Shown here: positions 1-64,000 of the stretch, in pieces
How positions within the stretch are numbered: position 1 is the stretch's first letter
Layout: each line of letters starts with the position of its first letter
From: an uncultured Phycisphaera sp.
GTDB taxonomy: Bacteria > Planctomycetota > Phycisphaerae > Phycisphaerales > Phycisphaeraceae
Reading direction: 5' to 3'
DNA: 64,000 nucleotides
Assembly: GCA_964496285.1 (NCBI GenBank)
Contig: CAZBXW010000009.1
Span: 7,366-71,365 of the forward strand
Made by a program: the position numbers and the translations under genes
Notes under the pieces: generated by a model
Database searches by the model: none
What the model was told of the DNA's origin: nothing
Seen by the model: the letters and a program-made list of their open reading frames with translations, nothing else

Positions 1-34
1 CGCGCCGCGGGGCTGACCGATAATCCCTGCAATC

Positions 35-553
35 GTGGTTGACGCTGCGCCGAGATTGACGTTCATGGACCACCTGGCGGGTTGGTTGCTGCTGCTGGGC
101 GGGCTGGCGATGCTGGCGATGGCGAGCCTGACGCCGCTCTGGCTCGAGCACCGCGACCTGTCCTGGCAGCAGTCGGTGATGCGTGAGCAGACGGATCGGC
201 TGCTGGAGCAGAAGCAGCGTTATGTGGACTTCCACGATGCGCTCAAGCGTGGCGAACCGGTGCTGCTGACGCGGCTGGCGTACCAGCAGTTCCGGCTCAA
301 GCCCGCCGGGGCGCAGATGCTCATCGATCGTCCGTTGGCGGCCAACCGTTTGGGCCTGGCCAGCGACGTCGCCTCGGTCGAGGCCTGGCTTCACGTCCCC
401 ACGCTGCAGGTCGGTTCCGACGTGCTGCCTCCGCCGCCGGTGCAGTCGCACCTGGTGCGACTGACCACGGGCCTGGGCCGGGTCGTCATGCTCGCGGTGG
501 GCATCGGGTGCGTGGCCATGGGCGTGATGCTCAACACGAGCAGAGGCGCCTAG
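35..553 (+). CDS. hypothetical membrane protein
   Basis: 172-aa ORF with a GTG start. Hydrophobic helices near both ends (LAGWLLLLGGLAMLAMASL; VVMLAVGIGCVAMGVML). No family recognised. Confidence 0.4.
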   Translation: MVDAAPRLTFMDHLAGWLLLLGGLAMLAMASLTPLWLEHRDLSWQQSVMREQTDRLLEQKQRYVDFHDALKRGEPVLLTRLAYQQFRLKPAGAQMLIDRPLAANRLGLASDVASVEAWLHVPTLQVGSDVLPPPPVQSHLVRLTTGLGRVVMLAVGIGCVAMGVMLNTSRGA

Positions 554-574
554 GTCCCTCGGTCCCTTCTTCGC

Positions 575-1054
575 TCACTGCTCCAGTTCGCCGCCTTCCT
601 GCACCCAATTCTCCACGCCGCCGCGGAACTCTCGGACGTTCTGATAGCCCAGCGCCATGAGCTTCTTGGCGCCAGCGGGCGAGAGGAAATCGGTCCAGCC
701 GCTGGCGTAGACCACCAGCGTGGTGGCCTGTCCGAGACGGGCGTCGTTGGCGCGCAACTCGGGCAGCGGGATGTTCACCGCCCCTGGCAGTCGGCCCTGG
801 GCAAACTTCGCTGGCGGTCGCACGTCCACCAGGATCAGTGTCGCCTGAGTCTTCTTGCCCGCGAAGAGGTCTTTGAAGAGGTTCTTGTCCGCGCCCCGGG
901 CGGGGTTGGCCATCAACTCCAGCAACTGCGGATACTGGATCACCGCGATGTCCACGTCACTGGTCTTGGGGGCGGCGTTACAGCCCAGCAGCAGCGCAGC
1001 GAGCGTGGCCGTCGAGACCCAGCGGATTGCGGACATGGCTGTTCCTGTAAGCAA
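575..1054 (-). CDS. rhodanese-homology-domain lipoprotein (catalytic Cys apparently absent)
   Basis: Signal peptide plus lipobox (ALLLGC). Rhodanese-like motifs LILVDVRPPAKFAQGRLPGAVNIP and FRGGVENW. The active-site loop position reads VVYASGWT, with no Cys. Confidence 0.75.
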   Translation of the reverse strand: MLTGTAMSAIRWVSTATLAALLLGCNAAPKTSDVDIAVIQYPQLLELMANPARGADKNLFKDLFAGKKTQATLILVDVRPPAKFAQGRLPGAVNIPLPELRANDARLGQATTLVVYASGWTDFLSPAGAKKLMALGYQNVREFRGGVENWVQEGGELEQ

Positions 1055-1256
1055 AGGTTTTTGATGCGAAGGTTAAGCGTCCGTCCGACGCGGACGATCA
1101 GAATAGCCAGAGGGGAACGTTTCGTCGAAGTGCCACGGGGCGGAGAGCGGAGAAAGCTTGCGGAACCGGGCCTGCTTCCTGTGGCAGGCCCGGTTCGTTA
1201 TTTCCGGGGACCTGGAAATGCGCATGTGGTACTCTGATCCGCCTGGGAGTTCCACC

Positions 1257-2231
1257 ATGCGCATCCTCCTGACCACCACCAGTTACCAGGACACGCCCGG
1301 GCCTCATCACGACCTGCTCGCCGCGTCGGGCTTCGAGGTCGTCCGCGCCCGCGGGCCTCTGAACGAGCAGCAGATGCTTGACCTGATCGCCTCCGCCAAC
1401 GGGTTCGACGGGTTCCTCAACGGCGACGACCACATCACCGCCAGGGTGATCGACGCGGCGTTGTCCGCCCCCACGCCGCTGAGGGTCATCGCCAAGTACG
1501 GCATCGGTCTGGACTCCATCGCGGTGCAGCACGCCACGGAGAAGCACGTCCCGGTGCTCTTCACTCCCGGGGTCAACCACACCACCGTGGCGGAGCACGC
1601 CTTTGGCTTGATGATCGCGCTGGTCAAGCACTTCTGGGTCCACCTCGCCGCGGTCAAGGCGGGTCAGTGGAAGCGAATCACCGGGAACGAGCTTTACGGA
1701 AAGACGCTGGGCGTGATCGGCATGGGACGCATCGGCAAAGAGGTGATCAAGCGCGGCTGCGCCTTTGGCATGAAGCCCATGGCCCACGATCTCTTCTGGG
1801 ACGACGCCTTCGCCAGCGAGTTCATGGTCGCCCGCGCCGCCTCCGCGGAGGACGTGCTGCGTCAGGCCGACGTCGTGAGTCTGCACATGAACCTCACGCC
1901 CGAGAACCGCGGGTTCGTCAACGCGCAGCGGCTGGCGATGATGAAGAAGACCGCCATCCTCATCAACACCGCGCGCGGCGGCCTGGTGGTCGAGGCGGAC
2001 ATCGCTGATGCGTGCAGGAACGGACGGCTGGCGGGCTACGGCACCGACGTGATCGACGAGGAGCCGATCAAGCCCCCGCACCCCTTCCAGAGCATCGACA
2101 ATATCCTCGTCACGCCCCACGTGGGCAGCAGAACCTTCGAGAGCGTCGAACGCCAGGCGGTCCGCGCCACGCAGAACCTGGTGAACTTCCTCTCGGGCAA
2201 GAAGGATTTCATTCAAGCCAACCAATGGTGA
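1257..2231 (+). CDS. D-isomer-specific 2-hydroxyacid dehydrogenase (phosphoglycerate dehydrogenase-like)
   Basis: NAD-binding motif [12 protein letters not shown], plus NTARGGLV and TPHVGS motifs. Start moved from ORF-track 1158 to ATG 1257 (MRILLTTT). Confidence 0.85.
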
Positions 2232-2248
2232 ATCACTCAGGTGCAACG

Positions 2249-3754
2249 ATGGATCAACCCTCCGCGGACATCGGACTGATCGGCCTGGCGGTCATGGGCC
2301 AGAACCTGGCGCTCAACATCGCGGACCACGGCTACAAGGTCGCGGTGTTCAACCGCACCGTCCAGACGATGCGGCAGTTCGTCGCCGAGAACCCGCACAC
2401 GCCCGGCGGACTCGTGGGCTGCGAATCGCTCACCGACTTCATCACGGCTCTGAAGCAACCCCGCAAGATCATCGTGCTCGTCAAGGCGGGCCCCGCGGTG
2501 GACGGCATCGTCGAGCAACTGCTCGCGGCGGGTCTGCAACGCGACGACATCGTCGTGGACTGCGGCAACTCGCTGTGGACCGACACGATTCGACGCGAAA
2601 AACAGTACGCCGAACGTCTGAAGTTCTTCGGCTCCGGGGTCAGCGGCGGCGAAGTCGGGGCACGCTTTGGCCCTTCGCTCATGCCCGGGGGCGATCCCGA
2701 TTCCTGGAGACACCTCCAACCCATCTGGATGGCCATCGCTGCCAAGGTCGATGACAAGACCGGCGAGCCCTACGAGGACTACGCCCCCGGAAAGCCCATC
2801 GACCAGGGCGTCCCCTGCGCCGCGTACATCGGCCCCAACGGCGCGGGACACTACGTCAAGATGGTCCACAACGGCATCGAGTACATCGACATGCAGCTCA
2901 TCTGCGAGGCCTACTTCCTCATGAAACATCTGCTGGGCATGCCCGCCCACCAGATCGGGCAGGTCTTTGACATGTGGAACCAGGGACCGCTGGCGAGCTT
3001 CCTGATCCAGATCACCGCTGACATCCTGCAACAGCCCGACCCGAAACACCCCCGGAAGTTTCTCGTGGACTACGTGCTCGACACCGCGGGGCAGAAGGGC
3101 ACGGGCAAGTGGACATCCGTCAACGCCCTGGACATGGGCATCCCCGCCAACGCGATGGCCGAGGCGGTCTTTGCGCGCTGCTTGTCCGCGCTCAAGGAGG
3201 AGCGTGTGGCCGCCTCGAAAAAGCTCCGGGGGCCAAAGCCCCGCTTCAAGGGCAAGAAGAAAAAACTTATCGACGCCATCCGCGACGCGCTCTACTGCTC
3301 GAAAATCTGCGCCTACGCCCAGGGCTTCCAGCTCATGACCCAGGCGCAGAGCGAGTACCACTGGAAGCTCGATTTCGGGACCATCGCCAAGATCTGGCGC
3401 GGCGGGTGCATCATCCGCGCCCGCTTCCTTCAGAAGATCACCGACGCCTACACCTCCAACCCGCAATTGAAGAACCTGATGCTCGACAACTATTTCCGCA
3501 GGGCCATCGACAAGGGCCAGGACCCGTGGCGCAAGGTCGTGGCGCTGGCGGCGGAGAACGGCATCGCCGCCCCGGCGTTCATGAGCGCCCTGTCGTACTA
3601 CGACGGCTACCGTGCCAAGGTGCTGCCGGCGAATCTGCTCCAGGCGCAGCGCGATTACTTCGGCGCTCACACCTTCGAACGCACCGACACCCCGCGCGGA
3701 CAGTTCTTCCACCTCGATTGGCCCGCCCCTGGCCGCCCCATGACCCAGGTCTAG
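2249..3754 (+). CDS. gnd: 6-phosphogluconate dehydrogenase (decarboxylating)
   Basis: N-terminal Rossmann motif [16 protein letters not shown] and [15 protein letters not shown], with a full-length Gnd-like sequence. The upstream part of ORF 2012..3754 is out of character. Start taken as ATG 2249 (alternative 2225). Confidence 0.95.
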
Positions 3755-4599
3755 CCCGCTCGCCAAGGGCTTGTTTTCGTGGCGTTCTGCAACGCACGGA
3801 CTTCCGGGGGCGTGAGCGGGCGGGCGGCGCCGCTGGGCAGGCCTTTGAGGTGCAGCGGGCCGATCGCCGTGCGCTCCAGGCGCTTGACCTTGTGGCCGAG
3901 CTTCTCGATCAGGCGGCGAATCTCGCGGTTCTGACCCTCGCGCAGCGTCACCAGCAGGATGGTCCGGTCGCCACGGTCGCGGTCGTGTTGCACCGCGATG
4001 CGGCGCACGTCCTCCATCGCGGCGCGCTTCGTGCCCACCGCGGTGTCGCCCTGGCGCTGCGTCAGATGCAGGCCACGCTTGAGGCGGTCCACCTCCTCGT
4101 CGGTGAGCGAGCCGCGCACCGCCACGCGGTACTGCTTGGTGACCCCGAAGCGCGGGTGGGTGAGCCGATTCGCCAGTTCGCCGTCGTTGGTGAGCAGGAT
4201 CAGCCCGGTGGACTCGGCGTCGAGTCGCCCCACGGGATAAAGACGCTGCCCACGCGAAAGCTCCGGGGGTACGAGGTCGATCACGCCGGTGCGTCCCAGG
4301 TCGTCATGGGTGGTGGAGATGATGCGTTTGGGCTTGTGCAGCGCGATGTAGAGGAGGCGCGAGGCCGCGGCGCGCCGCGTTCTGGGTTGACGCACGACCT
4401 GCCCGTCCACCTCGACGCGGTCCTGGAGCGGGTCGCAGAAAGCTGGCAGGGTGCTCACCACACGTCCGTTGACCTTGACCCGACCTTCGAGGATCAGTTC
4501 TTCGCACTTTCGGCGCGAGGCCACCCCCGCGTCGGCGAGAACCTTGTGGAGTCGAACCGCGCCCGGCGAGGGCTTGCAATTCTTGGAGCTAGAAGGCAT
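3751..4599 (-). CDS. pseudouridine synthase, RsuA/RluB family
   Basis: S4 domain ([30 protein letters not shown]) followed by the catalytic core [17 protein letters not shown]. Start trimmed to ATG 4599 (MPSSSKN). Confidence 0.9.
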
Positions 4600-4653
4600 T
4601 GCGACCAAGCCTAGCAGATGACGCCCGATTTTGTGAGAAACGCCGGTTCGGTG

Positions 4654-4682
4654 TTGACGCGAGACAAAACGGACAGTATTAT
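4654..4682 (+). promoter_or_regulatory. sigma-70-type promoter (TTGACG-N17-TATTAT)
   Basis: -35 TTGACG at 4654-4659 and -10 TATTAT at 4677-4682, with a 17-nt spacer. Lies in an otherwise GC-rich intergenic region. Confidence 0.6.
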
Positions 4683-4688
4683 CTCTTG

Positions 4689-4894
4689 TTGTCAGGGAAT
4701 GGTTGAGCCGACACGCGACTTCAACGCAGCCAACCATCTCCGCAGCACGCGTCGCCCAGGGCCCAAGAGGTGAGCGGCCCAAAGCGACGCGGAACACACA
4801 CCCAAGCGCGTTGTCGCCCTCGCGTGTCGGCCCCAACTCTGAAGTGGGTTTCGGCCCCGCGGCATGCTCGCACGTCCCGCGGGGCTTTTTTTTT
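4689..4894 (+). ncRNA. candidate structured small RNA with rod-like, 6S-like architecture
   Basis: Starts just downstream of the consensus promoter. Nested long-range helices: 4707-4718/4820-4831 (12 bp perfect), 4722-4727/4808-4813, 4748-4755/4784-4791, 4759-4763/4776-4780. Large internal loop 4728-4747 / 4792-4807. Ends in an intrinsic terminator. The overlapping ORFs 4703..4975 and 4721..4951 have no coding character. Confidence 0.5.
4854..4894 (+). terminator. rho-independent terminator
   Basis: GC stem GCCCCGCGG (4854-4862) / CCGCGGGGC (4877-4885) followed by a run of nine T (4886-4894). Confidence 0.8.
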
Positions 4895-4903
4895 ACACCG
4901 CGG

Positions 4904-4971
4904 CCGCCGATGAACGCCGATGGACGCCGATATGACGAAGGCATGATTCATCGATCGGCGTCCATCGGCGG
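4904..4971. repeat. tandem-word palindromic element, C-type (CCGCCGATGRACGCCGAT words)
   Basis: The left arm ccgccgatgaacgccgatggacgccgat is the reverse complement of the right arm atcggcgtccatcggcgg. Same word set as the elements at 43208 and 46523. Confidence 0.8.
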
Positions 4972-5017
4972 TTGACCGGGCCTGAGCTTCCGTCGGTCGC
5001 AGTCAAGCGGGTATCCT

Positions 5018-6064
5018 GTGGCAACCGTTCAAACCTCCACGGGAGCACCGCTCATGGCTGTATCCGACGCGCAACAGGCCCTCGACCAGGCTCGCAAGTT
5101 CACGGAGGACTTCGCCAAGGTCCGCTCGCAAATCCAGAAGGTCATCGTCGGTCACCAGGAGATCGTCGAGGGCGTGCTGACCTGTCTCTTCGTGGGCGGT
5201 CACGCCCTGCTCGAAGGCGTCCCCGGGCTGGGCAAGACGCTGCTGATCCGTTCGCTCAGTCAGGCGCTGTCGCTGCAATTCAGCAGAATCCAATTCACCC
5301 CCGACCTGATGCCCGCGGACATCACGGGCACGACGATCGTTCTTGAAGAGCCCAATTCCGGCCGCCGCGAGTTCAAGTTCCAGCGCGGCCCGATCTTCGC
5401 CCAGATCGTGCTGGCGGACGAGATCAACCGCGCCACGCCCAAGACTCAGTCCGCCATGCTCGAAGCGATGCAGGAGCGCAGCGTCACCGTCGGCGGCGTC
5501 ACGCACCCGATGGACAAGCCCTTCTTCGTCATGGCCACTCAGAACCCCATCGAGCAGGAGGGAACCTACCCGCTGCCCGAGGCGCAGTTGGACCGTTTCT
5601 TCTTCAAGCTGCTCGTGGGCTACTCCAGCCGCGCCGAGCTGGGCGAGATTCTCAACCGCACCACCATGGCGAGCGAACCGAGCATCGAACCCGTGCTCGA
5701 CGCCCCCGGAATCCTGGCGCACCAGCAGTTGGTGCGTCGCGTCATCATCGCCCCGCACGTGCAGGACTACGCGGTGCGCTGCGTCCTGGCCACGAACCCC
5801 CAGGGCGAGTTCGCCTCCAGGTTGGCCAGGCAGTTCCTGCGTTTCGGCGCTTCGCCCCGCGCCGCCCAATCACTGGTGCTGGGCGGGAAAGTCCGGGCTC
5901 TGCTCGACGGTCGTGCCCACGTCAGCGTCGAGGACATCAAGTCGGTGCTGCTCCCGGCCATGCGCCACCGCGTGCTGCTGAACTTCGAGGGCCAGGCCGA
6001 GGCCATGACCACCGACATGATCCTCAACGACATCGCGGATTCGCTGCCGGTGGAGGCGAGCTAA
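5018..6064 (+). CDS. MoxR-family AAA+ ATPase
   Basis: Walker A GVPGLGKT, Walker B LLADEINRA, and MoxR-typical ATQNPIEQEGTYPLPEAQLDRF. Confidence 0.95.
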   Translation: MATVQTSTGAPLMAVSDAQQALDQARKFTEDFAKVRSQIQKVIVGHQEIVEGVLTCLFVGGHALLEGVPGLGKTLLIRSLSQALSLQFSRIQFTPDLMPADITGTTIVLEEPNSGRREFKFQRGPIFAQIVLADEINRATPKTQSAMLEAMQERSVTVGGVTHPMDKPFFVMATQNPIEQEGTYPLPEAQLDRFFFKLLVGYSSRAELGEILNRTTMASEPSIEPVLDAPGILAHQQLVRRVIIAPHVQDYAVRCVLATNPQGEFASRLARQFLRFGASPRAAQSLVLGGKVRALLDGRAHVSVEDIKSVLLPAMRHRVLLNFEGQAEAMTTDMILNDIADSLPVEAS

Positions 6065-6185
6065 GAATGTCGGATGTCGAGTGTCGAATGTCGGATGTTG
6101 AATCCCGGGCATGGATAGACCCTCGACCCAGCACGGATCGGACACCATGACTTCACCTCCGACCTCCGACATTCGACATCCGGCT
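6065..6185. repeat. tandem-word palindromic element, D-type (7-nt TGTCGRR words)
   Basis: Left arm gaatgtcggatgtcgagtgtcgaatgtcggatg. Right arm cctccgacctccgacattcgacatccggc is its approximate reverse complement. Confidence 0.75.
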
Positions 6186-7076
6186 TTTCTCCTGCCCCCC
6201 TCGCTCATGCGCAAGCTCGATGCGCTGGACGTGCTCTCGCGGAAGATCCTCCAGGGCAAGCTCCAGGGCGAAAGGCGCAGCAAGAAGCGTGGACAGTCGG
6301 TCGAGTTCGCGGACTATCGCTCCTACGTCGTGGGCGACGATCTGCGCCGCATCGACTGGAACCTCTACGCCCGGCTCGACAAGCTTTTCCTTCGCCTGTT
6401 CATGGAGGAAGAGGACCTGGCGGCGTCGCTGCTGCTGGACGTGTCGCGCTCGATGGACTACGGCGAGCCCCGGAAGTCGGACTACGCCAGGCAACTGGTG
6501 GCGGCGCTGGGCTACATCGCGCTGGTCAACTACAACCGGGTGAGCGTCTATTCGTTCAGCGACACGCTGCAAGGGAGATTGCCGAACCTGCGTGGGCGCA
6601 GGCCGCTGCCGCAGATGTTGCGGTTCATCGCGGAACAGACCCCGCCGCGGGAGGCGGCCCCCGGGAATCTGACGCAGACCTTACGCACCTTTGCCCTCAC
6701 GCAGCGCGGCAAAGGCGTGGTCATTCTCGTGAGCGACTTCCTCGACAAGGGCGATCTCGCCGAATCACTGAAGTATCTCGCGGGGGACCGCTTTGACGCC
6801 TACGTCGTGCAGGTGCTCGCGCCGCAGGAGGTCGACCCCGCATCCGGGGGCGTGGTGGGCGATCTGCGGCTGCGCGACCTGGAGGACGCCGACGTGGCGG
6901 AGGTGTCGGCGGGCCCGGCGTTGCTCAAGCGCTACCAGGCGAACCTGCAAGCCTGGTGCAATCATCTCAAGGAGCAGTGTCGGCGGCGCGGCGTGGCGTC
7001 CATGATCGCTCAGACCAACGTCCCGGTGGACACCGTGATCCTGCGCTATTTCCGCGAGCGTGGCCTGCTCGGTTAG
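6111..7076 (+). CDS. DUF58 (vWA-like) protein, MoxR partner
   Basis: DUF58 signature GERRSKKRGQSVEFADYRSYVVGDDLRRIDWN. The start is uncertain because the first ~25 codons lie inside the repeat; alternative ATGs at 6147 and 6207. Confidence 0.85.
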   Translation: MDRPSTQHGSDTMTSPPTSDIRHPAFLLPPSLMRKLDALDVLSRKILQGKLQGERRSKKRGQSVEFADYRSYVVGDDLRRIDWNLYARLDKLFLRLFMEEEDLAASLLLDVSRSMDYGEPRKSDYARQLVAALGYIALVNYNRVSVYSFSDTLQGRLPNLRGRRPLPQMLRFIAEQTPPREAAPGNLTQTLRTFALTQRGKGVVILVSDFLDKGDLAESLKYLAGDRFDAYVVQVLAPQEVDPASGGVVGDLRLRDLEDADVAEVSAGPALLKRYQANLQAWCNHLKEQCRRRGVASMIAQTNVPVDTVILRYFRERGLLG

Positions 7077-8191
7077 CCGCGTCGTTCCACGACGCGGTAG
7101 TCCAGCATCACGTCGTCGCCCAGGCGCTTCACCGCGCGCAGCGACAGCTCCCGCGCGTGTCGCATCGCAGCGCAGCGCAGCCCGCTCACCGCGGCGATGG
7201 CTTTGTCGTCGCCCAGGATTCGCGGTGTCACGAACGCGAGCACCTGGTTCACCAAGCCCTGTTCGAGCAGCGACCCGGTCAACGCCGCTCCGCCCTCCAC
7301 GAGGATGTTGGTCGCCCGATGGCGCTCCACCAGATGACCCAGCAGCGGAGCGAGGTCGGCGCGACGGGACTCGCCCGTGAGCGGGAAGAGCTCTACGCCG
7401 CGATCCTGCAGTCGCTTGGCTTTGAGCGAGTCCGTCTGGCGTGTGGCGACGAGCACCCCGTGCGCGGATCGCAGCAGGGCGCATCGCTCGGGCAGTCGCA
7501 GCCGCGGGTCGATCACCACGCGCAGCGCCGCTCGGCGGACGGGCACGCCACGCGCCGTGAGCAGCGGATCGTCCGCCAGCACGGTGCCGATGCCCACCAC
7601 GACCGCATCCACCCGTGCGCGGAGCTGATGCACAAGCCGGCGTGACGCTTCGTTGGAGACCCAGCGACTGTCGCCCGAGGCGGTGGCGATCCTGCCGTCG
7701 AGCGTCTGCGCCCACTTGACGATGACCCAGGGCAAGGCGGTGGCCAGACGATGGAGGTAGGCTTCGTTGAGTCGGCGCGCTTCGGGGTCGCACAGGCCAA
7801 ACTCCACGCCGATGCCCGCCGCGCGTAGCGAGGCGGCGCCTCTGCCCGCCACCTGCGGGAAGGGGTCGCGCATCGCCGCCACCAGGCGGGCCACTTTCGC
7901 GGCGATCAGCGCCTCGGTGCAGGGCGGCGTCTTGCCGTGGTGACAGCAGGGTTCGAGCGTGACGTAGGCGGTGGCGCCGCGGGGGCTGTTCCCCCGACGG
8001 GCACAGTCGCGCAGCGCGTTCACCTCGGCGTGTGGTCCGCCGAACCGCCGGTGATAGCCCTGTCCGATGACGCGCCGATCGCGCACCAGCACGCAGCCGA
8101 CCATCGGGTTGGGTTCGACCCAGCCTCGGCCACGCTGCGCCAGGCGCAGCGCCGTCCGCATGAATGGGGTGGGATCGCTGGTCCGTGCCAT
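7073..8191 (-). CDS. ribD: bifunctional riboflavin biosynthesis protein RibD (deaminase/reductase)
   Basis: CMP/dCMP deaminase zinc motif HAEVNAL...TLEPCCHHGKTPPC, followed by the reductase domain. Confidence 0.95.
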   Translation of the reverse strand: MARTSDPTPFMRTALRLAQRGRGWVEPNPMVGCVLVRDRRVIGQGYHRRFGGPHAEVNALRDCARRGNSPRGATAYVTLEPCCHHGKTPPCTEALIAAKVARLVAAMRDPFPQVAGRGAASLRAAGIGVEFGLCDPEARRLNEAYLHRLATALPWVIVKWAQTLDGRIATASGDSRWVSNEASRRLVHQLRARVDAVVVGIGTVLADDPLLTARGVPVRRAALRVVIDPRLRLPERCALLRSAHGVLVATRQTDSLKAKRLQDRGVELFPLTGESRRADLAPLLGHLVERHRATNILVEGGAALTGSLLEQGLVNQVLAFVTPRILGDDKAIAAVSGLRCAAMRHARELSLRAVKRLGDDVMLDYRVVERRG

Positions 8192-8242
8192 GCTCGTTTC
8201 GTTACAATGATACTTTTCCTCTCAACTTTAAGGAGTCGAACC

Positions 8243-9172
8243 ATGAAGAGGCTCGTGAAACTGCTTGTGGTGGTGGTGCTGCTGCTGATCGTGGCGGTGG
8301 GCGTGGCGCTCTACTTCATCGATCACCTGGCCAAGACCGGCATCGAGAAGGGCGGGACCTACGCCACCGGCGTGGACACCACCGTCTCGGGCGTGAGCAT
8401 CGGACTGCTCTCGGGCAAGTTCGGGATCGACGATCTGAACATCGCCAACCCCGCGGGCTTCAACCAGGGGCCCCACTTCCTGAACATGGGCAGTGCGCGG
8501 CTCGAACTGCCGCTGAGCGAACTGACCAAGGACACGGTGACGGTCCCGATCATCGAGCTGTCGGACCTGGACGTGGTGCTCGAAAAGAAGGGCGACACCT
8601 CCAACTACCAGACGATCCTGGACAACCTCAAGAAGCTCGAATCGCAGGGACCATCACAACCGTCCACCTCCGGGGGCAAGAGCAAGCAGTTCATGGTCAA
8701 GGAGATCGTGCTGCGCAACATCGAGGTGCATCCGTACCTGCTGCAGCTGGGCGGCGGCCCAGCGAAGCAGATCCCGGTTCCGCCGATCAAGGAGGTGCGG
8801 TTCAGCTACGACTCCGCCAAGGGGCTGGACATGGCGGAGCTGACGAACCTGATCATGAAGGTGGTGCTCAAGTCGATCGTGGACAACGCGGGGGGGATGC
8901 TCGGCGACATCGCCGGCTCGCTGGGCGACAGCCTCAAGCAGCTCGCCTCGCTCGACGAGGTGGGCAAGATGGGCCAGGCGGTGCTGGGCGAAGCAACCAA
9001 GGCACTCGAAGGCGTCACCGAGCAGGCGGGCGAAGTGGTCAAGGGCGTGACCGACACGCTCAAAGAGGGAGGCGACGTGGGCAAGACCCTCGACGACGCG
9101 GGCAAGAAGATCGGCGAAGGTTTAGGCGGCCTGTTCGGCGGCAAAAAACCCGCGGAAGAGCCCAAGCCCTGA
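8243..9172 (+). CDS. AsmA-like membrane-anchored protein
   Basis: ATG 8243 is preceded by AAGGAG. N-terminal TM helix (LLVVVVLLLIVAVGVALYF), then AsmA/DUF748-like repeats (GIDDLNIANPAGF...). The upstream part of ORF 7937..9172 is antisense to ribD. Confidence 0.6.
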   Translation: MKRLVKLLVVVVLLLIVAVGVALYFIDHLAKTGIEKGGTYATGVDTTVSGVSIGLLSGKFGIDDLNIANPAGFNQGPHFLNMGSARLELPLSELTKDTVTVPIIELSDLDVVLEKKGDTSNYQTILDNLKKLESQGPSQPSTSGGKSKQFMVKEIVLRNIEVHPYLLQLGGGPAKQIPVPPIKEVRFSYDSAKGLDMAELTNLIMKVVLKSIVDNAGGMLGDIAGSLGDSLKQLASLDEVGKMGQAVLGEATKALEGVTEQAGEVVKGVTDTLKEGGDVGKTLDDAGKKIGEGLGGLFGGKKPAEEPKP

Positions 9173-9207
9173 CGCCTTTGCGCTGCGGTCAGAAGTGAAT
9201 CAAGATA

Positions 9208-9355
9208 GAAACCGCAGATGACGCAGATGAAAACCAATGAACTCGGATGGATCGGATGAATCGAATTTAGAGATGCGCTGATTTCCTATCCGATCTATCC
9301 GATCTATCCGAGTCAAAAAGCTCTTATCTGCGCGATCTGTGTCATCTGCGGTTTC
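9208..9355. repeat. tandem-word palindromic element, B-type
   Basis: Perfect 15-bp termini gaaaccgcagatgac / gtcatctgcggtttc. Inner inverted pair actcggatggatcggat / atccgatctatccgagt. Confidence 0.85.
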
Positions 9356-10307
9356 ACGCGGCGCGCTGCGAGGCCCAGCGGTCCACGATGTGCACCAGGT
9401 CCGGCAGCTGCGGCTTGGCGATCTGCTCGTCGGCGCCGACCTGATGGCCCTTGTGCCGGGTGTCGTCGGTGATCAGCGACGAGAAGAGGATCACCGGCAG
9501 CCCACGCAGGCCCGCGTCCTGCTTGATGCGTTTGGTCAGCGCCAGCCCGTCCATCTGCGGCATCTCGATGTCGGTCACGACCACGTCGGGCGGCGTCCCC
9601 TCGTCCCTCATCCGCAGCAGCGCCTTGTAGGCGTCCAGCCCGTTGTTGAAAACGTGGACCTGGGTGTACCCGCTGCGCTTTAGGACGGACTCCATGATGT
9701 TGCGGATGAAGTTCGAGTCCTCGGCGAGCAGCACCCTCCGCGTGGCGCGGTCCACGCCGGTGACGTTCTGCACCTGCTCCACGTGCAGTGAGTCCTGCAT
9801 GTTGATGTGGTCGACGATGGACTCGAAGTCGAGCATGAGCACAAGGCGGTCGTGGATCTGGGTGATGCCGGTGATGGCGAACTGCTTGCGTCCGTCGGCG
9901 TCGGGCACGGGACGCATGCTCGTCCAGCTCATGCGGTAGATCTGCTCCACGCCCTCGACGCGGAACCCGGCGCGGAAGCCGTTGAACTCGGTGACGATGA
10001 TGCGCCACTTGTTGCGGTCGCTCTGCGTCGGGGCGATGCTCAGGTAGTTGTGCAGGTCCACCAGCGGCAGGACCCCGCCGCGCAGGTTGAACATGCCCAG
10101 CACGCAGCTGTGCTGCTCCGGGCTGGCCACGGGCTTGACGGGCAGGATGACCTCGCGCACCTTGGCCACGTTGACCCCGAACACGCCCCCGCCCAGGAGG
10201 AAGACGAGCACCTCCAGTTCGTTGGTGCCCGACTCGAGAAGAATCTCCGCGTTGGCGCGGGGCCCGCGCCCAGCGGGGTCGTTGGGTTCGGCGGTGGGTA
10301 GGGCCAT
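9354..10307 (-). CDS. CheV-like protein (CheW domain + receiver domain)
   Basis: N-terminal CheW-like region (ELEVLVFLLGGGVFGVNVAKVREV). C-terminal REC (RVLLAEDSNFIRN...VVVTDIEMPQMDG...KP). Confidence 0.85.
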   Translation of the reverse strand: MALPTAEPNDPAGRGPRANAEILLESGTNELEVLVFLLGGGVFGVNVAKVREVILPVKPVASPEQHSCVLGMFNLRGGVLPLVDLHNYLSIAPTQSDRNKWRIIVTEFNGFRAGFRVEGVEQIYRMSWTSMRPVPDADGRKQFAITGITQIHDRLVLMLDFESIVDHINMQDSLHVEQVQNVTGVDRATRRVLLAEDSNFIRNIMESVLKRSGYTQVHVFNNGLDAYKALLRMRDEGTPPDVVVTDIEMPQMDGLALTKRIKQDAGLRGLPVILFSSLITDDTRHKGHQVGADEQIAKPQLPDLVHIVDRWASQRAA

Positions 10308-10411
10308 GCGTTCTCCAGGGGTGGAAGGCTGCTCCAGTGGTGTGTATCGTCGATGCGTCGCTTCCGCTTAATCGCCGCGGTCCGGTAAGACCTCAGGCGG
10401 CGAGGAAAAGT

Positions 10412-10440
10412 TTGACACCCCGCGCGGGGACTCTTATCCT
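10412..10440 (+). promoter_or_regulatory. sigma-70-type promoter for tRNA-His (TTGACA-N17-TATCCT)
   Basis: -35 at 10412-10417 and -10 at 10435-10440, about 47 nt upstream of the tRNA. Confidence 0.5.
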
Positions 10441-10486
10441 TAGGGTTTACGCAGCGTCGGCGCCCAAGCCCCACGCTGCGCATCAC

Positions 10487-10561
10487 GGTGGGCGTAGCTC
10501 AGCTGGTTAGAGCATCGGGTTGTGGTCCCGAGGGTCGGGGGTTCGAATCCCCTCGCTCACC
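10487..10561 (+). tRNA. tRNA-His (anticodon GTG)
   Basis: Cloverleaf by hand: encoded G-1, acceptor GTGGGCG/CGCTCAC, D arm GCTC..GAGC, anticodon stem TCGGG/CCCGA with loop TTGTGGT, T arm GGGGG-TTCGAAT-CCCCT, discriminator C. CCA is not encoded. Confidence 0.9.
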
Positions 10562-10578
10562 CTTTTGTCATGGAGGCG

Positions 10579-12453
10579 TCAGGGTTCTTGGGGGGGCCAA
10601 TTGTGGAGCGAGACGGCTTGCAGCGTCACGCCTGCGACGGTGTGGCCGGTGAGTGAAGGGCGAAGCTCCTGGGTCGGGGCGCAGGCGGCGACGTGGAGCA
10701 GGTGTGAGACTCCGGGGCGCAACGAGCTGAGCGGGTAGGCACGGGCAGCGAGCGTGACGGGACGCGAGCTGCGCATCGCGCTGAGCGATAGGGTGATTCG
10801 ATCCTCGGGCGCGAATGGGGTGCTCGGGTCGAGCTGCAGCGCCACGGTGTATCGATAGCACGTTGCGACAGTGACGCGCAGGGCGGAAGTGTCGCTCGCT
10901 GCATTCAGAAGATTGGCCAGCGGAGGCACCGTGAGCGTGGGCAGGGTTGCAGCTGCTTCGATGAGCGAGAGTTGATCGAAATCGGCCAGGAGCTTCCCGG
11001 GGCCCAGCACGACGGGGCCCGCGAAGAGCGAGGGGACCGCGGGGGGCGAGACGCGACAGGTCGAGCTTTGCCAGACACCGGCTGCGTCGGTCCAGTGAAC
11101 CGAGACTTGCGCGCCTTTTCGGGTGATCGCCAGGGCGATGGGCGGGACCGCGTGGCCCAGGACGCGGCGTTCGGGTCGCATGGCGTTGACCCAGCGGACC
11201 AGCTCCACCACCTGCCCACCCGCATCGAGCCCGATCGCAGCGAAAGGGGCGTCGGGGTCGGTGTTCTGACGCAGCATGAGTCCCGCAACGGAAGCGGGCT
11301 CGTCGCTGCGAAGGTCCTCGAGCATCGCCACGACGCCCGTGTCGCCGGTGACGATCTGGTGTACGAAGTGGAAGCGGTCGCCGGCGCTGGGGTGTGCGAA
11401 CGAGATGTTCGCCGCGATGCTCAGCGCCGCCTGCCCACGGACGCGAAGTCGAGCTTCACCCGGTGAAGGGTGACCCGTACCGGAGAGACTCCAGGGCGGG
11501 GGCGGTTCGTCGCTGCCGCCTTCGTTCTCCGCGATCGGCGGCGACTCAAGGGTCAAGAGCGGCCAAAGGGATTCGTCGGGGCGGCCGTTGACCGTGGCTC
11601 CCAGTGTGTGGTTCCCGATCACGCTGTGAACGCCCAGCTCCGCAAGACGATCCTGACACTCGCGCGCCAGGTCTTGGCCTCCCAGGTCGGCGCAGCCCTC
11701 GCTGTCCGCGTTGATCAGAACGCCGCGGTTCGGGGCGGTGTTTCGGAGCAGTTGGCGAATCCTGTCGAACTGCTGCGCAAGGGACTGTCGAACACTCTGG
11801 AGCGAAGGCGGATCGCCCGCGATGAGTGAAAGGACAGTGCTCCTGCCCGCCTGCGGGTCCGAGGGGGGGATAGGGTTTTCGGGGAGCGGAGGTTGGAGCG
11901 GGTTGTCTTTGTCGCCTTGGTGCTGCTGACCGGGGTCGAAGTCTGCCCGCGAGGGGTCGGTCCGGAACGACTCGAATCGAGCGCGTCGCGGGTCGGCGGC
12001 GGCGATGGTTCGGCTCAGCGGGATCACCTGCGCGCTCGTGATGTCGTACGCCGCGACACAGGCGAAGCGTCGAACGCGTAAGGCGATCAAACGCCATGCT
12101 GTCGCATCCTGACTTGGCGCGTGCAGGACGACGTGCAGGCCCTGTCGCTCCGCGGCGTGCAGGGCGCGATCCAGCGCCACCAAGGTGCGTCGGGGCAGGC
12201 CCTCGTCCGTCGCCACCGTGATGCGGACACAGTTGTATCCCAACGCGCGCAGTTGTCGAAAGTCCTGCTCAACAGCGCTCGATGCGCGTGCGTGCTGCCA
12301 GCCGATCAGGTTCACGCCGCGAAGCAGCACCGATTCGCCGCGGGCGTCCAACAGGCGTGCGTCTTGAGGCTTCAGAGCTGTGGCGGTGGGGCGATCGCAG
12401 CCCGCGGCCCAGGCGAGCGTCAACGTCATCAGCAGCAGGGCTCCGCGGGTCAT
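10579..12453 (-). CDS. hypothetical lipoprotein with degenerate GH5-like N-terminal region
   Basis: Lipobox LAWAAGC at ATG 12453. Weak cellulase-like stretch LLRGVNLIGW...GYNCVRI with no clear catalytic NE motif. Large C-terminal region of unknown family. Confidence 0.55.
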   Translation of the reverse strand: MTRGALLLMTLTLAWAAGCDRPTATALKPQDARLLDARGESVLLRGVNLIGWQHARASSAVEQDFRQLRALGYNCVRITVATDEGLPRRTLVALDRALHAAERQGLHVVLHAPSQDATAWRLIALRVRRFACVAAYDITSAQVIPLSRTIAAADPRRARFESFRTDPSRADFDPGQQHQGDKDNPLQPPLPENPIPPSDPQAGRSTVLSLIAGDPPSLQSVRQSLAQQFDRIRQLLRNTAPNRGVLINADSEGCADLGGQDLARECQDRLAELGVHSVIGNHTLGATVNGRPDESLWPLLTLESPPIAENEGGSDEPPPPWSLSGTGHPSPGEARLRVRGQAALSIAANISFAHPSAGDRFHFVHQIVTGDTGVVAMLEDLRSDEPASVAGLMLRQNTDPDAPFAAIGLDAGGQVVELVRWVNAMRPERRVLGHAVPPIALAITRKGAQVSVHWTDAAGVWQSSTCRVSPPAVPSLFAGPVVLGPGKLLADFDQLSLIEAAATLPTLTVPPLANLLNAASDTSALRVTVATCYRYTVALQLDPSTPFAPEDRITLSLSAMRSSRPVTLAARAYPLSSLRPGVSHLLHVAACAPTQELRPSLTGHTVAGVTLQAVSLHNWPPQEP

Positions 12454-12473
12454 GGCGGTCGTTTCCCATTCCG

Positions 12474-14792
12474 TCACGGGATGGGGCAGGACCATCGCAC
12501 CACGGTCCAGCCGGTGCTCTGCACCTCACGACCCTCCACGCGCAGCGGCGCGGGCAGCGGCGAATCCTCCAGGTGGCCCATGACGATCAGGCGTCGCTGC
12601 GCCAGCATCGGCGTGAGGTCCAGAGCGCGGCCCAGCGAGCGCGCAAAGCCCACCGGCGGACGCATGAAGTCAGTCTTGCGAAAGTCCGGCGGAGGCAGCG
12701 TGTTGAAGAAGCTCAGCAGTTCGACGGAGTAGATGGTGTCGTCGGAACCGGGGATCGGCGGGACGTGGGGCATTCCGATCTCGGGGTCGATCGCCCCGGG
12801 GGTCCGCGCGATCACCGTGCCCAGGAACCCGCCCCAGTTTTCCTGCTGCGGAAGCGGGGGCGTCAGGAAGGGGGCGACCTGAGCGGGCTGGCCCGAAAGC
12901 GCAAGGAGCGATCCTTTCTTCCATGCGCCCACGCGCCAGACCCAGGGATCGCGTCCCTGGCCCGGGGCGAAGATGACGATGCAGTCGCGCAGGTCGCCCG
13001 GGAGATGGTGGACGAGCGAAGCGACGGGCCAACCCGAAGCGTCGAGGGTGACGCCGGTGGACGGGAAGAGCCACTGTCGGGACATGGCGTCGTCACCCGC
13101 CAGGCTTAGCCGTGTCAGGTGATCGATCTCGATCTGCTTGGCGGTGGCGCGCATCGGCAGCCGGACCGAGGAGGGGTCGCCCGCGTCGAGGGAGTAGGAG
13201 CGTGGATCGAGGAAGCCCGCAGCGTCCTGATCGGAGAACAAGCCGGCGCTGGTGATGAAGGAAGGCCCCGCGGCGCTGGCGTCGAGTGTGGAGGGCTCGA
13301 GTGTCAACTGCACCGACTCGTGCCGGGGGACGAAGAGGGCAGCCCAGGCGCGGGTGTGCGCCAGGCCCGTGGCCGCCTCCACGTCGATGACGCTGAAGTG
13401 CTTGACGCTAACGCCGCGCGGTCGCAGCACGCTAGCGCCGCCCCAGGTCAGGGCGGAGAACGCCAGGGCTGTAAGCACGAAGACGGTCCAGCTGTGTCGG
13501 ACCTGCCCCTTGGCGCGGAGCACGGCGTAACTGACGGGCCCTGCGGCGAGCCAGTAGAGCCCGAAGGTCAGCACCGCCGCGAGCATGGCGGGGGCGGCGG
13601 TCTCGCGCATGGCGATGACGCTGGCGATGAAGCGGTCCAAGCTGCGCACGGCGCGGAGGTCCGGGTTGGCCAGGGTGCCCGCGGCGACCTGTGCCTGAAC
13701 TTCGTCCGTGGGGATCGCTGGGCCGCGCCAGCCGAACACGGCGCGCCAGAGTTGATCGCCCTGGGGCAGCGAAGCGCGGAGCAGTCGCGGGTCGGTCAGG
13801 TCCACGCCCACGAGCGTGACCCGTCCCAGGCCTACGCTGTGCGCCACGACGACGGGTCGGCCCTGTGTGTCTTTGAGGAGGACCGAGACACTGGTGTCCT
13901 CGCCGGGGTCGAAGACGCGCATGGGCAGGCTGATGCCCGAGGCGAAGGGAGCGCGGCCGAGCCATGTCGGGGCAACCTGGTCGGGCAGTGCCACGCCCAC
14001 GCCGGTGCTCGCGGGGAGGAGGTCCTTCAGAGGCGAACCGCTCCATGTCTCGTAGACCGCGGGCAGGACGACGACCAGATGTCCGCCGCGCTTGATCCAG
14101 TGTCGCAGGGCGCGGGCGGCGGGATCGGGCAGGTTCAGCACGTCGTTCTCGCTGGCGCCGTCGGAGGGCGGGAGCCAGATGAGCGATTCGAGGACGGACA
14201 AGCCGTACCACCGATCCGGGAGCGATCGCGGCGAGAGGCTGCGCAACAGGGCGGTGGCTTCCTGGTGCGTGTGTTCGGTGAGGTAGGGCTCCAGTCCCAG
14301 CGGCGCGCTGCCCACGACACCCACGACGCGAACGTCCTGGGGCAGAACCTGCGCGGGGCGCAGGTCGAGCTTCTGCGTGGCGAGCAGTTCGCCCGAAGGC
14401 TCATCGAGCAGTCGCAGCGTCAGCACGCTGCCGGGCCGGGTGTTCATCGGCGGACAGGCGTAGATCCAGAACCGCTCCGACGACTGCGCGTTGACAGCTC
14501 GGATGACGCGCTCGCTGAGCACCTGATCGCCGTCGATGTCGCTGTTGACCCACTGCAGGCGCGCCTGACGCACCGTCGAGGACTGGTTGGTGATCTGCGC
14601 CAGGATCGGCGTCCATTGGCCCGGTCGCACCATCCCGCCCAGGCCCATGTTCTCCTGCGCCACAGTGAGTTTAAGGTCTGCCAGCTGCGCCCACGTCGAG
14701 GCCGACAGCAGCAGCACCGCTACAAGACCCCCGCTGACCCATCGACGAGGCGGCATGGCGGAATTGTACGTCATTAGCAAGTCCAGACGCAT
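12474..14792 (-). CDS. large hypothetical membrane protein
   Basis: 772-aa ORF (alternative ATG at 14756). N-terminal signal or anchor, central pair of TM helices (AMLAAVLTFGLYWLAAGPVSYAVL; WTVFVLTALAFSALTWGGA). Its stop is 20 nt upstream of the next gene start. Confidence 0.6.
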   Translation of the reverse strand: MRLDLLMTYNSAMPPRRWVSGGLVAVLLLSASTWAQLADLKLTVAQENMGLGGMVRPGQWTPILAQITNQSSTVRQARLQWVNSDIDGDQVLSERVIRAVNAQSSERFWIYACPPMNTRPGSVLTLRLLDEPSGELLATQKLDLRPAQVLPQDVRVVGVVGSAPLGLEPYLTEHTHQEATALLRSLSPRSLPDRWYGLSVLESLIWLPPSDGASENDVLNLPDPAARALRHWIKRGGHLVVVLPAVYETWSGSPLKDLLPASTGVGVALPDQVAPTWLGRAPFASGISLPMRVFDPGEDTSVSVLLKDTQGRPVVVAHSVGLGRVTLVGVDLTDPRLLRASLPQGDQLWRAVFGWRGPAIPTDEVQAQVAAGTLANPDLRAVRSLDRFIASVIAMRETAAPAMLAAVLTFGLYWLAAGPVSYAVLRAKGQVRHSWTVFVLTALAFSALTWGGASVLRPRGVSVKHFSVIDVEAATGLAHTRAWAALFVPRHESVQLTLEPSTLDASAAGPSFITSAGLFSDQDAAGFLDPRSYSLDAGDPSSVRLPMRATAKQIEIDHLTRLSLAGDDAMSRQWLFPSTGVTLDASGWPVASLVHHLPGDLRDCIVIFAPGQGRDPWVWRVGAWKKGSLLALSGQPAQVAPFLTPPLPQQENWGGFLGTVIARTPGAIDPEIGMPHVPPIPGSDDTIYSVELLSFFNTLPPPDFRKTDFMRPPVGFARSLGRALDLTPMLAQRRLIVMGHLEDSPLPAPLRVEGREVQSTGWTVVRWSCPIP

Positions 14793-15202
14793 GCAATTGT
14801 TAGGAAGCAGAACAGCTTCAATCGCATGGAAACATGGGAATCCGATTCATCGTGACGGGTTAATAGTGGAAAACACCTATACAAATCCTCTTTTACTGCG
14901 TCACGCTAACGTTACAATAATGAGAGAAGTGAGGGCTGTGCGAGCAGCCTTGGCTTGGAGTGGTGGGTGAACCGTGTTTCGCGGGGCCTTTCTGTGTTCC
15001 AGTTGATTTGGGCATGATTCAATCCTGTCGTGATAGGCCCGACTTGTTCAGGCGCGTGGCTTCGTTGCGAGGTTCGGTGCGTTTTGCGAGTTCCTTATGT
15101 GTGCGACGGAGCGGTCATCGGTGGATCGGCGCAGGGCTGTCCCCGTGGGCGCTCCGAGGCGAGTGAGTTCAGTAGTTCGTCCCTGTACTTGAGGAGTGCG
15201 TC

Positions 15203-15442
15203 ATGCAGTTGCGAGGTCAAGTCAAGTGGTTCGATCCGAAGAAAGGCTACGGGTTCATTGTTGGGCCGCAGGGACGCGATGTCTTCGTTCACTACACCCA
15301 GATTCAAGGTGAGGGTTTCCGCTCGCTCAAGGACGGCGAAGAAGTCGACTACGAACTGATTGAGGGCGAGAAGGGCGCACAGGCACGCTTGGTCCAGCGC
15401 TCCGCGGCGAGCAACAGCGCCTCTCAAGGCAAAGTGGCCTGA
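15203..15442 (+). CDS. cold-shock protein (CspA family)
   Basis: RNP1/RNP2-type motifs KGYGFI and VFVHY in a 79-aa protein. Confidence 0.95.
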   Translation: MQLRGQVKWFDPKKGYGFIVGPQGRDVFVHYTQIQGEGFRSLKDGEEVDYELIEGEKGAQARLVQRSAASNSASQGKVA

Positions 15443-15487
15443 CCGGATCACCTCGATGCGACCGCGGCGCGGTATGCTCGATCCGGC

Positions 15488-18266
<2,779 letters not shown>

Positions 18267-18289
18267 GCGAGCATTCTCGGATTCTCACC

Positions 18290-18514
18290 ATGCTCTTTCG
18301 CGTCATCATCGAGCAGGACGAAGACGGCAAGTTTGTGGCCTCGTGCCCGACCCTGCCCGGCTGTTGGAGCCAGGGCCTGACTCGTGATGAAGCGAAACGC
18401 AACATCATGGACGCCATGACCGGATACATCGAAAGCCTGAAAAAGCACGGAGACCCGATCCCGCCGCCGATCAGCGAGGAAATGATCGACATCGACATCG
18501 GAAAGGTAGCCTAA
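18290..18514 (+). CDS. hicB: HicB-family antitoxin (short, no DNA-binding domain)
   Basis: 74 aa, UPF0150/HicB pattern FVASCPTLPGCWSQGLTRDEAKRNIMDAMTGYIESL. Confidence 0.85.
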   Translation: MLFRVIIEQDEDGKFVASCPTLPGCWSQGLTRDEAKRNIMDAMTGYIESLKKHGDPIPPPISEEMIDIDIGKVA

Positions 18515-18516
18515 CC

Positions 18517-18741
18517 ATGGCACGGCTGCCGGTTGTCTCGGGCGAACAGGCCGCCAAAGCGTTTCGACGAATCGGTTATGAACTAAGTCATCAAACAGGC
18601 AGTCACATGATCCTGCGTTCAACCACTCCACCGCACCGCCACCTCTCGATCCCCAATCATCGGGAACTGAGCAAAGGGCTGCTGCGCGGACTGATCCGCG
18701 ACGCGGGACTGACCGTGGAAGAGTTCACCAGACTGTTGTAA
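18517..18741 (+). CDS. hicA: HicA-family toxin (mRNA interferase)
   Basis: 74 aa, YcfA/HicA pattern VSGEQAAKAFRRIGYELSHQTGSHMIL...IPNHRELSKGLLRGLIRDAGL. Starts 2 nt after the hicB stop. Confidence 0.85.
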   Translation: MARLPVVSGEQAAKAFRRIGYELSHQTGSHMILRSTTPPHRHLSIPNHRELSKGLLRGLIRDAGLTVEEFTRLL

Positions 18742-18766
18742 TTCCAACTCAACGATGGAGACCCGT

Positions 18767-19057
18767 ATGAAAATCCGACCCACCGACGACCGTGTTCTCG
18801 TCAAACCCAGCGAAGCCGCCGAGAAAACCAAGAACGGCATCTACCTCCCCGAAGGCGCCAAGGAAAAGCCGATGACCGGCTCGGTCCTGGCCGTCGGACC
18901 GGGCAAGATGGACGACGAGGGTAAACGCACCGCCATGTCCATCAAGAAGGGCGACACCGTTCTCTACGGCAAGTACGCCGGCACCGAAGTCGAAATCGAC
19001 GGCGACAAACTCGTCATCATCCGCGAAAGCGAACTCCTGGGCATCATCGAGAAGTAA
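18767..19057 (+). CDS. groES: co-chaperonin GroES, copy A
   Basis: MKIRPTDDRVLVKP...GSVLAVGPG... aligns with Cpn10. GGAG lies 8 nt upstream of ATG 18767 (ORF-track start 18755 is also possible). Confidence 0.9.
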   Translation: MKIRPTDDRVLVKPSEAAEKTKNGIYLPEGAKEKPMTGSVLAVGPGKMDDEGKRTAMSIKKGDTVLYGKYAGTEVEIDGDKLVIIRESELLGIIEK

Positions 19058-19068
19058 TCCCATTGTCC

Positions 19069-19094
19069 GAGCCGGGCTGTCCACAGCCCGGTGC
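19069..19094. repeat. REP-like hairpin type 1 (GAGCCGGGCTG-TCCA-CAGCCCGGTG)
   Basis: 9-bp GC stem with a tetraloop, between groES and groEL2. Near-identical copies at 22571 and 39948. Confidence 0.8.
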
Positions 19095-19139
19095 ATTCCC
19101 GGCGACCACCAACGCCGGCTCTGAAGGAGCCTCACCATC

Positions 19140-20753
19140 ATGGCCAAGAAGCAACTCATGTTCGGCAGCGACGCCGCCCAGGAACTCCGCAAGGGCCTGG
19201 CGCAGCTCGCCAACGCCGTCAAGATCACCATGGGCCCCACCGGCCGCAATGTCGTCCTCCATAAATCCTTCGGCTCGCCCGCGGTGACCAAGGACGGCGT
19301 CTCCGTCGCCAAGGAGATCGAACTGGCCGAACCCTTCCAGAACATGGGCGCCAAGATGGTCGTCGAGGTCGCCAAGAAGACCAGCGACAAGGCTGGCGAC
19401 GGCACCACCACCGCCACCGTCCTGGCCGAGGCCATCTTCGACGCCGGCCTGCGACATGTCGCCGCCGGCGCTAACCCCATGGCCCTGCAGCGTGGCATCA
19501 CCGCCGCCACCAACGTCGCCTCGCAGGCCATCGCCGACATGTCCGTCAAGTGCAAGGGGTACGACGACCTCATGAAGGTCGCCTCCGTCAGCGCCAACAA
19601 CGATCCCGTCATCGGCAAGCTCATCGCCGACGCCGTGAACAAGGTCGGCATCGAGGGCGTCGTCCAGATCGAGGAGGGCAAGAGCTCCGATACCACCCTC
19701 GAATACGTCGAGGGCATGCAGTTCGACAAGGGCTACCTCTCGCCCTACTTCATGACCGACCCCGCCTCGCAGGAGTGCGTCCTCGAAGACGCCCTGATCC
19801 TCATCTACGAGAAGAAGATCAGCTCTCTGCCCGACCTGCTCCCGCTGCTCAACAAGGTCGCTGTGGCGCAGAAGCCCCTGCTCGTCATCGCCGAGGAGAT
19901 CGAGAACGAAGCCTTGGCCGCCCTCGTGGTCAACCGACTCCGCGGCGTCCTGAAGGTCTGCGCCGTCAAGGCGCCGGGCTTCGGCGACCGTCGCAAGGCG
20001 ATGCTCGGCGACATCGCTGTGCTCACCGGCGGCGAGTTCATCTCCGAGGATTTGGGCACCAAGCTCGAATCGCTCGAAATCCAGTCGCTCGGTAAAGCCA
20101 AGAAGATCGTCATCGACAAGGACAACACCACCCTCGTCGAAGGCGCGGGCAAGCGCAAGGATATCGAAGCCCGCTGCGAGCAGATCCGCCAGCAGATCGA
20201 GGCCACCACCAGCGACTACGACCGCGAAAAACTCCAGGAAAGACTGGCAAAACTCACCGGCGGCGTGGCCATCGTCCACGTCGGCGGCGCTACCGAAACC
20301 GCCATGAAGGAAACCAAGGACCGCGTCGAGGACGCCCTGCACGCCACCAAGGCCGCCGCCAAGGAAGGTTATGTCCCAGGCGGTGGCGTGGCCTTCCTCC
20401 GCGCCATCCCCGCGGTCGAATCCGCTAAGACCAAGGCCAAGGGCGACGAGAAGCTCGGCTACGACATCGTGGTGCAGGCCCTGCGTGCCCCCACCTGGCA
20501 GATCGTGGACAACTCCGGCGAAGACGGCGATATCGTCGTCGATACTCTGCTCGAGAGGAAAGGCTCCGCCGGCTACGACGCCGCCAAGGCTGAATACGTC
20601 GACATGTACAAGGCCGGCATCCTCGACCCCGCCCTCGTCGCTCGCTTCGCCCTCGAAGCCGCCGCCTCCGTCGCTGGTCTCATGCTCACCACCACCGTGC
20701 TCATCACCGAAGTCAAGGAAAAGAAGGACCCCGCCAGCGGCGCCGTGGCGTGA
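19140..20753 (+). CDS. groEL: chaperonin GroEL, paralog 2 (no GGM tail)
   Basis: Full-length Cpn60 ([18 protein letters not shown]...[10 protein letters not shown]). The tail ends [12 protein letters not shown]. Confidence 0.95.
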
Positions 20754-20835
20754 TCGCTCCGTTCCTCTCTCTCTGAACCACCACGGCCCAGGGCGGAAAC
20801 TCGCTCTGGGCCGTTTCGATGGGTGAGCAGAGTCC

Positions 20836-20910
20836 GGGGTCTAAGGTCGAGGGGCCGGGAGAGTTCTGTGACTCTTCACCCTGGAGCTTAGACCCCAGAC
20901 CTTAGACCCT
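20836..20910. repeat. tandem-word palindromic element, E-type (7-nt GGTCTAA words)
   Basis: Left ggggtctaaggtcgagggg. Right cttagaccccagaccttagaccc is an approximate reverse complement. Ends 3 nt before the dnaJ ATG. Confidence 0.65.
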
Positions 20911-20913
20911 TAT

Positions 20914-22062
20914 ATGGCCCCTCAACGCGACTACTACGAAGTGCTCAGCGTCGAACGCACCGCCGGTGTGGACGACATCAAGCGCTCCTATCGCAAGCTG
21001 GCCATGAAGTATCACCCGGATCGAAATCCTGGTGATAAGGAAGCCGAGGCCAAGTTCAAGGAAGCTGCCGAGGCCTACGAAGTTCTCTCCGATCCTGACA
21101 AGCGGCAGCGTTACGACCGCTTCGGGCACGAGGGCCTGCGCGGCGCTGCGGGCCACGACTTCCGCAGCATGGACCCCACCGACATCTTCTCGATGTTCGA
21201 GGACATCTTCGGCGGCGCGGCCGGAGGAGGCGGCGGCCGACGCTCCCGCAGCGGGGCGACACGCGGCTACGACCTCGAAACCCACATCGAAATCAGCCTG
21301 GAAGACGTGGCGCACGGCGTGGACCGCGAGATCGAGTTCACCCGGCAGGACCACTGCCCCACCTGCTCCGGCTCCGGCGCCAAGCCCGGTTCACAACCCA
21401 TCGCCTGCGTCACCTGTGGCGGACAGGGCAAGGTGCAGCAGGCGGGCTTTGGCGGGCTCTTCCGCATGATCACCGACTGCCCCGCCTGTCAGGGCCAGGG
21501 CAAAATATATAAGGATAAGTGCCCCGACTGCAAGGGCGCTGGACGAAAGCCTAAACATCGAGTGCTCAGCGTCAAGGTGCCCCCGGGAATCCACGACGGA
21601 CAGTCGATCCGCGTCTCGGGCGAGGGTGAACCCGGCGCTGCCGGTGGACCGCGTGGCGATCTGCATGTGACCGTCCATGTCGCGCAGCACAAGCTCTTTG
21701 CCCGCGAGGAGGACCACCTGATCCTTCGCATGCCCATCACGTTCACGCAGGCGGCCTTGGGCGCGACGATCAAAGTCCCCACGCTCGACCGTGACCGGAA
21801 AGCTCCGCAGCCCGAGGTCACGATCAAGCCCGGCACGCAGCACGGTGAGATCATCAAGATCAACGGCAGAGGACTTCCCAACCTGCGCAGCGGGCGGCCC
21901 GGGTCGCTGGTCGTCGTCGTGATGGTGGAGGTCCCACGCAAGCTCACGAGCAAGCAGGAGAAGTTGCTCAAGGAATACGCCGCGACGGAGCATCACGACC
22001 GTCCGCCGGAGTCCGACTCGTTCTGGAAGAAGATGAAGGAATATCTCGGAGGTGGTGCATGA
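20914..22062 (+). CDS. dnaJ: chaperone DnaJ
   Basis: J domain (DYYEVLSV...[10 protein letters not shown]), G-rich linker, and four CxxCxGxG zinc-finger repeats. Confidence 0.95.
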
Positions 22063-22568
22063 GCCAGGACCCCCAACAGCCTCAGGAACCCCAAGAAACA
22101 CCGAAGGAAGTCGTTGCGGAAGAGCTGGAGAAGCTGCGCTCCGAGACCGGCGAGCTGCAGGGCAAACTGATGCGCGCCATCGCGGACTATCAGAATTACG
22201 TCCGCAGGGCTGAGCAGAACGTGGTGGTCGCCCGTCAGCAGCAGACGATCGACATGTCCCGCGCCCTGGTCAACGTGCTGGACCACTTCGACAACGCGGT
22301 GGCGGTGGACCCGGAGAAGGTCGCCGCCGCGAAGCTGCTCGAGGGCGTCAAGATCGTCCGCGAGGAGCTGCTCAAGACGCTCGAGCAGTTCGGCGTCCGT
22401 CGCATCGAGGCGAAAGCGGGCGACGAGTTCGATCCGAGACAGCACGAGGCGATGCTCAAGCAAAAGGTCGAAGGGGTTGGCCCCGGTTGCGTGGGCATGC
22501 AGCTCCAGAGCGGTTACGTCTTGGGCGAGATCACGCTTCGTCCCGCCAAGGTCACCGTCACAGAGTAG
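22059..22568 (+). CDS. grpE: nucleotide exchange factor GrpE
   Basis: GrpE-like [15 protein letters not shown]...[13 protein letters not shown] overlap with the dnaJ stop. Confidence 0.9.
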
Positions 22569-22570
22569 TC

Positions 22571-22598
22571 TGAGCCGGGCTGTCCACAACCCGGTGTA
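22571..22598. repeat. REP-like hairpin type 1
   Basis: tgagccgggctgtccacaacccggtgta lies immediately after the grpE stop. One stem mismatch relative to the copy at 19069. Confidence 0.75.
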
Positions 22599-22613
22599 TC
22601 AAGGAGACTCACC

Positions 22614-22937
22614 ATGCCCACCTACGAGTACCAGTGCCAATCGTGCAATCACCTGTTTGAGGAGTTTCAGTCGATCACCGCCGAACCGCTGCGCAAGTGC
22701 CCAGGTTGTGGCAAGCCCAGGCTCCGGCGGCTCATTGGCACCGGAGCGGGGATCATCTTCAAGGGCGGTGGTTTCTACGAGACGGATTACCGCAGCGAGA
22801 GCTACAAGCAGGGCGCCAAAGCCGAGAGCGAGGCGAGCAAGCCCAAGACGGAAGCCAAGTCTGAGACTAAGACGGAGAAGCCCGCCAAGCCCGAGACGAG
22901 CAAGCCGAAGAGAGAGAAAAAAGCCAAATCTGAGTGA
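22614..22937 (+). CDS. FmdB-family zinc-ribbon protein with K/E-rich tail
   Basis: MPTYEYQCQSCNHLFE...CPGCG zinc ribbon. Low-complexity C-terminus SKPKTEAKSETKTEKPAKPETSKPKREKKAKSE. Confidence 0.85.
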   Translation: MPTYEYQCQSCNHLFEEFQSITAEPLRKCPGCGKPRLRRLIGTGAGIIFKGGGFYETDYRSESYKQGAKAESEASKPKTEAKSETKTEKPAKPETSKPKREKKAKSE

Positions 22938-22951
22938 GGCGGGCGGAGCGA

Positions 22952-23923
22952 TCACCACACGACGCTGGGCGCGTCGAAGACGGGTCCATCGGTGCACGCC
23001 AGACGGAATCGCCAGGGTCGGCCCTGTGGCGTGGTCGCCTGCGGGCGCAGCGGGTCCTCGATCTTTACAACGCAGGACTGACAGGTTCCCATGCCGCACG
23101 CCATCGCCTGTTCGAGGCAGACTTGGCAGTCGATGTTGTGAGTCGAAGCAAGCTTGGCGACCGCGTGCATCATCGGTTCGGGGCCACAGGTATATATCAC
23201 GGCCCGGGCCGCGTCCTGGGGTGAGAGTCGTTGGAGCACGCCTTCGAGACCCGCGGTGATGCGGCCGGGCAGCCCCAGCGATCCGTCGTCGGTGGTGACC
23301 ACGCAAGGGCAGTTGTGCTTGGCGAACTGCAGGACGCTGTGCGTGGGCAGACCCGATTCATCGACGGGGCAGCGCGGGTCGAAGGTCACGGGCAGCAGGT
23401 CCTGAGCGAGCGCGCCGATGAAGGCGATGGCGTCCCAGCCTGCGGCGCCGAGAGCTTGCGCGAGGTAGAACATCGGGGGCAGACCGACGCCACCGCCCAC
23501 AAGCAGGGCGAGTGATTTGGCGACGGGAAGCTCGAAGCGATTGCCCAGCGGGCCGATGAGGTCCACGGTGTCGCCGGGCTTGCGTTCGCTGAGCCAGCGG
23601 GTGCCTACGCCCACGACGCGGTGCACGATCTCCAGACTGTTCCCCTCGCGCCCGGCGAGGCTAAAGGGGCGGCGAAGCATCGCGGTGGGTTGGCAGAGTT
23701 CGCGTTGTGATGGATGGGGAGGCGCTTCGGGCCGCCATTCGAGGTCGCGGCTCTCGCAGTCCACCTCCGGCGGAGCGCAGCCGAGCTGGATGAACTGGCC
23801 CGGCTGCGTCGGCGGGAAGGCACCGGTCACGCGCAGGCGCAGCAGGAAATGCTCCCGGCAGAGCGGTTGATTGAACTCGACGGTGGCGTCGAAACGTCCG
23901 CGTGGGGGGGTTCCGGATTCCAA
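22952..23923 (-). CDS. PyrK-like FAD/NAD(P)-binding oxidoreductase with C-terminal 2Fe-2S motif
   Basis: Ferredoxin-reductase-type fold (RPFSLAG; LLVGGGVGLPPM). C-terminal cluster motif CLEQAMACGMGTCQSCVV. Confidence 0.8.
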   Translation of the reverse strand: MESGTPPRGRFDATVEFNQPLCREHFLLRLRVTGAFPPTQPGQFIQLGCAPPEVDCESRDLEWRPEAPPHPSQRELCQPTAMLRRPFSLAGREGNSLEIVHRVVGVGTRWLSERKPGDTVDLIGPLGNRFELPVAKSLALLVGGGVGLPPMFYLAQALGAAGWDAIAFIGALAQDLLPVTFDPRCPVDESGLPTHSVLQFAKHNCPCVVTTDDGSLGLPGRITAGLEGVLQRLSPQDAARAVIYTCGPEPMMHAVAKLASTHNIDCQVCLEQAMACGMGTCQSCVVKIEDPLRPQATTPQGRPWRFRLACTDGPVFDAPSVVW

Positions 23924-24656
23924 GGCGTTGGAGTATAACCGTGTCGTGGGGCAGGTCCGCTCAGGCTGGCGACGACGGATCGGGGAGTGGGTCGACGCGC
24001 TGCTGCCTGACGACGGACCGCGGCTGGAGGATTGGCGACCCGACGAAGAGACGGCCTACTGTCCGCGCTGCGGCGCGACGACGGGTTTCGGTGCGTCGCT
24101 GAGCAGCGGGTGCGCGTTCTGCGTGGGCGAGTCAATGTCGTGGGACCGGCTGTTCCGTCTGGGCGCTTACGAGGGCGCGTTGAGTCGGTGCATCGTGGCG
24201 ATGAAGTTTGCCGGGGCCTGGCGCTGGGGCCAGGAGCTGGGCGAAGCGCTGACCGGAACGGTTCGCATGACGCCCCGGGCCAGGGTGGTGGTGTGCCCGG
24301 TGCCGATGCATTGGCTGCGAAGAGCGCGGCGAGGGTACAACCAGTCGCAACTGATGGCGATGAGACTGGCGCAGCGTCGGCGTTGGCCCTGCGAATCGCT
24401 GTTGCGCCGCGTGCGATACACCGTGCCGCAGACCACGCTCACCGCCGCCCAGCGTGCCACGAACGTCGCCCGATCATTCGCGCTGCTCGACGTGGACCTG
24501 ACCGGATGGGACGTGGTGCTGGTGGACGATGTGAAGACGACGGGAGCGACCGCCGGTGCGTGCGCCAAGTTGCTCAAGAGCGCCGGCGCCAATCAGGTGA
24601 CGGTGGCGGTGGCGGCGGTGGCGGACGCGATGAATCGCGGGTTCACGCGGGTGTGA
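23871..24656 (+). CDS. comF: ComF-family phosphoribosyltransferase-like protein
   Basis: N-terminal Cys pairs CPRCG...CAFC. PRTase motif VVLVDDVKTTGAT. The TTG start at 23871 overlaps the divergent gene; GTG 23946 is a non-overlapping alternative. Confidence 0.8.
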   Translation: MNSTVASKRPRGGVPDSKALEYNRVVGQVRSGWRRRIGEWVDALLPDDGPRLEDWRPDEETAYCPRCGATTGFGASLSSGCAFCVGESMSWDRLFRLGAYEGALSRCIVAMKFAGAWRWGQELGEALTGTVRMTPRARVVVCPVPMHWLRRARRGYNQSQLMAMRLAQRRRWPCESLLRRVRYTVPQTTLTAAQRATNVARSFALLDVDLTGWDVVLVDDVKTTGATAGACAKLLKSAGANQVTVAVAAVADAMNRGFTRV

Positions 24657-24723
24657 GGGAGAGTGACTGGTGGAAGGATTCCGGGTGTAGGTACATCTCT
24701 GGATTGGGGCTTAGACTAGGGGG

Positions 24724-26775
24724 ATGGACGGGTCGGCGTTTCTGCAGGACCTGACGGTGGTGATGGTCGTCGCGGCAGTGACGACGGTGGTGTTCTCACG
24801 ACTGAAATTGCCGGTGGTGCTGGGGTACGTGCTGGCGGGACTGATCGTGGGCCCGCACACGCCGCCTTTCCCGCTGATCACGGACCCGAAGAGCATCGAA
24901 ACGCTCTCGCAGCTGGGCGTGCTGATGCTCATGTTCAGTCTGGGCATCCAGTTTTCGTTTCGAGGTCTGGTGCGAGTGGGACCGCGCGCGGGGGTGGCGG
25001 GGCTGATCGAGATGCTGTTGATGGTGTGGGTCGGGTATCTGCTGGGCCGGGCGTTCGGGTGGGAGCAGTTGGACAGTCTGTTCTTGGGCGCGATGCTGCT
25101 GTCGAGTTCGACGGCGCTGATCGGTAAGACGCTGGGCGACCTGCGGCTGATGAACGCCGACTTTGCGCGGACGACGCTGGGGATTCTGGTGCTCGACGAC
25201 CTGGCGGCGATGGCGTCGATCGGCGTGCTCAGCGGCATCGCGCTGTCGGGGGCGTTCTCGCCGGTGGAACTGCTCGAGACCGGCGGACGGATCGTGTTGT
25301 TCCTGATCGTGTTCGTGGTGATGGGGCTGGTGCTGCTGCCGCGGCTGCTCAGGCTGCTGGTGGAGTTGGAGAACGACGAGGTGCTGCTGGTGGCGGCGCT
25401 GGGGTTGGCGTTCGGGATGGCGCTGCTGGCGGTGAACATGGGGTTCAGCTCGGCGTTGGGTGCGTTCGTGGTCGGAGCGGTGATCGCGGAGACCAAGCAC
25501 GGGCAGCGCGTGCGCGACCTGATCGCGCCGGTGCGGGACATGTTCAGCGCGGTGTTCTTTGTGTCGATCGGGCTGCTGCTGGACCCGGCGCTGCTCAAGG
25601 ATCACTGGCCCGAGGTGCTGGTAGTCACGGGGGTGCTCGTGGTGGGCAAGACGCTCACCGGAGCCTTGGGCTGCGTGGTGGCGGGGTACGACCTGAAGCA
25701 CTCTCTGCGCGTGGGACTGAGCCTGGCGCAGATCGGCGAGTTCGCCTTCATCATCGCGGCGCTGGGGCAGAGCCTGGGCGTGACGAGCGAGTTTCTTTAC
25801 GCGGTGGCGGTGTGCGTCTCGGGCTTAAGCACGTTGACCACGCCCACGCTCATCGCGAGGTCGGAGCGGATCGCACAGTGGGTCGAGCGTCGAACGCCGG
25901 TCTGGCTAGTTGATTTGCTGGGCGTGTACCACCGCTGGGCGAGGCGAGCGGGAGAGGGTTCCTTGGTGGTGACACCCGGGAGTGTGGCGCGGGCGCAGTT
26001 GCGCAGGATTTTGTTGCAGATGACGGTGAACGTGGCGCTGCTGACCGCGTTGTTTATCGCGGCGACATGGGTGGCACGGGTGTTGCAAAAGAAACTGGAG
26101 TTCGTGCCGGCGTGGTTGGGGGGCGGGAACACGCTGGTGTATCTGGGGACGCTGCTGCTGTCGCTGCCGGTGCTGGTGGCGGCGGCGCGGAAGCTGCGTG
26201 CCGGGGCGATGATCATCGCGGAGGTGACGATCACGTCGGGAAGTCACCTGACGGTAAGACGGTCGCTGGTGACGAACGTGCTGCTGTTCGTGGGGGCGCT
26301 GCCGGTGGTGGTTTATATGACGGCGATTGGTGCGGCGATCGCGCCCTCGACGCCGGTGCTGCTGGTGCTGGTGGTGATCGTCAGCGGCGTGGCATGGGCG
26401 TGGTGGCGGCAGTTGGTGCGGATATACGCCAGCGGACAGGTCGCGGTGGGCCAGTCGCTCTCGGGCGAGGACCCTGAGCCGGAGTCTGTGACACCGACGC
26501 CTGCGCTGCCCGCCACGCTGCCGGAGCTGCGTCTGCTGGGCCACGCGGTGCTGCAACTGGTGGAGTTGAAGGTGAACGCGCCGGCGGCGGGGCGCTTGAT
26601 TCACGAATTGGACGTGCGCCGCGCCACGGGGGCGATGATCGCGGGGCTGGAGCGGGGCACCGAAAGCATTGTCAGTCCCGGACCGAATCAGGAACTACGC
26701 ACCGGCGACAAAGTGTTGCTCTTAGGAAGTCGGGAGCAGGTCAACGCGGCACGTTTGCTACTGACGGGATCGTGA
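24724..26775 (+). CDS. cation:proton antiporter (CPA2/Kef-type) with C-terminal RCK_C/TrkA-C domain
   Basis: Multi-TM Na+/H+ exchanger-like N-terminal region (LPVVLGYVLAGLIVGPH). C-terminal TrkA-C-like segment (AAGRLIHELDVRRATGAMIAGLERG...GDKVLLLG). Confidence 0.85.
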   Translation: MDGSAFLQDLTVVMVVAAVTTVVFSRLKLPVVLGYVLAGLIVGPHTPPFPLITDPKSIETLSQLGVLMLMFSLGIQFSFRGLVRVGPRAGVAGLIEMLLMVWVGYLLGRAFGWEQLDSLFLGAMLLSSSTALIGKTLGDLRLMNADFARTTLGILVLDDLAAMASIGVLSGIALSGAFSPVELLETGGRIVLFLIVFVVMGLVLLPRLLRLLVELENDEVLLVAALGLAFGMALLAVNMGFSSALGAFVVGAVIAETKHGQRVRDLIAPVRDMFSAVFFVSIGLLLDPALLKDHWPEVLVVTGVLVVGKTLTGALGCVVAGYDLKHSLRVGLSLAQIGEFAFIIAALGQSLGVTSEFLYAVAVCVSGLSTLTTPTLIARSERIAQWVERRTPVWLVDLLGVYHRWARRAGEGSLVVTPGSVARAQLRRILLQMTVNVALLTALFIAATWVARVLQKKLEFVPAWLGGGNTLVYLGTLLLSLPVLVAAARKLRAGAMIIAEVTITSGSHLTVRRSLVTNVLLFVGALPVVVYMTAIGAAIAPSTPVLLVLVVIVSGVAWAWWRQLVRIYASGQVAVGQSLSGEDPEPESVTPTPALPATLPELRLLGHAVLQLVELKVNAPAAGRLIHELDVRRATGAMIAGLERGTESIVSPGPNQELRTGDKVLLLGSREQVNAARLLLTGS

Positions 26776-26806
26776 CCGTCGCTTCGAGTGAGCCTACGAT
26801 AGCCGC

Positions 26807-27688
26807 ATGATCACCCGACTCTTCTCGTTGATCGTTTCCATGGCGACACTGCTGGGCGGCTGCGCCGCGTCGGAGCAGGTCACGCAGGCGCAACGCAGCG
26901 ACGAGGCGGCAAAGGAGCTTCGTCAGGCCCTGGAGCAGGGCGATGCTTTGATCGCGCAGCAGAAGTTCAGCGCGGCTCGAACGATCTACACACGCAGCAG
27001 CGAAAAAGCGCAGCGGACGCTGGGCGCGGACTCGCCCGTGAGCGTGGCGCTGAAGGGTTGGGTCGAACGAGCCGGGACGCAGAGCGACGACAACGCTGCG
27101 GTGGGCACGCTGACGCTGGGGATGCGGCAGGCGCTCCTGGACCTGGAGTTCAAGCCGATCATGGAGGCGCCGCTGCCGGTGGGTTTTCCGGAGCCCGGGC
27201 CGGTGGGCGAGGTGATCGTCAATGAGTACCCCGCGTACCGCATGGCGAAGACCGAACGTGCGCCGCAGGGTCGGGGCAGTCAGGACCGCATGTTCAGCGT
27301 GCTGTTCAGTCACATCAAGCGCAACGAGATCGCCATGACCGCGCCGGTGGAGATGACCTACGTCACGCAGGAGCAGGGCGAGATGGACGAGCAGGCGATG
27401 GGCTTCATGTACCAGCAGCCGACGATGGGCGCCCCGGGGAGTGACCCGAAGGACGGTCGCGTGAGGATCGTGGATGTTCCGGCGATGACGGTGGTGAGCA
27501 TGGCGATCCGTGGGGGTTATCGCACCGACGTGATGATCGAGGCGGTGGCGAAACTGGAGAACTGGCTCAGCGACAACGCGGCACAGTACGAACGCGCCGG
27601 CCCGCTGCGACGCATGGGCTACAACAGCCCGTTCATTCCCAGCGGGTACCAGTACAGCGAGGTGCAGATCCCTGTGCGTCGAAAGTGA
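26807..27688 (+). CDS. SOUL heme-binding-domain protein (secreted or lipoprotein)
   Basis: Lipobox LLGGC. The C-terminal two thirds carry SOUL/HBP motifs (YPAYRMA...MTAPVEM...YNSPF). Confidence 0.75.
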   Translation: MITRLFSLIVSMATLLGGCAASEQVTQAQRSDEAAKELRQALEQGDALIAQQKFSAARTIYTRSSEKAQRTLGADSPVSVALKGWVERAGTQSDDNAAVGTLTLGMRQALLDLEFKPIMEAPLPVGFPEPGPVGEVIVNEYPAYRMAKTERAPQGRGSQDRMFSVLFSHIKRNEIAMTAPVEMTYVTQEQGEMDEQAMGFMYQQPTMGAPGSDPKDGRVRIVDVPAMTVVSMAIRGGYRTDVMIEAVAKLENWLSDNAAQYERAGPLRRMGYNSPFIPSGYQYSEVQIPVRRK

Positions 27689-27706
27689 TGTCGCGGGCAG
27701 AGGAAT

Positions 27707-27802
27707 CTTGACAGGATCACAGGACGCGCAGGATTGGCAGGATAAGAGCAGAGTGGATTGATCCGGTCCGGTTGATCCTTCGCATCCTGTGATCCTGTCA
27801 AG
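27707..27802. repeat. tandem-word palindromic element, A-type (GACAGGAT words)
   Basis: Perfect 18-bp termini cttgacaggatcacagga / tcctgtgatcctgtcaag. Same termini family as 41331..41437. Confidence 0.85.
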
Positions 27803-27836
27803 GAGCGTTAACCCGAGGCGCTGAGGCGCGAGTGGA

Positions 27837-28988
27837 TCAGAGCCGGGGCCAGCCGGGGAAGAGGAATTGACCGTCGCGGGAGATGAGTTGGTCGTCGACG
27901 GTGATGGTTCCGCCTTGGCGCAGGTCGCAGACCATATCCCAGTGGAGGCCCGACTCGTTGGTGTTGCCGGTCTCGGGGTAGCCGGCGCCGACGGCGGCGT
28001 GGAAGGTCCCGCCGATCTTCTCATCGAAGAGCGTGTTCTTGGAATAATCGCGGATGGAGTAGTTGGTGCCGATGGCGATCTCGCCCAGGTTGCGAGCGCC
28101 GGGGTCCTGATCGAGCATCTTGAGGAGAAAGTCCTCGTTCTTCGAGGCTCGGGCTTTGACGACTCTTCCGCGCTCGAAGGTCAGTTCGATATCGTGGACT
28201 TCGCGGCCGTGGTGGACCGCGGGGAACGAGTAGCGGACCACGCCGTTGACGCCACCGTCGGCGGCATTGAGGTTGGGCCCGGTGAAGACCTCGCCGTCGG
28301 GGAAGTTTTCGTGACCGCAGCAGTTGATCCAGGTCATGCCCTGGACGTTGACGGTCAGGTCGGTCCCGTGGGCGGTCTGGAAGCGGACGACTTTCTTGCC
28401 CTTGAGATAATCCACGACTTTCTGCTGAGCGGCGGCGATATTTCGCCAGGCGGCGACGGGGTCGGGCTTGTCGAGGTGCCCTGCGGCGAAGACGAAATCC
28501 TCGTACTGACGCAGGCTCATCTCCGCGTCCTGGGCGCTGGCGGCGGTGGGGAACATCGTGCCGCACCAGCGCAGCTTCCGCGGGTGATCCTCGGGCAGCG
28601 CGGCTCGTTCCATGAAGACCTTGAAGACGGGCTTGCGGGCGGCGGAGGCCTGGCCCTGTTTGCGGGGGTCCACGCGCGACAGCGCCTTGGTGTTGCTCTC
28701 GCCCCATAAGCCGATGGATACGTCGATGGTCTCGATCTCCCGGATCGCCAGCGGGCTGACGTGGCTCAGTTGCTGCTCGTTGGCGTGCTGGAAAAAGAGG
28801 TCCTGCAGCGAGTCCGGGGCGCACTTGACGAAGGGGTGCGCCCCGGCCAGAAGGCATTTTTCGTAGAGCGCTTCGAGCAGCGACATGCCCACCGGGTCGC
28901 CGCTGATGCGCACCAGCTGCCCGGGCTTGACGGCCACGGAGTAGTTGACGATGACGCTGGCGAGTCGATCAATGCGAGGGTCGCGCAC
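27837..28988 (-). CDS. aminopeptidase, M29 (AmpS/PepS) family
   Basis: N-terminus DPRIDRLASVIVNYSVAVKPGQ is typical of M29. GTG 28988 with an upstream GGAG is preferred over ATG 29120, which overlaps the divergent gene. Confidence 0.85.
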   Translation of the reverse strand: MRDPRIDRLASVIVNYSVAVKPGQLVRISGDPVGMSLLEALYEKCLLAGAHPFVKCAPDSLQDLFFQHANEQQLSHVSPLAIREIETIDVSIGLWGESNTKALSRVDPRKQGQASAARKPVFKVFMERAALPEDHPRKLRWCGTMFPTAASAQDAEMSLRQYEDFVFAAGHLDKPDPVAAWRNIAAAQQKVVDYLKGKKVVRFQTAHGTDLTVNVQGMTWINCCGHENFPDGEVFTGPNLNAADGGVNGVVRYSFPAVHHGREVHDIELTFERGRVVKARASKNEDFLLKMLDQDPGARNLGEIAIGTNYSIRDYSKNTLFDEKIGGTFHAAVGAGYPETGNTNESGLHWDMVCDLRQGGTITVDDQLISRDGQFLFPGWPRL

Positions 28989-29106
28989 GGGAGGCTCCTG
29001 AGGGAAGTGCGAATCGTAGCACAGGCGACGACCGCTGCGTGGCTCGCGGGGCAACTCTCTTGATCTTTGCGTGCACCAGCGGTACGGTGTCGTAGGAAGG
29101 TCGAGC

Positions 29107-30108
29107 ATGGACGAAGCCACGCCCGCAGACGAACAAGGGCTCGTCCGCCCTGAGCAGCGCGAGGCGGACGCGGCCCACGCACAACAGTCCTTGGGCGATC
29201 AGTTCGCCGCGCTGCTGCGACAGACCTGCGACGGACGCCTGGGCGAGATCAACTGGTTCCGCACCGATTGGCAACGCGGCGGAGCGCTGACCGGTTACGC
29301 CACCTACACCGCGGACGAGACGCAACCGCGCAACGTTGTGGTCAAGCTTCCGGTCAAGCCACGCGAACGCGATTGGCTCCTGCGCCTGCAGTCGCACGAG
29401 AACGTCGCCCCGCGTCTGTACGCCCACGGCCAGACCCTGGGGCCTTACGACATCGTGTGGGTGGTGATGGAGTGTCTGCCGCACGGCCCGCTGGGCCCGA
29501 ACTGGCGCGGCGGAGAGTTTGACCTGCTCGTCGAGGCCGCCGGTCGCTTCTACGCTGCAACCCGGCACACGCCCCTGAGCACCGAGCACAACGAGCGCGA
29601 CTACCCCGCGATCTACGAACTGGCGCGAAAGCACCTGGGCAGGCACGATCTACGACACGAGCAGCGCTGGAAGGAAGCGCTCAAACGTGTGCACCGCAAG
29701 CTCGACACGTGGATCCGCGAGTGGCGCAAGCGACCGATCCAGGACTGGTGCCACGGTGATCTGCACCTGGCCAACGCGATGGCCCGACATGCGCCGCCGG
29801 AGGGGCCCGCGGTGCTTCTGGACCTGGCTGAGGTTCACGCCGGGCACTGGGTCGAGGACGCGGTCTACTTCGAGCACCTCTTCTGGGCCCGACCGCAGCG
29901 ACTGGCGGGGCGACGTCTGGCGAGCATGATCGCCCACGAACGCAAACGCCTGGGCTTGACGGTCCACGACGATTGGCCCCGTTACGCCCAGATCAAACGC
30001 GCCCTGTTGGCCATGAGCGTGCCGGCGATGCTCGACCTCGACGGCGGCCCGCACCACGTCGAGGCATCGCTCCACGTCCTGGAATCGATCGTCGGTTCCT
30101 CACACTGA
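29107..30108 (+). CDS. APH/choline-kinase-like phosphotransferase family protein
   Basis: Catalytic loop WCHGDLHLANAM and downstream LLDLAEV (DxxE-like). Start ATG 29107 (ORF-track 29071). Confidence 0.7.
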   Translation: MDEATPADEQGLVRPEQREADAAHAQQSLGDQFAALLRQTCDGRLGEINWFRTDWQRGGALTGYATYTADETQPRNVVVKLPVKPRERDWLLRLQSHENVAPRLYAHGQTLGPYDIVWVVMECLPHGPLGPNWRGGEFDLLVEAAGRFYAATRHTPLSTEHNERDYPAIYELARKHLGRHDLRHEQRWKEALKRVHRKLDTWIREWRKRPIQDWCHGDLHLANAMARHAPPEGPAVLLDLAEVHAGHWVEDAVYFEHLFWARPQRLAGRRLASMIAHERKRLGLTVHDDWPRYAQIKRALLAMSVPAMLDLDGGPHHVEASLHVLESIVGSSH

Positions 30109-30327
30109 CGCCACCAAGGGAAGCCAGCGCCAGCCGCGAAGCGGCGCGGGTTCGTCTGCCAAACCGACATATCGCCCTGAACCTCCACCCTGCGTTGGCA
30201 GAAACCAGCCTCTCTTTCAGCTAAGGTCCAGCACCACAAATGATGATCACACATTATCTTACATGTATGCGACCAATCACGCTTTGGGCCTTCGCTTTGC
30301 CTCTTGACAGACGGTCATTCTCTACCC

Positions 30328-30828
30328 ATGGTCAACGTTCGTCCGCCAACTTCGATCGATCCGCCGCTTCGCCGCAGCAGGCTCAACGTGCTGCTGACGG
30401 AGGATCGTCCGCAGGCGACCGAGCACTGGACGGTGCAGCTCTCGCGTCTGCTCGAGCCGCAGGGCGTGGCCTCCTACCTTGTTCGCTCCGGCGACGAAGC
30501 GCTCGAGCTCACGCAGCGCGTCGAGATTCACGCCGCGGTGATCGACCTGAACACGCCGCGCTCCGCTGGGATGAATTTCGCCCACGCCGCGGGCGAGCTC
30601 TGGCTCATCGAACTGCTGCGGCGCTTGCCCAATCGTCCGCCCATCGTGCTCGTGCGCAGTCCTGCCTTCAGCAGGAGCGACGTGGACCGTCTGCTGGCTC
30701 ACGCCCTGCGCCTGGGCGCCTTCTCCGTGCTCAACAAGCCGTTGGACCTGGAGCGCATCCTCGCCGTGTTCCAGCGCCTGCTGGACCGCCGCTACCAAGG
30801 CTCCTGGCCCCTGCCCCCCAACCCCTAA
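30328..30828 (+). CDS. stand-alone response-regulator receiver domain protein
   Basis: REC signature residues: LLTEDR (acidic pair), AAVIDLNTP (phospho-acceptor Asp), IVLVRS, NKP. ATG 30328 (ORF-track TTG 30304). Confidence 0.7.
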   Translation: MVNVRPPTSIDPPLRRSRLNVLLTEDRPQATEHWTVQLSRLLEPQGVASYLVRSGDEALELTQRVEIHAAVIDLNTPRSAGMNFAHAAGELWLIELLRRLPNRPPIVLVRSPAFSRSDVDRLLAHALRLGAFSVLNKPLDLERILAVFQRLLDRRYQGSWPLPPNP

Positions 30829-30845
30829 TCCTCAACCTCCCAGAG

Positions 30846-30867
30846 CCGGGGATGTACCCATCCCCGG
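30846..30867. repeat. REP-like hairpin type 2 (CCGGGGATG-N4-CATCCCCGG)
   Basis: 9-bp stem between the REC gene and groES. Related copies at 38500 and 39903. Confidence 0.75.
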
Positions 30868-30920
30868 ATTCCTCACGACTCACCCTCACCCCTCACCCAC
30901 CCCTCAAGGAGACGTCCGAC

Positions 30921-31235
30921 ATGGCCACCGCCACCGCAAGCCCCGTGAAGATCCGCCCGCTCAACGACAAGATTCTCGTCAAGCGCGTCGAGGCGCAGAC
31001 GAAGACCAAGAGCGGCATCTTCCTCCCCGAGTCCGCCAAAGAGAAGCCGCAGGAGGCCAGCGTCGTGGCGGTGGGCGAGGGCAAACTGCTCGACAACGGC
31101 CAGCGCGCCGCCTTCCAGGTCAAGAAGGGCGACAAGATCCTCCTCTCCAAGTGGGGCGGCACCGAAGTGAAGATCGACGACGTGGAGTACCTGATCATCT
31201 CCGAGGACGACGTGCTGGGCGTGGTCGAAGACTAA
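30921..31235 (+). CDS. groES: co-chaperonin GroES, copy B
   Basis: VKIRPLNDKILVKRVEAQTKTKSGIFLP...VVAVGEGK. GGAG upstream of ATG 30921. The rest of ORF 30240..31235 is read-through. Confidence 0.9.
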   Translation: MATATASPVKIRPLNDKILVKRVEAQTKTKSGIFLPESAKEKPQEASVVAVGEGKLLDNGQRAAFQVKKGDKILLSKWGGTEVKIDDVEYLIISEDDVLGVVED

Positions 31236-31304
31236 CGATCGTAATCTGCGGATCAACTCACAAGCTCAAACCCAAACTATAAAACCCATCAGGAGCATCT
31301 CATC

Positions 31305-32960
31305 ATGGCAGCAAAACTCATCAAGTTCGACACCGAGGCGCGTGAAGCGATCCGTCGCGGCGTGGCCAAGCTCGCGCGGGCCGTCAAGGTCACGCTCGGG
31401 CCCTCGGGCCGCGTCGTGGTCCTGCAGAAATCCTTCGGCTCGCCCTCCGTCACCAAGGACGGCGTGACCGTGGCCAAGGAGATCGAGCTCGAGGACGCGA
31501 TGGAGAACATCGGCGCCCAGATGGTCAAGGAGGTCGCCTCCAAGTCCAGCAAGGACGCGGGCGACGGCACCACCACCGCCACCATCTACGCCGAGGCCCT
31601 GTTCACCGAGGGCCTGAAGAACATCACCGCCGGCGCCAACGCCAACCAGATCAAGCGCGGCATCGACAAGGCGGTGGACGCCGTCGTCGCCGAGCTGGCC
31701 AAGATGTCCAAGAAGATCTCCTCCAGTCAGGAGATCGCGCAGGTGGGCACCTGCGCCGCCAACGCCGACAAGGCCATCGGCGACATCATCGCCCAGGCCA
31801 TGGACAAGGTGGGCAAGGACGGCGTGATCACCGTCGAAGAGGGCAAGAGCCTGGACACCACCGTCGAGCTCGTCGAGGGCATGCAGTTCGACAAGGGCTA
31901 CCTCAGCCCGCACTTCGTCACCGACGCGGGCAAGAGCGAAGCGGTGCTGGAAGACTGCTACGTGCTCATCCACGAGAAGAAGATCACCAGCGCCAAGGAC
32001 CTGGTGCCGCTGCTGGGCAAGATCGCCGAGGCCGGCCGCAGCGTGCTGATCATCGCCGAAGAGGTCGAGGGCGAAGCGCTGGCGACGCTGGTGGTCAACC
32101 GTCTGCGTGGCGTGCTCAAGTGCGCCGCGGTCAAGGCGCCGGGCTTCGGCGACCGCCGCAAGGCCATGCTCGAGGACATCGCCACCCTCACCGGCGGCCG
32201 CGCCATCATGGAAGAGCTGGGCATCCAGCTCGAACACGTGGCCATCAGTGATCTTGGCCGCGCCAAGAAGATCGTCATCGACAAGGAAAACACCACGATC
32301 ATCGAGGGCGCGGGCAAGAGCGCGGACATCAAGGGCCGCATCGAGGCCATCAAGCGCGAGATCGAGCGCACCACCAGCGACTACGACCGCGAGAAGCTCC
32401 AGGAACGCCTGGCCAAGCTCGCCGGCGGTGTGGCGCAGATCAACGTCGGAGCCGCCACCGAGAGCGAGATGAAGGAGAAGAAGGCGCGCGTCGAGGACGC
32501 CATGCACGCCTGCCGCGCCGCGGTGGAAGAGGGCATCCTCCCCGGCGGCGGCGTCTCGGTCATCCGCGCCCGCAAGGTGCTCGAAAACCTCAAGGGCCTG
32601 GTGGGCGACGAGCAGATCGGCGTGGACATCGTCCGCCGCGCCCTGTCCGCCCCCATCAAGCAGATCGCCGAAAACGCCGGGCTCGACGGCTCCGTTGTCG
32701 CGCAGAACGTCGAGCAGGCCAAGGACGTGAACCACGGCTACAACGCCCTGACGCACGAGTACGGCGACCTGGTCAAGATGGGGGTGATTGTCCCGACCAA
32801 GGTCGAACGCATCGCCCTGCAGAACGCCAGCTCCATCGCCGGTCTTCTGCTCACCACCGACGCGGTGGTCAGCGAGATCAAAGAGAAGAAGGCAGCCCCC
32901 GCGGGCGGCCCCGGTGGCGGCATGGGCGGCATGGGCGGTATGGACGATATGGATTATTGA
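31305..32960 (+). CDS. groEL: chaperonin GroEL, paralog 3 (canonical GGM tail)
   Basis: Full-length Cpn60. The tail ends [18 protein letters not shown]. Confidence 0.95.
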
Positions 32961-32992
32961 TCCATCGCCCGCGACAATTCGATTCCCCTCAT

Positions 32993-33021
32993 TTAGCCCC
33001 GGGTCATTGACCCGGGGCTAA
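32993..33021. terminator. bidirectional stem-loop between convergent groEL3 and apgM
   Basis: 13-bp perfect stem TTAGCCCCGGGTC / GACCCGGGGCTAA with a 3-nt loop. Confidence 0.65.
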
Positions 33022-33031
33022 ATCGTGGTGG

Positions 33032-34237
33032 TCAGCTTAGGCCGCTGAAGAGGAAATACTCCATCAGTTCGTGGCCGAAGCGGATGTGCAGGTCGGAGTT
33101 CCGGGCGTGGGCTTCGCTCAAGGGGCGTTGCAGGACCGCGTTGATGCGTTTGCCTGCCATGGCGAAGGGGACGGGCGTGGCGTCGTGCTTGCGTGTGCTC
33201 ACGGCGGTGTAGTGGTCGGGGAGATAGAGCAGTCGCCAGTCTTCGCCGGTGGCCTGGAGTGCTGCGTGGAGGGGCCCGACGATGTGCCGGTCGATGGCTT
33301 CGATGGCGGCGACCTTCGTCCTGGCGTCCGCGGCGTGCGAGGCTTCGTCGGGCGCCTCCACATGAACGCAGACCAGGTCGTACCTGGCCAGGGCGTCGAT
33401 GGCGTGGCGCCCCGCTGCGGCGTAGTCGGTGTCGTGGTAGCTCGTCTGGCCCGGGACGTTCAGGCGATCCCAGCCGATGTAGCTGGCGATGCCCGCCAGC
33501 AGGTCCACCGCGGTGATCATCGCCCCGCGCAGGCCGAAGCGCGACTCGAAGCTCGGCACCGTGGGCTTCTGACCCTGGCCCCAGGGCCAGACATGTGTGG
33601 CGGGGAACTCGCCCAGTTCGATTCGCGTCTGGTTGACTTCGTGATGCGCCAGCGCCACCTCGCTCTGCGCGATCATGCGTTGGAGCAGTTCGGCGTGCTC
33701 GCCGCCCACGGGCAGGTGCTTGCGGATCGGCTCGCCCGGCACGTCGTGCGGCGGGGTCGTCTTGAGCTCCGACCAGTCCCGGCCGCCGCTGTCGACCATG
33801 ATGTTGCGGTAGCTCACGCCCGGGTAGAGCGTCATGCCCGGCAGGTCCAGTTGCTTGGCGAGGTCCTCGAGCAATCGAGAGCCTTCCTCGGTGCTGATGT
33901 GCCCCGCGGAGTGGTCCTGCATCTTGCCCTCGATCACGGTCACGAGGTTGACGCGGAAGACCCAGTCGGTGGGCTTCATGTCGATGCCCAGTGCAGCGGC
34001 TTCGAGGGGGGCGCGGCCCTTGTGGAACTTGCGCGGGTCGTAGCCCAGCAGCGACATGGAGCAAACGTCCGAGCCGCACGGGAACCCGTCCGGCGTGGTG
34101 GCGACGGTGCCCTGTCGGCCTTGGATCGCCAGGCGGTCGGTGTGCGGTTTGTTCGCCGCCTCGAAGGCGCTTTTGCCGCCCAGTTCCTCCAGCGGATGGT
34201 CCGCCGCCCCGTCGGGGATGATGATGACGTACTTCAT
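33032..34237 (-). CDS. apgM: cofactor-independent phosphoglycerate mutase, archaeal-type (ApgM family)
   Basis: MKYVIIIPDGAADHP...KPHTD...GSDV metalloenzyme motifs. Start trimmed to ATG 34237. Confidence 0.85.
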   Translation of the reverse strand: MKYVIIIPDGAADHPLEELGGKSAFEAANKPHTDRLAIQGRQGTVATTPDGFPCGSDVCSMSLLGYDPRKFHKGRAPLEAAALGIDMKPTDWVFRVNLVTVIEGKMQDHSAGHISTEEGSRLLEDLAKQLDLPGMTLYPGVSYRNIMVDSGGRDWSELKTTPPHDVPGEPIRKHLPVGGEHAELLQRMIAQSEVALAHHEVNQTRIELGEFPATHVWPWGQGQKPTVPSFESRFGLRGAMITAVDLLAGIASYIGWDRLNVPGQTSYHDTDYAAAGRHAIDALARYDLVCVHVEAPDEASHAADARTKVAAIEAIDRHIVGPLHAALQATGEDWRLLYLPDHYTAVSTRKHDATPVPFAMAGKRINAVLQRPLSEAHARNSDLHIRFGHELMEYFLFSGLS

Positions 34238-34265
34238 GGGCCGGTATTGTAAGCAACAGCCGCGC

Positions 34266-34373
34266 GACCGCGGCGCAGCCGGGCAATCCCGGAATCTCGG
34301 CGATGAACGCCTGGTTCGGCTGGCTCCAGTCGATGATGACCCCGTAACGCGTCGGAGTCTCATTGTTCGCCAT
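34266..34373 (-). pseudogene. truncated hicB antitoxin remnant
   Basis: The first ~36 codons (MANNETPTRYGVIIDWSQPNQAFIAEIPGLPGCAAV) look like a HicB N-terminus. The frame then runs out-of-frame across apgM (ORF 33018..34373) with no further HicB similarity. Confidence 0.55.
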
Positions 34374-34614
34374 ATCGGGTGATGAGCTGTCGGACTTGCT
34401 TGACCTGATACGGCTTGGCGCCTCCGCCGGGCAGCGGTTGGCGATTGATCATCTCTTCGATCCCCGACTTCCAGCAGATGTGATGCCCGCCTTTGACCCG
34501 ATGACGGAACCCTCGCGAGTCAAGCGCTCGCTGCAGGTCCGCAAACCTCGGATTCGCATCCGCGCGGCCGCTCAGTACGCGGGTGAGTGTCTTTTCGAGA
34601 GAGGACATCTGCAC
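34360..34614 (-). CDS. hicA: HicA-family toxin (second subtype)
   Basis: 84 aa. FADLQRALDSRGFRHRVKGGHHICW...GGGAKPYQVKQVRQLI matches the GSHH / KPYQVKQVR HicA pattern. Confidence 0.75.
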   Translation of the reverse strand: MQMSSLEKTLTRVLSGRADANPRFADLQRALDSRGFRHRVKGGHHICWKSGIEEMINRQPLPGGGAKPYQVKQVRQLITRYGEQ

Positions 34615-34665
34615 TCGGCTTCTTCGCGCTCTTCGCGGGCTTTGCGGGACAGTGCCTTGCGATTC

Positions 34666-35145
34666 TCACTGCTCCGCGGGCAGCGGCTTGCTCTTGCTCT
34701 TGGGGGCGGCGATGGGCGTGCCCAGCATGTCGAGTTTCTTCTCGAGGGTGCTGCTCATGCGTTCGAGCGTGGTGGTGACGAGGAACTTCTTGATGGCCGT
34801 GCGGATGGTCTTCCACTGGTCGTGCTGCGGGCAGGGCTGCTCGTCGTTGCACTTGGCCATACCCACGACGCAGTGGTCGAACTGTTCGCCGCCGTCGACC
34901 ACAGCGACGATGTCGTAGAGCGTGATCTGGCTGGGCTTGCGTGCCAGGGCGAAGCCGCCGCCGCGGCCCTTGGCGCTGATGAGCAGGTTCTTGCGGACCA
35001 GCTCCTGGAAAATCTTGGCCACGAAGTGACGCGGCAGGTCGGTCCCGGCACATAACTCGTCCAGGAGCACATAACCATCGGGCCGGAGCAGCGCCAGGCG
35101 GGACATGGCACGGATCGCGTAAGAACAAGCGTTGGAGTAGATCAT
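34666..35145 (-). CDS. Rrf2-family transcriptional regulator
   Basis: N-terminal wHTH pattern YAIRAMSRLAL...LPRHFVAKIFQELVRKNLLISAKGRGGGFALA. Confidence 0.9.
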   Translation of the reverse strand: MIYSNACSYAIRAMSRLALLRPDGYVLLDELCAGTDLPRHFVAKIFQELVRKNLLISAKGRGGGFALARKPSQITLYDIVAVVDGGEQFDHCVVGMAKCNDEQPCPQHDQWKTIRTAIKKFLVTTTLERMSSTLEKKLDMLGTPIAAPKSKSKPLPAEQ

Positions 35146-35289
35146 GAGGCTTGCGTCCTGACGGGGCTTATCTTCGGACCCTCCCCGAAGCGTCTCACCA
35201 CCATGGTGAAGCAGGCGTCGCCGAATGATGATACCTGATTATCCGATATAAATACCATCTTCAGGGTGCTCTTTGCAAGGAGTTGTTCT

Positions 35290-36387
35290 ATGAGTCCCAG
35301 CGTCATGCGTCGAATCGGCGTGCTCACGGGTGGGGGCGATTGTCCGGGTCTGAACGCGGTGATTCGAGCCGTCACCAAGACCGCGGTCTACGAGCATCAT
35401 CTGCAGGTGGTGGGCATCGAGGACGCCTTTCTGGGGCTGATCGAGAATCGCATGCGCGACCTGAGCTCCTCGGACGTGTCGAACATCCTGACGCTGGGCG
35501 GGACCATCCTGGGCACCACCAACAAGTGCAACCCCGCCAAGCACGCGGTGAAGATCGACGGCAAGACGCAGTTCCTGGACATGACCGATCAGTGCCTGGC
35601 GAACCTCCGACAGCGCGGCATCGACGCCCTGATCGTGATCGGCGGCGACGGCACCATGAGCGGCGCCGCCAACTTCGTCCGCAAGGGCGTCAACTGCATC
35701 GGCGTGCCCAAGACCATCGACAACGATCTGCACGGCACCGACGTGACCTTCGGGTTCGCCTCCGCGGTGCAGACCGCCTCGGACGCGCTGGACCGCGTGC
35801 ACACCACCGCGGCTTCGCACCACCGCGCCATGATCGTGGAAGTCATGGGCCGCAACGCCGGTTGGATCGCCCTGCACGCGGGCATCGCCTCCGGAGCGGA
35901 CGTCATCCTGCTGCCGGAGATCCCTTTCGACATCGAGAAGATCTGCCACGCGGTCACGCACCGGTCGCAGTCCGGGCGACGCTTCACCATCATCTGCGTC
36001 TCCGAGGGCGCTCGGCCCAAGGACGGCAAGCAGGTCGTGGACCGTGTGGACCCCACCAGCCCCGACCCGATCAGGCTCGGCGGGGTGGGCAAACTCATCG
36101 CCTCGCAGATCGAGGAGAGGACCGGCATCGAGACACGCACCACGGTGCTGGGCCATGTGCAGCGCGGCGGAACCCCCGTGCCCGAGGACCGCGTGCTGGG
36201 CACACGATTCGGCCACGCCGCGGTCGAGGCGCTGATGAGCGGCAAGCAGAACCGCCTGATCGTCATGAAGGGCCAGGACGTCACCGACGTGGAGCTTCTG
36301 GCGGCGGAGAACAAGCAGCGCCTCGTGGAGCCCGACCACCCGCTGCTGCTGGCCGCCCGCGCCGTGGGCACGACCTTCGGCGATTAA
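35290..36387 (+). CDS. 6-phosphofructokinase, PfkA family (GGDG / PKTIDND signature)
   Basis: RIGVLTGGGDCPGLNAVIRAV, IVIGGDGTMSGA, GVPKTIDNDL, MGRNAGW. Start ATG 35290 (alternative 35305). Confidence 0.9.
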   Translation: MSPSVMRRIGVLTGGGDCPGLNAVIRAVTKTAVYEHHLQVVGIEDAFLGLIENRMRDLSSSDVSNILTLGGTILGTTNKCNPAKHAVKIDGKTQFLDMTDQCLANLRQRGIDALIVIGGDGTMSGAANFVRKGVNCIGVPKTIDNDLHGTDVTFGFASAVQTASDALDRVHTTAASHHRAMIVEVMGRNAGWIALHAGIASGADVILLPEIPFDIEKICHAVTHRSQSGRRFTIICVSEGARPKDGKQVVDRVDPTSPDPIRLGGVGKLIASQIEERTGIETRTTVLGHVQRGGTPVPEDRVLGTRFGHAAVEALMSGKQNRLIVMKGQDVTDVELLAAENKQRLVEPDHPLLLAARAVGTTFGD

Positions 36388-37187
36388 CCGGCGCTGAGCA
36401 TCCGCACCTCGCGCTGCGGGAAGGGGATGTTGATCCGCTGCTCGCGGAAGGCCTCGACGATGGCCTTGTTGAAGTCCACCTCCGCCTGGCCGTAGTCCGG
36501 CACTGGAACCCACGGGGCGACCACCAGCGTGATCTGCGAATCGTCGAGCGAAACCACGCCCACCCGCGGTTCGTTGTCTTTGAGAACGCGCGGATCGCGT
36601 TCGAGCACGTCGTGGATCACCGCCATGGCGCGGGTCAGGTCGGTGTCGTAGGCCACGCCCACGCGCAGGTCCAGCTGCCGAATCTGACCGTAGTTGTGCA
36701 GGACCTCGCCCACGATCTTGCGGTTGGGGATGATCACCCGCGAGCGGTCGGGGTGCGTGAGCGTGGTGTTGAAGAGAGTGATGTCGTCGACCACGCCCTG
36801 CTCGCCCACGATGTCGATAAACTCGCCGACGCGGAAGGGCCTGGTGAAGAGGATGGTCAGTCCAGCGACCATGTTGGACAGAACGCCCTGTGCCGCCAGG
36901 CCCAACCCCACGCCGATCACGCCCGCGCCGGCGATCAGCGGCAGCACGTCCACCCCGAAGCGCGAGAGCGCCAGGATGCCCACGAACACCAGCACCAGCA
37001 CGCGAGCGGTCTTGACCAGCAGGTTCTTCACCGGCGGCTCCAAGTTGCGCTTGGCCAGCAGCCGCGCCACCAGACGACCGATCCACATCGCCAGCAGCGA
37101 CCCGACGATCAGGATCAGCACCGCTCCGACGATGCTCATGCCGTACTCGACCACGAACTCCGCGACTTTTTCCTGCAGCGCTTCCAT
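36384..37187 (-). CDS. small-conductance mechanosensitive channel (MscS family)
   Basis: Three N-terminal TM helices, then the MscS beta-domain pattern PFRVGEFIDIVGEQGVVDDITLFNTTL. Confidence 0.9.
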   Translation of the reverse strand: MEALQEKVAEFVVEYGMSIVGAVLILIVGSLLAMWIGRLVARLLAKRNLEPPVKNLLVKTARVLVLVFVGILALSRFGVDVLPLIAGAGVIGVGLGLAAQGVLSNMVAGLTILFTRPFRVGEFIDIVGEQGVVDDITLFNTTLTHPDRSRVIIPNRKIVGEVLHNYGQIRQLDLRVGVAYDTDLTRAMAVIHDVLERDPRVLKDNEPRVGVVSLDDSQITLVVAPWVPVPDYGQAEVDFNKAIVEAFREQRINIPFPQREVRMLSAG

Positions 37188-37285
37188 GGCAGTCTCCTTG
37201 TAGTTGAGGCGGCGATAATCTACCGCAGAAGCCCGTGCCGCTGCGCGGCTGGCGCTGAAGGGCTGGACGGATATACTCGCGGGCG

Positions 37286-38509
37286 ATGTTGAGTGCGGCC
37301 ATCGTCGTATTCGCGGGAATTGCAGCGATGGTGTGGGCTGCGATCAGCCTGAACCCCGCCCGGCGGAACAGCCTGAGCTATCGGTTAGATTTCGATTCAC
37401 CGCCCCCTCCGCCCGCGTCATTTCCGGGGGTGGTCGTCCTCTGTCCGGGACGCAACGAAGCTGAGCACCTGCCCTCGACGCTGCGTGAGTTGTGCGAGCA
37501 GGACTACCCGAACTATCGCGTGGTGTTCATCGACGACCACAGCGACGACGCCACGCCCACGATCACCGCGGAGTTGGCGGCGAAGTTCGCGCACCTCACG
37601 GTGTTCCGCAACGAGATCGAGCCCCCGGAAGGCTGGGTGGGCAAGTGCTGGGCGGTGTACCGCGGCTACGAAGCGCTGCGAGAGCACGAAGCAAGGACCG
37701 GCGAAAAGCGCGCGGAGCTGGTCTGCTTCACCGACGCGGACATCCACTGGGACCCCGACTGCCTGCGTTACGCGGTGGGGCACATGCTCGAACACGACGC
37801 TGGACTGGTGGCGCTTTTTCCGAAGCTGACGTTCGGGTCCAGGCTCGAAGCGCTGGTGCAGTGCCAGATGGTGCTGGCGCTGGGGATTCTCTATCCGTTC
37901 GACTACGCGATGGACCCTAAGCGTCCGGAGATGATCTGCGGCGGAGCGTTCATCCTGACCCGGCGGAGGCTCTACGACGCCATCGGCGGGCACGAGTCGG
38001 TCAAGGGCCAGATCATCGAGGACATTAACCTCGGGCGCAAGCTCAAGCAGGCGGGCGCGAAGGTGCGACTGGCGGTGACCAAGGATTTGTTCCACGGACG
38101 CATGTACGAGAGTTGGCCCGACATGTGGGAAGGGCTGACGAAGAACGCTTACGCGGGGATGGAATATCGGTGGCGGGTATTCGCGTTGGTGGTGTTGGTC
38201 ACGCCGGTGGTGAACATCCTGCCCAGTGCGTGGCTGTTCGTCGCGGGGGCGTTGAGCGTGTGGAGTCCCGGGGTGTGGAGTTACGCGGCGCTGGCGACGT
38301 CGCTGGCGGCGGTGGTGCTGCAAGTGCGGCCGATGAACGCGGTGCGGAAGGTGTTGAACCTGCCTTGGGGCTACGCGTTTTCTTTGCCGGTGGGGTCCGC
38401 GTTGTACCTGTCGATCATCGTGGCGAGTTTCGTGCACTACCACCGTGGGGGAAATCGGTGGAAGGGGCGGAGCTATCGAATCCGGGGGGTCCAGGGGGTC
38501 CGGGGATGA
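37286..38509 (+). CDS. membrane glycosyltransferase, family 2
   Basis: GT2 motifs VVVLCPGRNEAEHL...VVFIDDHSDD...TDADI. C-terminal TM helices. Confidence 0.85.
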   Translation: MLSAAIVVFAGIAAMVWAAISLNPARRNSLSYRLDFDSPPPPPASFPGVVVLCPGRNEAEHLPSTLRELCEQDYPNYRVVFIDDHSDDATPTITAELAAKFAHLTVFRNEIEPPEGWVGKCWAVYRGYEALREHEARTGEKRAELVCFTDADIHWDPDCLRYAVGHMLEHDAGLVALFPKLTFGSRLEALVQCQMVLALGILYPFDYAMDPKRPEMICGGAFILTRRRLYDAIGGHESVKGQIIEDINLGRKLKQAGAKVRLAVTKDLFHGRMYESWPDMWEGLTKNAYAGMEYRWRVFALVVLVTPVVNILPSAWLFVAGALSVWSPGVWSYAALATSLAAVVLQVRPMNAVRKVLNLPWGYAFSLPVGSALYLSIIVASFVHYHRGGNRWKGRSYRIRGVQGVRG

Positions 38510-38541
38510 GTACATCCCCGGCTTACAGAGCCGGGCTGTCC
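38500..38541. repeat. composite REP2 hairpin + partial REP1 (left copy of the direct repeat flanking the GT4 gene)
   Basis: ccggggatgagtacatccccggcttacagagccgggctgtcc overlaps the 3' ends of both convergent glycosyltransferase genes. Confidence 0.75.
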
Positions 38542-39872
38542 TCAGCGCGGTGGAGCAGGTCGAGATGTTGCAGCACGCGGTCGCCCAGGTTCTTGACGGA
38601 GTAGTACTCCGCGACGGTCGGGGCGTTGGCGATGAGCTTTTCGCGCAGGCCCTGCTCGGTGAGCAGTCGGCGCAGCACCTGGGCCAGGTCGCCCGAGTCC
38701 CAGGCTCGGAAGGTCAGGCCCGCGGAGACGCCGTGCGCTTCGATGGCGGTGGCCACGCCGCCCACGTCCGGGACGATCGCGGGACATCTGTGCGCGATGG
38801 CCTCGGCGGGGACCATGCCGAACGGCTCGCGGTGGATCGAGGGATAGACCACGCAGTGCGCCAGGCTGAAGACCGCTGATCGCATCTCGTCGCTGACCGC
38901 TTTGAGCATCCTGAGGTTGCTCAGCCGAAGGTTGCTGGCGATCTCGATGCAGACTCTGCGGTAGAGCTTGCCGAAGAGCGTGGGGCCGCAGACGAGCAGT
39001 TGAAACTGCACGCCCTGCTCCTGGAGCATCTTGGCGGCGTAGAGCAGCAGGTCGATGCCCTTCTCGGCGTTCTGCCTGCCGAGGTAGGCGATCAGGGGCA
39101 GGTCGTCCCGGAAGTTTTTGTCGCGCTGCCGGAGCAGGTCGATGGCGCGGGCGCGGGGCATGGGTGAGCCGGGGGGCACGCCGGGGGGGATGGCCACGAG
39201 CTGCGCGGCGGGGACGCCCACGTCCTGCTCCACGCGCCGGGCGTAGTCGGCGCTCACGGCGATGGCGCGGTAGTCGCTCTGGGTCACCGCCTGGCGCAGT
39301 CTTTCGTAGAACTGCGCCTCGGCGCCCGCCGCCTTGGCGTAGTGGACGTAGAGCTCGTAGCCCTGGAAGGTCACGACGTACTTTGGCGGCGAAGAGAGGC
39401 TCTTTCGCGCCGCGAGGATCCAGTGGCTGAGGATCGAGAGCATCGGCAGCAGGTGCGTGACGCCGGTGCGCCGCAGTTGACCGCTGAATCGCTTGATCAG
39501 CGGTTCGTCGGTCTCCACGCCACGGACCACGTGCAGCACCATGGCGCCCATGACCGCGTCGATGAAGGCGGGGCGTTTCTGGGTGTAGGCGAACCGTCGT
39601 CGGTCGCTGACGATTCGCGTGGTCAGTCGTCCGAGCCACTCCCAGAACGTGGGCAGCGTGCGGTGTCGAAAGCGAAAGGCGTGGGCGAGCCAGTGCTGGG
39701 TGATGCTCGGGCGCAGCGTGAGGGTGCGGTTGCGGTCCATGACCCACCAGACATGGACCGTGTAGCCTCGGTCCGCCAGTTCGTTGGCCAGACGCACGTC
39801 CCGAACCAGAGCCCCCGAGAGCGGACCGCCCAGCAGGATCAGGCCGAAGACCGGCTTGTCGTGGACGGGCAT
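38523..39872 (-). CDS. glycosyltransferase, family 4 (GT-B, Glycos_transf_1)
   Basis: C-terminal EPFGMVPAEAIAHRCPAIVPDVGG motif typical of GT4. Confidence 0.85.
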   Translation of the reverse strand: MPVHDKPVFGLILLGGPLSGALVRDVRLANELADRGYTVHVWWVMDRNRTLTLRPSITQHWLAHAFRFRHRTLPTFWEWLGRLTTRIVSDRRRFAYTQKRPAFIDAVMGAMVLHVVRGVETDEPLIKRFSGQLRRTGVTHLLPMLSILSHWILAARKSLSSPPKYVVTFQGYELYVHYAKAAGAEAQFYERLRQAVTQSDYRAIAVSADYARRVEQDVGVPAAQLVAIPPGVPPGSPMPRARAIDLLRQRDKNFRDDLPLIAYLGRQNAEKGIDLLLYAAKMLQEQGVQFQLLVCGPTLFGKLYRRVCIEIASNLRLSNLRMLKAVSDEMRSAVFSLAHCVVYPSIHREPFGMVPAEAIAHRCPAIVPDVGGVATAIEAHGVSAGLTFRAWDSGDLAQVLRRLLTEQGLREKLIANAPTVAEYYSVKNLGDRVLQHLDLLHRAEDSPAL

Positions 39873-39902
39873 GGGGACAGTGTAGCGGACGGGGGAGGGG
39901 AT

Positions 39903-39976
39903 CCGGGGCTGAGTAGATCCCCGGCTTCACCGAGTTGGGCTGTCCCTCCGAGCCGGGCTGTCCACAGCCCGGTGTC
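39903..39976. repeat. composite REP2 hairpin + partial REP1 + full REP1 (right copy)
   Basis: ccggggctgagtagatccccggcttcaccgagttgggctgtcc is followed by ccgagccgggctgtccacagcccggtgtc. Confidence 0.75.
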
Positions 39977-39980
39977 ATGG

Positions 39981-41225
39981 TCACGACAAGCGCAGCGACT
40001 CGACCACGGGCAGTGGGCCGACCAGCGGCAGGGCGTATTCCTTGAACGTGTCGTTGATGTTGTTGCCCTCGTCGTTGACGTAGCGACGGTCGAGCGTGCG
40101 TGTCTTGGCAGCCACTTCGCTCAGCTCGATGCGTTGGTACTCGACGCGGTAAGGTTCACTGCTCTTGCGCTGGATGGCGACGGAGCCGTCGAGCTTGCCG
40201 GCCATGGCGAGCTCAGCGGCGACGCGGCCGACCTGGCGCGCCTCTTCGGCGTCCACGCTCGAGGTGCAGCCCACGAACGACCGCTGCATGTAGCCGAACG
40301 TGTCCGCTCGGACGCGGAGTTTCTTGCCCAGTCGGCGCTTGATGTGGATGGCCAGGAAGTCGCCCAGGGCGCCGGAGCCCGAGAGCTGCACGTTGCCGTG
40401 CGCGTCGCGTTCGACGTTGTGGCCCTGCTCCGTGGCGAGCTTGACGGCGATGGGCATGCCGTGCTTGTAGAAGTCGGTGGGCTTGCCGTCGTCGATGCCC
40501 TCGCTCACGGAGATCAGGCACCTGCCGAACCGGTTCATCACGCGGTCCACGTCGGCGACGAACCGCTCCTCGTCGAAGGGGACCTCCGGGACGTAGACCA
40601 GGTGCGGGCCGTCGTCCTCGTTGCGTCGCCCGAGCATGGCGGCGGCGGTGAGGAAGCCGGCGTGACGACCCATGATGACGTTGATCTTGACGCCCGGCAG
40701 CGCCTTGTTGTCGAGGTTGTCGCCCATGAAGGCGCAGGCGACGAAGCGAGCCGCGGAGCCAAATCCGGGGGTGTGGTCGTTGTGCACCAGGTCGTTGTCG
40801 ATGGTCTTGGGCACGTGGAAGCAGCGCAGGTCGTAGCTGGTCTTCTTCGCCAGGTCGTTGACGATCCTGCAGGTGTCGGAGGAGTCGTTGCCGCCGACGT
40901 AGAAGAAGAAGCGGACGTTGTGCTTGGTGAGGTGTTCGAGGATGCGAGCGCAGTAGGCCTCGTCGGGCTTGTCGCGGGTGGAGCCCAGCGCGGAGCTTGG
41001 GGTGGCGGCGATGCGTTCGAGCCGATCCTGCGGGACGCTCTGCAGCTCGATGAACTGATCGTTGACGATGCCGCGCACGCCGTGGAGCGAGCCGAGGATT
41101 TTCTGGATGCCGGTCTTGCCACGCAGCGCCTCGACGACGCCCACGAGGGACTGATTGATGACCATGGTCGGCCCACCGGACTGTCCGATCAGGGCGTTGC
41201 CGTGGGGGATCGTGGATTCAGGCAT
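39981..41225 (-). CDS. phosphofructokinase paralog, PPi-PFK-like (GGNDS / PKTIDND signature)
   Basis: GQSGGPTMVINQSLVGVV, YVGGNDSSDT, HVPKTIDNDL, MGRHAGFL. Confidence 0.85.
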   Translation of the reverse strand: MPESTIPHGNALIGQSGGPTMVINQSLVGVVEALRGKTGIQKILGSLHGVRGIVNDQFIELQSVPQDRLERIAATPSSALGSTRDKPDEAYCARILEHLTKHNVRFFFYVGGNDSSDTCRIVNDLAKKTSYDLRCFHVPKTIDNDLVHNDHTPGFGSAARFVACAFMGDNLDNKALPGVKINVIMGRHAGFLTAAAMLGRRNEDDGPHLVYVPEVPFDEERFVADVDRVMNRFGRCLISVSEGIDDGKPTDFYKHGMPIAVKLATEQGHNVERDAHGNVQLSGSGALGDFLAIHIKRRLGKKLRVRADTFGYMQRSFVGCTSSVDAEEARQVGRVAAELAMAGKLDGSVAIQRKSSEPYRVEYQRIELSEVAAKTRTLDRRYVNDEGNNINDTFKEYALPLVGPLPVVESLRLS

Positions 41226-41330
41226 GAAAAGCTCCCATGGGAAAAAGAATGCAAGGTCTGATTCGGGCGGGGAGCGGACATTCTAGGGAGGCGCGGAGAT
41301 GGGGCAAGTCGGGGGCGCGGGTGGGACTTT

Positions 41331-41437
41331 CTTGACAGGATTACAGGATGCGCAGGATCAACAGGATCAAATCAGACGAAGAAGGGAAAGACAAGATCGA
41401 ATCGTGTCGATCCTGCGCACCCTGTAATCCTGTCAAG
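41331..41437. repeat. tandem-word palindromic element, A-type
   Basis: 29-bp arms cttgacaggattacaggatgcgcaggatc / gatcctgcgcaccctgtaatcctgtcaag, with 1 mismatch. Confidence 0.85.
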
Positions 41438-41456
41438 AATCTGATCGATCCCGGAC

Positions 41457-41702
41457 TCACGCCTGAGCAGGCGGGGCGGGGTCGGGCGCGGGGGTGGGGG
41501 TAGCGGTGGGGTTGGACTTGGCAGCCTCGGCTTTGGCTTTCTGCACCGCCAACTCGCGGCGGTTGACCTGCATGTCGCGGGGGAAATCGAAGGACAGACG
41601 CACCTTGTCGCCGTGGATCTCCACCACGCGAATGACGCCCAGCGGCTTGGCGGGGTCGCCGATGACGATCTCTTCGCCGATGCGTCGCGTCAGAGCCAGC
41701 AT
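41457..41702 (-). CDS. csrA: carbon storage regulator CsrA with Pro/Ala-rich C-terminal extension
   Basis: MLALTRRIGEEIVIGD...VRLSFDFPRDMQVNRRE matches the CsrA fold. Start trimmed to ATG 41702. Confidence 0.85.
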   Translation of the reverse strand: MLALTRRIGEEIVIGDPAKPLGVIRVVEIHGDKVRLSFDFPRDMQVNRRELAVQKAKAEAAKSNPTATPTPAPDPAPPAQA

Positions 41703-41869
41703 CCGTACCTGCTCCCTTGTCCCACTGCTTTGGGTATTCGAGGCTCCGCTCGTCCGGAGCCTGCCTCGAACGTCCCTGGCGGTGAGCGTCCAACAAACCC
41801 ATCGGCTCAATCAGCGTCGCAACGATGGGAAATCCCCACGGTTACCCGTAAAGGGATGGATTTCAAGGG

Positions 41870-42133
41870 TTAGTGGACCTGCTCCACAGCTTGAATCTCG
41901 GGCACTTTCTCGCGGATGTTGCGTTCGATGCCCATGTGCAATGTGATCGAACTCGAAGGGCAGCCCACGCAAGCGCCGTGCAGACGGATCCGCGCCACGC
42001 CCGTGGGCGTCACCTCGACCAACTCGACGTCGCCGCCATCGGATTTGACCGCGGGACGGATGCGCTCGACCACCGCCGCCACGCGGGCGAAAAGACTCGA
42101 CTGGCCAGAGACGGGGAGGGTTTCCTGACTCAT
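41870..42133 (-). CDS. NifU-like (Nfu C-terminal domain) Fe-S assembly protein
   Basis: IRPAVKSDGGDVELVEV...GACVGCPSSSITL (CxxC) motif. Start ATG 42133. Confidence 0.85.
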   Translation of the reverse strand: MSQETLPVSGQSSLFARVAAVVERIRPAVKSDGGDVELVEVTPTGVARIRLHGACVGCPSSSITLHMGIERNIREKVPEIQAVEQVH

Positions 42134-42277
42134 CGGCGCACCTAAGCCCAGAGACGATGCGAAACACAATGTACAACGAGTTTTACAATCGTAGCCTCGC
42201 CCGTCGGCTTTGTCCAGTCCGCAGCCCAGCGCCAGCTGGAAGGAAGACACCGCAGCGCGCATGCATTCCTGCGTCGC

Positions 42278-43114
42278 TCAGTCGCAGGTGTTGGTTTCTG
42301 AGCTGCGTCGTCGCTGGATCAATGCGGGCATTCCCAGTAGCACCACGACCGCAGTGCAAGGCTCGGGCAGGTGAGGCTGGAGCGATTCACCGAACGGTCG
42401 ATTGGCGATGCCCGGGTTCAAGGCGTAATCCCAGCCCGACAACCGCAGCGATAGCGGGGTGGTCTGGCCTACCAGATGCGTTGCTCCGTCGATCGACGTG
42501 GGCTGATTCGAGTCGTCGAGCGGAACGGAGATCGCGTTCTGCGGGTTCGCAAGCGCGACCATGGTTCCGCTGCTGTCCCAGGGGTGGGCAAGCGTGACGC
42601 CTGCGGGGCCGAAGGTCAGCGAAGCGAGCAGCGATGCGCCGTTGAGACTGCTCAGCTGAGCGTCGATCGTGCCGCCAAGGGGAACCAGCTTTGTGGGGCG
42701 GTCAAAGACCAGGATGCTGCGCGCGTCATTGAATGGATAGCCTGATGCAAGAAGGTGTTGCGTGAGATGCCCGGGGAGGGGCGATGGATTGGGATAAGCC
42801 TGCGTGTCCCAGCTCTGGCCGCTCTGGAGCAGGGCGATGAGGCGAACCGCTGGTCCATCCGGAACGTGGATCACCTCAAGCACCTGCCCGAAGCTCGGGC
42901 CAGAACGAGCGCGGGTCACGATCACGTCCACCGCTCTTAAGCTGCCCAGCCCGGAAATTTCGACGTAGGGAGTAAGCAGTTGGCCCAGTTCGTTGGTGCG
43001 GTCAGAAGTGGAAACCTCGCTCACGAACACAGCGCCATTCGCAGCTGCACAGAGACACAGCAACGTCAACCCGCCCGTGAGGTGAACCAGCTTCCGTGCC
43101 AACATTGATGACAC
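42278..43114 (-). CDS. PEP-CTERM-anchored secreted protein
   Basis: N-terminal signal peptide. C-terminal LPEP + hydrophobic helix + RRR sorting signal. Confidence 0.75.
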   Translation of the reverse strand: MSSMLARKLVHLTGGLTLLCLCAAANGAVFVSEVSTSDRTNELGQLLTPYVEISGLGSLRAVDVIVTRARSGPSFGQVLEVIHVPDGPAVRLIALLQSGQSWDTQAYPNPSPLPGHLTQHLLASGYPFNDARSILVFDRPTKLVPLGGTIDAQLSSLNGASLLASLTFGPAGVTLAHPWDSSGTMVALANPQNAISVPLDDSNQPTSIDGATHLVGQTTPLSLRLSGWDYALNPGIANRPFGESLQPHLPEPCTAVVVLLGMPALIQRRRSSETNTCD

Positions 43115-43207
43115 TCAAGCCCCTGATGGCAGTGACATGAATTTGTCATCGGGATTATACCGACCCCCGAAAGGATCAACAATAGGGGCCTTAGAGAGAC
43201 CAAACTG

Positions 43208-43281
43208 AGCCGCCGATGAACGCCAATAAAGGGCTGGTTTCGTTAGTCATATCCTCGTTCATCGGCGTTGATCGGCGGCTC
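43208..43281. repeat. tandem-word palindromic element, C-type
   Basis: gagccgccgatgaacgccaat ... cgttcatcggcgttgatcggcggctc. Confidence 0.75.
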
Positions 43282-43306
43282 ATCCTGCAGCTAAGTCACC
43301 AATTTC

Positions 43307-44464
43307 TCACACGAACTGGAGCCTCTGCGCACTTCGCCGAATCGACCAGCCCAGGGTGCCCAACACCAGCGCGCCCAGCAGCAGCGTCGTAGGCTCGGGC
43401 ACCGGCGGAGGCGCGAAGGCCATGCCGCCCTCGAAATTGGCCGCCCTGCCCGTCACCAGTTCGATCGCTGCTGCCGAGGCGAACAGTGTTGCCTCCAGAT
43501 TGCGGTCCACGCGGTAGATCGAGTTGGTCGTCCGATCACCGAAGTAGAAGTTCCCCGCTGCGTCGAACGCGGTGCCGCCTTCGAGGTCCGCTTCGCTGCC
43601 CACCAAAGCATCGAGAAACGTCTGCGACAGGAGCGCGCTCAGATCGTTGTCGGTCAGTCGCAGGGTCAGGTAGGCGTCTGGCTCTTCCGGGGGAAGTGGG
43701 TTGTGCCCATCATCCCCGCCGCCGCCCGACCCGTCGTTGCCCACCACAAGATCGCCCGTGATCGGGTCCACGCTCAGGAACAGGTCCAGGTCAAAGAGCA
43801 GCGGATCGTTGTCAAACGGCGGCAGCCCCGAGGCCACGACACTCACGCCCCCGTCGCTCTGGATGGCGAAGATCGTGTCGGGGAATCCGTCTGACACCAC
43901 GTAGACCTTGCCGTCGCTGGTGGCGGCGATCCCGGTCTTGACGCTCACCGTCTCGAACCCGGCGACCGCCGCGACGCCCGCCGCCTGCAGCGCCGCTTCG
44001 TTCACCAGCACGCTTGCGACGCCGGTGGTGGTGTTGACCTTCAGCACGCTGTCGCTGGCCGAGTCGGTGACGTACAGGAAGCCATCGGCGCCGATGTCCA
44101 CCCCACGCGGGTTGGCGTCCCCCGCGCCGGTGGCGCTCTGGATCGTCGCTGCGTCCGTCAGAACGCTCATCACGCCCTGCGGCGTCCGTTTCACCACCGA
44201 TCGGCTAAGACCCTCGGTGAAGTACATGTTCCCCAGCTTGTCGAACGTCACCCCGCGGTTCTCGAAGTCCACGCCCGCCCCCGGAAGCAGCGCATCAATC
44301 GAGGCACGCGACACCGCCTGGCTCACCGAACCCTCCGGCGTGATCCGCAGGATCGCCCCTCGCCCGAACTCCAGCAGATACAGGTCCGTGGTCTGCGCCA
44401 GCGGGACCGCCTGCGCCGTGGCAGCAAAAACCCCCACGAGCACCGTCGTCATGATGCGTGACAT
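43307..44464 (-). CDS. PEP-CTERM-anchored secreted protein (beta-propeller/NHL-like repeats)
   Basis: Signal peptide, repeated G-x-hydrophobic-YVxD-type blades (GFLYVTDSASDSV; GKVYVVSDG). C-terminal VPEP + TM + RR. Confidence 0.75.
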   Translation of the reverse strand: MSRIMTTVLVGVFAATAQAVPLAQTTDLYLLEFGRGAILRITPEGSVSQAVSRASIDALLPGAGVDFENRGVTFDKLGNMYFTEGLSRSVVKRTPQGVMSVLTDAATIQSATGAGDANPRGVDIGADGFLYVTDSASDSVLKVNTTTGVASVLVNEAALQAAGVAAVAGFETVSVKTGIAATSDGKVYVVSDGFPDTIFAIQSDGGVSVVASGLPPFDNDPLLFDLDLFLSVDPITGDLVVGNDGSGGGGDDGHNPLPPEEPDAYLTLRLTDNDLSALLSQTFLDALVGSEADLEGGTAFDAAGNFYFGDRTTNSIYRVDRNLEATLFASAAAIELVTGRAANFEGGMAFAPPPVPEPTTLLLGALVLGTLGWSIRRSAQRLQFV

Positions 44465-44479
44465 CTTCGATCCTCCTCG

Positions 44480-45454
44480 TTGAACCCAAACCCGCCCGAT
44501 TATATCTTCACCCCTCTAGCTGTGTTCACCCTCGCGCTTCCCCCTCGCTTCGACCTGCCCCGGGCTGTCTGCAGCTACGGCTACTTCATCCTCGCGCCCA
44601 ACCGCTGGGACCCGGTGACCCGGCTCTTCCAGCGACCGCTCCACGCCAGCGAGGATCGACTCCTCACCGTCACGCTCTGGCAGGAGCGTCGCCGTCTGAA
44701 GGTCGCCCACGACGCCGCGATCAACCCTCTGGAACGCTCCCGGCTCACCACGCAGATTCGTCGCATGCTCCGCCTCGACGAGCCCCCGGAACTGTTCCGC
44801 GACTTTCAACGCAAACTCCCGGGGGCGCGACGCGACAACTTCGGCAGGCTCTTTCATTCGCCCACGCTCTTCGAGGACATCGTCAAGACCATCACCACCT
44901 GCAACGTCACCTGGCCCAGCACCATGCGGATGAACACGCTGCTCTGCCAGCACCCGGGCCGCGGTGGGTTCCCTACGCCCACGCAACTCGCCTCGCTCAC
45001 ACCCGCTCAGCTCAAGCGTCGCTGCGGCGTGGGCTACCGCGCCGATCGCATCGTCCGCCTGGCGCGCGACGTGGCGTCGGGCAGGCTCGACCTCGCCCGC
45101 TTCGAGGACCGCGCCCGCAGCACCCAGGACATCTTCGACGACCTGCTCACGATCCACGGCATCGGCCCTTACGCCGCCGCCAATCTCTGCCAGCTCCTGG
45201 GCCGATACGACCGACTGCCCATCGACAGCGAGACCTACCGCCACTTCCGCATCACGCACAAAATCTCCACGCCCCGGAATCCACTCAAACTCCACCGCAG
45301 GATCGAGCGCCACTACGCCCGCTTCGCCCCCTACCAGTTCCTGGCCTACTGGCACGAACTCTGGGGCGACTACCAGTCCCACGCCGGCGACGCCCAGCAA
45401 TGGGAAGCCGCCCAGCACGGCCCAACCTTCACCGCCGCGAGGTTAAAGAAGTGA
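44480..45454 (+). CDS. HhH-GPD superfamily DNA glycosylase (AlkA-like)
   Basis: Helix-hairpin-helix LLTIHGIGPYAAANLCQLLGR followed by a conserved Asp (PIDSE). Confidence 0.75.
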   Translation: MNPNPPDYIFTPLAVFTLALPPRFDLPRAVCSYGYFILAPNRWDPVTRLFQRPLHASEDRLLTVTLWQERRRLKVAHDAAINPLERSRLTTQIRRMLRLDEPPELFRDFQRKLPGARRDNFGRLFHSPTLFEDIVKTITTCNVTWPSTMRMNTLLCQHPGRGGFPTPTQLASLTPAQLKRRCGVGYRADRIVRLARDVASGRLDLARFEDRARSTQDIFDDLLTIHGIGPYAAANLCQLLGRYDRLPIDSETYRHFRITHKISTPRNPLKLHRRIERHYARFAPYQFLAYWHELWGDYQSHAGDAQQWEAAQHGPTFTAARLKK

Positions 45455-45633
45455 TCCGCAGATGACACAGATTCGATTCAGTTAGCTCGGATGGGTCGGA
45501 TCGCTCGGATGAACTGGAGTACCAAGAACAGTTCGTTGAACTGATCTGCTGGGAATCCGACCCATCCGACCCATCCGAGTTCAACTCGTCGTCGTGCGTC
45601 AAAATCTGTGTCATCTGCGTAATCTGCGGATCC
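45453..45633. repeat. tandem-word palindromic element, B-type (largest copy)
   Basis: Perfect 11-bp termini gatccgcagat / atctgcggatc. Inner pair gctcggatgggtcggat / atccgacccatccgagt. Starts inside the TGA of the upstream gene. Confidence 0.85.
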
Positions 45634-45651
45634 TCTTCTGCGTTCGATAAA

Positions 45652-46509
45652 ATGCCCAGCATGGCTGAACCACCGATCGGGATCATCGCCGCGGGGGGGC
45701 GTTTGCCGGTGCTCAGTGCGCTGGGCGTGCGCGCCGCGGGGCGGGAGGTGGCCTGCGTGGGGCTGGCCGGTCAGTACGACCCGCAGATGCCGGCGCTGTC
45801 GCGGCGTTTTGGGCGCAGCGGCGTGGTGCGCGTGGGCCGGTGGGTGCGACTGCTGCGTCGCTGGGGCGTGCGCGAGGCGGTGCTTGTGGGCAAGGTGCGC
45901 AAGGAACGCATGTATGACCCGCTGCGTTTGTTCCGGCAGTGGCCCGACTTCAAGGCCGCCAAGCTCTGGTATCGTGTCCGGCACGACAAACGCACCGACG
46001 CGATGCTCACCGTCCTGTCGGACGAACTGCTGGCCTGCGGGATCACGCTCATCGACACCACCCGCTACATCCCCGACCACCTGGCGCATCAGGGCGTCAT
46101 GACCCGCGTGCAGCCGAGCTCCGCCCTGCAGGGCGACATCACCTTCGGGCTACCCATCGCCCAGGGCGTGGCGGGCCTGGACGTGGGGCAGGCCATCGCG
46201 GTCAAGGAGCGCGAGGTCATCGCGGTCGAAGCGATGGAGGGCACCGACGCGATGATCCGCAGAGCCGGCGAGCTCTGTCGCAGCGGAGGCTGGCTGTTGA
46301 TCAAGATCGCCAAGCCGCAGCAGGACCTTCGCTTCGACGTGCCGACGATCGGGTTGGACACCATCCGCAACGTCAAGGCCGCCGGCGGCCGATGCATCGC
46401 GGTGCAGGCGGGCAAGACCATCATGCTCGACAAACCCCAGCTCATTGCCGAGGCCGACCGCCTGGGCGTGGCGCTGGTGGGTCTGACTGTTGACAAGGCG
46501 CCCCTCTGA
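45652..46509 (+). CDS. lpxI: UDP-2,3-diacylglucosamine pyrophosphatase LpxI (DUF1009)
   Basis: IGIIAAGGRLP N-terminus and C-terminal DVGQAIAVKEREVIAVEAMEGTDAMIRR, typical of LpxI. Confidence 0.8.
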   Translation: MPSMAEPPIGIIAAGGRLPVLSALGVRAAGREVACVGLAGQYDPQMPALSRRFGRSGVVRVGRWVRLLRRWGVREAVLVGKVRKERMYDPLRLFRQWPDFKAAKLWYRVRHDKRTDAMLTVLSDELLACGITLIDTTRYIPDHLAHQGVMTRVQPSSALQGDITFGLPIAQGVAGLDVGQAIAVKEREVIAVEAMEGTDAMIRRAGELCRSGGWLLIKIAKPQQDLRFDVPTIGLDTIRNVKAAGGRCIAVQAGKTIMLDKPQLIAEADRLGVALVGLTVDKAPL

Positions 46510-46522
46510 ATAACTCATGACC

Positions 46523-46595
46523 AGCCGCCGATGAACGCCGATGAACGCGGATAGGAACCGTCCTTCAGATCTTTCATCGCCGTCCATCGGCGGCT
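46523..46595. repeat. tandem-word palindromic element, C-type
   Basis: agccgccgatgaacgccgatgaacgcggat ... ttcatcgccgtccatcggcggct. Confidence 0.8.
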
Positions 46596-46630
46596 AACAC
46601 CGTTTCTCTTCTCCTGCACCGGAGTCTCCT

Positions 46631-46849
46631 ATGCCCTACCTCATCTCTCTCCTGCTGGCGGCGGCGGGGTTCGTGCTGGCGTACCTGCTGGGGCCGATGG
46701 TCGTTGAGAAGCTCGCCAAGGTCACCGTGAAGGTTCCCGACGTCATGTCCATCAACGTCCTGGGCCTGGTGCTGGGCATCCTTCTTTCGGTCCTCGTGTT
46801 CCGCTACAGCCTGCCCTGGCTCAAGAAATCGATGAAGCCCTCCGCATGA
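46631..46849 (+). CDS. small two-TM membrane protein
   Basis: 72 aa. GGAG upstream of the ATG. ATGA overlap with the downstream fpr start. Confidence 0.55.
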   Translation: MPYLISLLLAAAGFVLAYLLGPMVVEKLAKVTVKVPDVMSINVLGLVLGILLSVLVFRYSLPWLKKSMKPSA

Positions 46850-47658
46850 GCAGCGATCCGTTGAACGCCACCGTGCTCGAACGCCGCGACCTGACGCCCG
46901 CGCTGGCGATCGTGCGCGTGGGCGCCGACGCCGGCGAGGTGCCCGAGTTCGAGCCCGGTCAGTTCATCACGCTGGGGCTACCCGGCGCCGAACCGGTGGC
47001 CGGCGACTCGCCCCGCACCGGGCGCGGCCCGCGCCTGGTCCGCAGGGCCTACTCCATCGCCTCGGCGCCTTCGCAGCGCCACTCCGTCGAACTCTTCATC
47101 ACCCTCGTCGAGCAGGGCAAGCTCACCCCGCGATTGTGGGACCTGCCCGCCGGCGGCCGACTCTGGATGGACAGCAAGTGTTCCGGTCACTTCACACTCG
47201 ACTCCTCGCCCCTGGGCTCCAACGCCCCGGACCTCGTCTTCGTCGCCACCGGCACAGGCGTGGCGCCCTTCATCTCCATGATCCGCCACTACCGAGGTCA
47301 GCAACGCTGGCGCAGGCTCGCGGTGCTGCACGGCGTCCGTCTGCCCTGCGACCTGGGCTATCACCACGAACTGTCGCGCTACAGCGCTCAGGACGCGGAC
47401 CTCTGCTACATCCCCTGCGTCACGCGCGAGCCCGACGGAACAAAATGGATCGGCTGGCGCGGACGTGTGCAGAGCGTCCTCGAACCGCAGAGCTTTGCGC
47501 ACCTCACCGGCTGGACTTTGGACCCCGCCCACGCCCACGTCTACCTCTGCGGCAACCCCGCCATGATCGACGAGGTCCAGGCACAACTCACGCGCCGGGG
47601 TTTCACGGTGCAGACCCGGCAGACCCCGGGGAATCTGCACTTCGAGCGCTACTGGTGA
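46846..47658 (+). CDS. fpr: ferredoxin--NADP(+) reductase
   Basis: FAD-binding RAYSIAS, NADP-binding FVATGTGVAPF, C-terminal FERYW. Confidence 0.9.
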   Translation: MSSDPLNATVLERRDLTPALAIVRVGADAGEVPEFEPGQFITLGLPGAEPVAGDSPRTGRGPRLVRRAYSIASAPSQRHSVELFITLVEQGKLTPRLWDLPAGGRLWMDSKCSGHFTLDSSPLGSNAPDLVFVATGTGVAPFISMIRHYRGQQRWRRLAVLHGVRLPCDLGYHHELSRYSAQDADLCYIPCVTREPDGTKWIGWRGRVQSVLEPQSFAHLTGWTLDPAHAHVYLCGNPAMIDEVQAQLTRRGFTVQTRQTPGNLHFERYW

Positions 47659-47661
47659 GCC

Positions 47662-48534
47662 TCACCGATTGGCCTTGCCCGCCACGTCGTGCGGCTCGCC
47701 TTCCTGCACCGCTGCCGGGCCGCGCACCGCTGTGTCGCGACGGATGATCGTCCAGGTTCGGCCCGCCGCGTCGGTCACGCCCGAGCGCCGCTTCGCATCA
47801 CCGCTCACCTCCGGGTAGCCGATCTGCGCGTGAACGTAGAGCGGCGCGTTGACGATCAATCGCCCCTGGTAGTACCGGCACGAGGCGTATTGGCCGCCGT
47901 TCTCCGTCCAGCGGTCCGGCTCGATCGTCTGGCGGATCAGCTCGGCGATCTCCTGGCCCTTCTCGCTCTTGGTCTTGCGCGGCTCGTCGCGCTGCACGTC
48001 GTCGAAGATCGTCGTGGTCACCCGCGCCGCGCCGCCCCCGCCGCTGCCGCCGGAGTTGGTGTTCGAGAGCGACTGGTTCAGGTCCATCGTCGGCGCGTCG
48101 TCGAAGACGGGCACCTCGTGCAGCAGATCGCCCACGTTGTACACGCGCAGCACCGTCTGCTTGTTGGCCATGTTCTTGGTCATCACCTGCACATACCAGG
48201 GCGTGGTCTCGAAGATCAACTCCGAGGCCTCCTCGGTGGCGATGAGCTTCATGAGCAATCCGAGCAACTGCCCCGAGGGGACGTGGCGCATGTTGATCTC
48301 CACGCGCCGCTCCGGGTCGATGCCCTCGTTGGCCAGGGCCTGCCAGTTCATGATCAGCGGGATGTCGCTGCTGCGCGACCACCACTCGAAAGCGCGCTGC
48401 GCCGAGGCGTCCAGGTCCACCGGGTCGATGATGTCGCGCATCTTCGACTCGATGCTCCGCGGCGAAGCGTCCTGCGCCGGGGCCAGGTTCGTGCAGAGCA
48501 AGAGGGCCGACACCAGCAGCGTGAGTCTTCGCAT
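47662..48534 (-). CDS. hypothetical secreted protein
   Basis: Signal peptide MRRLTLLVSALLLCTNLAPAQ at ATG 48534. Gly/Ser linker SGGSGGGG. The upstream 380 codons of ORF 47662..49680 are out-of-frame overlap with the AI-2E gene. Confidence 0.6.
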   Translation of the reverse strand: MRRLTLLVSALLLCTNLAPAQDASPRSIESKMRDIIDPVDLDASAQRAFEWWSRSSDIPLIMNWQALANEGIDPERRVEINMRHVPSGQLLGLLMKLIATEEASELIFETTPWYVQVMTKNMANKQTVLRVYNVGDLLHEVPVFDDAPTMDLNQSLSNTNSGGSGGGGAARVTTTIFDDVQRDEPRKTKSEKGQEIAELIRQTIEPDRWTENGGQYASCRYYQGRLIVNAPLYVHAQIGYPEVSGDAKRRSGVTDAAGRTWTIIRRDTAVRGPAAVQEGEPHDVAGKANR

Positions 48535-48587
48535 GGCGTGCTCCCGATCCAGGGATGTAGGGATTGTCGGGGCGCGGACCGGGAGAA

Positions 48588-49709
48588 TCAAGTTTTCACG
48601 GAGATGGTGTGCGAGAGCTCGCGCAGGCGTGGGACGAGCCACTCCTGCGCCAGGATTTTCAGGCACGCCGCGGCGGGGATGGCCACGATCAGGCCCAGCA
48701 GTCCCGCCAGCGCGCCGCCGATGAGCACCGCCAGCAGCACCGTGAGCGGGTCGAGGTTCGTGGCCTTGCCCTGGACGATCGGCTCGACCACCCAGCCGTC
48801 GAGCAGCTGCGCGACGCCGTACACCAGCGCCGGCCAAAGCAGGACGCCCCACGACCACGCCGCCGTCGTGGAGGTGTGGTCCACGACGCTGATGCTCACC
48901 GCCACGAGGAACCCCAGAAGCCCGGCGAAGGGCACGAGGTTCAGCGCTCCACTGCCCAGGCCCAGCAGCAGCCAGTAGGGCACGTCCGCCAGTTGCCAGC
49001 CCAGGCTCAGCACCGCGCCCATCACCAGCGCCTGCACCAAACGTCCACGGATAAAGGCGCTGACCGACTGATCCATCCGCTTGAGCACGCGCAGCGTCTG
49101 GTCGCGATCGACAGGTGGGATGAACTGCTCGAACCAGCGAAGGATCGGGCCCCAGTGCCAGACGAAGAAGAAGAAGCAGAGCGCGACCACGACCACCGCG
49201 ATCAGGGCGTAGCTCACGAAATGGACCAGCGACGCCACCAGGGTGGTGGCGAGGTTGTACGTCGCCGCCAGCGCCGCCGCCACGGGCCCGGCGCTGCCCG
49301 CGTCGAGCTGCGACTTCGCCGCCGAGCGCGCCTGCTCCGCCAGCTGGGTCCAGTCCAGCTCCACGCCCAGCCGCTGCGCCACGATCTGGGCGTAGCTCGG
49401 CAGCTTCTGCAGCAGGTCCAGGGCTTGGCTGAGCACCAACCGCCCCGCGACGATCAGGAACACGACGATCACCGCCAAGGCCACGGCGACCAGGATCGCG
49501 GCGCTGGCCCAACGCGGCAGGCGACGCTTCTCCGCCCAGCTCACCAGCGGGTTGAACACGTACGCCAACGCCGCCCCGATGAGGATCGGCGCCAGCACCT
49601 GTCTGATGGAATACGCCCCCGCCACCACCAACGCCGCGATCGCCAGCAGCGCCACGTCGCGCACCGCGGTGTACTGCCACAGATGCTTTTCCGTGGGATG
49701 CTCCGCCAC
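48588..49709 (-). CDS. AI-2E family transporter (PerM/UPF0118)
   Basis: Eight-TM profile with the family-typical C-terminal region GALAGLLGLIVAIP. Confidence 0.85.
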   Translation of the reverse strand: MAEHPTEKHLWQYTAVRDVALLAIAALVVAGAYSIRQVLAPILIGAALAYVFNPLVSWAEKRRLPRWASAAILVAVALAVIVVFLIVAGRLVLSQALDLLQKLPSYAQIVAQRLGVELDWTQLAEQARSAAKSQLDAGSAGPVAAALAATYNLATTLVASLVHFVSYALIAVVVVALCFFFFVWHWGPILRWFEQFIPPVDRDQTLRVLKRMDQSVSAFIRGRLVQALVMGAVLSLGWQLADVPYWLLLGLGSGALNLVPFAGLLGFLVAVSISVVDHTSTTAAWSWGVLLWPALVYGVAQLLDGWVVEPIVQGKATNLDPLTVLLAVLIGGALAGLLGLIVAIPAAACLKILAQEWLVPRLRELSHTISVKT

Positions 49710-49737
49710 GCCCTGATTATCGGACGGGCGAGGCAGT

Positions 49738-49895
49738 GACCCGCAGATTTCGCACAGGGCACCGATTCAAGACAGGAGTTTTTGACAGGATGACAGGATC
49801 AAGACATGGATCGGATCCGTGCATTTCATCCTGTCATCCTGTCAGAACGTATTTTCTTTGAGTTGAATCTGAGAAATCCGCGTAATCTGTGGATC
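49738..49895. repeat. chimeric tandem-word palindromic element (B-type termini, A-type core)
   Basis: Termini gacccgcagat / atctgtggatc. Core tgacaggatgacaggatc / catcctgtcatcctgtca. Confidence 0.8.
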
Positions 49896-50346
49896 ACTCT
49901 TTCAGGCTCAGCGCCGGGCGGAAGGCGTCGTTGAAATCAAAGACGTGGGCGAAGTCGTGGATCGTGTCCTCGTCGGTCTTCTGCATCAGGCCCGAGTCGA
50001 CCATGGCGAAGACGATGTGTCCGAAGTCCTCGCTGGCGTTGACGTGCCAGCGCTTGAGCACCGCTCGCGCCATCAAGCCGTACTCCCGGATGGCGAAGTC
50101 GCGCAGGCCCATGCAAAGCTCTCGGCCGCTGACGTGGCGCGTGCCCGGGGCGGGCGGGTTCTTCGGGTCCGGCTCGCCGTGCGTCTTCCGCACCGTGAAG
50201 TCCAGCCCGCGCTGCACGAAGAGGAACGCCTCGAGCGGGTACTTGGTCTTCGACGCGATCTCGATGAGGTCTTTGGGCACGCGAACACGCTCTCTTCGCC
50301 GGCGGGCCAACGGTGGCGGGGGGGATTCTCGACTCCGGCGTGACAT
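49894..50346 (-). CDS. Minf_1886-family protein
   Basis: YPLEAFLFVQRGLDFT...HVSGRELCMGLRDFAIREYGLMARAVLKRW...DFGHIVFAMVDSGLMQKTDEDT pattern. Start ATG 50346. Confidence 0.7.
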   Translation of the reverse strand: MSRRSRESPPPPLARRRRERVRVPKDLIEIASKTKYPLEAFLFVQRGLDFTVRKTHGEPDPKNPPAPGTRHVSGRELCMGLRDFAIREYGLMARAVLKRWHVNASEDFGHIVFAMVDSGLMQKTDEDTIHDFAHVFDFNDAFRPALSLKE

Positions 50347-50387
50347 TATACGCGGAGTGTCGCGGCTGCGCGAAGCGGAAAATCGTG

Positions 50388-51083
50388 TTAGAAACCGCCC
50401 TGGCGCATCTGGTCGATGGCGGCGGGGAAGGGGTAGCGGGCGTAGACGCCGGTCGGCGCCGCTTCCCACATTGCCGGAGCCGGATAAACGTCGCCCGTGA
50501 ACCCCGCTTCGAGCATCACGCGCAGCACGCTCTCGAGCGTGGGCTCCGCGCCCTGCTCGCTGCGCAGGGCGTTGTTGCGCGCCCCGATGAAGCTCACCGC
50601 CGCCACCGGCAGCCTCTGCGTGTTGCGACGCAGCATCTCCGCCACGATCTTCAGCCCCACCGACAGGTCGTTCATCGTCAGGTGGTCGCGGTCCGGCGGA
50701 CGCAGCAACGCCAGCACCTCCAGCGCGTCCAGATCGAGCTTGAGCACCTTGACGCGGTCGCCGGGGTGGCTGAACCGCTTGGCGTACTCGTTGATCGCCC
50801 GCACCGTCCACTGGCTCGTGGGCAGCGACTCGGCGACCTGCGCCACGATGCCCCCGCGGTTCTCCTGGGCGTTGACGGCGCAGACCAGCGTGCGGTAGCG
50901 CCCCGCCATCAGGTCGTCCAGGAGGTGCTGGCCCCACATCAGTCGGATCTTGGCGCCATGGTCGGCGGTCCTGCTCGGCCGGGCGTCGGGCACCAGGATG
51001 ATCCGGTCGGTGTTCGCCAGGTCCTCCATCAAGCGATCGCCCTCGCCGTCGTAGATGTGCGGACGCTTGGCGTTCGTGGCCAT
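50388..51083 (-). CDS. hypothetical protein (possible macro-like fold, weak)
   Basis: 231 aa from ATG 51083. Only a weak resemblance (LVCAVNAQENRGGIVAQV) to the macro-domain NAAN..GGG motif. Confidence 0.5.
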   Translation of the reverse strand: MATNAKRPHIYDGEGDRLMEDLANTDRIILVPDARPSRTADHGAKIRLMWGQHLLDDLMAGRYRTLVCAVNAQENRGGIVAQVAESLPTSQWTVRAINEYAKRFSHPGDRVKVLKLDLDALEVLALLRPPDRDHLTMNDLSVGLKIVAEMLRRNTQRLPVAAVSFIGARNNALRSEQGAEPTLESVLRVMLEAGFTGDVYPAPAMWEAAPTGVYARYPFPAAIDQMRQGGF

Positions 51084-51170
51084 GTCGGACCTCCCGCTTA
51101 GCGACGCCGCGACTGTGGCGTCAGGCCACCAGTATACCTCCGCGTTCCACTTCCCTACGATAGTTCCCTG

Positions 51171-51922
<752 letters not shown>

Positions 51923-51926
<4 letters not shown>

Positions 51927-52699
51927 GGCGACTGCTCCGCGTGATCATCCCGCCGACGTTGACGCTGCTCGTGGCGCTGGCGTTGTGGGAAGCGGCGGTG
52001 CGCGTCTTCGACGTGCCGGTGTTCCTGCTGCCCGCGCCCAAGGGCGTCATCACCGCGGCGGTCACCCACGCGGAGAAACTGCTGCGTGCGGCCCTGCTCA
52101 CGGGATCGGCGGCGCTGGCGGGACTGGCGCTGAGCGCCGTGGTGGGCGTGAGCGTGGCGGTGCTGATCGCCGGTTCACGCTGGGTCGAGCGATCCGTCTA
52201 TCCCTTCACGGTGTTTCTGCAGACGGTCCCGCTGGTGGCGGTGGCGCCGCTGCTGGTGGTCTGGTCGGGCAACGGCCTGCGCTCGGTGACCCTGAGCGCC
52301 TTTATCGTCTCGCTCTTCCCGGTGATCGCCAACACGGTGTCGGGGCTGCGCTCGGTGGACCCGGCGCTGCTGGACCTGTTTCGGTTGTACCGCGCCGGGC
52401 CGATGGCCAGGCTGTTCAAACTCGGTCTGCCCTGGTCGCTGCCGAGTCTGTTCACCGGGCTCCGCGTGGCGGGGGGCCTGTCGGTGATCGGGGCGCTGGT
52501 GGGCGAGTTCGTGGCGGGATTCGCCGGCGACGACGCGAGCCTGGGCATCGTCGTCATGACCTGCATGCGCGAGTTCAAGACCGACCTGATGTTCGCCGCC
52601 ATCGCCCTGGCGTCGCTGCTGGGTCTGGCCATCTTCGCCCTGGTCAATCTCCTGGCCTACCTGCTCCTGCGCCGCTGGCACGCCTCGGCTCAGGGGTGA
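51923..52699 (+). CDS. ABC transporter permease (BPD_transp_1, SsuC/TauC-like)
   Basis: GTG 51923 overlaps the ATPase stop (GTGA). Six TM helices. EAA-like loop LFRLYRAGPMARLFKLGLP. Confidence 0.85.
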
Positions 52700-52708
52700 A
52701 AGCAATAC

Positions 52709-52881
52709 ATCCGCGGATGACGCAGACGACACCGATCTGATGCGAAAAAAATGAACTCGGATAGGTCGTGTGGGTCGGATGAATCCCGAGTCCGCTGATT
52801 CTTCTCATGCTTATTCGATCGATCCGATCCATCCGAGTTAATATGGTCGGAGTCTGTGTCATCTGTGTAATCTTCGGATCC
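52709..52881. repeat. tandem-word palindromic element, B-type (degenerate)
   Basis: atccgcggatgacgcagacgac ... gtctgtgtcatctgtgtaatcttcggatcc. Inner pair aactcggataggtcg / cgatccatccgagtt. Confidence 0.75.
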
Positions 52882-52898
52882 GTATTGGAGTCTCCACG

Positions 52899-53864
52899 AT
52901 GGCCCGAATGCTGTTGATTCTTCCGCTCATGGTGATCGCCGGTTGTTCCGACGCGGCGCCGCCGTCGAGCGTCGGGGCGGCGCGCAAGGTGCGCATCCAG
53001 CTCAACTGGGTTCCGGAGCCGGAGTTCGGCGGGATTTACGCGGCGAAGATCGACGGGGTGTTCGCGGAGAAGAATCTGGACGTGGAGATTCTCAAGGGCG
53101 GGCCGGACGTCCCGGCGGTGCAGCTCGTGGCCTCGGGCAAGGTGGAGTTCGGGATCGCCGCGGCGGACGAGGTGCTGGCCATCCGCGAGAAGGGCGGCGA
53201 TCTGGTGGGGCTCTTTGCCATCTTCCAGACCGCGCCGCAGGGCATCATGTATCACCAGGCGCGCAGCCCCGAAAGCCTGGAGAAGCTGCTCAAGGCGGGC
53301 GGAACACTCGCCGTCCAGCCCGGGCTTAACTACGTCAAGTTCCTCCAGAAGAAGTACGACATGAGCGGGTTGACGCTGGTGCCGTACCAGGGCGGCGTGG
53401 CGCAGTTCCTGGCGGACCCGCAGCTCTCGCAGCAGGTCTTTGTCACCGCCGAGCCGATCTCCGCGCGCAACGCCGGCGCCGAGGTGGGCGTCTTCCTCGT
53501 GGCGGACTCGGGATACAACCCCTACACCGCGGTGGTGGTGACGCGGCGCAAGCTCCTGGACGAGCAGCCCACGCTGGTGCGCGATTTCGTGCAGGCGGTG
53601 CGTGACGGTTGGACGCGCTACCTCACCACGCCCGAGCCCGCCAACGCGGTCATGGCGCAGCTCAACCCGAGCATGGACCTTCCCGCCATGCGCGAGGCGT
53701 CGCAGATTCAACAACCGCTGATCGACAACCTGGAGACCGCCGAGCGAGGCCTGGGCTCGATGCGCAAGGAGCGCTGGGAGGAACTGGCGCAGCAGCTCCG
53801 AGACCTGGGCGTGATCGAGAAAGTCCCCAACGTGGAAGAGTGCTTCGTGAATCTGCTGCAGTGA
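52899..53864 (+). CDS. ABC transporter substrate-binding lipoprotein (NMT1/THI5-like, SsuA family)
   Basis: Lipobox VIAGC. LNWVPEPEFGGIYAA motif typical of the NMT1/SsuA fold. Confidence 0.8.
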   Translation: MARMLLILPLMVIAGCSDAAPPSSVGAARKVRIQLNWVPEPEFGGIYAAKIDGVFAEKNLDVEILKGGPDVPAVQLVASGKVEFGIAAADEVLAIREKGGDLVGLFAIFQTAPQGIMYHQARSPESLEKLLKAGGTLAVQPGLNYVKFLQKKYDMSGLTLVPYQGGVAQFLADPQLSQQVFVTAEPISARNAGAEVGVFLVADSGYNPYTAVVVTRRKLLDEQPTLVRDFVQAVRDGWTRYLTTPEPANAVMAQLNPSMDLPAMREASQIQQPLIDNLETAERGLGSMRKERWEELAQQLRDLGVIEKVPNVEECFVNLLQ

Positions 53865-53882
53865 GAGGGCCGCCAGCGACTC

Positions 53883-55028
53883 TCACCTGCCCGACTTGGC
53901 GATCAGGTCGGCGAGGAACTTTTCGTAGGCGGGGCGGTCCATCGGGAGGTTGATCCTCCTGCCGGTGAGCCCGGACTGGATCATGGCGTTGGCCAGCTCG
54001 ACGGAATGGATGCCCTGCGACGCCGGCGCCAGCAGCGGCTTGCCGTCGAGGATCGACTCGACGAAGTTGATGGTGATGAGCTTGTGCAGCCCGCCCTGGG
54101 GGCACTCGTAGGAGATCTTGGTGGTGCGCGGCGAGCCCCAGACCTCGGGGGAGTTCGCGCAGAACTCGCTGACGGGCTCGCTGGTCTGGTGCAGTTCGAG
54201 GGACGAGCCGCTGAGCACGAGCTTGCCGCGGTTGCCCACAATCTCGAAGTAGTCGCTGCCGGGGGCTTCGCCGGTGGAGGTGACGAAGAGCCCGGTGGCG
54301 CCGTTGGGGTAGGTGAGGAAGGCGGTGACGTCGTCCTCGACCTCGATCTTGTGGTAGCGACCAAGGGAGATTTTGGCCTCGACGCTGGCGGGCGACCCGA
54401 GCAGCCAGCAGAGCATGTCCAGGTTGTGCGGGCACTGGTTGAGCAGGACTCCGCCGCCCTCGCCCTTCCAGGTGGCGCGCCAGGAACCGGAGTTGTAATA
54501 GGCCTGGGTGCGGAACCAGTTGGTGATGGTCCAGTGGACGCGGCGGAGTTCGCCCAGCTCGCCGCTCTGGATGATCTGCCTGGCGCGCTGGTAGCGCGGG
54601 AAGGTGCGCTGCTGGAACATGGCGGCGTAACGGAGCTGGGGCTTGGTGGCCGCCAGTTCGTCGACCGCCGCCGCCGCCGCCGCCGTCACCGCCACGGGCT
54701 TCTCGGTGAGCACGTGGAGGTTGCGCTGCAGGGCGGCGCGGGAGTAGTCGGGGTGGAAGTAGTGCGGCGTGGCGATGAGCACCGCATCGACCAGCCCGCT
54801 GTCGAGCAGCTTCACGCCGTCGTCGAAGCCCTGGACGTTGTGCGCCTTGACGACCTTTTCGAGGTTGGGGGCGAAATTGTCGCTGGCGGCGGTCAACCGA
54901 AGCCGGGGGGTCTCTTTGAGGTAGCCCAGGTGCACTTGCGCGATGCCGCCGCAGCCGATCAGGCCTAGTCGTACTTCGTTCATCGGTGGAACTCCTGAAA
55001 AAGAAGGACGCTCAGTGTAGCGACGCAA
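53883..55028 (-). CDS. Gfo/Idh/MocA-family oxidoreductase
   Basis: N-terminal Rossmann VRLGLIGCGGIAQVH and family-typical EKPVA motif. Confidence 0.9.
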   Translation of the reverse strand: MRRYTERPSFSGVPPMNEVRLGLIGCGGIAQVHLGYLKETPRLRLTAASDNFAPNLEKVVKAHNVQGFDDGVKLLDSGLVDAVLIATPHYFHPDYSRAALQRNLHVLTEKPVAVTAAAAAAVDELAATKPQLRYAAMFQQRTFPRYQRARQIIQSGELGELRRVHWTITNWFRTQAYYNSGSWRATWKGEGGGVLLNQCPHNLDMLCWLLGSPASVEAKISLGRYHKIEVEDDVTAFLTYPNGATGLFVTSTGEAPGSDYFEIVGNRGKLVLSGSSLELHQTSEPVSEFCANSPEVWGSPRTTKISYECPQGGLHKLITINFVESILDGKPLLAPASQGIHSVELANAMIQSGLTGRRINLPMDRPAYEKFLADLIAKSGR

Positions 55029-55052
55029 GGGCTTAGGCTCTACACTGGGGCG

Positions 55053-56202
55053 ATGCGCGACAACATCCCCGGATTCCTGAGCGATCTGAAGGCGCGGATT
55101 TTGACGATCCGCGACTCTCTTTAACTACGACAAGAAGGCTGCCCGTCGCAAGGAGCTCGAGGAGAAGATGTCCTCGACGGACTTCTGGAACAACCCCTCG
55201 GCTGCCAACAAGGTCGTGGGCGAGGTCAAGAGTCTCAAGGCGATCCTCGACCCGGTGGTCAAGGTGACCGGCGAGATCGAGGACGCCGCCACGCTCTGGG
55301 AGATGGCGGTGGAGGCGGAGGACAACGCGAGCAAGCAGGAGGTGGACAGCCAGCTCGACCGTCTGAGCCAGGAACTCGACCGCATCGAGAAGCTCTCGCT
55401 GCTGGGCGGCAAGTACGACGCCCGCAACTGCTATCTCTCGATCTACTCGCGCGAGGGCGGCACCGAGGCGCAGGACTGGACCCAGATGCTCTTCCGCATG
55501 TACGCCAAGTTCTGCGAGCGGGCCGGCTGGGAGGTCTTCGAGGTGGACAAGACGGTGGGCGAAGAGGCGGGTCTGAAGGACATCACGCTCTACGTCAAGG
55601 CGCCGATGGCGTTCGGGTACCTCTCGGCAGAGCGCGGCACGCACCGTCTGGCGCGGGTCTCGCCCTTCAACGCCCAGGGCAAGCGGCAGACGAGCTTCGC
55701 GGTGGTGGACGTGGTGCCCGAGTTTGACGACGTGGACAGCGACATCGAACTGGACCCGGCGAAGCTCGAGGTCGCCGCCTTCGTGCGGTCCTCAGGCCCC
55801 GGCGGTCAGAACGTCAACAAGGTCGCCACCGCCGTGCGCGCCATCTACCACTACGACGCTGCCAACACGCTCACCGTGGTCTGCTCGGTGGAACGGAGCC
55901 AGGAGCAGAACCGCTCCCGAGCGCTGGCGATCCTGCGCGGCAAGGTGCAACTGCTCATCGACCAGAAGCGCGAAGCCGAGCGCCTCAACGCCTCGGGCGG
56001 CAAGCTCGAGATGGGCTGGGGCTCGCAGATCCGCAGCTACGTCATCTACGACAACCGCGTGAAAGACCACCGCACCGGCCACGAGCAGCCCAACCCGCTC
56101 TCGGTCCTCGACGGCGACATCCAACGCTTCATCGACGCGGAGCTGATCCGCAGGGCGAAAGAGAAAGCCAAGGACGAGGGCAAAGCCGTCCAGCAAGCAT
56201 GA
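55053..56202 (+). CDS. prfB: peptide chain release factor 2 (requires programmed +1 frameshift at 55119-55125)
   Basis: Frame 0: ATG 55053...RDSL then TAA (55122-55124). The +1 frame from 55123 (NYDKKAARRKELEEKMSSTDFWNNP...) aligns with RF2 across the E. coli shift site. SPF (RVSPFNAQ) and GGQ (GPGGQNVNK) motifs are present. Confidence 0.9.
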
Positions 56203-56224
56203 TCTGGAGGCGAGCGGCGCCGTG

Positions 56225-56857
<633 letters not shown>

Positions 56858-56893
56858 GCGGCATGATTGTACGGCTTGAGGGCGGCTGTTTTT

Positions 56894-57439
56894 TCACGCG
56901 CGTGCCCGCACCGCCAGGACGTGGCCGAAGTAGATGCGATGGAACTCGCCGCCTTCGTAGGAGCCGGCCAGGAGCGCCGGGTCGAGCTTCTGGGCGGTGA
57001 CCTCGGACTGGAGCACGACCTTGCACTCGTAGGCGATCAGGGCTTCGTCGAGGATCGGGGCGCTGACCATCGTGCCCGCGGTGGGCGTGAGCGAAGCGGA
57101 GGTGAACTTGTCGATCTCTCTGCCCGAGACCATGCCGCAGTAGGCCACGTCGTCGGCGCGGTCCTCGGGCATGACGTTGACGGTGAACTCGCGGGTCTCT
57201 TCGATGATCGTCTGCGTGAGCCGGGAAGGGCGGACCAGGACCTGAAAGATGGGCAGGCCCCAGATGAACCCGATGCTGCCCCAGCCGATGGCCATGACGT
57301 TGGGCTTCCCGTCGGCGGCGCGCGTGGCCAGCAGGCATCCCGGGTTGTTCAGGGCGTTGAGCGTCTCGGGCAGGCGGGCGTCGAACGACAGGTCCATCCA
57401 GTTCGCCATGGGATTCCTTTCCGCGGGCGGCCCGCTCAC
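56894..57439 (-). CDS. flavin reductase-like FMN-binding domain protein
   Basis: KPNVMAIGWGSIG and split-barrel pattern. The GTG start overlaps the leuS stop (GTGA). Confidence 0.75.
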   Translation of the reverse strand: MSGPPAERNPMANWMDLSFDARLPETLNALNNPGCLLATRAADGKPNVMAIGWGSIGFIWGLPIFQVLVRPSRLTQTIIEETREFTVNVMPEDRADDVAYCGMVSGREIDKFTSASLTPTAGTMVSAPILDEALIAYECKVVLQSEVTAQKLDPALLAGSYEGGEFHRIYFGHVLAVRARA

Positions 57440-60400
57440 ACCACGATGTTGACGAGTCTACCCTTGACGATCAGAACCTTCTTTACCGGTTTGCCCGCGA
57501 GGGCGGCTTGGACACGCTCCAGCGCCAGCGCCGCAGCCTGAATCGCGGCCTCGTCCGCGTCGGCGGGCACGGTCACGCGGTCACGCACTTTGCCGTTGAC
57601 CTGCACGGGATACTCCACGGTCGCGGCGGTTAGCAGCGCCGGGTCGTACGCGGGCCAAGGCTCGTAGGCGATCGACGCGGTGTGGCCGAGCCGGCTCCAG
57701 AGCTCCTCCGCCAGGTGCGGGGTCAGCGGCGAGAGCAGCAGCGTCATGGCGCTGGCCACCTCGCGCGGCAGGGTCGGCAGCGCCACCAACTCGTTGTTCA
57801 GCTCGATCAGCGCCGCGATCGCGGTGTTGAACGACAGCCGCTCCAGGTCGTCGCTGACGCGCTGGATAGTCTTGTGCAGCAATCGTCGCAGCGCCTCCCC
57901 GGGCGCCTCGTCGCTGACGCGCAGGGCGTTGGTCTCGACATTGACGAAGTTGCGCCAGACGCGCTGCAGGAATCGATGCACGCCCAGGATGTCCTGCGTG
58001 TTCCAGACCTTGCTCTGGTCCAGCGGGCCCATGTACATCTCGTACAGACGCAGCGTGTCGCAGCCATACTCCTCGCAGACCTCGTCGGGGGCGATGGCGT
58101 TCTTGAGGCTCTTGCCCATCTTCCCCAGCTCGCGGGTGACGGGTTGATCCTGATGGAAAAACCTGCCGTCCTTCTCCACGACTTCCGTGGCGGGCACCGC
58201 GATGCCCCGGGCGTCACGGTAGCAGTAGGCCTGGATGTAGCCCTGGTTGTAGAGCCTGCCGAAGGGCTCGGGCGTGGAGAGGTAACCAAGGTCAAAGAGC
58301 ACCTTGTGCCAGAAGCGGGCGTAGAGCAGGTGCAGCACCGCGTGCTCGACGCCGCCGACGTAGAGGTCCACGCCGCCGGCGTGATGACCGCCGCTGCGCT
58401 TGGGCGAGAGCATCCAATACTTTTCCGCTTCGCCGCCGACGAAGCGTTGCCCATTCCGGGGGTCGAGGAAGCGCAGGTAGTACCAGCACGAGCCGGCCCA
58501 CTGCGGCATGGTGTTGAACTCGCGGGTGAGCGTCTGTCCGTGCAGGTGGACCTGCTTCCAGCTTCCCGGGGCGCGCGAGAGCGGGGGCTGGGGCGGGGCG
58601 TCGGGGTTGTCGCTGGCGCTGGGACGGAAGTCGTCCATCGCGGGCAGTTCCACGGGCAGCTGCGTCTCGTCCAACGCCACGATGCCCCCGTCCGGGCGGT
58701 GCAGGATCGGGAAGGGCTCACCCCAGTAGCGCTGGCGTGAGAAGAGCCAGTCGCGCAGCTTGTACTGCGTCCGAGGTTTGCCCAGACCTTTCTGGAGCAG
58801 CCAGTCGGTGATGCGAGCCTTGGCCTGCTCGGTGGGCAACCCGTTGAGCGAGACTTCGTCGTTGGCGCTGTAGGCGGCCACGCCCTGCTCGGTCATGGCG
58901 GCGCCCTGGAGCTGCACGAGGCGACGCTGCCGCGCCGCTTCGAACAGCGTGGGCAGATCGTTGCCCGCGATGCTGGGCAACGCCTCGCGCCAGATCATGG
59001 AGATGCTGCCGCGCGAGGAGATGCCGGGGTTTTCACCGCCCCTGCCCCGCCGGGTGGCGATGGTGCGGTAGACCTCGTCGTAGTCGGTGCGGTTCTGGTT
59101 GATCGCCAGGCCCATGAAGTCCACGAGCAGGTCCTGCTGCTGGTCCGCGGCGGGCTTCTCGCGGTCGATGATGCCCACGAAGGCGCTGATCGCCGCCAGC
59201 GCCGGCGTGTGCACCACGTCCACGATAGGCAGCTGCATGGCGCAGGCAAACTCGAAGTCGCGCTGGTCGTGCGCCGGGACCGCCATGATCGCCCCGGTGC
59301 CGTAGCCCATGAGCACATAGTCGGCGATCCACACGGGGATGCGCTGACCGTTGACGGGGTTCAAAGCGTAAGCCCCGGTGAAGACGCCGGTCTTCTCCTT
59401 GGCGTCGGCGGTGCGTTGCTGCTCGTTGAGTTTCTGCGCCTTGAGACGGTACTCGTTGACCGCGTGGTACTGGTCGGGCGTGGTGATCTCTTCGACCAGC
59501 GGGTGCTCCGGGGCGAGCACCATGTAGGTGGCGCCGAAGAGCGTGTCGGGGCGGGTGGTGAAGACTTCGATGGTCTGGTCGGGATCGTGAGCGAGCGTGA
59601 ACGTGACCAAGGCGCCGGTGCTCGGGCCGATCCAGTTCCGCTGCATGATCTTCACCGGCTCGGGCCAGTCCACCTGCTCCAGTTCGCTCAGCAGTCGCGG
59701 GGCGTAGGCGGTGATGCGTAGCATCCACTGCTTGAGCGGCCGCTTGAACACGGGGTGGTTGCCGCGCTCGCTGCGTCCGTCGTTGGTGACTTCCTCGTTG
59801 GCGAGCACGGTGCCGAGCGCCGGGCACCAGTTGACGGGCACCTCGTCGAGATACGCCAAGCGCAGACCCGCCAGGAAATCCTCGCGCTGCTCCTGCGTCA
59901 GTGCGCCCCAGCGTCTTGAGCCGATGGGTTCGCCGGTGATCGGCGTGGCCCCCGGGATATCGACCGGAACGAGTTCGTCATCCGGGCCGATGCAGAGCTC
60001 TTCCTTCTCCAGTTGCTCCACCAGCTCCGCGATGGGACGCGCTCGATTCTGCCGGGGGTCGAACCAGGCGTTGTAGAGCTGCAGGAAAATCCACTGCGTC
60101 CAGCGGTAGTACTCCACGTCGGTGGTGGAGATGGCGCGGTCCCAGTCGTAGCTCAGTCCCAGGCGTTTGAGCTGCCGGGTCATGTTGTCGATGTTTTTCT
60201 GCGTGGTCACCGCGGGGTGTACGCCGTGCTCGACCGCGAACTGCTCCGCGGGAAGTCCGAAGGCGTCGTAGCCCATCGGGTGCAGCACGTTGAACCCGCG
60301 GTGCCGCTTGTAGCGGGCGACGATGTCGGTGGCGATGTAGCCCAGCGGGTGCCCCACGTGCAGGCCCACGCCGCTCGGATAGGGGAACATGTCCAGCACG

Positions 60401-60519
60401 TAGTACTTGGGCTTGCGGGGGTCGAAGTCCACCTCGCCGGGGTTCGGTGCGCGAAAGGTGCGCCGCTGCGCCCAGTAGGTCTGCCATCGGCTCTCGATGG
60501 ACTGCGGGTCATATTTCAT
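57436..60519 (-). CDS. leuS: leucyl-tRNA synthetase (long form, about 1027 aa)
   Basis: HIGH motif (HVGHPLGY), KMSKS-type (KMGKSLKN), editing-domain and HDQRDFEFA motifs. Start ATG 60519 (MKYDPQSIE). Confidence 0.95.
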   Translation of the reverse strand: MKYDPQSIESRWQTYWAQRRTFRAPNPGEVDFDPRKPKYYVLDMFPYPSGVGLHVGHPLGYIATDIVARYKRHRGFNVLHPMGYDAFGLPAEQFAVEHGVHPAVTTQKNIDNMTRQLKRLGLSYDWDRAISTTDVEYYRWTQWIFLQLYNAWFDPRQNRARPIAELVEQLEKEELCIGPDDELVPVDIPGATPITGEPIGSRRWGALTQEQREDFLAGLRLAYLDEVPVNWCPALGTVLANEEVTNDGRSERGNHPVFKRPLKQWMLRITAYAPRLLSELEQVDWPEPVKIMQRNWIGPSTGALVTFTLAHDPDQTIEVFTTRPDTLFGATYMVLAPEHPLVEEITTPDQYHAVNEYRLKAQKLNEQQRTADAKEKTGVFTGAYALNPVNGQRIPVWIADYVLMGYGTGAIMAVPAHDQRDFEFACAMQLPIVDVVHTPALAAISAFVGIIDREKPAADQQQDLLVDFMGLAINQNRTDYDEVYRTIATRRGRGGENPGISSRGSISMIWREALPSIAGNDLPTLFEAARQRRLVQLQGAAMTEQGVAAYSANDEVSLNGLPTEQAKARITDWLLQKGLGKPRTQYKLRDWLFSRQRYWGEPFPILHRPDGGIVALDETQLPVELPAMDDFRPSASDNPDAPPQPPLSRAPGSWKQVHLHGQTLTREFNTMPQWAGSCWYYLRFLDPRNGQRFVGGEAEKYWMLSPKRSGGHHAGGVDLYVGGVEHAVLHLLYARFWHKVLFDLGYLSTPEPFGRLYNQGYIQAYCYRDARGIAVPATEVVEKDGRFFHQDQPVTRELGKMGKSLKNAIAPDEVCEEYGCDTLRLYEMYMGPLDQSKVWNTQDILGVHRFLQRVWRNFVNVETNALRVSDEAPGEALRRLLHKTIQRVSDDLERLSFNTAIAALIELNNELVALPTLPREVASAMTLLLSPLTPHLAEELWSRLGHTASIAYEPWPAYDPALLTAATVEYPVQVNGKVRDRVTVPADADEAAIQAAALALERVQAALAGKPVKKVLIVKGRLVNIVV

Positions 60520-60561
60520 GAAGGTCACAGGATAACGAATCAAGAGCAGCCACTGAAGTGG

Positions 60562-61131
60562 CTACGCCTTGCGAAGGCGGGCGAGCAGCTCGGTGGTGAT
60601 CCACGCCAGCGCCGCCGCCGCCACGGTGTCGGAGACGTAGTGTGCTCCCGCTGCCAGGCGTGAGAACCCGCAGCCCATCGCCGCGATGATGAAGATGGGC
60701 CAGGCGCGGGGGTGGAGCTTGCAGAGCATCCACGCCGCCGCGAACGCCACCGCGGTGTGACTGCTGGGCAGGCCCAGACCCCCGGAGTCGAAAAAATCTT
60801 CGGACCAGCGGCGGAACTGGTACTGCCCCAGCGACGCTTCACTGGGCCGCAGTCGTCGGGCGAGAATCTTCATCACCTCCGCCGCCGCCCCGCCCGCCAG
60901 CACCGAGGCGACGAGCCAGAGGGCGCGTTCCCACCAGCGAGGCCAATCCAGCAGTAAGAACGCACCTGCCACGAGCAGCCAGGTCGGCACATAGCCCATC
61001 ACGCGCAGCAGCCGAAAGAAATCGGTATTGGTCTTCTCGATGTGCAGGTTCGCAAAGACCCAGTGATCCACGAGCAGCGCCGCCCCCAGCGTCACTGCCG
61101 CCGCCACGAAGAACACAAGCACACGTTTCAT
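60562..61131 (-). CDS. PAP2-family phosphatase (membrane)
   Basis: PAP2 motifs KILARRLRP, PSSHT, SRLAAGAHYVSD. Start ATG 61131. Confidence 0.85.
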   Translation of the reverse strand: MKRVLVFFVAAAVTLGAALLVDHWVFANLHIEKTNTDFFRLLRVMGYVPTWLLVAGAFLLLDWPRWWERALWLVASVLAGGAAAEVMKILARRLRPSEASLGQYQFRRWSEDFFDSGGLGLPSSHTAVAFAAAWMLCKLHPRAWPIFIIAAMGCGFSRLAAGAHYVSDTVAAAALAWITTELLARLRKA

Positions 61132-61208
61132 TTGCACAGAGTGTAACGCCGCCGCGACCGCGGCCTGCCTCTGGGAAGTTTCCTCTCGGGGGTTAACGAT
61201 ACCGGTGG

Positions 61209-62690
61209 TCAACGGTTCGCCCAGCGTCCCGCCCTTGCCGCCAGTCCGATCACCGCCATGTACCAGACGAGCATCAGCAGATGGACCACGCTCCAGAACG
61301 CCACAAGCACGAGGACCACGGTCCACTGCGTCTGCTGCGAGAGGTGATTGAGCAGGTCCCACTCCTCCAGCGCCTTGGCGAACAACACGTTGAGCCAGAA
61401 CACGATCTGCCACAGCAGCAGCAGTCCCGTGGCGCAGGCGGCCGCCTGCATCGCGGGATGAAGCAGGTTGCGTCCCATCAACCACCCCTGCACCGTGCCC
61501 ACCAGCGACGCGATGGCGATGCTCCCCAGCAGCGTCAGGGTGGCGAAGATCACCCCCAACATCACCGCCGGCCTGATCGCTGCCTCAAGCAGATCGAGTT
61601 TCTCGTTCCACTCCCGGTTGACCGTCACGACCAGCAGCACGCCGGCCCAGGTGAGACCCGTTGCGACAAGCATCGCCACGCCCAGCACCCATCGATGGTG
61701 CAGCGAGGGATCGCTCAGCGGGATCGACTTGCCCAGGCGCACCGGTTGCACCGCTGCCCAAAGCCAGGTCCGCATGAGTGCGACCGCGCGGCGATAGGTG
61801 CCGCGGTTCTGCCAGGGCGAGCCGGGCCGGACTGTTTTGCCCAGCGACGCGGACACCGCCAAGCCGCACTCCGGGCAGTTGCGGTCCATGGCGGTCATCG
61901 ACAGGTCGTAGCCGCAGCCCTCGCAGGTCGGGGGCTTGTCGAGCTTTCGCCACGTGGAGATGGGCGGCGCCCCGACGCAAGCGAGAATCACCCACACGGT
62001 CCAACCGAGCCAGACAAAATAGCAGACCGTCTCGATGTCTCCCCGGTGCTTCTCGTACCAGGGACGTGACTGCTGCCATTCGTTGACCTGCCGGTGATAC
62101 GCGGCCAGTTGCTCGTCCCATTGCGCCTGCTGCTCCGGCGTAAGATGAGTGCCCCAGGCCACCGGCCGCGACGGGTAGCTGGGATGATTTTCGTCAACCC
62201 GCTGACTGGCGCCGCGCGCCAGCGCGGTGGGCAGCGAGGTCAGCAGCAGGATGATCGCCAGCGTCGCGGTGATCATCCAGACGCGTTTGACCGCTCGGAT
62301 CACGCTGTCGAACCACCGCTCGTCCGCAGCCCCCCAGGCGCTGACCAGCCACGCCCCGCCGACGAACGCCAGCTCCACCGCCAGGAGCACGATCAGCATG
62401 ATCCAAGGCGTCCAGAAAAGGCTGGCTTCCTCAAAAAGCTCCGCCACCCCATCGATCAGAGCCTCGCCCATCCCGTAGGACGCCCCGACGAATTGCTCCA
62501 ATCCATAGAGCAGCAGCACTGCCAAGCCCCCGCACACCAGGCCCATCACGTGCAGGCCAAGCGCCGCAGCAACGCTCATCGGATTGCCATCAATCCCAGC
62601 CCGACGCGGGCGGAACAGGGCCAGCATCGGCAACAGGATCACCCCGCGCCACCGCAACGAATCGACAGGTTGTGCACCGGAGTTTCCCAC
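61209..62690 (-). CDS. polytopic membrane protein with cytoplasmic zinc-ribbon (CxxC-N15-CxxC)
   Basis: At least 8 predicted TM helices. Central CEGCGYDLSMTAMDRNCPECG motif. Family not named. Confidence 0.6.
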   Translation of the reverse strand: MGNSGAQPVDSLRWRGVILLPMLALFRPRRAGIDGNPMSVAAALGLHVMGLVCGGLAVLLLYGLEQFVGASYGMGEALIDGVAELFEEASLFWTPWIMLIVLLAVELAFVGGAWLVSAWGAADERWFDSVIRAVKRVWMITATLAIILLLTSLPTALARGASQRVDENHPSYPSRPVAWGTHLTPEQQAQWDEQLAAYHRQVNEWQQSRPWYEKHRGDIETVCYFVWLGWTVWVILACVGAPPISTWRKLDKPPTCEGCGYDLSMTAMDRNCPECGLAVSASLGKTVRPGSPWQNRGTYRRAVALMRTWLWAAVQPVRLGKSIPLSDPSLHHRWVLGVAMLVATGLTWAGVLLVVTVNREWNEKLDLLEAAIRPAVMLGVIFATLTLLGSIAIASLVGTVQGWLMGRNLLHPAMQAAACATGLLLLWQIVFWLNVLFAKALEEWDLLNHLSQQTQWTVVLVLVAFWSVVHLLMLVWYMAVIGLAARAGRWANR

Positions 62691-62728
62691 GCTCTTGTCC
62701 CATCCTAGCGAAGGGATACGATGGACAC

Positions 62729-64000
62729 ATGGCCACCGCCGCCTCGCGTCCGAGCTTTGAGCTTCGCAAGCCCGACCTGGCCAAGCTCTTCGACAAGCTC
62801 CCGCCCCACGCCGTCGAAGCCGAGATGAGCCTGCTCGGCTCCATGATCCTCGACCCGCAGGTCATCGGCGACGTAGTCCAGATCGTCCGCGGCAGCGACG
62901 ACTTCCACGTCCCCAAGCACGCAGCCATCTATGAGTCGCTCGTCTATCTCTACGATCAGCTTCAGTCGCTGGACATGGTGCAGCTCAAGCAGCGGCTGGC
63001 GGACCTGGGCCAACTCGAACAGGTCGGCGGCGTGCCCTACCTGCTCGAGTTGGCCGAGAGCGTCCCCTCCGCCACCAGTGCGCCCTACTACGCCAGCATC
63101 GTCCGCGACAAGGCCACGCTGCGTCACCTCATCGACGCTTCGGGCAGGATTCTCTACGACGCCCACCACTCCGCCGAGCCGGTGGGCGATCTGCTCGACC
63201 GCGCCGAGCGGGAAATCTTCGAGCTGGCGGACCGCGGACAAGTGCAGGAAGCCACCGAACTGAAGGTCCTGCTGCAGGAGACCTACGCCCGCCTCGAAGC
63301 CCACGAGGGCCGGAGCATCACCGGGCTCGAGACCGGGTTCTTCGAGCTCGACGAGCTCACCAGCGGGTTCCAGAACGGCGAGATGATCATCGTGGCGGCG
63401 CGGCCGAGTATGGGCAAGACCGCCCTGGCGGTGAACATCGCCGAGCACATGGCCGCCGCCAACAAGCTCCCGGTGGCGGTGTTCTCCCTGGAAATGAGCC
63501 GACAGCAGCTCGCCCAGCGACTGCTCTGCTCCCGCTCGGGCGTCGACTCGCATCGGTTACGTAAGAACACCCTGAGCCCCGACGACTACCAGAAGCTCTC
63601 CTACTTCGTGGGCGAACTGAGCGAAGCCCCGATGTACATCGACGACACCCCCGGGCTGACGCTGCTGGCGCTGCGCGCCAAGGCGCGACGCCTGGCCGCC
63701 CGACACGACATCAAGGCGGTGTTCGTCGATTACCTCCAGCTCATGAGCGCTCCCGGAAGCGAGAACCGGCAGCAGGAAGTGTCCAACATCTCGCGCGGCA
63801 TCAAGGCGCTGGCGCGCGAGCTGAACGTCCCGGTCGTCTGCCTCTCGCAGCTCAACCGATCGCCCGAGGGCCGCGAGGGCCACAAGCCACGCATGAGCGA
63901 CCTGCGCGAGAGCGGCTCGATCGAGCAGGACGCCGACGTGGTCCTCATGCTCCACCGCGAGGAGTACTACCACGACGAGCAGTGGAAGCTCGAAAACCCC
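62729..64000 (+). CDS. dnaB: replicative DNA helicase DnaB (3'-partial, runs off the window)
   Basis: Not in the ORF track because there is no stop codon. My own translation from ATG 62729 gives LPPHAVEAEMSLLGSMILDP, Walker A ARPSMGKTA, FSLEMS, Walker B VFVDYLQLM, and RESGSIEQDADVV. Confidence 0.9.
   Translation, partial: MATAASRPSFELRKPDLAKLFDKLPPHAVEAEMSLLGSMILDPQVIGDVVQIVRGSDDFHVPKHAAIYESLVYLYDQLQSLDMVQLKQRLADLGQLEQVGGVPYLLELAESVPSATSAPYYASIVRDKATLRHLIDASGRILYDAHHSAEPVGDLLDRAEREIFELADRGQVQEATELKVLLQETYARLEAHEGRSITGLETGFFELDELTSGFQNGEMIIVAARPSMGKTALAVNIAEHMAAANKLPVAVFSLEMSRQQLAQRLLCSRSGVDSHRLRKNTLSPDDYQKLSYFVGELSEAPMYIDDTPGLTLLALRAKARRLAARHDIKAVFVDYLQLMSAPGSENRQQEVSNISRGIKALARELNVPVVCLSQLNRSPEGREGHKPRMSDLRESGSIEQDADVVLMLHREEYYHDEQWKLENP

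Follow-up and report, generated by a model that had tools for sequence, protein, structure and literature searches.

A candidate lineage-restricted small RNA gene in the gap between rluB and moxR of a planctomycete genome

The divergent genes rluB and moxR of an uncultured Phycisphaera sp. are separated by a gap of 454 nt, which contains a promoter, a sequence that is predicted to fold into a long rod, and an intrinsic terminator. This arrangement raises the question whether the gap encodes a 6S RNA, a terminated leader of moxR or a small RNA (sRNA) of its own, or whether the signals lie together without forming an RNA gene. The analysis covered the whole stretch of 64,000 nt, in the following called the window, which corresponds to C9:7366-71365 of a 3.49-Mb assembly that has 66% GC and is 97% complete. 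The homologues of the RluB protein of this genome carry Phycisphaeraceae or Planctomycetota as source names. Among the species genomes compared, the genome is the sole representative of its genus. In a collection of 5.8 billion proteins the nearest RluB match had at most 63% identity, and thus no close relative is publicly available.

Judged from the sequence, the best reading of the locus is an ordinary orphan, species-specific small RNA candidate of the young, lineage-restricted kind. The features on which this reading is based are summarized in Table 1.

Table 1. Features of the gap between rluB and moxR and of the flanking genes (window coordinates)
Feature	Position	Strand	Description
rluB	3751..4599	-	Pseudouridine synthase, S4 and PseudoU_synth_2 domains (PF01479, PF00849); assigned from translation and homologues; start codon at 4599
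Promoter	4654..4682	+	TTGACG-N17-TATTAT, near-consensus sigma-70-type, 10/12 matches; directed away from rluB
Predicted transcription start	4688..4691	+	G4688 or G4691, placed from promoter geometry, 6-9 nt past the -10 hexamer
Rod-shaped fold	4692..4842	+	151-nt irregular hairpin with closing stem, large internal loop and apical stem-loop
Internal loop, 5' strand	4731..4745	+	CAACCAUCUCCGCAG; 15 nt, C/A-rich, predicted single-stranded
Internal loop, 3' strand	4793..4805	+	AACACACACCCAA; 13 nt, G-free, predicted single-stranded
Intrinsic terminator	4853..4894	+	Nine G-C pairs (G4854-G4862/C4877-C4885), then T9 (4886-4894)
moxR	5054..6064	+	AAA+ ATPase, ATG at 5054; assigned from translation; its orthologues in relatives of the family and order are 69-80% identical

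Signals, coding capacity and fold of the gap

Both transcription signals of the original prediction, the near-consensus promoter and the strong terminator, are present in the sequence. The promoter is the sole promoter-like site on both strands between 4000 and 5600, a region for which shuffled sequences gave 0.1 such sites. The weak minus-strand promoter candidates for rluB, which is divergent from the candidate RNA, overlap it (TCAACC-17-GATAAT at 4706..4678 and TCAACA-18-CAAAAT at 4657..4628). The terminator hairpin has a 14-nt loop containing a 3-bp inner helix and a folding energy of -22.2 kcal/mol. Runs of at least nine T are found just six times on both strands of the genome, the T9 of this terminator among them. 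The terminator is predicted to be active on the plus strand only, because the opposite strand has no T-run. Upstream of the gap the plus strand is antisense to rluB and contains no gene, and therefore the terminator can end only transcripts that begin within the gap.

No open reading frame (ORF) lies within the interval between the predicted start (~4689) and the terminator, and every plus-strand ORF crosses the hairpin and the T9. When the interval was compared by tblastx with the loci of the relatives and with the genome itself, no coding remnant was detected above noise. On the minus strand, the rluB frame remains open for 345 nt upstream of the real start, up to an ATG at 4944 (window 3751-4944), and this extended frame crosses the RNA gene, the terminator, where it encodes KKK, as well as the repeat element behind the terminator. 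A gene caller that selects the longest ORF would thus report a false RluB of 397 aa and mask the RNA gene.

For 4690-4850, the MFE structure, the centroid and the constrained-fold solution were one and the same rod, with an energy of -67.1 kcal/mol. Four helices that had been read directly in the sequence, i.e. 4707-4718/4820-4831 (12 bp, perfect), 4722-4727/4808-4813, 4748-4755/4784-4791 and 4759-4763/4776-4780, are all part of the MFE and centroid structures, with unpaired probabilities of about zero. A large internal loop of 20 and 16 nt (4728-4747 and 4792-4807) had also been proposed. The large two-sided loop was recovered, but the MFE structure adds three pairs and thereby narrows it to 15 and 13 nt. 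Within the wider borders, the mean unpaired probabilities of the two strands were 0.84 and 0.83, respectively. The strands are not complementary to each other, and the 5' strand (4731-4745) is a candidate interaction surface in the predicted fold.

Compared with dinucleotide shuffles, the z-score was -2.4 for the rod and -2.9 when the terminator was included, which is similar to the value of -3.05 obtained for the 6S RNA of this genome. However, among 161-nt windows drawn at random from the same genome, 36% folded at least as stably as the rod, and the fraction was 21% for GC-matched windows. In addition, the genome contains 125 perfect inverted repeats of at least 12 bp with a spacing of 60-140 nt, roughly half of which belong to repeat elements, judged from repeated words. 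The fold energy is thus ordinary for this GC-rich genome, and therefore the case for an RNA gene rests mainly on the pair of promoter and terminator and on the absence of an ORF.

Conservation and the reading as a stand-alone sRNA gene

Homologues of the candidate were searched for with several methods. With blastn, 60 relatives yielded nothing but one chance match of 30 nt to the terminator, and there was no match in phages and plasmids. No match to the moxR loci of the relatives was found with nhmmer. The single sequence, together with its MFE structure, served to build a covariance model (R1). This model had no match in 100 family genomes, its best E-value was 1.25 when laxer filters were applied to 39 relatives, and its best score was 15 bits when 25 rluB loci were searched with the filters off. 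The latter match was rejected, as it is an unrelated near-perfect palindrome of 180 nt. This palindrome (L059:3420-3600) lies about 1 kb from rluB in relative G001, has G/C-rich arms (CCCTCGGGAGAGGGCTGGGGTGAGGG), a folding energy of -118.7 kcal/mol and a z-score of -9.8, and probably represents a mobile palindrome. Exact patterns comprising the 12-bp helix pair and both loop strands had 0 matches in metagenome and genome contig collections, and the exact helix pattern had 0 matches in viral contigs.

The same method was applied to the genome's own 6S RNA as a control. Of 24 family genomes, 23 yielded 6S RNA with the resulting model (R2), at E-values from 1e-18 to 0.01, and 6S RNA was also retrieved in most order-level genomes. 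The approach is thus able to detect family-level orthologues, and therefore the candidate truly lacks them and the negative result is meaningful. Within its own genome the candidate is single-copy, and the most sensitive blastn search revealed only chance 13-15-mers. It is therefore not a repeat element.

The original prediction had named a lineage-specific sRNA as a second choice, and this turned out to be the best-supported reading in silico, as promoter, terminator, stable rod and the lack of an ORF all agree with it. An own promoter, an own Rho-independent terminator and an intergenic position, as expected of a stand-alone sRNA gene, were all found in silico. The signals make it likely that a transcript of ~200 nt is produced. 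We consider it moderately probable that the locus is a functional, stand-alone sRNA gene of ~200 nt (about 4689-4892, plus strand) that acts via its exposed loop and is restricted to this species or genus.

If this reading is correct, RNA polymerase with the housekeeping sigma factor would initiate at the near-consensus promoter, transcribe the GC-rich rod and halt at the intrinsic terminator, 160 nt before moxR. The product would consist of, in this order, the 151-nt hairpin with G-poor, C/A-rich internal-loop strands, the terminator hairpin and a U-tail. Its most likely role would be that of a trans-acting regulator, the exposed loop strands of which pair with G-rich mRNA segments or bind a protein. 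Such regulation would proceed without Hfq, which was not detected in the genome. Duplex energies of the loop strands with the sequences around the moxR and rluB translation starts were at genomic background, and the genome-wide search for complementarity to the RNA returned only chance-level 13-15-mers and identified no target or seed. An RNA that sponges CsrA, of the CsrB/RsmY type, was considered and rejected, as there are only two GGA motifs (4696-4698 and 4791-4793), neither of them in the apical loop. The genome, without detectable Hfq, harbors three genes of the CsrA family (window 41544-41702, minus strand; C8:72403-72558; C1:551358-551501).

The candidate resembles trans-acting sRNAs, which have an own sigma-70 promoter, a Rho-independent terminator and a length of 50-300 nt, in that it is an independent intergenic unit with no ORF. 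It differs in having no sequence or covariance-model relation to any Rfam family. A further likeness exists to RsaE/RoxS of Firmicutes and other Hfq-independent sRNAs whose unpaired seeds are C-rich. Here, too, a stem-loop body is predicted to expose G-poor, C-rich single strands, the 3' end carries a hairpin with a U-tail, and the genome lacks detectable Hfq. However, the unpaired segments of the candidate are located in an internal loop and not in hairpin loops. In a limited literature search, no directly relevant paper was found for Planctomycetota, class Phycisphaerae. If the gene is real, it adds one species-specific small RNA to this class and would illustrate how an RNA gene can be confined to the rearrangement junction of one lineage. 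By itself, the candidate settles no open question, and its practical value is negative, in the form of cautions for annotation.

Alternative explanations

The gene order in the relatives bears on two of the alternatives. A co-directional gene of ~480 aa, here called gene X, precedes moxR at a distance of 2-180 nt in about 20 family genomes, and the product of gene X contains TSRLLAAKRRA in its C-terminus. No T-run terminator precedes moxR in 29 relatives, with the exception of one T6 at -485, rluB adjoins moxR in none of these 29, and no comparable unit was found upstream of the moxR or rluB orthologues of the relatives. The gap between rluB and moxR is therefore a lineage-specific rearrangement junction, which argues against an ancestral moxR leader and would allow that promoter and terminator were joined recently. 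The ancestral operon link of gene X and moxR (loci L005-L031) is broken in the present genome, in which gene X is located at C1:505316-506872, with a palindromic element and a convergent gene downstream of it.

Accordingly, the unit could be a mere by-product of the rearrangement, i.e. the break between gene X and moxR would have placed a promoter, perhaps one half of a divergent rluB control region, and a terminator 200 nt apart, and the transcript would be absent or functionless. Gene order, the ordinary fold energy and the lack of any homologue, found with a method that does recover 6S RNA, are all compatible with this explanation. The frequency of such pairs was estimated by a genome-wide scan with simple rules (promoter-like sites with at least 10/12 matches; terminators defined as a hairpin plus T6). 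The scan yielded 107 promoter-like sites and 117 terminators, and five promoter-to-terminator pairs with a distance of 40-450 nt. The number of pairs expected was 0.7 for uniform placement and 1.6 for placement within non-coding DNA defined by a crude mask. Measured against these numbers, the signals, unlike the fold energy, exceed chance. By this crude mask ~22% of the DNA is non-coding, and it contains 90 of the 107 promoter-like sites. Thus, up to about a third of the five pairs could be chance juxtapositions. However, one of the five is a tRNA gene and another one, C1:130054-130407, has a core that is kept in 12 of 40 relatives, and therefore the class is enriched in real RNA genes. Furthermore, the signals are unusually strong for relics, and a terminator without function would not be expected to retain nine G-C pairs and nine T's. 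Four colinear, nested helices, including the perfect one, and the absence of any trace of a decayed ORF also speak against a by-product, which we therefore regard as rather unlikely.

The reading as a terminated leader, or attenuator, of moxR-DUF58 had been proposed as an alternative in the original prediction. According to it, the promoter at 4654 drives moxR and the terminator sets the level of read-through, possibly in response to a rod-binding factor. Orientation and distance to moxR would suit a leader, and as the co-transcribed upstream gene was lost in this lineage, moxR needs a new promoter. No plus-strand promoter-like site with at least 8/12 matches was found between the terminator and the moxR ATG; however, most real promoters of this genome must score below the threshold of the scan, and a missing one proves little. 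The alternative is weakened by the terminator itself, which is very strong, and by the lack of a predicted competing antiterminator fold. The same rod was obtained with the terminator allowed, truncated or blocked, and the only alternative structure was a weak hairpin. No Rfam riboswitch or leader matched the region beyond noise, and a palindromic repeat element of 72 nt intervenes between the terminator and moxR. Together with the relatives, in most of which a co-directional gene directly precedes moxR and in 29 of which no comparable leader was found, these results make a moxR leader unlikely.

The original prediction had placed 6S RNA first, on the grounds of shape, and this did not hold. 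A whole-genome search with the Rfam 6S model (RF00013) at E<=10 identified a single locus, the canonical 6S RNA at C6:107503-107681, with 75.7 bits compared to a cut-off of 46.4 bits. Between 4500 and 5100 the model had no match even at E<=10, and thus the family threshold was not reached. A tRNA at 10488-10561 was the sole match of the whole window in the Rfam gathering scan. When 4500-5100 was scanned permissively (E<=10), the matches were all sub-threshold, with at most 27 bits to assorted sRNA families, and were rejected as generic terminator similarity, since the alignments cover the terminator hairpin and the U-tail only. The candidate RNA is thus not the 6S RNA of the cell, and the region should not be annotated as such.

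It could still be a second 6S-type RNA, i.e. the holoenzyme would be sequestered by a rod whose bubble resembles an open promoter, beside the canonical 6S RNA. In some bacteria 6S RNA occurs in two versions or has an unrelated analogue, e.g. Ms1. The shape would fit, as rod, order of size, closing stem, two-sided bubble (15/13 to 20/16 nt) and apical stem resemble 6S RNA (SsrS), albeit in a single-sequence prediction. Unlike 6S RNA, however, the candidate has a shorter rod, an apical part of only 46 nt and, beyond the rod, a terminator hairpin of its own at the 3' end. Moreover, 6S RNA is conserved across the family and the order, whereas the relatives, with their 6S RNA, all lack the candidate. 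A second RNA of this type is therefore highly improbable.

Ms1 RNA of Actinobacteria is a 6S-like RNA of ~300 nt that binds the RNA polymerase core, and its conservation spans a phylum-level group in which canonical 6S RNA is missing. By analogy, the candidate might share the idea of a lineage-specific structured RNA that is unrelated to 6S RNA in sequence and possibly has a polymerase-binding role. Unlike Ms1, it is a singleton in a genome with a canonical 6S RNA. It would be a bold and very improbable proposal that planctomycetes of the Phycisphaerae type have fast-evolving, species-specific rod RNAs beside 6S RNA, which bind RNA polymerase or another core machine, and that the candidate is a young second regulator of the 6S/Ms1 type, born at the rearrangement junction.

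Lastly, a palindromic element that acts at the DNA level (REP-like) and is kin to the tandem-word palindromes of this genome, instead of an RNA gene, is hardly credible: the genome is full of intergenic palindromes, the word of the element at 4904-4975 occurs 17 times and the rod arms hold loosely similar words (ACGCGAC, ACGCGTCGC), but the candidate is single-copy, the strands of its internal loop do not pair with each other, and it is placed precisely between a promoter and a terminator.

Other promoter-to-terminator units and palindromic repeats

The orphan promoter-to-terminator unit at C3:169986-170177 (minus strand; L038) has the promoter TTGACA-18-TAAAGT, a length of ~155 nt and a T8 terminator. 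Its AT content is unusually high for this genome, and it had no Rfam match at E<=0.01. At C3:115291-115376 (plus strand; L036), the promoter TTGACA-17-CATACT is followed by an RNA of ~50 nt, which has a CU-rich, anti-Shine-Dalgarno-like 5' end (CUCUUUCUCCUCCGCC) and a 14-bp terminator hairpin at its 3' end. This RNA is a candidate for an sRNA that targets ribosome binding sites.

The unit at C1:130054-130407 (plus strand; L035:355-708) spans ~320 nt from promoter to terminator and has a very stable fold of -176 kcal/mol. Its conserved core (about nt 100-260) was found by plain DNA match in family and order relatives, and no Rfam family scored above its threshold. A weak match of 32.5 bits to the Caulobacter sRNA CC2171 is due to the shared segment GAAAGGAGGUGrUCCAGUGUC, which represents an extended Shine-Dalgarno sequence, followed by GUG and a 10-codon ORF. 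The unit may be a conserved RNA that encodes a leader peptide or has a dual function.

The 72-nt palindrome downstream of the candidate (window 4904-4975) starts 10 nt past the T9 and is not part of the candidate RNA. It contains the tandem words GCCGATGRAC, and its tandem words recur 13-22 times across the genome. Comparable palindromes are also located 3' of the terminator of the C1:130054-130407 unit and, likewise on C1, 3' of the gene X stop codon. Therefore, tandem-word palindromes seem to settle just past 3' ends.

What the first reader, a model, noticed from the sequence alone, without database searches (positions are those of the whole stretch)
18267..18766. hicB-hicA toxin-antitoxin pair wedged between groEL1 and groES-groEL2 in a co-directional chaperone super-cluster
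Seen in sequence, all on the + strand:
- groEL1 stops at 18266.
- hicB starts 23 nt later.
- hicA starts 2 nt after the hicB stop.
- groES starts 25 nt after the hicA stop.
- Then come groEL2, dnaJ, grpE and an FmdB zinc-ribbon gene.

There is no T-tract terminator between these genes. The two hic genes look less GC-rich than their neighbours by eye. The HicB is the short form without a DNA-binding domain, and the gene order is antitoxin first.

Established knowledge: HicA proteins are mRNA interferases neutralised by HicB. Tripartite toxin-antitoxin-chaperone (TAC) systems are known in which a SecB-like chaperone controls antitoxin stability.

Inference: this module is probably co-transcribed with chaperonin genes. 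It could be a simple addiction cassette that landed in the operon. More interestingly, it could be a TA pair whose DNA-binding-less antitoxin depends on, or reports on, GroES/EL capacity. That would be a TAC-like arrangement not described for chaperonins.
Basis: partly seen in the sequence, partly recalled or inferred. Interest (0 to 1): 0.7.

Follow-up and report, generated by a model that had tools for sequence, protein, structure and literature searches.

The report
Toxin-antitoxin cassette inside chaperonin operon
A small HicB-HicA toxin-antitoxin gene pair really does sit between two chaperonin genes and is almost certainly transcribed with them, but most related bacteria lack it there, so it looks like a long-resident optional passenger and not a new chaperone-controlled toxin system.

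Summary
The order is groEL1, 23 nt, hicB (18290-18514), 2 nt, hicA (18517-18741), 25 nt, groES, groEL2, dnaJ, grpE, Zn-ribbon, with no + strand terminator.

HicA and HicB are clear family members. HicA keeps its catalytic His and models as a HicA fold. HicB is only the toxin-binding domain.

The backbone groEL1-groES-groEL2-dnaJ-grpE is conserved in related Phycisphaerae/Planctomycetota. A survey anchored on GroEL1, and so blind to hicBA, saw 61 groEL1-groES junctions:
- 40 are empty.
- 14 hold other cargo, including a BrnT toxin, DUF2442 genes and DedA+HIT.
- 5 hold intact hicBA.
- 2 hold a decayed hicA with hicB deleted.

The same HicBA subfamily occurs in many phyla, including archaea, with no chaperone nearby.

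The junction copies still share a unique 4-7-residue HicB tail (14/14 against 0/68) and evolve under strong purifying selection (dN/dS about 0.05-0.15). They therefore appear to be one old lineage, repeatedly lost.

Verdict: this is an accessory, promoter-less HicBA cassette riding a chaperonin operon whose only recognisable promoter is a sigma-54-type one. Co-transcription is supported. A TAC-like dependence on GroES/EL is not supported, but is not excluded.

The parts
16407..16420 (+). Degenerate copy (TTGGCATTCGGCAG) of the inverted repeat CTGCC-N5-6-GGCA found upstream of groEL1 in relatives. Candidate enhancer-binding-protein site.
   Evidence: The repeat occurs in 43 of 62 distinct groEL1 upstream regions, against 0.018 expected per 400 nt. 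Its modal distance upstream of the sigma-54 element is 115-117 nt. In the window the variant sits about 115 nt upstream. The assignment in the window is by position only.
16522..16537 (+). Sigma-54-type -24/-12 promoter element TGGCAGCCACATTGCA, about 98 nt before the groEL1 ATG. It is the only recognisable promoter ahead of hicBA and groES.
   Evidence: The strict motif is in 36 of 64 related groEL1 upstream regions, against 0.009 expected per 300 nt. The relaxed motif is in 43 of 62. No locus has one between groEL1 and groES. Function is inferred.
16620..18266 (+). groEL1 (548 aa), first gene of the cluster. In this genome it has a His-rich tail in place of the GGM repeats of its orthologues.
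   Evidence: Pfam Cpn60_TCP1 265 bits; NCBIfam GroEL 769 bits. Orthologues are 70-84% identical.
18267..18289 (+). 23-nt groEL1-hicB spacer, too short for a promoter or terminator.
   Evidence: Sequence. L027 has the same 23-nt spacing and L015 has 13 nt.
18290..18514 (+). hicB antitoxin (74 aa). It is the HicA-binding N-terminal domain only, with no RHH/HTH domain. The C-terminal tail ...IDIGKVA is specific to junction copies.
   Evidence: Pfam PF15919 39.8 bits, profile positions 1-60 of 123. PDB matches to the N-terminal domains of HicB 6G1C/6G1N and to TTHA0281. Tail: 14/14 junction copies are 74-77 aa and 68/68 others are 68-71 aa. dN/dS 0.05-0.15.
18517..18741 (+). hicA toxin (74 aa), a predicted mRNA interferase. 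Its start lies 2 nt after the hicB stop, a spacing that would allow translational coupling (inferred).
   Evidence: Pfam PF07927 49.7 bits. G28-S29-H30 is invariant in 33 relatives, and GSH is kept in 83 of 84 copies. AlphaFold2 pLDDT 93.7. Foldseek 1WHZ TM 0.78 and B. pseudomallei HicA 6G26 TM 0.72/0.85. dN/dS 0.07-0.13. Toxicity was not tested.
18742..18766 (+). 25-nt hicA-groES spacer carrying the groES Shine-Dalgarno (GGAG, 18757-18760).
   Evidence: Sequence. The same '..ACGGAGA..' ribosome-site context precedes groES in empty junctions.
18767..19057 (+). groES (96 aa)
   Evidence: Pfam Cpn10 113 bits.
19140..20753 (+). groEL2 (537 aa, no GGM tail)
   Evidence: Pfam and NCBIfam GroEL; alignment.
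20914..22937 (+). dnaJ (20914-22062), grpE (22059-22568) and the Zn_ribbon_8/FmdB-type gene (22614-22937): the conserved tail of the cluster.
   Evidence: Pfam. The same order occurs in most related loci.

Best explanation
This is a type II HicB-HicA toxin-antitoxin cassette of the minimal, hicB-first kind. HicB is only the toxin-binding domain and has no DNA-binding domain.

The cassette occupies the variable spacer between groEL1 and groES of the conserved planctomycetal heat-shock cluster groEL1-groES-groEL2-dnaJ-grpE-Zn-ribbon.

Shown:
- Identity of both genes.
- Exact flush spacing with no terminator.
- The cluster is the conserved backbone and the cassette is optional within it.
- The cassette can decay.
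- Other small mobile-type genes use the same gap.
- The junction copies form one lineage, marked by a shared HicB tail, and are under purifying selection.

Inferred:
- The cassette has no promoter of its own. It is expressed as a passenger of the transcript that starts at the sigma-54-type promoter upstream of groEL1.
- In this genome, groES (and probably groEL2) transcription must read through hicBA.
- HicA acts as an RNase neutralised stoichiometrically by HicB, as in studied HicAB systems.
- The pair persists because it is addictive and/or mildly useful, and because it is flanked by genes the cell presumably cannot lose. It is not a component of the chaperone machinery.
- It probably entered this junction once, early in this Phycisphaerae radiation, and has since been lost many times.
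For: Identity.

Spacing and no terminator or sigma-70 promoter.

Sigma-54 element: it is conserved upstream of groEL1 (36/64 strict, 43/62 relaxed, against 0.009-0.037 expected). It is absent between groEL1 and groES in every locus. It reappears just before groEL2 in two loci where groEL2 is split off (L017, L156).

Backbone conserved, cassette optional: in the GroEL1-anchored metagenome survey of 61 junctions, 40 were empty, 14 held other cargo, 5 held hicBA and 2 held decayed hicA.

hicBA+ loci are sisters of hicBA- loci in the GroEL1 tree: L003/L112 bootstrap 100, L012/L161 100, L027/L156 93.

Clean presence/absence: L027 and L156 have identical groEL1 3' ends.

Decay: in L096/L097 hicB is deleted and hicA is frameshifted.

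Other cargo in the gap: BrnT, DUF2442, MNT-type nucleotidyltransferase, DedA+HIT.

The same subfamily occurs without chaperones in 70 of 81 HicBA pairs across many phyla and archaea.

Single lineage and selection: HicB tail 14/14 against 0/68. All junction copies fall in one split with five other Planctomycetota copies: 145/200 bootstraps for the 11 copies then known, 64/200 for all 14. dN/dS is 0.05-0.15.

Foreign-looking codon usage: GC3 0.61 and 0.77 against 0.79-0.89.
Against: - No transcript data exist. Promoter types other than sigma-70 and sigma-54 consensus could lie inside groEL1 or hicBA.
- Retention at one junction across hosts whose GroEL1 proteins are only 70-84% identical, with strong purifying selection and a junction-specific HicB tail, is more than a selfish passenger strictly needs. 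It leaves room for a function tied to the operon.
- HicBA and GroEL1 pairwise identities correlate only weakly (r = 0.27, Mantel p = 0.02). For example, W and L089 are 84% identical in GroEL1 but 58% in HicBA. Single vertical descent is therefore not clean.
- The NJ trees on 144-158 columns are poorly resolved.
- Toxicity and neutralisation are untested.
Confidence: 0.68

Rival explanations
1. Functional wiring to the heat-shock operon. This HicBA lineage would be kept because it is expressed from the chaperonin promoter, and because HicB folding or stability (perhaps through its extra tail) reports on GroES/EL capacity or on stress proteases. HicA would then transiently cut mRNA and lower the load of new proteins during proteotoxic stress.
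For: - Obligatory co-transcription geometry.
- Persistence of one HicBA lineage at this junction in at least 13 divergent lineages, with dN/dS 0.05-0.15.
- A junction-specific 4-7-residue HicB C-terminal extension, 14/14 against 0/68.
- HicB lacks a DNA-binding domain and so cannot autoregulate.
- HicAB-type TAC systems with SecB-like chaperones do exist (PMC5105189).
Against: - The cassette is missing from about 90% of orthologous junctions, including sisters of carriers.
- It decays.
- Unrelated cargo, including another toxin (BrnT), occupies the same gap.
- The tail is far shorter than the 30-42-residue ChAD regions and is not conserved in sequence.
- The five closest non-junction copies have the same domain content apart from the tail and no chaperone genes nearby.
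- No dedicated chaperone paralogue accompanies the cassette. GroEL1, GroES and GroEL2 are present with or without it.
Confidence: 0.12
2. Insertion hotspot with repeated independent captures. The groEL1-groES spacer is simply a permissive, highly transcribed landing site. hicBA, like BrnT and the others, landed there several separate times from the general mobile pool.
For: - Diverse cargo occupies the same gap.
- hicBA+ loci are scattered in the GroEL1 tree.
- HicBA and GroEL1 similarity are discordant for several pairs, and L089/L071 and L101 are outliers.
Against: - All 14 junction HicBs share a length extension absent from all 68 others, including the nearest Planctomycetota copies. That is hard to obtain by independent capture.
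- The junction copies cluster together in the NJ trees.
- The order within the gap is constant: hicBA always lies next to groEL1 (or p240) and before small65/DedA/HIT.
Confidence: 0.12
3. Domesticated RNase for operon mRNA processing. HicA would cleave the groEL1-hicBA-groES-groEL2 transcript to uncouple groEL1 levels from groES-groEL2 levels.
For: Only the position inside the polycistron, and the fact that the gene order groEL1-before-groES is unusual.
Against: Most relatives manage the same operon without hicBA. HicA and HicB keep the standard toxin-antitoxin features. There is no evidence of a conserved cleavage target.
Confidence: 0.04

Closest known systems
HicAB/HicBA type II toxin-antitoxin systems (E. 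coli HicAB, B. pseudomallei HicAB PDB 6G26, Y. pestis HicA3B3 4P78, S. pneumoniae HicBA; T. thermophilus 1WHZ and TTHA0281 as unstudied minimal relatives)
   Same: - HicA: Pfam family, predicted fold and the conserved GSH catalytic histidine.
- HicB: N-terminal toxin-binding domain.
- Adjacent bicistron with a 2-nt gap.
- Patchy, mobile distribution (PMC2701414).
   Different: HicB lacks the RHH/HTH DNA-binding domain that mediates autoregulation in the studied systems. PMC2701414 notes that only some HicBs are fused to one. The pair has no room for its own promoter and is embedded in a housekeeping heat-shock operon. Junction copies carry a short extra HicB tail.
Tripartite toxin-antitoxin-chaperone (TAC) systems: Mtb HigBA1-SecB^TA and the HicAB-type TAC of Methylomonas methanica (PMC5105189, PMC6377645)
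   Same: A toxin-antitoxin pair encoded in one operon with chaperone genes, and a HicAB-family pair can be involved.
   Different: TACs use a dedicated SecB-like chaperone and an antitoxin with a 30-42-residue C-terminal ChAD region, and the three genes travel together. Here the chaperones are the housekeeping GroES/GroEL genes, which exist with or without the cassette. The tail is 4-7 residues and no SecB-like gene was seen.
Planctomycetal heat-shock cluster, e.g. Rhodopirellula baltica Cpn60 RB8966 - Cpn10 RB8969 - GroEL RB8970 - DnaJ RB8972 - GrpE RB8974, all heat-induced (PMC2754498)
   Same: The same gene set, and apparently the same order judging by locus-tag order, as the window's backbone and as about 60 related loci.
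   Different: That paper does not describe a hicBA pair in the cluster. I could not examine the R. baltica junction itself.
Toxin-antitoxin pairs that sit in or behind host operons or regulons (E. coli mazEF downstream of relA, from my own knowledge; the competence-regulated toxTA of Haemophilus influenzae, bioRxiv 10.1101/330480, title and abstract only)
   Same: A horizontally acquired TA pair whose expression is governed by a host stress or development promoter.
   Different: A different toxin family, host regulon and promoter type (sigma-54-type here, inferred).

Membership tests
HicA toxin family (PF07927) | Sequence match to the family profile above the curated cut-off | tested here: met
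   49.7 bits against a cut-off of 27, covering profile positions 2-58 of 58.
HicA toxin family (PF07927) | dsRBD-like alpha-beta3-alpha fold | tested here: met
   AlphaFold2 pLDDT 93.7, elements H-E-E-E-H-H. Foldseek 1WHZ TM 0.78/0.82 and B. pseudomallei HicA 6G26 TM 0.72/0.85, rmsd 1.4-1.6.
HicA toxin family (PF07927) | Conserved catalytic histidine (G-S-H motif). Its catalytic role is from my knowledge of the E. coli and B. pseudomallei HicA studies. | tested here: met
   G28, S29 and H30 are invariant in 33 relatives. G[ST]H is present in 83 of 84 copies.
HicA toxin family (PF07927) | RNase activity and growth inhibition | not testable with these tools
   Needs expression and cleavage assays.
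HicB antitoxin family (PF15919 / UPF0150) | N-terminal partial RNase-H-like HicA-binding domain | tested here: met
   39.8 bits against a cut-off of 27, profile positions 1-60 of 123. PDB matches to residues 2-58 of HicB 6G1C/6G1N, and to 2DSY and 4P78. No structure model was made for HicB.
HicB antitoxin family (PF15919 / UPF0150) | C-terminal RHH or HTH DNA-binding domain. This is common but not universal, so it is not strictly defining (PMC2701414). | tested here: not met
   The protein ends at residue 74. Nothing lies beyond the toxin-binding domain except an approximately 5-residue tail.
Type II TA module | Adjacent co-directional small genes with tight coupling, and a patchy, mobile distribution | tested here: met
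   2-nt gap. Of 82 subfamily members compared, 80 are paired. Found across phyla and archaea. Presence/absence between sister lineages.
Toxin-antitoxin-chaperone (TAC) system | Dedicated SecB-like chaperone gene in the module | tested here: not met
   The flanking genes are GroEL, GroES, GroEL, DnaJ and GrpE. No SecB-like gene is among the genes identified around the cassette.
Toxin-antitoxin-chaperone (TAC) system | Antitoxin with a C-terminal chaperone-addiction (ChAD) extension of about 30-42 residues (PMC5105189) | tested here: not met
   Junction HicBs are 74-77 aa against 68-71 aa elsewhere. The 4-7-residue tail is not conserved in sequence.
Toxin-antitoxin-chaperone (TAC) system | Toxin, antitoxin and chaperone co-occur as a unit | tested here: not met
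   The chaperonin cluster lacks hicBA in 54 of 61 junctions. hicBA occurs without chaperonin genes in 70 of 81 HicBA pairs.
Toxin-antitoxin-chaperone (TAC) system | Antitoxin folding or stability depends on the chaperone | not testable with these tools
   Needs co-expression and solubility assays.

The most novel reading that the evidence does not exclude
One HicBA lineage, marked by a short extra HicB tail, has been kept for a very long time inside a sigma-54-driven planctomycetal chaperonin operon because it is functionally coupled to it. Toxin and antitoxin would be made only with the heat-shock transcript. The promoter-less, DNA-binding-less HicB would depend on GroES/EL capacity or on stress proteolysis. 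HicA would act as a heat-shock-gated brake on translation. This would be a chaperonin-linked analogue of TAC systems.
Probability: 0.12. Interest if true: 0.65.

Novelty: new member of a known kind. Interest (0 to 1): 0.3.

Why it matters
As it stands, this is a clean natural example of a minimal toxin-antitoxin pair with no regulator domain and no promoter. It survives by sitting inside a heat-shock operon, and it can be traced through gain, long retention, loss and decay across many uncultured Phycisphaerae. That is useful for thinking about how TA cassettes persist on chromosomes, but it does not change what is known about HicAB or chaperonins.

It would matter more if the junction-specific HicB tail or the operon context turned out to make HicA activity depend on chaperonin capacity.

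The by-product may be of wider use. There is comparative evidence that the planctomycetal groEL1-groES-groEL2 cluster is driven by a sigma-54-type promoter with a conserved upstream inverted repeat. This is a testable lead on heat-shock regulation in a phylum where it is poorly understood.

Tried and rejected
- CIRCE/HrcA operator: no match in the window at up to 3 mismatches.
- Sigma-70 promoter scan of 15000-23500: none. The terminator-like sites found are all on the - strand and at the chance level.
- Rfam over the whole window: only one tRNA.
- PADLOC and NCBIfam: no model matches HicB or HicA.
- The 565-589-aa 'no Pfam' proteins upstream of hicB in relatives at first looked like a different gene. 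tblastn showed they are GroEL1 orthologues.
- My first sigma-54 regex (TTGC[AT]) hit only 5 of 66 loci and I nearly dismissed the motif. Reading the sequences showed TTGCC variants, and a corrected pattern gave 36 of 64.
- The second sigma-54-like hit in the window (26072) lies inside the Na+/H+ exchanger ORF and is treated as chance.
- No sigma-54 activator (AAA+ enhancer-binding protein) turned up among 19 larger window ORFs scanned.
- The first tree script timed out.
- Recent lateral transfer of the cassette among W, L003 and L005 was considered, because HicBA dN is lower than GroES and GroEL1 dN. It was rejected because hic synonymous sites are saturated.
- Literature: no paper links HicAB with groES/groEL operons or with Phycisphaerae.

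Full report
**Observation.**
- groEL1 ends at 18266. Its real start is 16620, at MAAKELTF.
- hicB is 18290-18514.
- hicA is 18517-18741.
- groES is 18767-19057, with a GGAG at 18757-18760.
- groEL2 is 19140-20753, dnaJ 20914-22062, grpE 22059-22568 and a Zn_ribbon_8 gene 22614-22937.

Pfam places every gene above its curated cut-off. HicB_lk_antitox scores 39.8 bits and matches only profile positions 1-60 of 123. HicA_toxin scores 49.7 bits. The region 15000-23500 has no terminator-like site on the + strand and no sigma-70-like promoter. The hic genes are only slightly lower in overall GC than their neighbours, and groES is as low. Their third-position GC stands out more: 0.61 for hicA and 0.77 for hicB, against 0.79-0.89.

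**What the two proteins are.**
- HicA has more than 100 database clusters at 68-89% identity.
- In an alignment of 33 of these, G28-S29-H30 and 21 other positions are invariant.
- An AlphaFold2 model is confident (pLDDT 93.7).
- Its best structural matches are the T. thermophilus HicA-like protein 1WHZ (TM 0.78) and B. pseudomallei HicA in the HicAB complex 6G26 (TM 0.72/0.85) (sequence match).
- HicB matches only the N-terminal, toxin-binding domains of solved HicBs (6G1C, 6G1N, 4P78) and the stand-alone TTHA0281.
- HicB ends where those proteins continue into their DNA-binding domain. Makarova et al. note that the HicB domain itself is probably not DNA-binding and that only some HicBs are fused to RHH or HTH domains (PMC2701414).

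Both are therefore ordinary family members of the minimal, hicB-first type.

**Relatives found through HicA.** Four look-ups of close HicA relatives all showed hicB-hicA directly upstream of a Cpn10 gene. This at first suggested a conserved linkage.

A scan of one genome per species with the HicA alignment returned 80 loci from many bacterial phyla and from archaea, at 55-77% identity. tblastn with the window's proteins gave two results:
- Only Phycisphaerales MAGs carry groEL1-hicB-hicA-groES. These are L009, L011, L012, L015, L017, L027 and L071, plus L003, L005 and L008 from the look-ups.
- The upstream 565-589-aa proteins that carried no Pfam label are GroEL1 orthologues (70-83% identity).

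Overall, 70 of the 81 HicBA pairs compared show no chaperone gene within the flanks held.

**Relatives found without reference to HicA.** To remove the bias of searching with HicA, I anchored a metagenome scan on a peptide conserved in GroEL1 orthologues but different in GroEL2 and E. coli GroEL. Of the 80 loci returned, 61 show a groES downstream. The backbone groEL1-groES-groEL2-dnaJ-grpE-Zn-ribbon is the conserved feature. The same gene set is heat-induced in Rhodopirellula baltica as RB8966-RB8974 (PMC2754498). The 61 junctions break down as follows:
- 40 are empty, with spacers of about 50-430 nt.
- 14 contain 0.6-2.4 kb of other sequence.
- 5 contain intact hicBA (L089, L094, L101, L159, L163).
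- 2 (L096, L097) contain a hicA remnant.

In L096 the alignment to its close relative L094 starts at about hicA codon 3, just 25 nt after the groEL1 stop. It contains frameshifting gaps, and hicB is gone.

The other cargo includes:
- a BrnT ribonuclease toxin plus a DUF2442 gene (L144);
- an aspartyl-protease-like gene plus DUF2442 (L134);
- an MNT-type nucleotidyltransferase fragment after hicA (L005);
- a DedA/VTT membrane protein with a HIT protein (nine loci);
- a 65-aa basic Gly-rich ORF;
- a 240-aa unknown protein.

Where several of these occur together, the order is constant: groEL1, [p240], [hicBA], [small ORF], [DedA-HIT], groES.

**Evolutionary pattern.** In a GroEL1 neighbour-joining tree the hicBA-positive loci are scattered. 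They are often sisters of hicBA-negative loci with high support: L003/L112 100, L012/L161 100, L027/L156 93, L089/L116 76. L027 and L156 have identical groEL1 3' ends. They differ by the cassette replacing a 54-nt spacer.

Pairwise HicBA identity tracks GroEL1 identity only weakly (r = 0.27, Mantel p = 0.02). Some pairs are clearly discordant: W and L089 are 84% identical in GroEL1 but 58% in HicBA.

The junction copies are nevertheless not a random draw from the mobile pool:
- In trees of concatenated HicB+HicA they all fall in one split together with five non-junction Planctomycetota copies. Support was 145/200 bootstraps for the 11 copies and 64/200 for all 14.
- All 14 junction HicBs are 74-77 aa long because of a 4-7-residue C-terminal tail. 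All 68 other HicBs, including those five nearest copies, are 68-71 aa.
- Both genes are under strong purifying selection. dN/dS is 0.05-0.15 for hicB and 0.07-0.13 for hicA, with synonymous sites near or at saturation.
- The GSH motif is retained.

The simplest reading is one old insertion next to groEL1, followed by many losses and perhaps some exchange between related junctions. Repeated independent capture is less likely.

**Expression.** The spacers of 23, 2 and 25 nt cannot hold a promoter or an intrinsic terminator. Two other carriers have equally tight groEL1-hicB spacers: L027 with 23 nt and L015 with 13 nt.

Reading the groEL1 upstream regions of relatives revealed a sigma-54-type -24/-12 element with consensus TGGCAC-N5-TTGCC:
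- The strict pattern is in 36 of 64 distinct upstream regions, against 0.009 expected per 300 nt.
- A relaxed pattern is in 43 of 62.
- It lies 76-224 nt before the start codon.
- An inverted repeat CTGCC-N5-6-GGCA is present in 43 of 62 regions, most often 115-117 nt further upstream. This is the classic layout of an enhancer-binding-protein site.

The window has the promoter element at 16522-16537 and a degenerate repeat at the expected distance, 16407-16420. No locus has such an element between groEL1 and groES. In two loci where groEL2 is separated from groES by insertions (L017, L156), a second element sits just before groEL2.

I therefore infer that in this genome groEL1, hicB, hicA and groES, and probably groEL2, form one sigma-54-dependent transcript. 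hicBA would be a promoter-less passenger, and groES expression would have to read through it. This is inference from sequence. No transcript data were available.

**Comparison with TAC systems.** Known TACs, including a HicAB-type one from Methylomonas methanica, combine three things: a dedicated SecB-like chaperone, an antitoxin with a 30-42-residue C-terminal chaperone-addiction region, and co-inheritance of the three genes (PMC5105189). None of these holds here:
- The chaperones are the housekeeping chaperonins, which are present with or without the cassette.
- The HicB tail is 4-7 residues and variable in sequence.
- The cassette is absent from most orthologous junctions.

The TAC-like reading therefore fails every membership feature that could be tested. 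Functional dependence of HicB on GroES/EL cannot be excluded by sequence alone. The junction-specific tail and the long retention are the only hints in its favour.

**Verdict.** The best explanation (about 0.68) is an accessory HicBA cassette that has long resided in a variable, cargo-accepting spacer of the planctomycetal heat-shock cluster. It is a new genomic context for a known kind of element, and I score its interest at 0.3. The most novel reading still open is a heat-shock-gated, chaperonin-linked HicBA, with a probability of about 0.12.

Noticed in passing
window 16522-16537 (+) and 16407-16420 (+); related loci L003-L168, 76-224 nt upstream of groEL1: A sigma-54-type promoter (TGGCAC-N5-TTGCC) lies upstream of groEL1 in 36/64 (strict) or 43/62 (relaxed) related loci, against 0.009-0.037 expected. 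An inverted repeat CTGCC-N5-6-GGCA lies about 115-117 nt further upstream in 43/62. This suggests the planctomycetal chaperonin cluster is sigma-54 and enhancer-binding-protein dependent. I found no paper describing this.
   Followed up: partly
groEL1-groES gap in L144 3765-5023, L134 2500-3583, L005 8247-8636, L009 8237-9425, L096 8598-8870 and others: The same spacer holds other cargo in relatives: BrnT toxin + DUF2442, Asp-protease-like + DUF2442, an MNT-type nucleotidyltransferase fragment, DedA/VTT + HIT (nine loci), and a weak Phd/YefM-like ORF. The junction behaves as a variable, cargo-accepting site inside a conserved operon.
   Followed up: partly
L008 8248-8445, L094 8408-8605, L096 8145-8342, L015 7576-7791, also L104 and L157: A conserved ~65-aa basic, Gly-rich ORF (MAKASDLMGRSGAGG...GGGK.PV.RRPKV) lies between hicA (or groEL1) and groES in several lineages. 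It has no NCBIfam match and was not scanned against Pfam. It is absent from the window.
   Followed up: partly
HicB C-termini, window 18500-18514 and the junction copies in L003-L101: All 14 HicBs at the chaperonin junction carry a 4-7-residue C-terminal tail (e.g. ..IDIGKVA..IPLKRKAG) that none of the 68 other subfamily members has. Its function is unknown.
   Followed up: partly
L096 7871-8110 and L097 3363-3601; L015 7336-7563: L096 and L097 keep a frameshifted hicA with hicB deleted, which is typical TA decay. L015 HicA has a premature stop that removes its last three residues.
   Followed up: yes
window 30304-32960 (+): A second groES (30921-31235) and a third groEL (31305-32960) form a canonical groES-groEL pair 12 kb downstream. 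They are preceded by a stand-alone response-regulator receiver gene (30304-30828). A CTGCCAAACCGACA / TTGGCAG motif at about 30155-30200 resembles the groEL1 upstream repeat.
   Followed up: partly
window 18230-18266: GroEL1 of this genome ends in a His-rich tail ([12 protein letters not shown]) where its orthologues have GGM repeats, some preceded by HxH runs. From my own knowledge, this is reminiscent of mycobacterial GroEL1.
   Followed up: no
window 15203-16339 (+): A cold-shock-domain gene (15203-15442) and a HisKA/HATPase_c histidine kinase (15488-16339) lie directly upstream of the groEL1 promoter region. No sigma-54 activator was found among the 19 window ORFs scanned.
   Followed up: partly
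L003 7047-7769 and L009 7018-7776: A 240-252-aa protein with no Pfam match is inserted between groEL1 and hicB in two lineages (29% identity between them).
   Followed up: no
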